The notes: generated by a model from the letters alone, not told the origin. DNA of 43,780 nucleotides from a bacterium (GCA_038145135.1 JAYQPD010000005.1:1-43780); one strand, 5' to 3'; counted from the stretch's first letter, positions 1 to 43,780 are shown. Program-made: numbers and translations.

Positions 1-2
1 CA

Positions 3-1085
3 GACGTTGGGGTCAAAGATCTTTCATACCGATTCTCTTTCTATGATGAGCGCGGTTCGCTTATCACAACCATCGACGGTCATACTACGCTTCCACCAAA
101 CGATGTGTACGCGCTCTTCGAGGATCGTATCGATCTTCGCGGAGCAGTACCGAAGCGTGTGGAGCTCACCATGGATCCAAACCCTGTGTGGGAGAAGATG
201 TCAAATGTCCGAAAACAGTTTTCAATCACTGGCACACTCTTAAAAAGTGCTGATTTTGAGCCACGACTTAATGCTTCCATTACCAACCAGACACTCGACA
301 GTGTAGAGAATGTTGAAGCGATTGCTACGATCTTTGATGCAAAAAATCATCCACTCACCGCATCCCGGACATTTGTGCCGCGCATTGACGGGAAGGGGAC
401 CGAGCGACTTTCATTTACTTGGCCAGAGCCTATCGCCAAAACACTAAGGAGCTGTGAGGTGCCGACAGATGTCATGCTCGCGATCGACCTCTCGGGGAGT
501 ATCAACGATGATGGCGGGACACCACCAGAGCCGCTTGCGACGGTGTTGAAGGCGGCGCAGTCTTTTGCCGGTCGTCTCCGAAGCCAAGACCAGGTCGGTG
601 TGGCAACATTTGCGACAGAGAGTAAGGTCGTGCAAGGACTTACTACAGACACTAAGAAGGTATCAGATCTTATCGGAACACTAAGAGTAGAGCCAAAAGA
701 GGAGCGTGGCTCAACGAATACTGGTGATGGCATTAAGGATGGGGTGATCGAACTCTTCTCGGAACGACATAATCCCGATGCACGTAAGGTACTCGTGGTA
801 CTTACCGATGGCATTGCAAATGCACCTGAAGAAGATACTGCAGAAGAATACGCACTTGCCCTCGCAAATGAGTCAAAAAAATACGGTATCACCATATTCT
901 CTATAGGTCTTGGTAAGAATGTGAATGCCGAGTTTGTTCGTTCGCTTGCATCAGATCCTGGCTACGGGTATCTTGCAGTAGACCGATCAACACTCGACGG
1001 GATATATCGTGCTATTTCGACCGCTATCTGTGAGGATGGCGCAGCCGTGATCGATATCATTCCCAAGATCGATGTGAGTCGGTAA
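3..1085 (+). CDS. von Willebrand factor A (VWA) domain protein, 5'-truncated by window edge
   Basis: Frame is open from base 3 (DVGVKDLSYRF...). MIDAS motif DLSGS, STNTGDGI, VLVVLTDG and IFSIGLG are typical VWA segments. Confidence 0.85.
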   Translation, partial: DVGVKDLSYRFSFYDERGSLITTIDGHTTLPPNDVYALFEDRIDLRGAVPKRVELTMDPNPVWEKMSNVRKQFSITGTLLKSADFEPRLNASITNQTLDSVENVEAIATIFDAKNHPLTASRTFVPRIDGKGTERLSFTWPEPIAKTLRSCEVPTDVMLAIDLSGSINDDGGTPPEPLATVLKAAQSFAGRLRSQDQVGVATFATESKVVQGLTTDTKKVSDLIGTLRVEPKEERGSTNTGDGIKDGVIELFSERHNPDARKVLVVLTDGIANAPEEDTAEEYALALANESKKYGITIFSIGLGKNVNAEFVRSLASDPGYGYLAVDRSTLDGIYRAISTAICEDGAAVIDIIPKIDVSR

Positions 1086-1088
1086 CTC

Positions 1089-2213
1089 ATGCGCGGATTC
1101 TTCAGTCTCTTTACCGGTTTCGATCTACCACTGTTTCTCGGGGCGGTGGCACTTTCGCTCTGTGGGCTTGCTACCATGTACTCGTTCGTAGGCGAGGAGT
1201 CGCTCTTCTCAAAACAGATCGTATGGATCGGTGCGTCGGTCGTTGCACTGCTTATTGCGGTTGTTCCCGATTATCGGCTTCTGCGTACCGGGAATACGGT
1301 CATCACGGTATACGGTGTCATGCTCCTCCTGCTTGGACTCATCTTGGTCATCGGCGAGATAACGCTCGGTGCGCAAAGTCGTTTCGACCTCGGGTTCTTC
1401 TCGATCCAGCCATCGGATCCGGCGAAAGTGGTGTTGATCATGACACTGGCCAAGTATTTTTCAAAGCGACACGTAGAGATCGGCGATCTGCGGCATATCA
1501 TTGTTTCAGGCATTTATGCGTTTCTCATATTTGCACTGGTGTTCGTACAGCCGGATTTTGGTTCGGGCATCATCATTGCATCGATCTGGTTCGGGATGGT
1601 CTTGGTTGCCGGGATCCGCTGGCAACACCTTCTTCTGGTCGGCATGTTGGGCACCGTCGCTTTCTCCGGCCTGTGGCTCTTCGGGTTTCAAGACTATCAA
1701 AAGGAGCGTATCATGACCTTCCTTCACCCGCTCGCTGATATCCAGGGCGCTGGATACAACGCGTATCAGTCGACCATCGCGGTTGGCTCGGGGCAGTTTT
1801 TGGGGAAGGGGATCGGGTATGGTACTCAATCAAAACTTCAATTTCTCCCTGAGTACGAGACCGACTTCATTTTTGCTGCGTTCGCAGAGGAGTGGGGATT
1901 TGTTGGTGTGGTCTTTCTTTTCATACTGTATGGTGTGGTGATTTGGAGAATACTTCGGATCTCACTTCGAGCTCCATCAAACTTCGAACGACTTTTTGGC
2001 GCTGGGGTGGCCATTTTATTCTCTAGTCACTTTTTGGTGCATATCGGTATGAATATCGGCCTTTTGCCAGTCACCGGAACCACCGTACCGTTTCTTTCAT
2101 ATGGAGGCTCGCACCTCATTACTGAGTTCATTGCACTCGGTATGCTCATGGGTATGAATAAAGCTCCGATCGTTAAGGACTACAAAACGAGCGAACTGGT
2201 GGGGGCTGCGTAA
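1089..2213 (+). CDS. rodA: SEDS-family peptidoglycan glycosyltransferase RodA/FtsW
   Basis: Polytopic membrane protein with GAQSRFDLG..IQPS, QPDFGS, FLPEYETDFIFAAFAEEWG and LPVTGTTVPFLSYGGS motifs. Confidence 0.9.
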   Translation: MRGFFSLFTGFDLPLFLGAVALSLCGLATMYSFVGEESLFSKQIVWIGASVVALLIAVVPDYRLLRTGNTVITVYGVMLLLLGLILVIGEITLGAQSRFDLGFFSIQPSDPAKVVLIMTLAKYFSKRHVEIGDLRHIIVSGIYAFLIFALVFVQPDFGSGIIIASIWFGMVLVAGIRWQHLLLVGMLGTVAFSGLWLFGFQDYQKERIMTFLHPLADIQGAGYNAYQSTIAVGSGQFLGKGIGYGTQSKLQFLPEYETDFIFAAFAEEWGFVGVVFLFILYGVVIWRILRISLRAPSNFERLFGAGVAILFSSHFLVHIGMNIGLLPVTGTTVPFLSYGGSHLITEFIALGMLMGMNKAPIVKDYKTSELVGAA

Positions 2214-2271
2214 ACTGGTTACTGCAACACGCTGTATCGACAATCCTCGCAGTGTGAGCTGTTGAGGTCTC

Positions 2272-3261
2272 CTAGTAGAGCGCGATGGTCTTTTTGATCA
2301 TGTGTGAGAGCTCAAACTCATCGAGTGGAAGGTCGAGTGCTTCACGCACACCACCAACAGGGTTAGCGGTGATAGGGAGACCTGCGACCCGTGCTTCAAG
2401 AAGTACGTACGGCAGCCCTTCTTTGAGGGAAGGGAGTGCAAAAGTATCAAAGCCTTTGAGTACTTGGCGTGCAGGAAGGTAGCCAAACAGTTTGACGCGA
2501 CCCTCGAGCCCGTACGACTGTATCTTCTCCGTCAGAAATGCACGTAACTCACCTTCGCCCACGATCGCGACATACATACCCTCATCGGCACGTGCTGCTT
2601 CGATAAGCATGACCTGATTTTTATTACGAGTGAGTTCACCAATGGTTCCCGTAATACGGACACCCTGAGGGAATGCGCTCCGGATCATATCGCCAGTATC
2701 CAGTTGCATGGAGAGATCGATGCCATTATGGATGACGACAGCGTCACCGCGTCTATCGTATGCACATACCACGATGGTGGTGTGAGCTAGTGCCATCCCG
2801 ACCGATTCTAGAAATGAAATGATACGACGCTGCCACCACGGACGTGGTTCATTCGAGGCCCACCCATGTACCGTGGAAATGATCCGCGGTACTCGCGCGA
2901 TGCGTGCAGCAAGCGCGCCGATCGTTACGGCCTTTGCGCTATTGAGGTGGACAACTGCTGGGCGTTCTCGCTTGAAGAGTGTGAGGAGCTCACGAAATGT
3001 GGTGAGGTCGCGCCAGAGAGATACATTTCGGAGGAATGAAGAAACGACCACAGTGCGAATGCCTATTGCTTCAAGCTTCTCTCGCAACACGCCAGGTGCT
3101 GTGCCGCGCTCCCCGGTACCGCCGAGTGCAACCACGACCTCAAACTGGTCTTTGGGGAGTCCGTTCGCGAGGTCAAAGACATACCGCTGTGCGCCACCAA
3201 AATTCGATTTGGTGATAACGTAGAGCACCTTTGTCTTTGGGTTAGTTATCGGTGTTTCCAT
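2272..3261 (-). CDS. Glycosyltransferase family 4 (GT-B)
   Basis: KVLYVITKSNFGGAQRY and PSLKEGLPYVLLEA (EX7E). Start moved to ATG 3261 because the longer ORF overlaps the divergent gene. Confidence 0.88.
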   Translation of the reverse strand: METPITNPKTKVLYVITKSNFGGAQRYVFDLANGLPKDQFEVVVALGGTGERGTAPGVLREKLEAIGIRTVVVSSFLRNVSLWRDLTTFRELLTLFKRERPAVVHLNSAKAVTIGALAARIARVPRIISTVHGWASNEPRPWWQRRIISFLESVGMALAHTTIVVCAYDRRGDAVVIHNGIDLSMQLDTGDMIRSAFPQGVRITGTIGELTRNKNQVMLIEAARADEGMYVAIVGEGELRAFLTEKIQSYGLEGRVKLFGYLPARQVLKGFDTFALPSLKEGLPYVLLEARVAGLPITANPVGGVREALDLPLDEFELSHMIKKTIALY

Positions 3262-3360
3262 AGGGTAATTGCAGTAGTTATAACACATGATGTCAATAAA
3301 ACGACACGCTTGCCGTACGTACGTAAGTGCGTATGATAGTGATATATCGCCATATAATTC

Positions 3361-4707
3361 ATGATAGGGATCAACGGAGCGCTGTTGTTCTTTGGTGATG
3401 TCGCAGTATTCATTGCGGCGCTCTTTTTGGCACTCATGGTCCGTTACCGGGCGTGGCCGAGTGACGCAGTATTGTACGAACACCTTGAGTCGTTCATGGG
3501 GGTGTTCATAGTATGGGGTATCGTATTTCTGATTGCTGGGCTCTATGATGCGCGGGTCAACCTCTCTAGAAAACGCATTCCTGTTTTGATCATCCAAGCA
3601 CAGTTCGTTAACCTTGCGCTTGCGACCGCGGTATTCTTCGTATTTCCCGTCGGCATCACTCCAAAGGTGACGTTAGTACTCTACGGGATCATCTCCACGG
3701 CCCTCATCGCATTCTGGAGACTCTTTATTTTCCCGTACCTTGCTTCAAAGCGTGCACTCCACGCACTCATTGTGGGAGGAGGGGAAGAGGCAGATGCGCT
3801 CCTGCGTATTTTGAATACGGGTGAATTCTTCACGTTCATAAGTGCACAAAAGATAGATCCGGAAGCATATGCCGATCAGGGTACGTTCGCCACGGCACTT
3901 CATGAGCGTGTAGCAAAGGGTGACGTGTCGCTCGTTATTGGGGACACATTGAGTAGCAAGGCAGGGAAACTCGTTGCCTCGTTCTTTGACATTGCTTTCT
4001 TAAACAGACATGCCATGTTCCTCTCGCTCCATCAAGTGTTTGAACAGATCTTTCATCGTATTCCTCCTTCAATGGTTCATGATTCATGGCTACTCGAAAA
4101 TGTTTCCATGCAGCCACATGCGCTCTATGATGTTGCAAAGCGCATCTTTGATATTGGTGGCGCACTTATTCTCGGCATATGTACATTACCGCTCTATCCG
4201 CTCATTATGCTTGCTATATATCTCGATGATCACGGCCCATTCTTCTACCGTACTGAACGCGTAGGTAAATACAACCACACCATTCATCTGATAAAATTTC
4301 GCACCAAAAATGGGCAAGACGTGGGTCAGCAAGCACTTCAGAGCACGTTGGTCGTGACGCGGGTCGGTGGATTTCTGAGGAAGACCAGACTCGACGAACT
4401 GCCTCAGGTTTGGAATATTTTAAAGGGAGATCTTTCATTTATCGGCCCGCGTCCAGAGATGCCAGCACTCGTCTCTGTCTATGAGGGCAAGATCCCGTAC
4501 TATGGCATGCGGCATATGATCACCCCAGGCCTTTCTGGTTGGGCGCAGATCAATGACTTTGATGTTCCGCGAAGCGGCATCGATGTAGAGCGCACCGTTC
4601 AAAAGCTCTCCTTCGACCTCTACTACCTCAAGCACCGGTCGTTCATCCTCGATCTCGAGATCGCCCTTAAAACGATCCGCGCACTCTTATTACGCAGTGG
4701 GACGTGA
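3361..4707 (+). CDS. Polyprenyl-phosphate sugar phosphotransferase (WcaJ/WbaP-like priming glycosyltransferase)
   Basis: N-terminal TM helices, then AKRIFDI, KFRT, FLRKTRLDELPQVWNILKGDLSFIGPRPE, PGLSGWAQI and DLYYLKH. Confidence 0.92.
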   Translation: MIGINGALLFFGDVAVFIAALFLALMVRYRAWPSDAVLYEHLESFMGVFIVWGIVFLIAGLYDARVNLSRKRIPVLIIQAQFVNLALATAVFFVFPVGITPKVTLVLYGIISTALIAFWRLFIFPYLASKRALHALIVGGGEEADALLRILNTGEFFTFISAQKIDPEAYADQGTFATALHERVAKGDVSLVIGDTLSSKAGKLVASFFDIAFLNRHAMFLSLHQVFEQIFHRIPPSMVHDSWLLENVSMQPHALYDVAKRIFDIGGALILGICTLPLYPLIMLAIYLDDHGPFFYRTERVGKYNHTIHLIKFRTKNGQDVGQQALQSTLVVTRVGGFLRKTRLDELPQVWNILKGDLSFIGPRPEMPALVSVYEGKIPYYGMRHMITPGLSGWAQINDFDVPRSGIDVERTVQKLSFDLYYLKHRSFILDLEIALKTIRALLLRSGT

Positions 4708-4740
4708 TATAACTTCAGTACAATTTTATTACCTCGATCT

Positions 4741-5661
4741 ATGTCATTAGAGTCAGTTCACGATAAAAAGTGTGTGGTGACCGGCGCCGCCGGATTCGTC
4801 GGCTCACACCTTGTTGATGCATTAGTGAAGGAGGGGGCACATGTTGTGGCTCTCGATGTGCCGCTCGCGGCGCAGTGGAGTGTCATACCGCACACTGTTG
4901 AAAAAATCGAGTGTGACATCCGAGATCGGACCATAGTGAACGAGGCGGTAGCGGGTGCTGATGCACTCTTTCACCTCGCTGCCAGGGTGAGCGTGCCTGG
5001 ATCGATCGAAGACCCGGTTTTGTACCATGAAACCAATGTTGATGGCACACTTGCCTTGCTTGAGGCGATACGCACCACTGCACCGCGCGCCCGAATGGTG
5101 CTCGCTTCTTCGGCGGCGGTCTATGGTGATCAGCCAGCGCGCGCAGTTGAAACCATGTCCGCAAGGCCGCAGAGTCCCTACGCACTCCATAAATATTTTA
5201 ACGAGCGTATGGCGCAACTCTGGAGTTCGCTCTATGCTATTGAAACCGTGTCGATCAGACCTTTCAATATCTACGGTCCACGTATGAATCCTGAGGGTCC
5301 GTATGCCGGAGTCATCGGTAGGTTCCTCAAGATGAAACAGGAAGGGAAACCACTTCAAATAACTGGTGATGGTACCCAGACTCGCGATTTTGTACATGTT
5401 GAAGATGTTGTTTCTGCATACCTTAAAGCAGTAACCTCACCGATGGTAGGGAAGGGTGAGGTGATCAACATCGCGTCTGGCAAAAGTGTGACCGTGAATG
5501 ATCTTGCAGGCATGATCGGCGGTGCCGTTGAGTACGTATCCGCACGCGTGGAGATCCATACCTCTGAGGCAAGTATTGAACGCGCTCGTGAACTACTCTC
5601 GTGGGAGCCAGCTGTCGCGCTCGGAGATGGTATTAGCGAGCTCACCGCACGGGGTATCTAG
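4741..5661 (+). CDS. NAD-dependent nucleotide-sugar epimerase/dehydratase (extended SDR)
   Basis: TGAAGFVGSHL, SSAAVYG, SPYALHK (YxxxK), FNIYGP and TRDFVHVED. Confidence 0.9.
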   Translation: MSLESVHDKKCVVTGAAGFVGSHLVDALVKEGAHVVALDVPLAAQWSVIPHTVEKIECDIRDRTIVNEAVAGADALFHLAARVSVPGSIEDPVLYHETNVDGTLALLEAIRTTAPRARMVLASSAAVYGDQPARAVETMSARPQSPYALHKYFNERMAQLWSSLYAIETVSIRPFNIYGPRMNPEGPYAGVIGRFLKMKQEGKPLQITGDGTQTRDFVHVEDVVSAYLKAVTSPMVGKGEVINIASGKSVTVNDLAGMIGGAVEYVSARVEIHTSEASIERARELLSWEPAVALGDGISELTARGI

Positions 5662-5663
5662 CC

Positions 5664-6491
5664 ATGGTGGTCTCTGGTACACAGCTCGCCGAAGAACTTT
5701 CGTCACAGCTTACTGAGCGCGTGCGCGCGCTTTCACATACTCCGTCGCTCGCAATCCTCTCTATCGCACCTGACTTTGCAACCCTGAAATACCTCGACAT
5801 AAAAAAGAAGCGCGGAGATGCGATCGGTATCTCGCTTGAGGTAGTCTCGCTTGAGAGTTCTGTTGAGACTGAAGAGGTGCTTGCGAAAATGGAAACCCTC
5901 CTGCACACACATGATGGGGTTGTGTTGCAACTCCCATTTCCACCACACATCGATACCAAACGAGTGCTCGATGCGCTGCCACGCCATAAGGATCCAGATT
6001 GTATTGGACGTGAAGCAGGTGAGCTACCATATTCTGACATGGCGGTGCTGCCACCAGTGGTCGCGGCGATCGTGCATATCGCACATACGCATAGGGTCTC
6101 TTTCGAAGGTAGTCAGATCGTACTTCTCGGCCGAGGTCGCCTTGTGGGTGCGCCCATGGAACGCTATCTCACCGAACATCACATCACCCCTACCGTGATC
6201 ACGCAGTCTGACCAGAATGGCACTACAGCGATCAAGGATGCAGATATCATCATAAGTGGGGCGGGCGTCCCAGGACTCATCACGCCTGATCAGATCAAAG
6301 AAGGGGTGGTCATTTTTGACGCAGGCACCTCAGAAGAGGGGGGTAAACTCCGAGGCGATGCGGACCCATCATGTGCCCAAAAGGCAGGACTGCTAACCCC
6401 GGTTCCAGGCGGGATCGGTCCTCTTGCGGTCGTGAAGCTCTTTGAGAACCTCATAGTGCTTGCGGATAGGGGGGAGAGCGGAGAGTTTTAG
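5664..6491 (+). CDS. folD: Bifunctional methylenetetrahydrofolate dehydrogenase/cyclohydrolase
   Basis: YLDIK, GVVLQLPFP, KDPD, GRGRLVGAP and TPVPGGIGPLAV. Confidence 0.92.
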   Translation: MVVSGTQLAEELSSQLTERVRALSHTPSLAILSIAPDFATLKYLDIKKKRGDAIGISLEVVSLESSVETEEVLAKMETLLHTHDGVVLQLPFPPHIDTKRVLDALPRHKDPDCIGREAGELPYSDMAVLPPVVAAIVHIAHTHRVSFEGSQIVLLGRGRLVGAPMERYLTEHHITPTVITQSDQNGTTAIKDADIIISGAGVPGLITPDQIKEGVVIFDAGTSEEGGKLRGDADPSCAQKAGLLTPVPGGIGPLAVVKLFENLIVLADRGESGEF

Positions 6492-6512
6492 AATGTGATA
6501 TAACATGCGGGT

Positions 6513-7937
6513 ATGAATGATACTGTATCTGCTTCTTCGCGCCGTGCGGTGACGGCATTTCGTGCGATCGCAGTCCTCATTGTGGGTGTGGCGATCGGTT
6601 ATTTTGTCTACTCATCCACCGTGGATTCGTCATCGCGGTTTCCTTTTAAATACGGCCTTGATCTCGCAGGGGGTAGTCATCTCGTCTACACTGCCGATCT
6701 CTCCCACATCACGCCGGGAGAAGAAGACGATGCGATGTCGTCACTCCGCGATGTAGTCGAGCGTCGTATCAACGTATTTGGTGTTTCTGAGCCGATCGTA
6801 CAAGTTGAAAAATCGTCTGCGGTGTCGGGTGAATCCGAACGCCGTCTCGTCGTTGAGCTTCCCGGTATCACTGATGTTGCCACAGCTGTTGAAGAGCTTG
6901 GTAAGACGCCACTCCTCGAGTTCAAACTTGTGAATACTGAAGCGCGTGCGGCAAAGGCGTCTCTCGAGGATTTACAAGAGAATGCGTCAACGAGCGGTGC
7001 CGGCATCTCGAATGTCACCGTAAATGGACAAGAGGTCGGTGATGAGTATATCGATACCGGCCTCACCGGACGGTACTTGAAGCGTGCACAGCTCGTATTT
7101 GGCAACAACAACAGCGCACAGGCAGGACTCTCTGAACCGATCGTGCAGGTCACCTTCAACGCTGAAGGAGCAGATCTCTTTGCAAAACTCACTAAAGAAC
7201 ACGTCGGTGAACAACTCGCGATCTTCCTCGATGGCGTATCGCTTTCTGAACCGGTCATTCGTGAGCCGATCACCGGTGGCACTGCAACTATCTCGGGAAA
7301 CTTCACTGCTGAAGAAGCCCGCGAGCTGGTCAGGAACCTCAACTTTGGCGCACTCCCCGTACCGATCGAGCTCTCGAGCACTCAAGCCATTGGTGCAGCA
7401 CTCGGAGGTGAGGCGCTCAATGCCGGCGTGTACGCTGGTGTCATTGGCTTCCTTATCCTCTCACTCTTCATGGTTCTCTGGTACCGCCTACCGGGCTTTG
7501 TAGCGGTGGTGGCACTTCTCCTCTATGTTGCGATGATGCTTGCACTCTTCAAGCTGATTCCGGTCGTACTCACGGCAGCGGGTATTGCAGGATTCATCCT
7601 CTCGGTCGGTCTGGCAGTTGATGCCAATATCTTGATCGCGGAGCGCATCAAAGAAGAGCTTCGTGACGGAAAGGGGACAGAAGAAGCAATCCGTGGCGGT
7701 TTTGCCCGCGCTTGGCTCGCAATTCGTGATTCAAACATCACCCACGTGATTGCCGGCATCATCCTCTTCTGGTTTGGCACAGCGCTCATCAAAGGTTTTG
7801 CATTGGTGTTTTCACTCGGTGTTGTTGTTTCAATGTTATCTGCAATAACAATCTCGCGAACACTCCTTCTCGCAATTCCGGTTGATGCAAAGCGACCACT
7901 CGGCAAATTCCTTATGGGTTCAGGTATCAAACACTAA
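6513..7937 (+). CDS. secD: Protein translocase subunit SecD
   Basis: GLDLAGG, RRINVFGVSEP, VELPG, LNFGALP, GLAVDANILIAERIKEE and IRDSNIT. Confidence 0.96.
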   Translation: MNDTVSASSRRAVTAFRAIAVLIVGVAIGYFVYSSTVDSSSRFPFKYGLDLAGGSHLVYTADLSHITPGEEDDAMSSLRDVVERRINVFGVSEPIVQVEKSSAVSGESERRLVVELPGITDVATAVEELGKTPLLEFKLVNTEARAAKASLEDLQENASTSGAGISNVTVNGQEVGDEYIDTGLTGRYLKRAQLVFGNNNSAQAGLSEPIVQVTFNAEGADLFAKLTKEHVGEQLAIFLDGVSLSEPVIREPITGGTATISGNFTAEEARELVRNLNFGALPVPIELSSTQAIGAALGGEALNAGVYAGVIGFLILSLFMVLWYRLPGFVAVVALLLYVAMMLALFKLIPVVLTAAGIAGFILSVGLAVDANILIAERIKEELRDGKGTEEAIRGGFARAWLAIRDSNITHVIAGIILFWFGTALIKGFALVFSLGVVVSMLSAITISRTLLLAIPVDAKRPLGKFLMGSGIKH

Positions 7938-7939
7938 GT

Positions 7940-8848
7940 ATGTTTTTCTTACGCTACCAAAAGCAGTTCTTCATTCTTCCGCTTGCGCTGGTCGTCATCT
8001 CGATTGCTGTGATCTTGAAGTGGGGGTTTGTTCCGGGCATTGATCTTGTGGGTGGTTCACTCCTTGAAGTTCATTATCCTGATACTCGCCCTGATGTCGC
8101 AGAGATCAGGGGTGCAGTCGAATCACTCGACTACGGATCAGTGCGTGTACAGCCTTCTGGCGACCAGAATGCCATCCTCCGTCAACGTGACCTCACTCCT
8201 GCGGAAAAAGATACACTCCTTAGCTCGATATCTTTTGACCAGCAGATCGAAGAGGTGCAGTTCAACTCAGTCGGTCCATCGATCGGCGCTGAGCTTCTCG
8301 CGAAGGCATGGTGGGCTATCGCACTCGTGACACTCTCCATCATTCTCTTTGTTGCCTTTGCGTTTCGTCACGTATCAAAGCCGGTTTCCTCATGGAAGTA
8401 TGGTGTGGTGGCGATCGTCACTTTGATGCACGACATCATTGTGCCAACAGGCCTCTTTGCCTACCTTGGGTACGTACGTGGCGCTGAGGTGGATGCGCTC
8501 TTCATTGTGGCACTTCTCACTATTCTCGGTATCTCTGTTAACGACACGATCGTGGTGTTCGACCGTATCCGTGAGAACCTTCGCTTCAACGAGGAGAAGA
8601 AGCGCAGCGAACCATTCAATGAAGTGGTTGCGCGCTCAGCTATGCAAACTATGGCGCGTTCGATCAACACCTCGGTGACCGTTATTATCGTACTCCTCGC
8701 ACTCTTCGCATATGGCCCCGCTGCCACCAAAGATTTCGCGCTCACGCTCATCGTAGGTATGGTCGCTGGTACGTACTCGTCGATATTCTTGGCGTCGCCA
8801 CTTTTGGTACAGATAGCACGCTGGCAAGGAGACTCTAAAAAGAAATAG
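7940..8848 (+). CDS. secF: Protein translocase subunit SecF
   Basis: GIDLVGG, VGPSIGAEL, HD, SVNDTIVVFDRIREN and GTYSSIFLASP. Adjacent to secD. Confidence 0.96.
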   Translation: MFFLRYQKQFFILPLALVVISIAVILKWGFVPGIDLVGGSLLEVHYPDTRPDVAEIRGAVESLDYGSVRVQPSGDQNAILRQRDLTPAEKDTLLSSISFDQQIEEVQFNSVGPSIGAELLAKAWWAIALVTLSIILFVAFAFRHVSKPVSSWKYGVVAIVTLMHDIIVPTGLFAYLGYVRGAEVDALFIVALLTILGISVNDTIVVFDRIRENLRFNEEKKRSEPFNEVVARSAMQTMARSINTSVTVIIVLLALFAYGPAATKDFALTLIVGMVAGTYSSIFLASPLLVQIARWQGDSKKK

Positions 8849-8852
8849 TGCA

Positions 8853-9069
8853 ATGATCATCGGTATCGCAGGTACACTTGGGGCCGGAAAAGGTGAGAAC
8901 GTGTGGGACACGTTCGCAAGACCTTGCCAGCCATCTTTGAGCTTGCGAAAAGATGGTGACAAGGTGTACTGCGCCGGTACGGCGCCCGTGCCGCCATCGT
9001 TCCTCGGCATCGTAACTATACCCTCGCTATGATCATCGGTATCGCAGGTACATTAGGGGCCGGAAAAGG
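8853..9069 (+). repeat. 41-bp direct repeat (8853-8893 / 9029-9069) duplicating the first 14 codons of the downstream kinase gene
   Basis: atgatcatcggtatcgcaggtaca(ctt/tta)ggggccggaaaagg. The only differences fall in one synonymous Leu codon. Confidence 0.95.
8894..9028. mobile_element. Small structured insertion (putative non-autonomous element), copy 1
   Basis: Lies between direct repeats. Hairpins: gaacgtgt-ggg-acacgttc, accttg..ccatcttt/aaagatgg..caaggt (8921-8965) and gcgccg-GTA-cggcgc. Same architecture as 22294-22379. Confidence 0.6.
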
Positions 9070-9592
9070 CACGGTCGTCGAATACCTAAAGACCCAAGGA
9101 TTCGCACACTACTCAAGCTCAAGCACCCTCAAAGACCTGTTGACCGAACGAGCGCTTCCACCAAACAGGGCAAATCTCTCAGAACTTGCCAATGAGCTAT
9201 CGCTTCAATATCCCGGGGGCATCCTTGGCTTGAACCATAAACGAGCACAAGAAGACGGATACGCCGACTATGTACTTGAGTCGCTCCATCGTTTGCACGA
9301 GGCAGAATACGTTCGAAGCATCAAAGGTGTCATCCTCGGTGTCGATGCTGACGTAAAGCTCCGCTACGAACGTGTCATACAACGAAAGGAGGGTGAAAAA
9401 GATAATGTGACATACGAACAGTTCCTCTCTGATGTCGAGCGTGAAGAAGAGGGGAGTCAGGGAGGTGATGGGCCAAACATTCGCGCAATACTCAAGGTGG
9501 CCGATGAGATCATCGAGAACAATGGCTCACTCGCTGAGCTTCACAAAAAGATCGATACGTTCTTGATGCGCGAGCGCGCACGAGTTGCATAA
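9029..9592 (+). CDS. P-loop nucleotide kinase (dephospho-CoA/NMP kinase-like)
   Basis: N-terminal Walker A GTLGAGKGT, RYERVIQR lid and ADEIIENNGSL C-terminus. Confidence 0.8.
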   Translation: MIIGIAGTLGAGKGTVVEYLKTQGFAHYSSSSTLKDLLTERALPPNRANLSELANELSLQYPGGILGLNHKRAQEDGYADYVLESLHRLHEAEYVRSIKGVILGVDADVKLRYERVIQRKEGEKDNVTYEQFLSDVEREEEGSQGGDGPNIRAILKVADEIIENNGSLAELHKKIDTFLMRERARVA

Positions 9593-9611
9593 CGTGATGT
9601 GAGGCACTGTA

Positions 9612-10307
9612 CTATACGTGTATCTGAGTACCCGTGAATGGTGCTCCCTCGATACACTTCTTAAGCTCTTCGATCCTGTTGCCATTTACGATCGCTACCT
9701 CGATGCCGTGTGTTTCTGCTTCACGAGCGGCAACTGGATCGAACGGGGAAGAGAGTCCTGGATCCCACTCCGCGGGAATCAGTTTTCTAAAATCTGCCCA
9801 TGATATTGTCTCAATAGGTGTAGCCGCCGGATCCTTTTTAGGATCGGCAGTATAGACATGGTCGATATTTGAGAGGTTGATCACTTTTTTAGCACCACGA
9901 CGAACGGCTATCTGCACTGCGCGGAGGTCGGTCGATGCGCCGGGGCGATAACCAGCCGCAACGATCAGGGGTGTATCTTTTTTCATATCCAAGATATCGT
10001 CAGGGTTGGTGACCATGACGGGGTGGGCATGGTCTCGGAAAATCGCTCGGAGTAAGTGGCCGTTGAGGCGTGTTGCGTGGAGTCCGAGCCAATCGAGATC
10101 TTCTGAATTGAGATCTGACACTATCTTTGCCGCCTCTTGGTACTTACGGGCAGTCTTACCACCTCCTGCGATGACAACAAAAGATCGACCATTCTGGTCG
10201 ATCTCTGACTCAATAAGTTGTTTAAATGAAGAGAGAAAGGCGGTGTCGATCTCGCCAGGGACGATCATAGATCCACCGACTGAGATAATGATAGGTTCGT
10301 GTGACAT
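9612..10307 (-). CDS. pyrH: UMP kinase, archaeal-type
   Basis: SVGGS, VIAGGGKTARKYQ, DWLGLHATRLNG, GYRPGASTD, NIDHVYTADPKKDP and PFDPVAA. Start set at MSHEP. Confidence 0.9.
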   Translation of the reverse strand: MSHEPIIISVGGSMIVPGEIDTAFLSSFKQLIESEIDQNGRSFVVIAGGGKTARKYQEAAKIVSDLNSEDLDWLGLHATRLNGHLLRAIFRDHAHPVMVTNPDDILDMKKDTPLIVAAGYRPGASTDLRAVQIAVRRGAKKVINLSNIDHVYTADPKKDPAATPIETISWADFRKLIPAEWDPGLSSPFDPVAAREAETHGIEVAIVNGNRIEELKKCIEGAPFTGTQIHV

Positions 10308-10352
10308 GACGGTCAGATTGTACCACATGGCCTCACGGAACCACTGGATTTC

Positions 10353-10381
10353 TTGACACTATCTAGTAAAGAACGTAGGGT
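10353..10381 (+). promoter_or_regulatory. sigma70-type promoter for orphan gene
   Basis: TTGACA-N17-TAGGGT. Confidence 0.55.
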
Positions 10382-10418
10382 ATTGGTCGGCTCTTTGAGA
10401 AGAAGGAGGAGAAGAAGT

Positions 10419-10946
10419 ATGACATTGGGTGATCTAACAGGACTTGGTATGGCGCCTCAGCCATATTCAAAGTCGTGCATTGTGGGGGTCACGATCGAGC
10501 AGGTCCCGCTCGACATGACTGCCTTTTTCACGTATCTCGAAAAGAGTGGAATGGTGCGGTATGCGATGAATGTGCAAGGACTGCTGCATCGAACCGTGCC
10601 GTACTCGCCATTTGAGCAGCGTAAGGTTTGCTTCAATGACGTAGCTCGACGCTTGGATTCAAACGCCGCCATAGCGCACATCAGGGCCTGCAGCAGCTTT
10701 ACGGAGGATGATCTGACGATCTTCCTTCGGGCTGTGTTTGAGGCGTCAGGGCAGGCAGAGAAGATCTTCCCGCAAGCAGCGACGAGTTACATACCACTCG
10801 CTGATTCTGGGTATGTTTTCCAGGTCACATGGCAAAGTTCGAGGAACTCCTGGTACTTCCAGTTGGTGCCAGACGGTCCCTCAGAGCTCAGGCCCGGAGA
10901 TAGACTTTTCTCCCAATACTCAAAGAGTAAGGCACTGGCCGCCTAG
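10419..10946 (+). CDS. Hypothetical protein (orphan)
   Basis: Own promoter, AGAAGGAGG before ATG 10419 and a terminator after the stop. No recognisable catalytic motif. Confidence 0.7.
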   Translation: MTLGDLTGLGMAPQPYSKSCIVGVTIEQVPLDMTAFFTYLEKSGMVRYAMNVQGLLHRTVPYSPFEQRKVCFNDVARRLDSNAAIAHIRACSSFTEDDLTIFLRAVFEASGQAEKIFPQAATSYIPLADSGYVFQVTWQSSRNSWYFQLVPDGPSELRPGDRLFSQYSKSKALAA

Positions 10947-10955
10947 CTCATTTCT

Positions 10956-10988
10956 GCCCGGTTTTGCGAGAGCAAAACCGGGCTTTTT
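10956..10988 (+). terminator. Intrinsic terminator
   Basis: gcccggttttgc-gaga-gcaaaaccgggc-ttttt. Confidence 0.85.
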
Positions 10989-11030
10989 CTATGAGGGCAT
11001 GAGAGGGTGGCTCTTGTGCCATGTACGCGC

Positions 11031-11058
11031 TTGACTCAATGCTCAAAACCCGTATAAT
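11031..11058 (+). promoter_or_regulatory. rRNA promoter
   Basis: TTGACT-N16-TATAAT about 235 bp upstream of the 16S gene. Confidence 0.75.
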
Positions 11059-11154
11059 AGCCCTCGCTACCTAGAAGTGGGTGGTTTTCTTTTCACTCCG
11101 GCTCCGGGCCATGCGCCAGAGCGTCGAGCGGTGAAAAGGAAGGATTTTTGAAAA

Positions 11155-12934
<1,780 letters not shown>

Positions 12935-12963
12935 ATTTTAAACTCCACTATATATTGTGAGAA

Positions 12964-13004
12964 CAAAAACCCCTCGATTCCACTATGGAATCGAGGGGTT
13001 TTTG
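12964..13004. terminator. Bidirectional intrinsic terminator between 16S and pilin-like gene
   Basis: caaaaacccctcgattcca-cta-tggaatcgaggggtttttg. Confidence 0.9.
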
Positions 13005-13017
13005 CGAAACAACGTAG

Positions 13018-13431
13018 TTAATAGAACGAACCCGAGGTGAAGCCATCGCTTGATCCATAATCACGATACTGACTATAGCAGTCTCGATTGAAGTCAGGAC
13101 ACGGCACACTCGACTTATTGATGTCGAACGCACCCATGGCCATGCGCACGATACCCCAGATAGAGATCATGATGACGAGGCCAAGTACGCCATAGAGAAG
13201 GAGGCGCTTTCCAGAATCCCGTCCCTCCTCAGTACTTCCTTTGAAAATGAAGAATTTTGCGAACCCCCAGATAAGGAACAGGAATGCGATCGAGAAGATA
13301 AGAGGAACCAGTACGTTGTTCACAAATCCGAGGAACACAATGAGCTGACTCTGAATCGACGTGTTACCGGCAGCGAAAGCGCAAAGTGGTAGGAGTGCCA
13401 TCGGTACTATGAGACCAAGGTATCGTTTCAT
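13018..13431 (-). CDS. TrbC/VirB2-like pilin family membrane protein
   Basis: Signal peptide ending AFA, then two hydrophobic helices separated by a charged loop (GSTEEGRDSGKRLLLYGVLGL...WGIV). Pattern of CPR VirB2-like pilins. Confidence 0.72.
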   Translation of the reverse strand: MKRYLGLIVPMALLPLCAFAAGNTSIQSQLIVFLGFVNNVLVPLIFSIAFLFLIWGFAKFFIFKGSTEEGRDSGKRLLLYGVLGLVIMISIWGIVRMAMGAFDINKSSVPCPDFNRDCYSQYRDYGSSDGFTSGSFY

Positions 13432-13527
13432 ACCTGTAATAATAACGCATATTCAAAGCTCTGCCATTGCACATCTCCGCAAGTTTGGTAGTGTAAAAGT
13501 AGGTGCAAGAGCGTGAGGAGTACTACC

Positions 13528-13764
13528 ATGTCAAAGCATCGTCAAGTGCAACCAGTGCAGGTCGCGTTTCGCGGGAGGAAGATCAACTTCAACCTTGGAG
13601 TAGAGCTACTCTCGTCTGCTACCAATCGCACTCGTGGCGAATGTGCCAGGCTCCTCAATTGCGCAAGTCGAAGAGAGCTCGATTGCTACTTGAGGGGGAA
13701 ATACAACCCTTCACAGCTACTCGTGGATAAACTCTCGAGTGAGCTCCATAACGCTTTCGCTTAA
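13528..13764 (+). CDS. Small protein, possible Cro/C1-type helix-turn-helix
   Basis: GAGGAG upstream. TRGECARLLNCASRRELDCYLRGKYNPSQLLVDKLS resembles the XRE HTH pattern. Followed by a terminator. Confidence 0.55.
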   Translation: MSKHRQVQPVQVAFRGRKINFNLGVELLSSATNRTRGECARLLNCASRRELDCYLRGKYNPSQLLVDKLSSELHNAFA

Positions 13765-13777
13765 AATAGCAACGTAG

Positions 13778-13803
13778 AGCCGACGCGTCCGCGTCGGCTT
13801 TTT
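13778..13803 (+). terminator. Intrinsic terminator
   Basis: agccgacgcg-tc-cgcgtcggct-tttt. Confidence 0.8.
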
Positions 13804-13809
13804 CATTTG

Positions 13810-13882
13810 TGCGCGTTCTAGGGTTCGAACCTAGGACCTTTCGAGTATCAGTCGAATGCTCTACCAACTGAGCTAAACGCGC
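13810..13882 (-). tRNA. tRNA-Ile(GAT), CCA not encoded
   Basis: Reverse complement is gcgcgtttagctcagttggtagagca-ttcga-ctGATac-tcgaa-aggtc-ctaggttcgaaccctag-aacgcgc-a. Confidence 0.96.
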
Positions 13883-13976
13883 ATTATATTGGTGTTGGCG
13901 TCATCTTTATGCCGTGTGATAGTACCAGAAAAACACCCCATTTTCAACTCTGATATAGTAGAGGTGATTCAGAAAT

Positions 13977-14546
13977 ATGAAGACACTGAAATATACACAT
14001 CTTGCCCCTAACGTCTGGAAAGCACTCGAAAAAGAAGTCCGAAAAGGGTGGGTTCAACGTGGGGTGAAGCATCCTGAAACGGTCGCTCTGCATACGCTCA
14101 AAATGCTTGAGATAGGTAAGGAACTTGCTCAACATTCTGGCTATACAACCGAAGAGCGCGATGATCTCTATGCAATGCTCGAGATCCATGACTGGCCGGA
14201 GGCTATTCATGGTGATGTAATCACAACGGTTGGTATTGATCACGAACGAGAAACCAATCATAAAGCAGAAAAGTTCCTTCGTGAGAAGTCTGCGATGGAA
14301 CAGATCTGCGCACCACTTGGCGACACAGGCCAGACTCTTCTGACCCTCTGGCTTCGATTTGAAGAGGGAATTGACCGAGTGGCGAAAGATGCACGAGATA
14401 TCGATAAGTACCAAGCGATCGAGCAGGCGTTTGAGTACGAGCGCACGCAGGGCATCGTCGGTCTTGGTGATGAGTTTGTGAAGTATTCACCCGAGGTCAC
14501 CCATCCCTATCTCTGCCAACGTTTGGATACGCACTGTGGGTTATGA
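13977..14546 (+). CDS. HD-domain phosphohydrolase (YfbR/HDDC2-like 5'-deoxynucleotidase)
   Basis: RKGW, PETVALHT, IHDWPEAIHGDV, LWLRFEEG and ARDIDK. Confidence 0.85.
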   Translation: MKTLKYTHLAPNVWKALEKEVRKGWVQRGVKHPETVALHTLKMLEIGKELAQHSGYTTEERDDLYAMLEIHDWPEAIHGDVITTVGIDHERETNHKAEKFLREKSAMEQICAPLGDTGQTLLTLWLRFEEGIDRVAKDARDIDKYQAIEQAFEYERTQGIVGLGDEFVKYSPEVTHPYLCQRLDTHCGL

Positions 14547-14688
14547 GAGGGAATGCCCTTCTTTTTACTATCTTAGTACACGGAATAGTAGCCACTACGA
14601 AGAACAAACTTCCCTGTTCCCGAGTACCGTAGAGTGATTGAACAACTCGTTGCACGATAAAACGCCGGCACGTGAGTGCCGACGTTGG

Positions 14689-15300
14689 CTAGGGGAGGAA
14701 CTCGTAGCTCCCGTGTTTGTTCTGAGTGAATGGACACATCATCTTCGCCTGTGCGAGCTTGGTACGAAGTTGATCCATATGTGTGCGGACATAGAAGGTT
14801 GGGTGGTCCGTTTTGATACCTGCTCGTTCGCAGATGAGTGCTGCATTTATCATGCGTGGTTCTCCATGCATGATGCACCGGAGCATCAAGGCGGTTGTGG
14901 ATCCAATAGTGACCATACCACTTCTGTGCCAGAGTAGGCCGCTTTCGGCATCGAGCCCCCATCCTCGTTTGACGGTGTACCGCCCAGGCTGAGGGGGTTG
15001 ATCGACGTCCTGGTCGTGTTCAAGGGGTTCATGTGACCCCATGATCGGATCGCTGCAGAGTATGCCGATGAGATAGTCACGCACATCGGCGTCACGTCTC
15101 CATTCCCTAAGCGCTGCCACGATCCACCGTGCTCGTTGTTTCAGCTCGTCTAGTGTGACCAGCTTCTCCGCTTCGGCACGAATAATGAGTGCGCGGGATA
15201 GTGGAGACTTACAGTTCTCCTCTTCAATAAGCCGCAGGATGCTTCGTGCATCCCACGAGCGTCCTTTGTACGACAAGGTACGTGAGATGGTTACCGTCAT
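14689..15300 (-). CDS. Hypothetical protein, paralog of the pseudogene at 16638-16925
   Basis: 203-aa ORF with GAGAGG upstream and a hairpin after the stop. The N-terminal ~75 aa aligns with the 16638-16925 product. Confidence 0.7.
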   Translation of the reverse strand: MTVTISRTLSYKGRSWDARSILRLIEEENCKSPLSRALIIRAEAEKLVTLDELKQRARWIVAALREWRRDADVRDYLIGILCSDPIMGSHEPLEHDQDVDQPPQPGRYTVKRGWGLDAESGLLWHRSGMVTIGSTTALMLRCIMHGEPRMINAALICERAGIKTDHPTFYVRTHMDQLRTKLAQAKMMCPFTQNKHGSYEFLP

Positions 15301-15454
15301 ATGATCCTCTCTAAGAAACAGGTTTTCTCCACTCACTTAATCACAAATGCTCTTTGCGTACAATTACCCACACCACAGTGGCACCAAAGCATTGCGTGCA
15401 TCTGCAATATGTCGTATAACAGTGCGCAGTTTTGGTTCAACAGGGAGTTTGGTG

Positions 15455-15760
15455 ATGAGCGCAACCTCAAACACTATCCGTACGTCGGGTCAGATCGGCC
15501 CGGTAGCGACTTCACAGATGGAGTCAAAAAGAAGTATGGTGACGGGTGTGGTGCACCAGGCTCCAACCCCGAACATGCATTATGGGTTTCTCCGTTTTGC
15601 TAATCTCCATCACGATGTCTTTGTGCCGCAGCGCATCATTAAGGAAGCGGCTGCACAGCTACAGTTCGTTTGTGGCGCACAGGTTCTCTGCGATATTGAG
15701 CACCGTCAAGGTCGCGGGTTTCGGGTGATCAAGATCCATTCTGTAACCTCGCCCAGTTAA
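15455..15760 (+). CDS. Divergent cold-shock/OB-fold-like nucleic acid-binding protein
   Basis: TGVV...HYGFLRF...DVFV (RNP1/RNP2-like)...GAQVLCDIE. GGGAG upstream. Confidence 0.55.
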   Translation: MSATSNTIRTSGQIGPVATSQMESKRSMVTGVVHQAPTPNMHYGFLRFANLHHDVFVPQRIIKEAAAQLQFVCGAQVLCDIEHRQGRGFRVIKIHSVTSPS

Positions 15761-15785
15761 CTAAACAGCACACACGTGCTGTTTT

Positions 15786-16460
15786 TTATCGCCACTCAAT
15801 TTCACCACGCCCGTGTTCTCGCAGGTACTCATTCGCTTTCTTGAAGTGTCCGCATCCAAGGAAGCCGCGGTGGGCGGAAAGGGGGGAGGGGTGTGGCGCT
15901 TTGAGGATACAGTGTTTCTCCCAGTCGATGAGCTGTTCCTTCTTCTGTGCGAAGGAGCCCCAGAGCATAAAGACAACATGTTCTTCTTGGTCCCCGATCG
16001 CTTTGATGATCGCGTCGGTAAATTCATGCCAGCCATAGTCGGCGTGGGAGTTTGCCTCACCGCTTCTAACCGAGAGTGAGGCATTTAAGAGAAGGACACC
16101 TTGCGTTGCCCATCGTGAGAGCTCAGGATCTTTTGACACTGGTGTGCTGTACTCATCCGCGATCTCCTTAAAGATATTTTGAAGTGAGGGTGGCACGGGA
16201 TTCCCGGGCAGTGTAGAAAAGGCGAGACCGTCAGCAACTCCAGGAGTGTGGTACGGATCTTGCCCCAGGATGACCACCTTTACGTCTTTGGGTTTACACG
16301 ACTCGAGGGCACGAAAAATATGTTTCGGGTGAGGAAACACACGCGAGCTGAGGTATTCACCCCGCACCTTCTCGGTAAGTAGATTCCAGTATTCTTTCTC
16401 AAACTCTTGTTGAAGGAGGCGTCTCCAGGCGTCCGGGATCTTGTTCTCTTGTTCTGTCAT
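15786..16460 (-). CDS. ung: Uracil-DNA glycosylase (family 1)
   Basis: VKVVILGQDPYH, PPSLQNIFKE, GVLLLNA and APHPSPLSA. Confidence 0.97.
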   Translation of the reverse strand: MTEQENKIPDAWRRLLQQEFEKEYWNLLTEKVRGEYLSSRVFPHPKHIFRALESCKPKDVKVVILGQDPYHTPGVADGLAFSTLPGNPVPPSLQNIFKEIADEYSTPVSKDPELSRWATQGVLLLNASLSVRSGEANSHADYGWHEFTDAIIKAIGDQEEHVVFMLWGSFAQKKEQLIDWEKHCILKAPHPSPLSAHRGFLGCGHFKKANEYLREHGRGEIEWR

Positions 16461-16528
16461 ACCGGTTAGTGTACCAAAGTGGCTAATAATATACCCCTTG
16501 GCGTTTCTAACCATTATGCATGGAATGT

Positions 16529-16552
16529 AAAAAGCGGTCCTTGGACCGCTTT
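16529..16552 (-). terminator. Intrinsic terminator downstream of the pseudogene
   Basis: aaaaagcggtcc-tt-ggaccgcttt. Confidence 0.65.
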
Positions 16553-16637
16553 ATTCTATGTACTGAGACGCCGTGTGCCGGGATATCGCCAGAGGATGGC
16601 AAGTGCCCGACCGAGTATGGTCGGGCAGTGTGACAGA

Positions 16638-16925
16638 TCACACAGTACGATCGGTCACCAGAGGTTCCTCACGGGTGACCGGAGGGCGATACCCCTTCCA
16701 ACACTTTTTCACCCCAGGATCCTCTGCCCATTCAGCGATCAGTTCAGCTTTGATCCAGCGATGTGCCTTCTTGAGCTCAGCGAGAGTGACAAAACCTTGG
16801 GTAAAAGCTCGTGCCACGAGTGCCTTGTTATAGACGGATTATGGGTCGTTGACCGTATCAAATATCGCCTGTTTCCCATATTCTTTCCCACGAAACTGAA
16901 ATGAATTGGCCTCATTCGTCCGCAT
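16638..16925 (-). pseudogene. Orphan-family gene with one in-frame TAA (codon 29, + strand 16839-16841)
   Basis: GGAGG-N6-ATG. Hand translation: MRTNEANSFQFRGKEYGKQAIFDTVNDP*SVYNKALVARAFTQGFVTLAELKKAHRWIKAELIAEWAEDPGVKKCW..., homologous to 14689-15300. Confidence 0.75.
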
Positions 16926-17019
16926 CTGTTCCTCCATTATGGGACCGTCCCGGAAGATAATTAACCATATTACGTAGTATATGTCGAGGTTACTCATTCA
17001 TTTGGTATGATAGGCATCT

Positions 17020-17475
17020 ATGCACTATTTTCTTCTTAAAACCGAACCATCGGCGTATTCAATTGACGACCTCGAGCGTGACGAGGTCACGTCCTGGGGT
17101 GGAGTACGTAACTTTCAGGCGCGTAACCTTATGCGTAGCATGAAAGAGGGCGACATCTGCATCATCTACCATTCATCTTGTGCGGAGCCAGCGGCGGTAG
17201 GACTCGCCACCGTCGTAAAGGAGGCGTATCCAGACCCGCTTCAGTTTGATCGTCGGTCACAGTACTTTGATCAATCGTCGAAGATCACCGAGCCGAGGTG
17301 GGACGCGGTCGATATCAAGTTTGCAGGGCGTCTTGATAACCCGGTAACCATCAAAATGATGCGGGAGGATGAGGATCTGTCGGAATGCAAGCTACTGGCA
17401 AAAGGGAATCGTCTCTCAGTACTGCCGCTCACACACACAGAGTACCGTTCGATACGGCTACTCAGTCAGTCCTAA
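17020..17475 (+). CDS. EVE domain protein
   Basis: YFLLKTEP..YSIDDL, WGGVRNFQARNLMR.MKEGD..IYHS and RLSVLP. Confidence 0.93.
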   Translation: MHYFLLKTEPSAYSIDDLERDEVTSWGGVRNFQARNLMRSMKEGDICIIYHSSCAEPAAVGLATVVKEAYPDPLQFDRRSQYFDQSSKITEPRWDAVDIKFAGRLDNPVTIKMMREDEDLSECKLLAKGNRLSVLPLTHTEYRSIRLLSQS

Positions 17476-17483
17476 CTTGTTGC

Positions 17484-18203
17484 TCAAAATGCGTTCAGAT
17501 CTTCGCTGTTGACCTTGCCATCTTGATTGAGGTCAAAGCGTGGGTCGTTTGAAAAGAGGTTCAGTATCAAAATGCCGCGATCAGCAAAGGTGATCTTGCC
17601 ATCCCCATTGAGGTCGGGAGAGGGTGCGTCGGTAGTGGTAATTGCAACCGTAGTACTTTGTGGCGCCACCTCTTCTTTTGGAAGGACAGAGAGTACTGTA
17701 TCGATAGATGGTTGCTGGGGCACATCGGTTCCAAGTCCATCATATTTCAAAATTCGTGCGTCATGCAGGGTGAGGCTCGCATTTCCTGTACCCACCGCCC
17801 GTAGCGTTATCGTAAGCAGACTCCCAGTGCCGGTAAACCCGCCACGATGTGTGGTGCCACCACCAAAGTTCATGGTGCCACTCCCGTTCTCGTACCACGG
17901 TTTCTCTGCCCAGAGGTCAGCGATCGAGGTGTTGTAGTCTATCGACTGTATATGAACGACACTGTCGTCAAAACCGAGCTCACCGGCGAAGACATTCACC
18001 GGTAGCGAGGCATCTACAACGATTTCGAGCGTGAGCGTATCACCCACATGCACCACCTCACTATCTGTTCGGAGTTCCATCACTGCACCACGTCCTTTCC
18101 ACGAGGGAAGCATCTCAAACCCGGTAACAGCGAGTACAGCGAGCACTGCAGTCGCGCCAAGGAGGATGGGGAGGGTGTTCCCGCGGTGATTTCTGTACTT
18201 CAT
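17484..18203 (-). CDS. Membrane-anchored cohesin + dockerin (paired EF-hand) protein
   Basis: N-terminal hydrophobic segment. Cohesin-like VGDTLTLEIVVD...ELGFD...GSLLTITLRA. C-terminal DLNGDGKITFAD and DLNQDGKVNSED. Confidence 0.78.
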   Translation of the reverse strand: MKYRNHRGNTLPILLGATAVLAVLAVTGFEMLPSWKGRGAVMELRTDSEVVHVGDTLTLEIVVDASLPVNVFAGELGFDDSVVHIQSIDYNTSIADLWAEKPWYENGSGTMNFGGGTTHRGGFTGTGSLLTITLRAVGTGNASLTLHDARILKYDGLGTDVPQQPSIDTVLSVLPKEEVAPQSTTVAITTTDAPSPDLNGDGKITFADRGILILNLFSNDPRFDLNQDGKVNSEDLNAF

Positions 18204-18306
18204 ATGGTTCATGGTACCGCATTGGCCCAATTTATCGAGCTACACTTCAGTAGAGTTATGCACAGTTGGGGTAGACAGAGATGTCCAATGTGCGAGAATG
18301 AGATAT

Positions 18307-19281
18307 ATGAAAAATAGATTTATTGTGAGCGTACTCACGCTCTCGATGGTGCTTGTGCCATTATTCAGCACACATGCCGCACCATCACCTGATGACGGCA
18401 GTAGCTCTGCGGCAACAACCGGCACATCTGCTGCAACCATTACTCGCCTCAAGGCGCTTCTGGCGGAGCTCCAGGCGTTGCGGGAAGAGCTTGCAGGTCT
18501 CAGGTCGCAGGTGAGTGACCGAATGATAGGTCCCCCAGTCGATCAGCCGGGAGGTACGATCATTCCACCGATCGGTATACCACCAGGTGGTACCATTATT
18601 CCTCCTATTGGTTGCGCACCTATAGCAGGTTTAGGCAATTATAGGAGAGGTTCGACGGGTTCTGGAGTGCAAACGATTCAGGCATTCCTCGTAGAAGAGG
18701 GAGAGATGACCGCAGATAGTACAACCGGATACTTTGGACCAATGACGGAAAGGGCGCTCCAACACTGGCAGGCAAGCAATGGAGTCGTTTCGTCCGGCGA
18801 TCCCCAGACCACCGGGTACGGAGTGTTTGGCCCAGCGACACGTGCACACATGGCCAATCGATGCAATGAACGCCGTGCGTTCCGCGCGTCGCCAAGCTTC
18901 GGCAAAGCACCACTCTCAGTTCAACTCGCCGGATTCCCGCAGGCAGTTGCCAGCCACATCAACAGCTGTTCGGCGGCCACAAGCAGCGCCATCCTCACCA
19001 TCAATTGGGGTGATGGCAGTGAGTACAGCACAACACCAGGTGACTCAGGCTGTGTAGACAAATTCAAGAAGCATACCTACACAAAGAATGGTTCGTACAC
19101 AGTTACTGCGTCGTACAAAAACACACTCGGTATCCGAGAGCCAAACATCTTCCACCCTACTTCGCAAATTAACCCACAGTCATGGAATGGCACGGCGAGG
19201 GTAGTGGTGTCAGATATAACGATCGATCCGGTTGGTCCTGGAGGGGCGAATGCACCTTCAGCACGACAACCAGGCTACTGA
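18307..19281 (+). CDS. Secreted peptidoglycan-binding-domain + PKD-domain protein
   Basis: Signal peptide, coiled coil, GSTGSGVQTIQAFL..TGYFGPMTERALQHWQ..GVFGPATR, then INWGDG..HTYTKNGSYTV. Confidence 0.85.
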   Translation: MKNRFIVSVLTLSMVLVPLFSTHAAPSPDDGSSSAATTGTSAATITRLKALLAELQALREELAGLRSQVSDRMIGPPVDQPGGTIIPPIGIPPGGTIIPPIGCAPIAGLGNYRRGSTGSGVQTIQAFLVEEGEMTADSTTGYFGPMTERALQHWQASNGVVSSGDPQTTGYGVFGPATRAHMANRCNERRAFRASPSFGKAPLSVQLAGFPQAVASHINSCSAATSSAILTINWGDGSEYSTTPGDSGCVDKFKKHTYTKNGSYTVTASYKNTLGIREPNIFHPTSQINPQSWNGTARVVVSDITIDPVGPGGANAPSARQPGY

Positions 19282-19295
19282 TCATCCGCTCTGCA

Positions 19296-19344
19296 GCACG
19301 CACTAACACAAAGCCCCACTTTGGGGCTTTGTGTTAGTGCGTGC
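19296..19344. repeat. Perfect 23-bp inverted repeat between the two paralogs
   Basis: gcacgcactaacacaaagcccca-ctt-tggggctttgtgttagtgcgtgc, with no flanking U-tract. Confidence 0.85.
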
Positions 19345-19438
19345 ACCCATTCAGTTGACGCGATGAATCAGTACCCTAACAGGCACTTATTCACACCTCA
19401 GTCCATTATCATAAACCAACGTGTGATAATGGGTGCAT

Positions 19439-20800
19439 ATGAAAAAACATACCTATTCCCTAGGACTGTTTATTATTGGCTTCATTATTACACTAATAGC
19501 AGTGGTGCTGTATACCACTCCTGTTGCGCGGGCAGTTAACTACGATGGCGGAAAGACCTCAGCTGATTATTCAAAAGAAACATCCTGGAAAGATAGTTCT
19601 GGGGGCGTACATACTGGTAACTATGGTTCAGGCGATCCAAATCCAAGTAGAGAAGGGGGAGGTAACTTCACAGGTTACGGTGGACTTACCAGCTACGCGG
19701 GCCACAGCTATACCAACACGAGCACATTGTCCTCAACAGAGGTACTCACCCGTCTCAAAGCACTTCTTGAACAGCTGAATGCTCTCAAGGCACAGCTCGC
19801 AGCGCTTAAGGCTAAAGTAGGAGGTGGCGACACAAACCCTAGTACCAATGATCCTGGAACTCGGAATGATGGTACACATGATGGAGCGAACTGTCGTGCA
19901 CTGTTGAATCTCGGCAATTTCCACAAGGGTATGTCAGGAAGTGGTGTGAGAACTATCCAGAAGTTCCTTGTCGAAGAGGGTGAGATGACCTCAGACAATG
20001 CGACAGGGTACTTTGGCATACTGACGGAACAGGCACTCCAAAGATGGCAAAGTAATCACGGCGTGGTCGCTTCTGGTACTGCTTCGACGACCGGGTATGG
20101 CGTCTTTGGTGCACGTACACGCTCTGCAATGGCACGCTTCTGTGAGAATCATGACGGGGATCAGGTCTCTACATTCCGCCTCTCACCATCGTTCGGCAAA
20201 GCACCACTTACCGTTGAGATCGCTGGAGTTCCAGCATCAGTATTAAAGAAGATCAATGAGTGTAAATACAGCGTTGGTTTCAACGGCGCAAGTGGCAATG
20301 GTCTTACGATCGACTGGGGAGATGGACATGAGTCGCCTGACCCAGCAACAGGTAGCAACCGGAACACCTCCTGTGTGAACGATGTGAAGAAGCACAAGTA
20401 CACGAAGCCAGGTGTCTATTCAGTAAAGATTCACAGCTGGCACCCTGGCCCAACTGATGCACCGGTGACCGATTGGAGGGGTACTGCACGGGTGACTGTT
20501 ATTGCTGACGAAGATGAGGACATCACCGAGAACGATGGTCAGAAGGTGTCAAACAACACCCCTGCCGCGATCAAGGCGCGCACAGCGCTCGCAAAGAAGC
20601 TCGACGTCTTTACGACCACCATCTCGATCGATGAGGTACGCCGCCGTGAATGGCCAAACAGCTGTCTTGGACTCGAAGAAGATAACGAATCATGCACACT
20701 GGAGACTGTCGATGGCTATCGCGTCACGATGACCAAGGCATCGACCACCTACTATGCACGCACCGACCACACTGGCTCAGATGTACAGTTTGAGGAATAG
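19439..20800 (+). CDS. Secreted peptidoglycan-binding + PKD protein with extra C-terminal Cys-containing domain (paralog of 18307-19281)
   Basis: Shares TRLKALL, TIQxFLVEEGEMT, TTGYGVFG, SPSFGKAPL and WGDG. Extra C-terminal WPNSCLG..CT..VDGYRV. Confidence 0.85.
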   Translation: MKKHTYSLGLFIIGFIITLIAVVLYTTPVARAVNYDGGKTSADYSKETSWKDSSGGVHTGNYGSGDPNPSREGGGNFTGYGGLTSYAGHSYTNTSTLSSTEVLTRLKALLEQLNALKAQLAALKAKVGGGDTNPSTNDPGTRNDGTHDGANCRALLNLGNFHKGMSGSGVRTIQKFLVEEGEMTSDNATGYFGILTEQALQRWQSNHGVVASGTASTTGYGVFGARTRSAMARFCENHDGDQVSTFRLSPSFGKAPLTVEIAGVPASVLKKINECKYSVGFNGASGNGLTIDWGDGHESPDPATGSNRNTSCVNDVKKHKYTKPGVYSVKIHSWHPGPTDAPVTDWRGTARVTVIADEDEDITENDGQKVSNNTPAAIKARTALAKKLDVFTTTISIDEVRRREWPNSCLGLEEDNESCTLETVDGYRVTMTKASTTYYARTDHTGSDVQFEE

Positions 20801-20827
20801 TAGCCCACTAACAGTGAGAACAAGTGA

Positions 20828-20854
20828 AAAAAGGCCGCACATTGCGGCCTTTTT
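20828..20854. terminator. Bidirectional intrinsic terminator
   Basis: aaaaaggccgca-cat-tgcggccttttt. Confidence 0.85.
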
Positions 20855-20878
20855 GGCACAGGTGTACCCACAAAATTA

Positions 20879-20907
20879 TTGACAATATATATTGTATATG
20901 ATATAAT
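20879..20907 (+). promoter_or_regulatory. Consensus sigma70 promoter overlapped by a 14-bp palindrome
   Basis: TTGACA-N17-TATAAT with TGn extension. ACAATATATATTGT at 20882-20895. Confidence 0.8.
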
Positions 20908-20978
20908 GTAAAGGTTGTACCCTCGAGTTGAGGATACAAAGGTCTGTAGTGTAACTTTGACAACAGGGGAGATAAAGG

Positions 20979-21650
20979 ATGTCAAAGAAGAGTAAGTACT
21001 GGTGGGCTGGCCGTGTCATTCGTCGCTCACTTCAAGGCTTTTTGGCGGCGGCGCTCGTGCTCGGCATGGTCTACGGAGAGCGGTACCATCAGTTCAACAC
21101 CGAGGGGACCCTTGTCCAAGGACAGTCTCAGTTGACGGACTACCTTGATGAGTACGTTCAACTTGCATCGATCGCGCCGTCGGACGGACAGTTTGCCTCG
21201 CTCGCTAAGGGCTGGAAGGAGACTGTTCGGGGACGTATTGCGAATGGCTCCTGCGACGCGCTCGACCCAATTATCCGCGAGGAGGTGGGTGAGAGTACTG
21301 CCGAGCGTCTCGTCATCAAGGCACTCATTGCAGCCGAGAGCGGTTGTGATAACAGTGCCCGTGGCAAGAACGGCGACACGGGAGTCGGACAAGTACGTGC
21401 GGTTGCCTGCAAGGATGTGGGTGTTGAGGGGGATCCAAGCGATCTCCGCATCAACATCCGGTGCACTGTGCGGTACTTCCGCGCCGTCTGCACTCGATAC
21501 GGCCACTGTCCTCTTGCTGACCGGCTCGTCGCGTACAATCGTGGCGCGACCGGCTCACAGAAGGTGAGCAAGAAGGAGTCCGACAGGTACGTCCGCAGGT
21601 TCGGCTTCGCGCTTCGGCTCTTGAAGCAGCGCGAAGGCTACATCATCTAA
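20979..21650 (+). CDS. Lytic transglycosylase (SLT domain) with N-terminal membrane anchor
   Basis: ALIAAESG (catalytic Glu), GDTGVGQV, INIRCTVRYF and LVAYNRG. Confidence 0.85.
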   Translation: MSKKSKYWWAGRVIRRSLQGFLAAALVLGMVYGERYHQFNTEGTLVQGQSQLTDYLDEYVQLASIAPSDGQFASLAKGWKETVRGRIANGSCDALDPIIREEVGESTAERLVIKALIAAESGCDNSARGKNGDTGVGQVRAVACKDVGVEGDPSDLRINIRCTVRYFRAVCTRYGHCPLADRLVAYNRGATGSQKVSKKESDRYVRRFGFALRLLKQREGYII

Positions 21651-21657
21651 GTTCTTT

Positions 21658-21686
21658 AGGCCGGTTCCAATTTGGGAACCGGCCTT
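21658..21686 (+). terminator. Probable terminator hairpin
   Basis: aggccggttcc-aatttg-ggaaccggcct. Confidence 0.65.
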
Positions 21687-21738
21687 CATGTTTTTGATGC
21701 AGTCGTGTATAGTATCGCCGGAAAAGAAAGGGGATGAC

Positions 21739-21975
21739 ATGTCCAATCGGAAATATATTGGCTGGGGTGCTCCGCGGGAGCCATTTCAACCACACCCGCA
21801 TGGGACACTAGAGCAAGTGCAGTGCACTGTCTGTAACCAAATGGTGAGACTAGTGATCTCTGATGTGGAGGGAAACCGTACAAAGCGCAAAATTGCTGAC
21901 CACTACAGACCGCCACGTCATGGTGAAGTACGACAGGAACTCTGTCATGGTTCGTCCGCACCGGTTGCACAATGA
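21739..21975 (+). CDS. Small putative zinc-binding protein (CxxC...H...C)
   Basis: CTVC, IADH and LCHGS. Purine-rich AAAGGGGA upstream and a terminator at the stop. Confidence 0.6.
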   Translation: MSNRKYIGWGAPREPFQPHPHGTLEQVQCTVCNQMVRLVISDVEGNRTKRKIADHYRPPRHGEVRQELCHGSSAPVAQ

Positions 21976-21997
21976 GGCAAGTTTCTTGCCTCTTTTT
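21974..21997 (+). terminator. Intrinsic terminator
   Basis: gaggcaa-gtttc-ttgcctc-ttttt. Confidence 0.7.
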
Positions 21998-22035
21998 CTT
22001 TGTCCGCGTATTCTGTCTTGCACGGGCACGTGGCG

Positions 22036-22107
22036 ACCCCGCACTAAAAATCTCACTACGTGCCATATGTCGGTATTATTGGTCAAAATTGGATTTTAGT
22101 ACGGGGT
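22036..22107. repeat. MITE/REP-like palindromic insert with ~16-bp imperfect terminal inverted repeats
   Basis: accccgcactaaaaatc (22036-22052) versus gattttagtacggggt (22092-22107). Confidence 0.65.
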
Positions 22108-22162
22108 AAAAATTGGTAGATGAATAGTCTCGGAGACTATTCACGTCGTTCATTCTTACTGT

Positions 22163-22246
22163 GCCGAAGTGGCGAAATTGGTAGACGCGCTACGTTCAGG
22201 TCGTAGTCCTCGTAAGGGGATGGAGGTTCGAGTCCTCTCTTCGGCA
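22163..22246 (+). tRNA. tRNA-Leu(CAG), CCA not encoded
   Basis: gccgaag-tg-gcgaaattggtagacgc-g-ctacg-ttCAGgt-cgtag, long variable arm, ggaggttcgagtcctct-cttcggc-a. Confidence 0.97.
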
Positions 22247-22254
22247 CAGTAAGC

Positions 22255-22381
22255 GGGAACACTGCGTAAAAAGCGAAGCTTTTTATAGAGGACTCGAAAA
22301 GTCTGAGTATATCGCGCGACTGAAAGGAGCACGATACGAAGACTGTACCGAACTCGTAGAGTTTGAGTCTCCCCGTGCCCA
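22255..22381. mobile_element. Small structured element downstream of tRNA-Leu (putative non-autonomous element), copy 2; left boundary approximate
   Basis: taaaaagc-GAA-gcttttta, then agaggactcgaa (antisense to the tRNA T-arm), a 45-nt stem at 22300-22344, GTAC, cgaactc-GTA-gagtttg and cccgtgcc. Confidence 0.55.
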
Positions 22382-22484
22382 CAAAAAGCGCAGCGATCAT
22401 AGAGAAACTCACACTTATGACGTTGAGGATGTGCGCAACAGTCGGTATGCTGAAACTAGACCAAGCTACAAGTGAGGACGAACC

Positions 22485-22898
22485 ATGGTTCACACCATCA
22501 CTCGCTTCGCTCTTTCCGAAGCACAAAACCACCGATGTTGTTACTGTTCGTGCGAGATGACGCTCGAATGTGATGATGCCCCCACAATGGCAACGCGCGA
22601 ACATCTCATTCCACGAGTATTTAACGGACCGACAGAGTGGTGGAATCTCGTTGCTGCGTGTCATGAGTGCAACGCCACACGTGGTCATATGAATGCACTT
22701 GCGTTCTACTGGCTTCGTCTCACGATGAGTATTGCATCCATACGTGTGATACGGTACAACCTGCTTATTCTTGCCTACGAACGGTACGAGAAGAGAACGG
22801 TCGGGAAATCAGTAGTCGTATTCACGTTCTTACGAAGACTGTTCGGGCATACACCCGAAGTTCCCGCGGTGTCCCTCAAATGGACAGCTGGTCAATAG
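22485..22898 (+). CDS. HNH endonuclease
   Basis: CCYC...ATREHLIPR..NG....NLVAACHECNATRG. Confidence 0.88.
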   Translation: MVHTITRFALSEAQNHRCCYCSCEMTLECDDAPTMATREHLIPRVFNGPTEWWNLVAACHECNATRGHMNALAFYWLRLTMSIASIRVIRYNLLILAYERYEKRTVGKSVVVFTFLRRLFGHTPEVPAVSLKWTAGQ

Positions 22899-23499
22899 GC
22901 CAGCTTTTCTTTATGATGGCACGAGAAAGAGAGGTTCAGGATGACATTCAAAGAACGTTTTCTTGAGGCGAGAGACAAAGGTCTGCCGGCACAAGAGTCT
23001 TGGAAACGCCGCGCAGCTGTGTGGAAACACGATCAATCTCATCACAGTGAATTCGTAGGTGAAGAGATGATCATGTCTCTCACAACACCACTCGAACGGT
23101 TGACGCTGGAAGACTTTGAGTATGTGTTGTTGGCGGGAGCGCGAAGTGATGCCCTCTACATCTCACTCTACCTTCGGCATACATTGTCGCAGGATGATGC
23201 ACTCGAAGTTATGGTGCACTATCAAACGGCGTTCATTGAGCCACTTCATGAGACTGGATGCTACTGCTGTTTCAGCGCACCGTTCAGTGATGTAACTGGA
23301 TGCGGTAGTATGGGGATCATCCTATTCAGTGTCAGCGATATACCACCAGAGGAGCAGGCGCGTCGTTTGATATCTGTTGATGAAGTGTCTAGAAAGCTTG
23401 AATCACTCGGCTGTATGCAGATTGATGATGTCTCTCTTAAAATGCACTGATATCGAGAAATAGGTACGCTGGCCAATAGGCCAGCTTTTCTTTATGATG
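22887..23499 (+). repeat. 32-bp direct repeat (22887-22918 / 23468-23499) comprising a terminator hairpin plus TATGAT -10 box
   Basis: gctgg(t/c)caataggccagcttttctttatgatg, one mismatch. Flanks the 22941-23450 ORF. Confidence 0.92.
22941..23450 (+). CDS. Hypothetical protein (orphan cargo between direct repeats)
   Basis: 169-aa ORF with GAGAGG upstream. No recognised motif. Confidence 0.65.
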   Translation: MTFKERFLEARDKGLPAQESWKRRAAVWKHDQSHHSEFVGEEMIMSLTTPLERLTLEDFEYVLLAGARSDALYISLYLRHTLSQDDALEVMVHYQTAFIEPLHETGCYCCFSAPFSDVTGCGSMGIILFSVSDIPPEEQARRLISVDEVSRKLESLGCMQIDDVSLKMH

Positions 23500-23500
23500 A

Positions 23501-24853
23501 GTGGCACGTATGGATCTGAAACATGAGTTTGAGGGGAAGAACATCACTGTCCAGGGGTTGGGGGTTTTGGGGCGTGGCGTGGGCGATACCGAGTTCTTAG
23601 CGGAGATGGGAGCCAAGCTCACGGTGACCGACCTTAAAGGCGAGGCGGAGCTCGCGGAGTCCCTCAATCAGCTCGCGATGTTCCCGAACATCCACTATGT
23701 GCTCGGTGAGCATAGAATGGAAGATTTTGAGAATAAGGACCTGATACTGAAAGCTGCAGGCGTACCGTATGATTCACCCTACATACTCCACGCAAAAGAA
23801 GCGGGGGTGCCCGTTACGATGAGTGCTGCGTGGTTCGCGAAGCTCTCAGGCACGCCCATGGTCGGGGTGACGGGTACGCGGGGGAAGTCAACGGTGACCC
23901 ACATGATCCATCACGTACTTCAGGAGAGTACCGAGGAGGGTGGAGACGGCGGCGTGCTCCTTGGTGGCAATGTACGAGGGGTATCAAACCTCGCGCTCTT
24001 GCGCGATGTGGGGGAGGATTCGCTCGCTGTCTTCGAGCTTGATTCGTGGCAGCTCCAAGGGTTTCGTGAAGAGGGTATCTCACCGCAGATAGCGGTATTC
24101 ACCAGCTTCATGCCAGACCACATGAACTACTACCATAATGACATGGAAGCATACTTCGCCGATAAAGCAGAGATATTTCTGCATCAAGATGGTGGGTGTG
24201 CGTTTGTGACCACCCGTGAGGTGTTTGAGTATGCGACCGGGTTTGCAAAGCGGCATGGGCTTACCCTTGGTGGCGAGGTGATACTCACCGATCCTTCGAC
24301 CCTTCCGGAGAGTCTCCCGCTCTCGATGCCGGGGAAGCATAATCGTATGAATGCTGCACTTGCGACCGAAGCACTCCGCGCACTTTCACTCTCTGATGAA
24401 CAGATCTTCACTGGCCTCACGACATTTCGTGGTGTTCCGGGGCGACTTGAATTTATGGGTGAGCGAAAAGGAGTGAAGATCTGGAACGACAACAACGCAA
24501 CCACCCCGGAGGCGACGGTAGAAGGTTTGCGCGCGGTCGCTGACGGTCGGAATGTGGTCTTGATCATGGGCGGTTCAGATAAAGGGCTTGATATGAACCC
24601 GCTCATTCGCGAAATAGGAAAGACCGCGAAAGAGGTGGTCTTGCTTCCCGGGACAGGGAGCGAGGCGTTTCGTGCCCACCTCCCGAGCGTGATCTCGGTA
24701 CAAGATCTGACCGAGGCACTTGATCGTGCGGTAGAACTCACTGAGAATGGTGACACGATCCTCTTCTCGCCCGCCTTCGCATCATTTGGGCAATTTACAA
24801 ATGAGTACGACCGAAATGATCAGTTTGTTGCGGTGGTGCGGGCGCTTCCCTAA
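23501..24853 (+). CDS. murD: UDP-N-acetylmuramoyl-L-alanine--D-glutamate ligase (start GTG 23501 or ATG 23510)
   Basis: VGVTGTRGKST, LGGN, FELDSWQL, DHMNYY, NDNNATTPEAT, GGSDKG and SPAFASFGQF. Confidence 0.95.
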   Translation: MARMDLKHEFEGKNITVQGLGVLGRGVGDTEFLAEMGAKLTVTDLKGEAELAESLNQLAMFPNIHYVLGEHRMEDFENKDLILKAAGVPYDSPYILHAKEAGVPVTMSAAWFAKLSGTPMVGVTGTRGKSTVTHMIHHVLQESTEEGGDGGVLLGGNVRGVSNLALLRDVGEDSLAVFELDSWQLQGFREEGISPQIAVFTSFMPDHMNYYHNDMEAYFADKAEIFLHQDGGCAFVTTREVFEYATGFAKRHGLTLGGEVILTDPSTLPESLPLSMPGKHNRMNAALATEALRALSLSDEQIFTGLTTFRGVPGRLEFMGERKGVKIWNDNNATTPEATVEGLRAVADGRNVVLIMGGSDKGLDMNPLIREIGKTAKEVVLLPGTGSEAFRAHLPSVISVQDLTEALDRAVELTENGDTILFSPAFASFGQFTNEYDRNDQFVAVVRALP

Positions 24854-24871
24854 CACTACTCACAGATTTTC

Positions 24872-25633
24872 ATGATCGGTATCTTTGATTCGGGTATGGG
24901 CGGACTCTCGGTTGCGGTGAAGGTCCGTGAGACCTTTCCGTCTGCTGATATTGTGTATTTTGGCGATACGAAGAACGCACCCTACGGTGAGCGACCGCCA
25001 CATGAACTTGCTGAACTCACGGTAAAAGGGCTTCGTTTCCTTACTACACATGGAGCTACGTCGATCGTGAGTGCGTGTAACAGTGTTTCGACAACGCTTG
25101 CCGTATCGCTTGTGGATACGTTTGATCTCCCTCCAGGATCGGTCATAGAGATGGTGGGCCCTACGGTCGCACAGTTTCGGCGTTTTGAGGGTGAGATTCT
25201 TCTTGTGGCGACAACTGCAACGGTGCGCTCAGGTATTTACCAAAATGCTTTTCGTATGATCGGAAAAGAGATCGATGCGCTCCCGGTCCCCCAGCTCGCA
25301 GGCGCTATTGAACGTGGAGCAAGTGAAGATGAGCTCGATGGTATCGTACGGGGTGCACTCGCTGGTATGCCGGAAGGAAAATATCAGGCGGTCATTCTCG
25401 GGTGTACGCACTACCCGTTTGCGCTTGGCTCTTTTCGCAAAGTGATCGGAGATGACGTGTTGCTTGTTGATCCCGCTGAGGCAGTTGCAGACCGTGTACT
25501 CGCGCGTTTTTGGCCACGAGAGGTCGGAGAGGGAACGTTTCGGTGTTTTATTAGTGGTGAGTCTGCACCCTTTAGGGCAAAAGTGAGGCTACTGTTTCCG
25601 GAGGTGCAGGATGCCGTGACTCTGGTAGAGTAA
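24872..25633 (+). CDS. murI: Glutamate racemase
   Basis: IGIFDSGMGGLSV, YFGDTKNAPYG, ACNS and ILGCTHYP. Confidence 0.96.
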   Translation: MIGIFDSGMGGLSVAVKVRETFPSADIVYFGDTKNAPYGERPPHELAELTVKGLRFLTTHGATSIVSACNSVSTTLAVSLVDTFDLPPGSVIEMVGPTVAQFRRFEGEILLVATTATVRSGIYQNAFRMIGKEIDALPVPQLAGAIERGASEDELDGIVRGALAGMPEGKYQAVILGCTHYPFALGSFRKVIGDDVLLVDPAEAVADRVLARFWPREVGEGTFRCFISGESAPFRAKVRLLFPEVQDAVTLVE

Positions 25634-25638
25634 TAGGC

Positions 25639-26940
25639 ATGGTAGATATGAAGCAGGATCTGAGCACGGTCTCCCGGGTCCATATGATCGGTATTGGCGG
25701 TATTGGTATGTCGGCGCTCGCGCGCCTCTTTCTGCATGAGGGCAAAGAGGTGAGTGGATCGGACCGAGCGGCTAGTGTTGTAACGAAAGGTCTCGAAGAT
25801 ATCGGTATTCGTGTGGTATACGAGCAGACGTCACTCAATATTCTGAAAGATACTGATCTGGTCGTCTATACCGCAGCTATGCCTAAGGAACATCCCGAGC
25901 TCGTTCGAGCACAAGAACTCGGTATACCCACGCTTACCTACTTTGAAGCACTCGGCATTTGTGTGAATCCCTACTACCTGATCGCGGTCGCGGGAACGCA
26001 CGGGAAGACGACCACCACCGCGATGCTGACCGACGTATTTGAAGCGAGCGGGCTCGACCCCACCGCGGTCATTGGGTCGCTTCGTGCCACGACGAGGAGT
26101 AACTTCAGGGCAGGGAAGACCAAGTACGCCATTGTGGAGGCGTGTGAATTTGGGCGACACTTCCTTTCGCTTCGTCCGACCGTTCTTGTCATTACCAACA
26201 TTGAGGCAGAGCATCTCGACTACTACCATGACCTCGCAGATGTTGAACGTGCGTTTCATGAACTCGCACTTCTGGTTGCGGAAGATGGATATATCGTTGC
26301 TGATATGTCGTCCCCGAGCGTCCGAAGAGCGCTCGCTGGTGTGGACCGCAAGATGGTTGACTACCGTCCGTTCCTCGATCTCACCTCGCCAATGAAGGCG
26401 ATTGGTATCCATAATCGTATGAATGCGGCAGCAGCGCGCGCTGTGGCACGTGAAGAAGGACTCTCTGATGAGGTGATAGTGAGAGCACTCGGTGATTTTG
26501 CGGGCACTTGGCGCCGCTTTGAGTACAAAGGGAAGGCAGAGAGTGGCGCTGAGGTGTACGACGACTATGCACACCACCCGACCGAGATCCGCGCGACCTT
26601 AACTGCGGCACGTGAACACTATACAGACAAAAAGATCATTGTTGCGTTTCATCCGCATCTGTACTCACGCACCAAACTACTCTTCAACGATTTTGTTGAC
26701 GCGTTCTTGTCTGCCGATGAGGTCATTCTCGCACCGATCTTTGCTGCACGAGAGGAGAATGATGGCAGTGTGAGTAGTGAGATGCTTGCCGAAGCGATCA
26801 GAAAGACCGGCAAACACGCGATCGCGCTTAAAGATCTTCACAGTATCACCGAGATGCTCAAAGAGCGTTCAGATCAAGACACGATCATCGTCACCATGGG
26901 TGCTGGCGATATCTACAAGGTCGCGGATTCACTGGTCTGA
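25639..26940 (+). CDS. murC: UDP-N-acetylmuramate--L-alanine ligase
   Basis: IGIGGIGMSALA, AGTHGKTTTT, EHLDYY, DDYAHHPTEI, HPHLYSRT and MGAGDI. Confidence 0.96.
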   Translation: MVDMKQDLSTVSRVHMIGIGGIGMSALARLFLHEGKEVSGSDRAASVVTKGLEDIGIRVVYEQTSLNILKDTDLVVYTAAMPKEHPELVRAQELGIPTLTYFEALGICVNPYYLIAVAGTHGKTTTTAMLTDVFEASGLDPTAVIGSLRATTRSNFRAGKTKYAIVEACEFGRHFLSLRPTVLVITNIEAEHLDYYHDLADVERAFHELALLVAEDGYIVADMSSPSVRRALAGVDRKMVDYRPFLDLTSPMKAIGIHNRMNAAAARAVAREEGLSDEVIVRALGDFAGTWRRFEYKGKAESGAEVYDDYAHHPTEIRATLTAAREHYTDKKIIVAFHPHLYSRTKLLFNDFVDAFLSADEVILAPIFAAREENDGSVSSEMLAEAIRKTGKHAIALKDLHSITEMLKERSDQDTIIVTMGAGDIYKVADSLV

Positions 26941-26985
26941 TATTGACAATGGACGTTTGTGTCCTAAAATTAACGGCGGACCTGT

Positions 26986-27017
26986 TCGAAGCCCCACGCA
27001 CTTGCGTGGGGCTTCGA
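26986..27017. repeat. Perfect inverted repeat (REP-like or terminator)
   Basis: tcgaagccccacgca-ct-tgcgtggggcttcga. Confidence 0.75.
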
Positions 27018-27063
27018 TGTTATATCTCTTTGCATCTGACGGCGAGAGTGGTAGCGTGTGTGT

Positions 27064-27483
27064 ATGAAATTTTTACACACCATGATCCGCGTCTCGGCAC
27101 TCGAGGAATCGGTCAGGTTCTTTGTCGATACACTAGGATTTGTTGAACAACGCCGCCACGAGAATGAAAAAGGGAGGTACACTCTCGTTTTTGTAGCTGC
27201 TCCGGAAAGTCCCGAGGCGCCGGTCGAGCTCACCTATAACTGGGATCCAGAGGAATATACCGGCGGTCGCAACTTTGGCCATATCGCGCTTGAAGTAGAA
27301 AATATCTATGTTTTTTGCACCAAACTTATGGAGCGCGGTATCACGATCAATCGCCCGCCACGCGACGGACGTATGGCGTTCATTAGAACCCCCGACAACA
27401 TTTCAATTGAACTCCTCCAAAAAGGGGACGCACTACCGCTACAAGAGCCATGGCAGAGTATGGGGAACGTGGGAACGTGGTAG
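27064..27483 (+). CDS. gloA: Lactoylglutathione lyase (glyoxalase I, VOC family)
   Basis: [23 protein letters not shown] and [15 protein letters not shown]. Confidence 0.92.
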
Positions 27484-27505
27484 TGATCTGAGGTTCTGCC
27501 ACAGA

Positions 27506-27847
27506 TCAGCTGTAGAGGACAGCGCCAATGAACACAAGTGCGTTCATGATCTCCCAGAGAATGGTACTCCAAATTATCGCTGGTTCTCGATGTGCAATTC
27601 CATAGAATATCCACGGTAGGGTGACAATGAATATCAGTAACCATGCGATTGTCGATACTCCTCCGGCATTGTGCGTTGTGAATATCTGGTACACCTGAGG
27701 GAAGACAGTGATAGGACCGACGATGCCAGCAATAAAGGTGATCTTATCGAGTGCACGAACATAGGGACCGTTCGGTCGCGGTGCCTTTGTTTTAAGAGAG
27801 CGTTTCTGTCGCGCATGTTTGTGTTTTTGACCGACAAAATGGTGCAT
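27506..27847 (-). CDS. SemiSWEET/PQ-loop family small transporter
   Basis: Three TM helices, with FPQVYQI..AGGVS..W...WIFYG. Confidence 0.8.
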   Translation of the reverse strand: MHHFVGQKHKHARQKRSLKTKAPRPNGPYVRALDKITFIAGIVGPITVFPQVYQIFTTHNAGGVSTIAWLLIFIVTLPWIFYGIAHREPAIIWSTILWEIMNALVFIGAVLYS

Positions 27848-27941
27848 ACATTGGAACTCTACCACACCTCATGTGTCTTCAAGACGGTGTGTGTGCAAAC
27901 AAAACTTTTCTTTTACTCAAGAGGGTGGTAGGTTTGAGGAC

Positions 27942-28622
27942 ATGCAAGATAGCGGAATACTTTCGATCGTCGCGACTCCTATTGGAAACCTCGAAGACTT
28001 AACCCTTCGCGCACTTCGTGTGCTTAAAGAAGCCGATGTCATTTTCTGTGAAGATACACGCGTCACCAAGAAACTACTCTCACATTATGAGATCGAGACG
28101 CCGACCAAACGGTGTGATGCGCACCGTGAAGGCGTGTGTGCGGATGAGGTGATCAAACGACTCGAAGTGGGCGAACATGTTGCGTACGTCTCTGACGCAG
28201 GAACACCAGGCATCTCTGACCCGGGTGCGTACCTTGTTTTAAAGGTGCGAGAAGCGTTGCCAGAAGCGACGATCGAAACCATCCCGGGCGCGTCCTCGCT
28301 CACCGCAGCGCTCTCGATCGCCGGAGTGACCGAACACGGGTTCAGATTTTTAGGTTTTTTTCCACACAAGAAGGGAAGACAGACTCTCTTTGAGGGAATG
28401 CGTGATTCAAACGAGCCTACGATCTTCTTTGAATCGACCCATCGCGTTATGAAGACACTCGAGTCACTTACAGAGTATGTGCCTGACCGACGTGTCATTC
28501 TCTGTCGTGAGCTCACTAAGCGCTTTGAGGAGGTGGTCAGCGGTACTCCAGGTGAGGTGCAGGCGCTGCTCACGAAGACTCCCGAACGACAAAAAGGGGA
28601 GTTCGTGGTCATTGTCGTGTAA
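27942..28622 (+). CDS. rsmI: 16S rRNA (cytidine1402-2'-O)-methyltransferase
   Basis: VATPIGNLEDLT.RA, CEDTRVT, SDAGTPGISDPG, RELTKRFEE and KGEFV. Confidence 0.96.
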   Translation: MQDSGILSIVATPIGNLEDLTLRALRVLKEADVIFCEDTRVTKKLLSHYEIETPTKRCDAHREGVCADEVIKRLEVGEHVAYVSDAGTPGISDPGAYLVLKVREALPEATIETIPGASSLTAALSIAGVTEHGFRFLGFFPHKKGRQTLFEGMRDSNEPTIFFESTHRVMKTLESLTEYVPDRRVILCRELTKRFEEVVSGTPGEVQALLTKTPERQKGEFVVIVV

Positions 28623-28685
28623 CGACAGTGACCGAGAGATATCCACTTTTTGCGATTTTTCGCCCCTACGGGGTATACTCAGGGT

Positions 28686-28934
28686 ATGTCTCGTGAATCT
28701 TTGGTTTTTCTTTCAGGTCTCTTGCTCGCCGTCCTCCCGTTCCTCGGCGTTCCCTCAGAGTGGAAGCGGTATGGATACATCTCCCTTGGTATTATATTGA
28801 TCGCACTCGGGTACTCACTTCGTCGTAAGGCATTCCTACGCTCTATCGAAACAGCACCCGGTGAACACCGCGCCGAAGCATTTGTCGAACACGCACCATT
28901 AAAGCGCTCAATGAGCGATGAGGTGGCATTGTGA
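28686..28934 (+). CDS. Small two-TM membrane protein
   Basis: LPFLGVPSEWK between two hydrophobic segments. TATACT 6 nt upstream of the ATG. Confidence 0.7.
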   Translation: MSRESLVFLSGLLLAVLPFLGVPSEWKRYGYISLGIILIALGYSLRRKAFLRSIETAPGEHRAEAFVEHAPLKRSMSDEVAL

Positions 28935-29016
28935 AGTCAGAGAACACCCAGCTGTATGATTCGGTGAGTTTTTGAGGCTTTTTGTATAGCCTTATTGTGC
29001 GTATAATAAAGGGTAA

Positions 29017-31092
29017 ATGCAGTACGACCCAAAGAAGATAACGTTTTTTGCGGAAACTGATGCGCGTGGTCGGCGGCAGAAATTTGGTATCAAGGCAGAT
29101 GACCGTACCAAACATGTCTATGTGATCGGGAAGACGGGTATGGGTAAGTCGACCCTCCTTGAGAACATGGCGGTTCAGGATATACAAAATGGTGAGGGGC
29201 TCGCATTTATCGACCCGCACGGCTCCACGGCTGAGAAACTTCTCGAATATATCCCAGAGCACCGCGTCAAAGATGTGCTCTATTTTGCTCCGTTCGATAT
29301 GGAGGAGCCGGTCTCATTCAACGTCATGGAGGACGTTGGTCCTGACAAGCGCCACCTCGTGGTCTCTGGCCTCATGTCGACCTTTAAGAAGATCTGGGTC
29401 GATGCCTGGAGCGCGCGCATGGAGTACATTCTCTCAAACACACTCCTCGCACTCCTTGAGTATCCGGGGTCAACACTTCTCGGAGTGAACCGCATGCTTT
29501 CGGATAAGGATTATCGAAATGCGGTCGTTGCCAACATCAAAGACCCATCTGTTCGTTCGTTCTGGGTCGACGAGTTCGCAAAGTACAACGAACGGTACAT
29601 GCAAGAAGCAGGTGACGCGATCAAGAACAAGATCGGCCAGTTCACGGCGAACCCGCTCATCAGGAATATCATCGGGCAGCCGACCTCATCGTTCGATGTA
29701 CGAAAGATGATGGATGAACGAAAGATCTTGATCGTGAATCTCTCGAAGGGGCTCATTGGCGAAACCAACGCAAATCTCCTTGGCTCGATGCTCATCACGA
29801 AGATCTACCTCTCGGCGATGTCGCGCGCTGATCTCCCGGCAGCGACCCTAAAACAGATGCCGAACTTCTACTTCTACGTTGACGAGTTTCAGTCGTTCGC
29901 GAACGAAGCGTTCGCGAATATTCTCTCAGAAGCGAGAAAGTATAAGCTCAATCTCACGATAGCGCACCAGTACATCGAGCAGATGGAAGAATCGGTCCGG
30001 AACGCGGTGTTTGGTAACGTTGGTACTATCATTGCGTTCCGCGTCGGTCCATTCGACGCTGAGGTTTTGGAGACCATCTTCTCTCCTGAATTTACTGCAA
30101 CCGATATCGTGAATCTTGGATTCGCGCAGATCTACCTGACCCTCATGATCGACGGTATCGGTTCGCGTCCATTCTCAGCGACAACACTTGGACCGATACC
30201 GCAATCAAAGATCTCCTATAAAGACGTTGTGGTAGCCACGTCGCGAAAACAGTTTGGAAAGCCGCGCTTTGAGATCGAGGAGAGTATTCATAAATGGCAC
30301 GAACCGATCCCTAAAGAAGACCTCCCCAAGAAACCTTCACTGCGTCCAGAACTGAGTGCGGTCTTAAAGCCTCATGTGAGTGGCGGAAACAATACTCAGC
30401 AAGCAGTAAGGAATGATCGACCACGAGAGCGTACTGACGCACCTCGTGAACCGCGTCGAGACAATGGTCACCACACTGCTGAACGTGCAGAACCTCGTAG
30501 ACAAGAACAAGCAAGCATTGCGGGAGTCCGCCCTGATAGTGGCGGACGCGAACGCCGTGAGGGTGGTCGCCAGTTTGAAAATCGTAACCTTCCTCGCGAA
30601 CAGCGGAATGATCGTCCTCCACGACAGGAGAAGGGTCTCGATGAGCTTCGCTCGGTACTCAAGTCGATCGCTACGCCACAAGAAAAACAACATAAAAAAC
30701 CAGAGTCAGAGTCTACTAAAACTCCCTCAGCACAACCCGCCCGCCCGGCACCTCCGGATGGTAAACCTGATCTTCGCTCGGCGCTCGCTTCGGTTCTCAG
30801 TCAGGTCCAATCTACCCCGCGCGAGCCGTCTCCTGAAGTAAACCGGGAACCTCAGCAGAATGCAGGAGAAGGTCATGCGTCAACCTCAAAGCCGGAAGTG
30901 AATCTGCCAGACACGAACAGTGTAGCTTCGATGCATGAGATAGCATCACTTCCCCAACACAACGTTGCGGCTACGCAACCTACTCCGGAAGCACCAAAGC
31001 ATGTCACCAGAGATGAAGAGCGAGAAGTACTTATGCGTCTTGAAAAGATACTGAAACCTGGACAAGACCAGAAACCTCCCCTTGCGGGCTGA
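29017..31092 (+). CDS. VirD4/TraD/HerA-like ATPase (type IV coupling-protein family) with long low-complexity C-terminal tail
   Basis: HVYVIGKTGMGKST, FIDPHG, YVDEFQ, LSEARKY and AHQY. The last ~260 aa are rich in P/E/R/Q. Confidence 0.88.
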   Translation: MQYDPKKITFFAETDARGRRQKFGIKADDRTKHVYVIGKTGMGKSTLLENMAVQDIQNGEGLAFIDPHGSTAEKLLEYIPEHRVKDVLYFAPFDMEEPVSFNVMEDVGPDKRHLVVSGLMSTFKKIWVDAWSARMEYILSNTLLALLEYPGSTLLGVNRMLSDKDYRNAVVANIKDPSVRSFWVDEFAKYNERYMQEAGDAIKNKIGQFTANPLIRNIIGQPTSSFDVRKMMDERKILIVNLSKGLIGETNANLLGSMLITKIYLSAMSRADLPAATLKQMPNFYFYVDEFQSFANEAFANILSEARKYKLNLTIAHQYIEQMEESVRNAVFGNVGTIIAFRVGPFDAEVLETIFSPEFTATDIVNLGFAQIYLTLMIDGIGSRPFSATTLGPIPQSKISYKDVVVATSRKQFGKPRFEIEESIHKWHEPIPKEDLPKKPSLRPELSAVLKPHVSGGNNTQQAVRNDRPRERTDAPREPRRDNGHHTAERAEPRRQEQASIAGVRPDSGGRERREGGRQFENRNLPREQRNDRPPRQEKGLDELRSVLKSIATPQEKQHKKPESESTKTPSAQPARPAPPDGKPDLRSALASVLSQVQSTPREPSPEVNREPQQNAGEGHASTSKPEVNLPDTNSVASMHEIASLPQHNVAATQPTPEAPKHVTRDEEREVLMRLEKILKPGQDQKPPLAG

Positions 31093-31139
31093 GGTTATAC
31101 AAAGTGCGCAGGAGGGCGCTTTCTGGTACTATGCCGCAC

Positions 31140-32678
31140 ATGAATGACAAGAAGACCATCCTCATTACCGGTGGGGCAGGATTCATCGGTTCGCACCTCG
31201 TCTCGAAGTATCTTGAGGAGGGGCATTTTGTGATGTGTCTCGATAACCTCCAGACCACGCGCACACCAAAGAATATCCGGCAATTCATGAAGCACCCGAA
31301 CTTCCGCTTCATGAAGCAGGACGTTATTGTGCCGATCCACTCCGATCGCAAGATCGACTGGATCATGAATTTTGCGTGCTCCGGCTCATACACAAGCTAT
31401 CAATACGACCCGGTACATACGATGCAGACCAATACGGTCGGTATGATCAACATGCTCGAGCTTGCCAAAAAGCATGGGGCACGGATCATGCAAGCATCTA
31501 CCTCTGAAATATACGGTGATCCACTCGAGGTGCCACAGAAGGAGACCTACAAAGGGAATGTGAATTCGCTCGGGCCGCGTGCCTGCTACGATGAAGGGAA
31601 GCGTGCTGCAGAGACGCTATGCATGGACTACCACCGTGAGTACGGGACTGATGTGAGGATCATCCGCATCTTCAACACCTACGGACCGAATATGGATCCA
31701 AACGATGGCCGTGCCGTGACGAACTTCCTTATGAACGCGCTCGACAACAAGGACCTGGTCATCTACGGTGATGGAAGCGCGACGCGAAGTTTCCAGTACA
31801 TCGACGATCTTATCAGGGGAATTGATCTCATGATGCAGAAAGACGGTTTCATCGGGCCGGTAAATCTGGGGAATCCAGGTGAGATCACCATGAAGGACCT
31901 CGCCGAGCGTGCGATCTCACTTACGCACTCGAACTCGAAGATCGTCTATGAGCGCGGTGCGACCGATGATCCTAAGCGCCGCTGCCCGGATATCACGCTC
32001 GCAAAACAGGAACTCGGTTGGGAACCGGTCGTCAATCTTGAGGAGGGTCTCATAAAGACCATAACGTATTTCAAGGAAGCACCACGCGCCGATCGCAAGG
32101 TGTTGGTCCTAGCAACGACGTATCATCCGATGAGTGGCCCGGCAGAACAGGCTATTGAAGCACTCTCTAAGGAGATGGAAGGGGTGTCATTTCATGTGGT
32201 CACTTCTCGTATGGATGCAAAACTTCCCAGGGTCGAGGAGCATGGTAAAGATACGATATATCGTGTCGGCTTCGGCACGCCGTTTGATAAATTTTTGCTC
32301 CCCATTCTCGGTGCGTATCGCGCGCACAAACTCCACCGTGTACACGGCTACACCTTCGCGTGGTCCATCATGGGGAGTTACAGTGGACTTGCGGCGTTCC
32401 TCCTCAAGAAGCTTGGTGCGAATGTTGTTGTACTTATGACGATCGATGAAGGTGAGCTTGAGGGGCTCGGTCCTCTGAAGCGAGCTCTCTATAGGGTAGC
32501 CCTCAAGAGTGCTGACACGGTCTTCGCCACAGATAAGGCAGCGAACGCGTCATTGCTTGACGTCGCTCACCAGGTCGAGCTCCGTGACGGCAACGCAAAG
32601 AGTTTTATGCAGCGCGTCCGACACACTTACGCTGGGCTCCTTAATTCACGCGAACAAAAGCTTGCTCGTCCGAAATAA
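31140..32678 (+). CDS. UDP-glucuronate decarboxylase (UDP-xylose synthase) fused to a GT4 N-terminal-like domain
   Basis: TGGAGFIGSHL, ASTSEIYGDP, GPRACYDEGKR, TRSFQYIDDL and DDPKRRCPDI, then ~190 aa resembling the N-domain of the next gene. Confidence 0.88.
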   Translation: MNDKKTILITGGAGFIGSHLVSKYLEEGHFVMCLDNLQTTRTPKNIRQFMKHPNFRFMKQDVIVPIHSDRKIDWIMNFACSGSYTSYQYDPVHTMQTNTVGMINMLELAKKHGARIMQASTSEIYGDPLEVPQKETYKGNVNSLGPRACYDEGKRAAETLCMDYHREYGTDVRIIRIFNTYGPNMDPNDGRAVTNFLMNALDNKDLVIYGDGSATRSFQYIDDLIRGIDLMMQKDGFIGPVNLGNPGEITMKDLAERAISLTHSNSKIVYERGATDDPKRRCPDITLAKQELGWEPVVNLEEGLIKTITYFKEAPRADRKVLVLATTYHPMSGPAEQAIEALSKEMEGVSFHVVTSRMDAKLPRVEEHGKDTIYRVGFGTPFDKFLLPILGAYRAHKLHRVHGYTFAWSIMGSYSGLAAFLLKKLGANVVVLMTIDEGELEGLGPLKRALYRVALKSADTVFATDKAANASLLDVAHQVELRDGNAKSFMQRVRHTYAGLLNSREQKLARPK

Positions 32679-32716
32679 GTGCACATGCGGATTACGTTAC
32701 AATAGGGGAGCTCTCT

Positions 32717-33892
32717 ATGGCACAAAAGATCCTCATCTACTCGCTCGCGTACTACCCTCATTTTGTGAGCGGTGCTGAAGCAGCGATACGTGAGATCACT
32801 GACCGTATTGATGTAACGGATATTGATTTTCACCTGGTGACGCTTCACTTCGATCGAAGCGACCCTAAGGAAGAGCGGATCGGTAACGTGCACGTTCATC
32901 GAGTCGGTTTCGGCCCTTCGTATCTCTCAAAGATCAGTTTTCTCCCACTTGCCGCGTGGAAAGGGCGACAGCTTCACAAGACACTTCATTTCAGTGGCGT
33001 ATGGGCAATGATGACGTACATGTTGATCCCAACCCTTCTCATGCGCCTTTTAGGCGCACAGGTGCCGTATGCGCTTACACTTCAAGATGGCGACCCCTAC
33101 GAGAAGGTGTTTGGCCGTTGGTTCATTCGTCCCTTTGTGCCACTCCTCCGCTATGGATTTCGTCGCGCAACGGTCGTGCAGACCATCTCACAGTTTCTTA
33201 GCACATGGCCTCAGAAGCTAGGGTATCAAGGTGACATCGAGATCATCTACAACGGCGCCGATCCTCGCGATGTCACAGAGTCCGTGACCGAGGAAGAAGT
33301 GAATGAGCTCAAGAAACAGCTCGGGAAAAAAGAGGGAGATATATACCTTATCAATACAGCGCGTCTTGAGCACCAGAAAGCATTTGATATTGTGATACGC
33401 GCGCTTTTGAAACTCCCGGCACACATCTCGCTGCTTATTGTGGGGAGCGGACGCGAAGAACATGCGCTCAAGGCGCTCGCAAACTCACTTAACGTGGAGG
33501 GACGGGTAAAGTTCATACCCAAAGTAGACCGAGATACGGCGTCAGTGTATCGCAAGGCAGCAGATATCTTTGTTGGTCCGAGTCGTTCAGAGGGGCTTGG
33601 CAATGCATTCCTGTCTGCGATGGCGTCCCGTATGCCAGTGATCGCCACTCAAGTCGGAGGTCTTGCCGAATATATATTTGATCCTGAGTATAACGAGGGA
33701 GTGGAGCAAACTGCGTGGGCCGTACCACCAGATGACCCTGAGGCGATCGCAGAGAGCGTGAGAGACATTATGGAGCATCCAGAGGTAGTGCACGAAGTGA
33801 CCGATCGCGCGCGAAATATGGTCGTTTCGAAGTTTAACTGGGATATGATCGCACGAGAGATGAACGAGCGAGTGTTCAAAAAACTTCACTAG
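32717..33892 (+). CDS. Glycosyltransferase family 4
   Basis: YYPHFVSGAE, ARLEHQK and PSRSEGLGNAFLSAMA. Confidence 0.9.
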   Translation: MAQKILIYSLAYYPHFVSGAEAAIREITDRIDVTDIDFHLVTLHFDRSDPKEERIGNVHVHRVGFGPSYLSKISFLPLAAWKGRQLHKTLHFSGVWAMMTYMLIPTLLMRLLGAQVPYALTLQDGDPYEKVFGRWFIRPFVPLLRYGFRRATVVQTISQFLSTWPQKLGYQGDIEIIYNGADPRDVTESVTEEEVNELKKQLGKKEGDIYLINTARLEHQKAFDIVIRALLKLPAHISLLIVGSGREEHALKALANSLNVEGRVKFIPKVDRDTASVYRKAADIFVGPSRSEGLGNAFLSAMASRMPVIATQVGGLAEYIFDPEYNEGVEQTAWAVPPDDPEAIAESVRDIMEHPEVVHEVTDRARNMVVSKFNWDMIAREMNERVFKKLH

Positions 33893-33937
33893 CCCTCAAC
33901 ATACGACCTATCGCTTCGGTAGCTAGTTATATTTGGC

Positions 33938-34930
33938 ATGACTTCAAAGAAAAAGATAGTGACCATTGGAGGCGGTACAGGCACCTTTACGGTGCTTTCT
34001 GGTCTCAAAAAATATATTGATCAGATCGAGCTTGCTGCGGTCGTCACTATGGCAGATTCTGGCGGGTCGACCGGCCGTTTGCGCGACGAGTTTGGTCAGC
34101 TGCCTGTTGGAGACGTGCGCATGGCACTGGTCGCCCTCGCTGGTGACGAACTTGCCGACCATCAAAAACTGCGAGAACTTTTTTTATATCGTTTTGAAAA
34201 AGGTGGTGATGCACTCCGGGGACATAATTTTGGAAATTTATTCCTGGTTGCACTCACTGAGATCCTGGGGTCAGAGGTAGAGGCGATCCGCTTTGCATCG
34301 CGTATGCTTCAGGTAGCCGGTGAAGTGTATCCGGTCACAACCGACAACGTCACCTTGGTCGCGACGTACGATGATGGTGTTGTAGTGAGAGGGGAGACCC
34401 ATATCGATGAGCCGACGTCTGACCGAGATCTACATCGTATTGTGAAGCTCACGACAGAGCCGAGTGGCATGATCACTCCGGAGGCACACCAGGCGCTTCT
34501 TTCTGCTGATCTCATTGTGCTTGGACCAGGTGACCTCTACACGAGTGTACTGGCTACGGTGGTGACCGATGGTGTTTTGAGTGTACTTAACGAATCTAGC
34601 GCGAAGCTCCTGTATGTCTCAAACCTCATGTCGAAGTACGGTCAGACATCCGGTATGTCGGTTGAGGATCATGTACGGGAGATCGAGAAGTATACCGGGC
34701 GTAGCGTCGATACCATTCTCCGAAACAATACCTCACTTCCGGAAGAGCTCTTAACACGCTACAAAGAGGAGAGCGAATATCCGGTACTGGTCGACGGCAC
34801 CAGGACACTCATAGAGTGTGACCTTTTGGCTCAAGAGGAGGTGGTGCGTTCGAAGAGTGACACCTTGAAGCGTAGCCTGATCCGCCATGATGCAGAAAAG
34901 CTCGCACGCGCTATTATGAGGTATATATGA
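33938..34930 (+). CDS. yvcK: YvcK/GlmR family UDP-GlcNAc-binding gluconeogenesis factor
   Basis: IGGGTG, VTMADSGGSTGRLR, GHNFGNLFL, LGPGDLYTSV and IRHD. Confidence 0.9.
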   Translation: MTSKKKIVTIGGGTGTFTVLSGLKKYIDQIELAAVVTMADSGGSTGRLRDEFGQLPVGDVRMALVALAGDELADHQKLRELFLYRFEKGGDALRGHNFGNLFLVALTEILGSEVEAIRFASRMLQVAGEVYPVTTDNVTLVATYDDGVVVRGETHIDEPTSDRDLHRIVKLTTEPSGMITPEAHQALLSADLIVLGPGDLYTSVLATVVTDGVLSVLNESSAKLLYVSNLMSKYGQTSGMSVEDHVREIEKYTGRSVDTILRNNTSLPEELLTRYKEESEYPVLVDGTRTLIECDLLAQEEVVRSKSDTLKRSLIRHDAEKLARAIMRYI

Positions 34931-36087
34931 AGCAGGTAGAAACAGCATCGGTGCTCTCGATCTCATACTACGGAAGTGGTCTCGCAGAGAGAGCCCACTA
35001 CTCAGGGGCACTCGATAGACAGCGCGATTATGCACGCTTTACCAAGCGCTACCATGCGATCGTGCCAGGGCCGCGAACCGTTCTTGAACCTGTGGTGACT
35101 GAGGGGGGATTGGCAATATATACGGTTGCCGCAGCCAATCCGATACTCTGGAGTTTCCGCGCCTATCGCCGCGCACGTGCGCTCCATCAAAGTGAGGCGT
35201 ATGACATCTTGATGGTAGATAATCCGCACATCGGGGGGATACTCGGCGTGGTCCTCAAGAGTCGCCTCAAGATACCGCTTGTCGTCCACAGCATGGCAGA
35301 CATGCTCGAGAACCCGTGGTATCGGCGAGAGCGATTTACGAACTACATTAAGGAGCTTCTGGCGCGCATCTCATTTCAGAGAGCGACAGTGTACCGTGTC
35401 TCGACCGATCATGAAGTGAAGCGGCTCACCGCGCTTGGTTACAGTACTTCAAAGCTCGCGATGATCCCTTTTTATATCGATCAGGATGCATTCGCGATGC
35501 GCCTCCGGGCAACAACAGTAACCCGAGAACAAGATCGCGTGCTCTACGTCGGACGTTTTGGTCTTCAGAAGGATATGCCAACGCTCATTCGCGCATTTGC
35601 TGGCGTTATTAAAGCGCACCCACAGGCACGCCTCGCGCTTGTAGGAAATGGTCCAATACTCGAGTCGTGCAAACTGCTTGCCGCCTCACTCGGCATAAGC
35701 GGTTCGGTGGAGTTTCAGGGATCGATACCGTACGACCAAGTACCGCGTGAATATATGCGCGCGTCGCTCTTCGTACTTCCCTCACTGTATGAAGGGACGT
35801 GCATGGTGCTTCACGAAGCAGCACTTGCGAAACTCCCGATCATCTCAACAGAGAACGCGGGAGCAGTGGACTTCATAACACAAACAGGAGAAGAGGGATG
35901 GTTAGTACCGGTGCAAGAGAGTGAAGCACTCGCTCACGCACTCATCACTGCTCTTTCTCTCCAAGGTCTCGCGCTTCATGGCGAGGCAGCCTACCGACGA
36001 CTCGAACGATTCACTAAAGAGCGCGCACTCACGGCATATCGTGAAATGTTGGAAAATGTACTTTTCCACTCCTCCACGCCACAGTAG
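34927..36087 (+). CDS. Glycosyltransferase family 4
   Basis: LYVGRFGLQK and PSLYEGTCMVLHEA (EX7E). Confidence 0.88.
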   Translation: MKQVETASVLSISYYGSGLAERAHYSGALDRQRDYARFTKRYHAIVPGPRTVLEPVVTEGGLAIYTVAAANPILWSFRAYRRARALHQSEAYDILMVDNPHIGGILGVVLKSRLKIPLVVHSMADMLENPWYRRERFTNYIKELLARISFQRATVYRVSTDHEVKRLTALGYSTSKLAMIPFYIDQDAFAMRLRATTVTREQDRVLYVGRFGLQKDMPTLIRAFAGVIKAHPQARLALVGNGPILESCKLLAASLGISGSVEFQGSIPYDQVPREYMRASLFVLPSLYEGTCMVLHEAALAKLPIISTENAGAVDFITQTGEEGWLVPVQESEALAHALITALSLQGLALHGEAAYRRLERFTKERALTAYREMLENVLFHSSTPQ

Positions 36088-36162
36088 AACCTATCTCACC
36101 ACCAACCAAAGGTGCTAGTTTTGAGATGAGTTCTAGTCATTCCCGCGGTATACTGGAGGTAC

Positions 36163-37614
36163 ATGAAGGAGGATGCAGTACCACAAGAGAATAGTACACC
36201 TGGAGCACCAGAGCCTTTTAAGGGTCTCTCCGACGAGGTGGAGTCGCTACTTGGGCCCTCCGTATCGTCAACTATTGCTCGGGAGAATGAGCTTGATGTT
36301 AGAGAAGAGGTGCGCGTGGATATTCCTGAGAGCAAAGTACTTCTAACTCCTGTGACACGTAGTCGTGTGCGACTACTTCTCGTAACCGATGAAGACGTAT
36401 GCCTTGAGGGAAGTGTGGCACAACGCACCATAGCCGATTACGGCGCACTCTTCGATGAGCTACACGTCATAACACGTACAAAGGGCGCGTACACCTTCAA
36501 GGTGCTTCAGATCTCTCAAAATGTGTGGGCATATCCCACAAATACAAAGACCTGGTGGCGGTTCCCACTCGATGCATACCGTATCGCTAAGAATCAACTC
36601 TTCTTTGCGGGGACTTTTCGTGCTGACGTGGTGGCATCGAGTGATCCGTTTGAACTTGGATTGACGGCATGGTGGATCGCAAAGAAGTTTCATCGCGGAC
36701 TCCATGTGACCGTCTCTAATGATCCAGATGACCCCACGTTCCTCGATGAGGACCAGTGGAACCCATACCGTCAGCTCATCTCGCGGTTCGTCTTGCCACG
36801 CGCGACGAGGGTCCGCGCACTTTCAGAGGCCCTCGTGCGCGCACTTATTGCGCGTCATTCTGAACTCGAACACCGTATCGACATGCTCCCGAACTATTTC
36901 GATGCGCGCTCTCTTGTAGATGCGGTACCTGCGTTTGACCTCAAGAAACGATACAGCCAGTTCACCTTCATCATGCTCATTTGCGGACATTTCGAGCAGA
37001 GTGCACGCGCGTGTTTTGCGATCGATGCTGCTTCGCATGCACTCAGACAATACACGACGGTAGGACTCGTGGTTGCTGGTGCGGGACCAGCAATGGAGCG
37101 TATCGCCCACCATGTGCGCGAGAAGGGGCTTTCAAGAAAGGTTATGATCGAACACTTTTCAGAAAATGATCTACCCGCATACTTAAAAACAGCGAGTATG
37201 CTCATCTCGACTGAGACCGGAGATCAGAATGACCATATTCTTTCAGCAGCAGCTTTGTTGGGTGCTCCAGTATTGGCACTTGAGGGTGGTATGGCGAGCA
37301 CGCTCTACAAGGATGGCTCCTCAGGGTTGATGTGTAAGCAAAATGATATTGGCTGCATGATCAAAGCGATCACGAGGTATATGGGTGATGCATCCTTCCG
37401 AAAGTTTGCCGCTGAGCACGCCAAGGTCCATGCCGAAGAGACCCTCGGGGACCCGCAGACCTACCGCACCCGCTACCAAGAGAGTATTGAAGCAACGCTC
37501 CTCAGCGAACCAGACACAGTTCCTGAAAACTCGCCTGAAACTGTGCCGACACCTACCCAAGAAGAAGTAACAAAACAGGGAGGTATATTGGATGACGTGG
37601 TCAGGGAAGCTTAG
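36163..37614 (+). CDS. Divergent GT4-fold protein, donor-binding motif degenerate
   Basis: GT-B-like layout (DPFELGL, LVVAGAGP, AAALLGAPV, DGSSGL) without the R/K and EX7E residues. Acidic, likely disordered termini. Confidence 0.7.
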   Translation: MKEDAVPQENSTPGAPEPFKGLSDEVESLLGPSVSSTIARENELDVREEVRVDIPESKVLLTPVTRSRVRLLLVTDEDVCLEGSVAQRTIADYGALFDELHVITRTKGAYTFKVLQISQNVWAYPTNTKTWWRFPLDAYRIAKNQLFFAGTFRADVVASSDPFELGLTAWWIAKKFHRGLHVTVSNDPDDPTFLDEDQWNPYRQLISRFVLPRATRVRALSEALVRALIARHSELEHRIDMLPNYFDARSLVDAVPAFDLKKRYSQFTFIMLICGHFEQSARACFAIDAASHALRQYTTVGLVVAGAGPAMERIAHHVREKGLSRKVMIEHFSENDLPAYLKTASMLISTETGDQNDHILSAAALLGAPVLALEGGMASTLYKDGSSGLMCKQNDIGCMIKAITRYMGDASFRKFAAEHAKVHAEETLGDPQTYRTRYQESIEATLLSEPDTVPENSPETVPTPTQEEVTKQGGILDDVVREA

Positions 37615-37703
37615 TGCCGCTATGAATCCCGTTAGAAATAGAGAAACTAATATGATGAGGGTAAGTATCAAACGCGTACTGTTAACACGTAATTTCTAAC
37701 GGG

Positions 37704-38768
37704 ATGAAATTGATCTTTATCACTCCTAAGTTTGATGCTGACGACATTGAGGTCGGGTATTTACACCGATGGGTCGAGGAGCTCGCAAAACACACCAAGC
37801 ACATTGAGGTCCTGTGTGCTCACGAGGGATATCATACACTTCCAGAGCATGTACACGTCCGCAGCCTCGGCCGAGAAAAGAATGCCAAGTTCATAAAGAG
37901 AACGAGACGGTTACTCTGGCATCTCTTCGTAATGCTCTTCAAAGGCGATACCGTCTTGATCCACGGAAACCTTACCTATCCCATTATCATGGGACCGCTC
38001 TGGCGCCTTATGAGGAAACGTGTGGGAGTATGGTACGAGGATGGTGATGTGTCGACCAAGCTCGCCATCGCACAGCCGTTTCTTACTCACATCTTCACTC
38101 CGACCTCAGAGGCGCTGCATATGGGTGGCGACAAGAAGCAGGTCGTCGGGCACGGTATCGATGTAGAGATGTTCAGACCGCTCGCACGCCCTAAACATGA
38201 TGGTACCTTCCGTATCGTGACAGGAGGCCATATGTCGGTCAACAAAGACTATGCAACCCTTATCAGGGCGACCGCGCTCCTCTCGGAGTCTATCGATACC
38301 CCTTTCTCAGTCACAATCGTTGGCGCAGCAAAACCTGGTTCAGAGACATACACTAAAGAGATGCAAACACTCGTCCACTCCTATGGACTTGGCGACACGA
38401 TCATTTTTCGTGGACCAATGAAAAATGCTGATGTGGTCAAGCTCTATCGTGAGAGTGATCTCTATCTCTCGCTGTACCAGTTGGGACGGATCGAGAAATC
38501 ACTTGTTGAAGCGACACTTACCGCGCTTCCGGTCGTTACCTCAAATGAGGCGTTCCAGGAGTTTGCCGGTGATTACAATTCCTTTGTCTTTTTTGAGCCG
38601 GGCGATGAGACTGCACTGGCAGATCGTATCCAACATGTTATGAAAATGACAAATGATGCGCGGCGGACACTCGGGTTGTCATTCCGCCAAATAGCAGTAC
38701 GCGAACATAGTATTGAACGGTTGATCCGTGGTATTGTGCTGGGATTCAAGAACAGCCCAGATGTCTAA
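37704..38768 (+). CDS. Glycosyltransferase family 4
   Basis: GHGIDVEMF, KDYATLIRA and EKSLVEA..LPVV. Paralog of the next gene. Confidence 0.85.
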   Translation: MKLIFITPKFDADDIEVGYLHRWVEELAKHTKHIEVLCAHEGYHTLPEHVHVRSLGREKNAKFIKRTRRLLWHLFVMLFKGDTVLIHGNLTYPIIMGPLWRLMRKRVGVWYEDGDVSTKLAIAQPFLTHIFTPTSEALHMGGDKKQVVGHGIDVEMFRPLARPKHDGTFRIVTGGHMSVNKDYATLIRATALLSESIDTPFSVTIVGAAKPGSETYTKEMQTLVHSYGLGDTIIFRGPMKNADVVKLYRESDLYLSLYQLGRIEKSLVEATLTALPVVTSNEAFQEFAGDYNSFVFFEPGDETALADRIQHVMKMTNDARRTLGLSFRQIAVREHSIERLIRGIVLGFKNSPDV

Positions 38769-38771
38769 TGC

Positions 38772-39806
38772 ATGCGCATACTCCTCACCACACAGATCGT
38801 CGACAAACATGACCCCGGCCTTGGGTTCTTTCACCGTTGGATAGAGGTCTTTGCAGAGGAGTGCGAGCATGTAGAGGTGATCTGTCTCAAAGCAGGGGAG
38901 TACTCATTTCCAGAGAACGTACACGTGACCTCGCTTGGTAAGGAAGAGGGGAAGGGGCGCCTCACGCGACTCTACCGTTTCTATACAACGATCTGGCAAC
39001 GCCGCCATCACTACGACGCAGTTTTTGTACACATGAACCCAGAGTATGTGGTCCTCGGTGCACCACTGTGGCGTCTTATAGGGAAGCGCGTGGGACTCTG
39101 GTACACGCACCGCACGGTCGACCTCAAACTTCGCATTGCCGCGCGCTTTATGCATATTGCCTTCACCGGCTCAAAGGAGAGTTTTCGTATTGATACACCA
39201 AAGGTCCTGGTGACCGGACAGGGGGTGGACACCAGTGTCTTCACTCCGCGTGAAAAAACCTTTGAAGGACCACCCACACTTCTGGTCGTGGGAAGGATCT
39301 CGCCTATTAAAAATCTCGAGCTTGCAATTGAGACGCTTCAAGGGGTACGTACTACGCTACCCGATGCAACGCTTCGTATAGTAGGAGCAGTAGGTAAGGT
39401 GGAGGATCAGCCGTATCTCGACTCCATCAATGACATGATACGCGAGCGTCATCTCGAGGATGCGGTAGTGATGGTCGGCGGCAAGGATGCAGCTGGGGTA
39501 CAGGACGAACTTGCACGCGCAGATATCTTTCTCCATACCAGCATGACCAATAGCGCTGACAAGACGGTAGTGGAAGCAATGGCGATGGGTGTGTACCCGA
39601 TCACCTCAAGTCCCGTCTATCGTAAGGATCTACCCAGAGAATGTTACCAAGAGGCGCGACCTGAGGCGTATGCTGATGAAGTGGTCCGCTACCTCACGCT
39701 ACCAGGAGAGGAGCAGGTGCGTGCGTCAACCATTCTTCGTGAGGCAGCGATCCGCGAGCATAGTCTTACGCGTCTCATTAAGCTCATAATTTCTCACTTG
39801 CAGTAA
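38772..39806 (+). CDS. Glycosyltransferase family 4
   Basis: LGFFHRWI, SLGKE, GQGVDT, VGRISPIK and DKTVVEAMAMG. Confidence 0.88.
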   Translation: MRILLTTQIVDKHDPGLGFFHRWIEVFAEECEHVEVICLKAGEYSFPENVHVTSLGKEEGKGRLTRLYRFYTTIWQRRHHYDAVFVHMNPEYVVLGAPLWRLIGKRVGLWYTHRTVDLKLRIAARFMHIAFTGSKESFRIDTPKVLVTGQGVDTSVFTPREKTFEGPPTLLVVGRISPIKNLELAIETLQGVRTTLPDATLRIVGAVGKVEDQPYLDSINDMIRERHLEDAVVMVGGKDAAGVQDELARADIFLHTSMTNSADKTVVEAMAMGVYPITSSPVYRKDLPRECYQEARPEAYADEVVRYLTLPGEEQVRASTILREAAIREHSLTRLIKLIISHLQ

Positions 39807-39834
39807 GGTGAGTGTACGGGCTACTATGTCCCTC

Positions 39835-40914
39835 ATGTCGAGAGAGAGGGCTTTAGGTGCGAATATTGCGGTCATTGGGGCCGGCATTTTTGGTGCTACT
39901 GCAGCCATCGAGCTTGCTAAGGCAGGTCACCAGGTCACCCTCTTTGAGAGCAGAGATGACATCTTGCAAGCCGCGTCTGGTATCAACCAGTACCGCATGC
40001 ACCGTGGCTACCATTATCCAAGGAGTCAGGAGACGATAGCGTCGTGTATGGACGCGACGCCACTCTTTGAAGCGGAGTATACGGACGCTATTATTTCACA
40101 CCTCACACACTACTACGCAATTGCGAAGGAGGGGAGTAAGGTATCGGGGCATGAGTACCTCACTGTGCTCGATACGTCCGGGTTGCCGTACACGGTGACT
40201 AACCCCGAGCATATACATAAAGACATGGTCGATGTGGTGATCTCTGCAGATGAGAACCTCTACGACCCCAACAAGCTCCGTGAGATCGTACGCGAACGTA
40301 TTGCTGCACAGGGCATTGAGCTTAGACTCGGGAGCAAGGTGCATATAGCTGAGCTCGATAACTTTGATGCTGTTGTGGTGGCTACCTACGCGGCTCTGAA
40401 TGACACCATCCATGAAGGCGCGCAGAACAGCTACCAGTTTGAAGTATGCGAAAAGATCGTGGTTGAGATTCCCCCTGAACTTAGAGGTGTCTCAACGGTC
40501 ATTATGGACGGCCCTTTTATGTGTATCGACCCCCTAGGCGATACTGGGTACGCGGTCATGGGACATGTAGAGCATGCGGTTCACCACAGAAGTGTAGGGA
40601 GTTCACCTGTTGTGCCAGAAGAACTTCGTGACTACCTCAACAGAGGTGTGATAGAGCGACCCAAGGTGTCGAATGTTGAAAAGTTCCTCGATGCAGCATC
40701 GATATTTATGCCAGCGCTAAAGGACGCGAAGCATGTGGGCTCCATGTTCACCATCCGCACGGTACTTCCGCGTGTTGACCACACTGACGAGCGTCCCACC
40801 ATCGTGCGACAGGTCAATGACCGTATCTTTACCATCTACTCAGGTAAGGTGGGGAATAGCGTTAAAGCCGCCCGTGATGTCGTTCAGCGAATCGAGAAGG
40901 CGTTACAAAGTTGA
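39835..40914 (+). CDS. FAD-dependent oxidoreductase
   Basis: IAVIGAGIFG (Rossmann), ASGINQYRMHRGYHYPRS, MDGPF and SGK. Confidence 0.85.
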   Translation: MSRERALGANIAVIGAGIFGATAAIELAKAGHQVTLFESRDDILQAASGINQYRMHRGYHYPRSQETIASCMDATPLFEAEYTDAIISHLTHYYAIAKEGSKVSGHEYLTVLDTSGLPYTVTNPEHIHKDMVDVVISADENLYDPNKLREIVRERIAAQGIELRLGSKVHIAELDNFDAVVVATYAALNDTIHEGAQNSYQFEVCEKIVVEIPPELRGVSTVIMDGPFMCIDPLGDTGYAVMGHVEHAVHHRSVGSSPVVPEELRDYLNRGVIERPKVSNVEKFLDAASIFMPALKDAKHVGSMFTIRTVLPRVDHTDERPTIVRQVNDRIFTIYSGKVGNSVKAARDVVQRIEKALQS

Positions 40915-40986
40915 AAAATTGTGGTATAGTGCAGTTTTGAAATCGGTCAAATGACCGATCTTTTCTTTTTAGAAGGGAGGCAGTAG

Positions 40987-41852
40987 ATGCCGAGTACTAT
41001 TGCACTGTCGAGAACATATGTGCAAGACCCTTTGAAGATGGGCAACACGATTGCCCAGAACAAAAGACTTGCAGAACAGCTTAAGGGCAAGGTGGATCAT
41101 CTCCGCTTTATCGTGTGGGAAGATTCGGCTTTTCCGGATGCTGACTGCGGCTTGCTCTATAGTGCGCTCCTGGATGCCTTCCAAGGTGACAAATTCGTCT
41201 CAGTGAGAAGGGCTGGCGGCGACATCTTCGTCGATGTGCTGAATGCACAACTCGATGAAGTCTATAGAGAGGGATTCGCTCCGTGAGAAGGGCTGGCGGC
41301 GACATCTTCGTCGATGTGCTGAATGCACAACTCGATGAAGTCTATAGAGAGGGATTCGACTGGCTTTTGGTCATCTCAGCGACCTCTGGCCACTTCATTA
41401 CGGCGACTCTCGCTGAATGTGTCTTCGAGGCGATGCAGAATGGCGTCGATGCCATCGCAATTGTGCCACCAGATGTCCCAGTGACTGGCAAGGGAGCGAT
41501 CACAAACCAGTGTGCCTACTGGTTGGTACCATTCCTCATCAGGAAGGGGGGTTTCGACAAGATAGATCGTCGGCCGGTTGACTTCAGGTACGACCGTGAC
41601 TACCAAGGGGTTGGTGAGCTTGCGAATCTCTTCGATTCAGAGCAGAAGCAACCACTCGCAGTCATTTATCCTGACGTGGATGATGGTGATGATCGGACCC
41701 ATGCACAAGACCCGAAACAACTCGAGAAGTTGAGGCATAAGGAGCGGCGTATCGACGTTGTGCTCAAGATGCTTGGAAAGACACGAGCGGACCTCGCGTC
41801 GTTGATCAGGGATGGATACCCGATCGATCTTCGCGCGAAGACCTCAGCCTAG
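40987..41852 (+). pseudogene. Orphan, possibly GT2/GT-A-like gene frameshifted by an 80-bp tandem duplication
   Basis: The 76 nt at 41203-41278 repeat exactly at 41283-41358. Removing 80 bp joins the two ORFs into one of 261 aa. Confidence 0.75.
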
Positions 41853-42713
41853 TTCCTCCAGTACGGCAGCGATCGATTCGTCGATCAGCTGCCGTTTTTT
41901 GTTGTCAGAATGTTCGTCGCTGAGTTCATGGAGGAATAAGACGAGTTCGTGGTCCAGAAGTTTGTTGTCAGGGAAGTGGGCTATGGTATTTTCTCCTGTC
42001 GCTGTTCGCTCAATGAGAGATCCAGGCGTTAGTTCGTATGTGTGTCCGTCGGTCAGAGCAGTGAGGATCTTCTTCTTTTCTTGCTGCGTTCTATCGATCG
42101 AGATATGTGCACGTCCACGCACTCCACGAACACTGAGGACGATATGATCTGTGTCGTGACGCACTCTCTCTAGGAGTGAAAGTGGTCCGAGGAGCACTGT
42201 GGCGAGGGCGAGTTCGTGTACAAGGAGATTTAAAGTGATCGGAGTTTCAAAGGTGCCATATTTTTCCCATACACTGGTCAGCGTGAGATCATTCTTGGAT
42301 ACGAGTGTGTGCTCAAGCGCAACAAAGGCGGGGTCGTACCGATAGAGGTATCCAGTGAAGAGAGTGAGGTTGCGTCCGTTCGCGAGCTGGTAGAGCTCAG
42401 CTACCGTTTTAGGGTCCGTGGCGAGTGGCTTTTCTACAAATACGTGCTTGTGTGCCATGAGGGCATCTCTGACGAGAGAGGCGTGCGTGTGTATAGGTGT
42501 GGCAATGATGACCGCATCGATAGCAGGATCGTTACAGACATCTTCGAATGAAAGTGTACGTGGTATTTGGGGGAAGTGTTCGAGAAGCCAGTCGTTGGTC
42601 TCCTGACTGCCTCCGTATACGAACTGTGCTATCGTGGTATCCGTAGACGACATGAGTGCCCTGGCGAGGTTCTTCCCCCACGTACCGACGCCAACCATGG
42701 CAACTTGGATCAT
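41844..42713 (-). CDS. Gfo/Idh/MocA family oxidoreductase
   Basis: VAMVGVGTWG, DAVIIATP..H and HVFVEKPLA. Start set at MIQVAM. Confidence 0.9.
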   Translation of the reverse strand: MIQVAMVGVGTWGKNLARALMSSTDTTIAQFVYGGSQETNDWLLEHFPQIPRTLSFEDVCNDPAIDAVIIATPIHTHASLVRDALMAHKHVFVEKPLATDPKTVAELYQLANGRNLTLFTGYLYRYDPAFVALEHTLVSKNDLTLTSVWEKYGTFETPITLNLLVHELALATVLLGPLSLLERVRHDTDHIVLSVRGVRGRAHISIDRTQQEKKKILTALTDGHTYELTPGSLIERTATGENTIAHFPDNKLLDHELVLFLHELSDEHSDNKKRQLIDESIAAVLEELG

Positions 42714-42722
42714 GCCCCGATT

Positions 42723-43778
42723 ATGACACAAAAAAATGAATTGTCACGAAGCCCTGAAACTGACCCACTTACCGTGGCGTATATTGCGAATATTCGCTTT
42801 CCCACCGAAAAAGCACACGGCTATCAGATCGCGCGTGTACTTTCAGCCCTCACCGAGATAGGGGTTACTTCCAAGCTTATCGTTCCCACAAGAAAAAATC
42901 ACATCACGGCACCATGGCACGAGTACTACGGTGTGGAGCCGACATTCACGGTGCGTACCGTGTGGTGCCCTGATCTTTTTTCTGGAAACCCACTCTGGGA
43001 CCGCATCGCGTTTTTGACACAGACGGTTATGTTTGGTATTCGGCTCTGTTTCCTCGCTATCTCGAAAAGTACCGTGATCATGACACGCGACAAAGGGATC
43101 GCATGGCTCTATGGTGTGTTGGGGTACCGTGTGGTCTATAGCGCACATTCGGTGACAGGAAACAAATTCCTTTATCGCATGCTCCTCAAGCGGGTAGCCG
43201 CTGTTGTCGCCAACTCTGAGGGGACCAAGGCTGCGGTCGAAGCACTCCTCACCACGCGCGTGGTGGTGGCACATAATGGTGCCGATCAAAATCCCTATAT
43301 CAGTACCGAACGGTCCGTACTCCGTAAGGAACTCGAATTACCTCGCAACAAGCACATTGTCCTCTACAGCGGGCATCTGTATTCATGGAAGGGGATCGAT
43401 ACGGTGCTCGACGCAGCAAAACATCTCCGTACCAACAAAGATGTCGAGGTGGTGGTGATCGGGGGGCTACCAGCGGATGTATTCCGCTATAGGGAGTATG
43501 CTCTCCGAGAACACATCCCCAATATCGTGTTCTTAGGTCACCAAGATAAATCGCTGGTCCCAAAATTCCTTGCTGCCGCAGATGTACTGCTTCTTCCAAA
43601 CTCAGCGCAGACTGAGGAGTCGATCACCCAAACCTCACCACTTAAGCTCTTTGAGTACCTCGCTTCGGGACGTACGATCATTGCTTCAGACCTCCCCTCG
43701 ATCCGGAGCGTGGTCAGTGATAGGGAGGTCTTCTTTGTGACCCCGGACGATGGTAGTGCGCTCGCCTTTGCAATCGAG
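42723..43778 (+). CDS. Glycosyltransferase family 4, 3'-truncated by window edge (absent from the ORF track)
   Basis: Hand translation gives YIANIRFPTEKAHGYQI, LYSGHLYSWKG, ADVLLLPN and TSPLKLFEYLASGRTIIASDLPS. Exact start uncertain. Confidence 0.88.
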   Translation, partial: MTQKNELSRSPETDPLTVAYIANIRFPTEKAHGYQIARVLSALTEIGVTSKLIVPTRKNHITAPWHEYYGVEPTFTVRTVWCPDLFSGNPLWDRIAFLTQTVMFGIRLCFLAISKSTVIMTRDKGIAWLYGVLGYRVVYSAHSVTGNKFLYRMLLKRVAAVVANSEGTKAAVEALLTTRVVVAHNGADQNPYISTERSVLRKELELPRNKHIVLYSGHLYSWKGIDTVLDAAKHLRTNKDVEVVVIGGLPADVFRYREYALREHIPNIVFLGHQDKSLVPKFLAAADVLLLPNSAQTEESITQTSPLKLFEYLASGRTIIASDLPSIRSVVSDREVFFVTPDDGSALAFAIE

Positions 43779-43780
43779 TA

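Follow-up and report, generated by a model that had tools for sequence, protein, structure and literature searches.

An abundant family of protein-less, two-hairpin inserts behind tRNA genes and in a kinase gene of Patescibacteria

Two inserts in a 43,780-nt stretch of bacterial DNA (GCA_038145135.1, JAYQPD010000005.1:1-43780; the whole stretch is called the window here) belong to an abundant non-coding family confined to one order of Patescibacteria. The conserved core of the family is a YGAAR or GCAAG junction followed by a hairpin (P2), the word GTAC, and a second hairpin (P3) with a GTA triloop. At tRNA genes the core is flanked by an inverted and a direct copy of the tRNA 3' end, and non-tRNA targets, such as the P-loop codons of a kinase gene, can also be hit. 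We lean, with slightly better than even confidence, toward the view that the family is a mobile, non-autonomous element that copies its target; it would be a selfish element acting through the folded single strand, DNA or RNA, of the tRNA sense strand.

Size, range and structure of the family

A preliminary description of the window had set out two copies, one at a kinase gene (copy 1) and one behind tRNA-Leu (copy 2), and each of the motifs that it listed was found in its place. Both copies lie at duplications, where it had noted rearrangement scars: copy 1 at a duplication of 41 nt of the kinase gene and copy 2 at a diverged copy of the tRNA-Leu tail. The pattern GTAC-N7-GTA-N(5-14)-CCCGTGCC occurred twice in the 945,651-base genome, as copies 1 and 2. 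A slightly narrower form (N7-14) matched once in the window and not at all in 100 shuffles. When 401 genomes of the order were searched with a narrow pattern of this kind, 8 of them had copies; a reversed control pattern matched in 2. The first covariance model was built from eight copies, with the structure set by hand, since MAFFT alone misaligned P2; for the second model (R2), 33 copies were re-aligned by Infernal and the model was rebuilt. With R2, the genome of the window (0.95 Mb) gave 31 matches at an E value of 0.01 or less and 29 at 1.4e-5 or less, where a family of two had been proposed. The search for further copies that the same description had called for was thus productive: R2 matched in 96 of 151 genomes of the order, with at least 846 matches in all and from 1 to at least 29 per matching genome (up to 29 candidates were scored in each), and the remaining 55 genomes had none. 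Outside the order, a match was found in 1 of 150 genomes sampled across the phylum.

At gathering scores, Rfam 15 recognized only 16S rRNA and two tRNAs in the window, and at E values up to 10 the two copies gave chance-level matches (best E = 2.3 and E = 3.7), so that the proposed comparison with Rfam returned no matching family. The element had no blastn matches among phage and plasmid records. Viral carriers were considered and rejected: a 14-base pattern occurred in at least 120 viral stretches, but none of the 80 listed matched R2 at an E value of 0.001 or less, and those 80 are therefore taken as chance pattern matches. A search of the full-text literature, paper supplements aside, found no account of such elements.

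Pairing is maintained across the family. In the 33-copy alignment, 88.3% of the cells at paired positions were paired, compared to 62.1% in shuffles (none of 500 reached the observed value) and 32 to 50% when the partners were slid, and 16 of the 18 pairs had changed on both sides; the alignment was fitted to the outer part of P2 and to P3, two of the three helices, which favors both of them, and the copies are related, so that the observations are not independent. The closing stem of P2 was paired in 97.5% of cells, with all five of its pairs changed on both sides, and P3 was paired in 93.1% across the family. The earlier notion of a family defined mainly by structure was thus borne out, whereas the constant 45-nt length that it assigned to P2 was not, since P2 ranged from 34 to 51 nt in the nine copies measured.

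Several sequence features are constant within this structure. The junction after P2 was GTAC in 25 of the 33 aligned copies, ATAC in 4, GAAC in 3 and GTAG in 1, and the P3 loop read GTA in 32 of the 33 rows. P3 is a 7-bp hairpin, with 4 bp from the target T-loop, and belongs to a unit of at least 85 nt; the apex of P2 carried GCGNAGC in 8 of the 33 copies. Cells with G.T numbered 41 and those with A.C 15, an excess that fits the folding of one strand, the tRNA sense strand. An additional hairpin often lies upstream of the core. The inserts are 90 to 180 nt long and contain no open reading frame of their own; this lack of coding capacity agrees with the non-autonomous element that had been supposed.

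Arms and targets at tRNA genes

Among the 29 copies in this genome, in which tRNAs were called by ARAGORN, 16 had a tRNA gene no more than 500 nt away; every one of these lay downstream of that gene on the same strand, with none in any of the other three arrangements. Of 20 other genomes, each represented by its best copy, 17 had a co-oriented tRNA upstream of that copy, of many identities, and 14 of these 17 copies repeated 9 to 45 nt of the tRNA 3' end, mostly from TTCRA. Within the genome of the window, exact direct repeats of 14 to 34 nt accompanied 12 of the 29 copies and inverted copies of 10 to 20 nt accompanied 10. The direct repeat forms the 3' flank: it begins at T54 in the T-loop, runs to the 3' end of the tRNA and in many cases takes in part of the trailer. 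The 5' flank carries that tRNA stretch in reverse complement. A full unit is made up as follows.

Part 1: the tRNA, then a short trailer, often with a terminator-like hairpin
Part 2: reverse complement of the tRNA acceptor 3' strand, often with some trailer
Part 3: a hairpin, often with a CTGGGAG-like loop
Part 4: the T-loop and the 3' strand of the T-stem in reverse complement, with YGAA at the end
Part 5: one or two purines, P2, GTAC and P3, the 3' strand of P3 running into TTCR
Part 6: direct repeat of the tRNA from T54 to the 3' end, sometimes with trailer of up to 14 nt or longer

With one direct and one inverted flank, the sense strand, when single-stranded, is able to form a long stem with P2 and P3 as its cap. 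Tandem and decayed copies are also present. Copy 2 has the following parts.

22163-22247, + strand: tRNA-Leu(CAG), the target gene of copy 2 (tRNA prediction and Rfam)
22248-22286, + strand: linker, with the hairpin AAAAAGC-GAA-GCTTTTT at 22268-22284
22287-22298, + strand: left arm, AGAGGACTCGAA, exact reverse complement of 22227-22238
22294-22299, + strand: TCGAAA, at the end of the left arm
22300-22344, + strand: P2, a 45-nt hairpin with outer stem AGTCT/AGACT and inner stem TATCGCGC/GCACGATA
22345-22348, + strand: GTAC junction, read in the sequence
22349-22365, + strand: P3, CGAACTC-GTA-GAGTTTG
22362-22384, + strand: right arm, TTTGAGTCTCCCCGTGCCCACAA, covering a tRNA-Leu from its T-loop to its 3' end, with trailer
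22372-22379, + strand: CCCGTGCC, part of the tRNA-Leu tail

Copy 2 begins 45 nt past tRNA-Leu(CAG) and ends in the diverged copy of the tRNA-Leu 3' end. The linker hairpin takes the position of the terminator-like apex or of the additional hairpin upstream of the core, called hairpin A in copy 1. The left arm is complementary to the T-loop and the T-stem 3' strand of tRNA-Leu(CAG) (22227-22238), and the rule that the left arm is the reverse complement of the target tRNA holds in other copies as well. TCGAA, once counted as part of the element, is therefore a copy of the target tRNA that closes the left arm. The same holds for CCCGTGCC, which had been taken for a conserved box: it is the repeated 3' end of the adjoining tRNA, Cys or Leu(CAG), and in copy 1 the reverse complement of a site in the kinase gene, and so is derived from the target and not a mark of the family. 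The inner stem of P2 contains one C.A mismatch, and the 3' strand of P3 continues into the T-loop-like TTTGA. RNAfold recovered P2 and P3 of copy 2 in a longer context only, a 121-nt cut-out folding differently.

The P2 subfamily of copy 2 also occurs behind tRNA-Cys and tRNA-Tyr and at three other places in this genome. Its arms match tRNA-Cys, with a 23-nt repeat, and, on the left side, tRNA-Leu(CAG); the copy behind tRNA-Tyr has a partial right arm only. The presence of one core subfamily behind different tRNAs with matching arms indicates that the arms are fitted at each site while the core spreads, and on this ground we rejected a plain CTX-like model in which the arms are carried. The right arm of copy 2 is of another kind. 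It is unlike the tRNA-Leu of its own genome and has the tail type of genome G084, in which the right arm equals the 3' end of the adjoining tRNA-Leu(CAG) over 30 nt; as in copy 2, the elements of G084, G107 and G003 have TCTCCCCGTGCC and then CACAA at their end. Since this arm is foreign to its own tRNA-Leu, arms can also travel with the element.

The preliminary description had asked for empty-site alleles in relatives, and these were found at both loci. At tRNA-Leu(CAG), an element was present in the genome of the window (G000) and in three of nine other loci of the family (G416, G418 and G425). The locus of G403 retained only a remnant resembling a right arm, that of G055 had the same arm layout around a different core, and the remaining loci of the nine gave no element match. 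In G403 and G418 murD follows directly, and in the window an HNH gene and a 169-aa open reading frame lie between. That HNH gene, 106 nt past copy 2, was rejected as a partner, since among 150 other genomes of the order just one had homologues. The mixture of filled and empty sites among relatives indicates that the element is mobile and has been both gained and lost.

The insert in the kinase gene

Copy 1 is a 135-nt insert (8894-9028). On either side of it stand the first 41 nt of a kinase gene (8853-8893 and 9029-9069), the two repeats being identical at 39 of 41 nt. Its parts are as follows.

8853-8893, + strand: direct repeat 1, the first 41 nt of the kinase gene, from ATG to GGAAAAGG
8894-8920, + strand: 5' module of copy 1, (G)TGAGA, hairpin A and the junction GCAAG
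8897-8915, + strand: hairpin A, GAACGTGT-GGG-ACACGTTC
8914-8920, + strand: TCGCAAG, read in the sequence
8921-8965, + strand: P2, a 45-nt hairpin with outer stem ACCTTG/CAAGGT and inner stem CCATCTTT/AAAGATGG
8966-8969, + strand: GTAC junction, read in the sequence
8970-8986, + strand: P3, GCGCCG-GTA-CGGCGC
8986-8992, + strand: CCGTGCC, reverse complement of GGCACGG in the kinase gene (9068-9074)
8993-9028, + strand: spacer of 36 nt that came with the insert
9029-9069, + strand: direct repeat 2, with which the P-loop kinase gene proper (9029-9592) begins

RNAfold recovered both P2 and P3 of copy 1, and the kinase gene product has Pfam matches to AAA_18 and CoaE. The 5' module, GTGAGA-hairpin-(T)CGCAAG, recurs in G055, G434 and G443 and in three other copies of this genome (C20:207, C14:21539 and C7:36116), with different stems whose pairing is kept. 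Likenesses to the hammerhead, to twister and to the 5' end of group II introns (GUGAGA) were set aside, because the core motifs of these RNAs are missing and Rfam gave no match. We also rejected the insert as coding sequence, its peptide being conserved only where the nucleotides are.

The kinase locus was compared in 29 other genomes of the family by model R1, together with G000 and G055. Among the 29, the model placed an element upstream of the gene in two, G434 and G443; with G000 and G055, the site was filled in 4 of the 31 loci. The end of secF directly adjoins the ATG of the kinase in the 10 empty loci examined. All four inserts begin after the identical GG of the GKG codons, and the two repeats agree at 39 of 41 positions in G000, 31 of 41 in G055, and 41 of 41 in both G434 and G443. 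The core in G443 is 63% identical to the copy at tRNA-Leu(UAA) in the genome of the window and 46 to 47% identical to the other three kinase copies; it thus belongs to another subfamily, so that the kinase site has been hit at least twice. The 7-mer after P3 covaries with the kinase gene (CCGTGCC/GGCACGG in G000 and G055, CCGTACC/GGTACGG in G434, CCGCGCC/GGCGCGG in G443), and in the window GGCACGG spans the right edge of direct repeat 2. The 36-nt spacer shows no similarity among the four insert-bearing genomes. This layout is unlike that at tRNA genes, in that the inverted target copy, of 7 to 8 nt only, follows the core on its 3' side and the 5' end of the gene is what is repeated.

The repeat restores the start of the kinase gene, which thus remains usable. 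In the window, direct repeat 1 opens a 59-codon frame (8853-9032) that continues across the entire insert to a stop within an ATGA overlapping the kinase start; in three of the four filled genomes the frame of the upstream repeat likewise spans the insert and has its stop in such an ATGA, an overlap that would couple translation of the two frames. In G055, 10 of the 41 positions differ between the two repeats, and each still specifies the peptide MLIGITGTDGAGKG. This points to selection on both copies, for example by way of frequent precise loss, which our favored model (below) does not predict; it would be explicable if each copy at times served as the working start of the gene.

Mechanism, rival explanations and known systems

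Our favored mechanism, held tentatively, is a target-templated copying with a copy-choice step. A nascent strand would fold back behind the target and copy it in reverse; this reverse-copying strand would then switch into a donor core at the microhomology shared in the T-loop (TTCRA/YGAA) and return from the core to the target, which could yield the direct-inverted-direct layout without a dedicated transposase. Such a route would account for arms that end exactly at T54 and for the order of the repeats. Against it, no intermediate was observed, whether RNA, single-stranded DNA or a circle. Template switching also fails to explain the conserved GTAC, the GTA loop and the CTGGGAG-like upstream loop, which look like sites of protein recognition. 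As the strict GTAC and GTA motifs and the kinase layout are left unexplained by copy choice, a structure-specific enzyme is about as likely, and we regard a dedicated enzyme and target-templated copying as about equally possible.

It is conceivable, though unlikely, that the family is a functional RNA linked to tRNAs, an extended acceptor/T-arm mimic capped by P2 and P3 with a role in tRNA processing, as a decoy or in regulation, and at the kinase gene a leader in which CCGUGCC pairs with GGCACGG. The strict co-orientation with tRNAs in all 16 linked copies would be expected of such an RNA, as would the retention of arm pairing through G.U pairs and of the pairing between the 7-mer and the kinase gene, with compensatory changes at two positions in four genomes. 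There is also a precedent, the E. coli RNA rtT made from the tRNA-linked repeats of the tyrT operon (10.1101/2024.07.17.603846). A functional RNA would be hard to reconcile with copy numbers per genome that range, inside a single order, between none (in 55 of 151 genomes) and at least 29, with orthologous sites that are filled or empty, with tandem and decayed copies, and with insertion into protein genes. Moreover, terminator-like hairpins often stand between the tRNA and the core, and no RNA reads of the organism were present among the 20 sequencing runs listed. The stretch was contained in three of those 20, all DNA runs of one study; RNA runs contained only 6 to 8% of the sampled words, and one of them, mapped to the window, covered mainly 16S, with a trace depth of 4.2 in the bin containing copy 2 (22028-22528). 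The contigs of the three DNA runs break at 8876/8909 and resume at 9040; the repeat accounts for these breaks at the kinase gene, which give no evidence either way on empty alleles. In the E. coli rtT/RttR units (Rfam RF00391), which are poorly understood, each repeat carries a copy of the tRNA 3' end. The two families are alike in being non-coding repeats directly behind a tRNA with its 3' end copied. The present one differs in its two-hairpin core and inverted copy of the tRNA tail, and further in hitting dozens of tRNA targets per genome as well as protein genes; it had no RtT match.

A rival that we hold to be still less probable is a miniature integrative element, a circle of about 100 to 180 nt, probably single-stranded, whose arms mimic the duplex tRNA site and which a tyrosine recombinase integrates, as a CTX-phi-type IMEX or an integrase-less CIME, the repeats being attL and attR. 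In the attP(+) site of CTX-phi and IMEX and in the attC site of integrons, two inverted arms fold to imitate a duplex site, and integration of the folded CTX-phi single strand leaves a layout of direct copy, inverted copy, loop and direct copy. The order found here, a direct repeat, a short remainder, an inverted copy, a loop and a direct repeat, is alike. The repeats begin in the T-loop, the classic place of integrase crossover, and cover the rest of the gene, which is left intact; the right arm of copy 2, foreign to its own tRNA, must have been carried in; and the genome has one gene of the Phage_integrase family, a tyrosine recombinase. Against this reading, one subfamily sits behind tRNA-Cys, tRNA-Tyr and tRNA-Leu(CAG) with arms that match tRNA-Cys and tRNA-Leu(CAG), repeat length varies from 14 to 45 nt, and none of the copies adjoins an integrase gene, the sole recombinase looking like a housekeeping Xer. 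Unlike the folded single-strand att sites, the target here is a tRNA tail and not dif or attI, and there is neither a phage genome nor a cassette. Compared with attL/attR remnants and CIMEs, in which a direct repeat of the tRNA 3' end likewise brackets an insert and the tRNA stays intact, the inserts are 90 to 180 nt, gene-less, and have a folded core, arms particular to each tRNA and an inverted copy. Of the features of tRNA islands and CIMEs, the tRNA 3' repeat is present at both ends, and an integrase or its remnant and cargo between the repeats are absent.

The least probable of the three is a REP/REPIN-like or IS200/IS605-derived (PATE-like) element that a Y1 HUH transposase (RAYT) would cut and join in trans as single-stranded DNA, GTAC and P3 being the REP tetranucleotide and palindrome. 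The genome does contain two RAYT-like Y1 genes with HUH and Tyr motifs (C2:26005, 223 aa, Pfam Y1_Tnp E value 8.6e-17; C18:16438, 211 aa, 1.2e-10), and the conserved 4-nt junction 5' of a short hairpin, the GNA-type triloops, including the GCGNAGC apex of P2, and the excess of G.T over A.C cells would all suit such an enzyme. However, across 151 genomes Y1_Tnp (PF01797) and the element were independent (both in 56, the element only in 40, Y1 only in 35, neither in 20; odds ratio 0.8, p=0.6). No Y1_Tnp match was found in 12 of the 37 genomes with at least 10 copies, including a single-contig genome with 20. The Y1-like genes of this genome are not flanked by elements, unlike those of REP/REPIN-RAYT systems, there being no copy on C2 and the nearest on C18 lying about 10 kb away. 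Also at odds with such a transposase, the core is flanked by direct repeats of 14 to 45 nt and an inverted target copy; to our knowledge, IS200/IS605 and REP elements make no target duplication. Mobilization by an HUH/Y1 enzyme, which the preliminary description had favored, thus finds no support in either the co-occurrence counts or the flanks. The family resembles REP, BIME, REPIN-RAYT and PATE repeats in being small, abundant, protein-less and hairpin-bearing, with a 4-nt word beside a hairpin, but differs from them in its long direct and inverted target copies and in the independence from Y1_Tnp. PATEs are defined by insertion beside a fixed 4- to 5-nt word with no target-site duplication, and here the direct repeat is 41 nt at the kinase gene and 14 to 45 nt at tRNA sites. 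Other partners, namely reverse transcriptase, Nop (TIGR-Tas), IS110, TnpB and serine recombinase, were rejected, since Pfam gave no match to RVT_1, Nop, the IS110 DEDD domain, the TnpB zinc ribbon or resolvase in this genome.

Bacterial MITE-like repeats (Correia, RUP, BOX and ERIC) are non-autonomous, structured, about 100 to 150 nt long, and sometimes read through by translation or transcription; their terminal inverted repeats belong to the element and do not vary, and the target duplications that they make are short and of one length. The terminal repeats of the present family are instead copies of the local target, 14 to 45 nt long and different in each copy. None of the nearest known systems shares the full layout. 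A new class of bacterial insertion element is possible, though doubtful: one that encodes no protein and surrounds a conserved two-hairpin core with two copies of its target, the first inverted and the second direct. As a rule that target would be a tRNA tail from T54 onward, in one case a block of P-loop codons, and the arms would be either target-matched guides or target copies.

The elements occupy roughly 3 to 5 kb of the 0.95-Mb genome (by arithmetic, 29 copies of about 100 to 170 nt), in ultra-small bacteria that are thought to be streamlined. Lying beside about a third of the genome's own tRNA genes, they may influence where tRNA transcripts end. Short-read assemblies are broken by them, as seen in the contigs of the three DNA runs that stop at the kinase repeat, and the foreign tRNA tails that they leave behind could pass for scars of island integration. 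At the kinase, a host gene survives insertion within its most conserved motif. If the arms are made from, or matched to, each target, the route of insertion would be unlike those of transposases, integrases, group II introns and bridge-RNA recombinases, and the reading as a new class, if true, would imply either transposition by copy choice or an undiscovered structure-specific enzyme of Patescibacteria.

A probable separate insertion behind copy 2

Between copy 2, the element behind tRNA-Leu(CAG), and murD, the window carries two intervening genes:

22485-23450, HNH endonuclease gene (Pfam HNH and HNH_5) and an ORF of 169 aa

The HNH endonuclease is 137 aa long, and the 169-aa ORF had no match in Pfam. 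In two other genomes of the order (G403 and G418), murD directly follows the tRNA-Leu region, whereas the HNH gene and the ORF intervene in the window. Homologues of this HNH gene were found in only 1 of 150 other genomes of the order. The HNH gene and the 169-aa ORF are probably a small separate insertion.

Other features of the window and its genome

The rRNA region of the window comprises the following:

11292-13882, 16S rRNA gene (1459 nt), then an oppositely oriented tRNA-Ile(GAT)

In each of the three DNA sequencing runs that contain this stretch, a contig diverges from the window at 13888 and ends in a loose end of 255 nt, which implies either an alternative arrangement or the edge of a repeat at that point. 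Compared with the Rfam model, several helices of the 16S rRNA are shortened.

Elsewhere in the same genome, the following features were located:

C4:1-350; C38:100-480 and 3944-4292; C8:27592-28176, tandem arrays of at least two element units, some truncated
C2:26005-26352 (locus L049), single-copy RAYT-like Y1 HUH gene, 223 aa
C18:16438-16689 (locus L050), single-copy RAYT-like Y1 HUH gene, 211 aa

The array at the start of C4 has no called tRNA adjoining it. At C10:14100-15850, three element copies lie around a tRNA-like 3' end (CCAGGTTCGAGTCCTGGTCGCGG...), for which ARAGORN called neither a tRNA nor a tmRNA. The element family is absent from the flanks of both Y1 genes.

Arm layout and reach of the target copy

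In the genome G055 (L207 1580-1840), a different, GC-rich core of ~95 nt lies behind tRNA-Leu(CAG), flanked by copies of the tRNA tail in the same direct-inverted-direct order; at least two unrelated cores thus share this layout of the arms. One unit in another genome, G107 (L003 1241-1392), has a partial tRNA-Leu copy 5' of the core, an anticodon-arm-like stretch in which GAG replaces CAG, and carries a variable arm and a full T-arm 3' of hairpin P3. The target copy, usually the tRNA tail from T54, can therefore extend deeper into the tRNA than that position.
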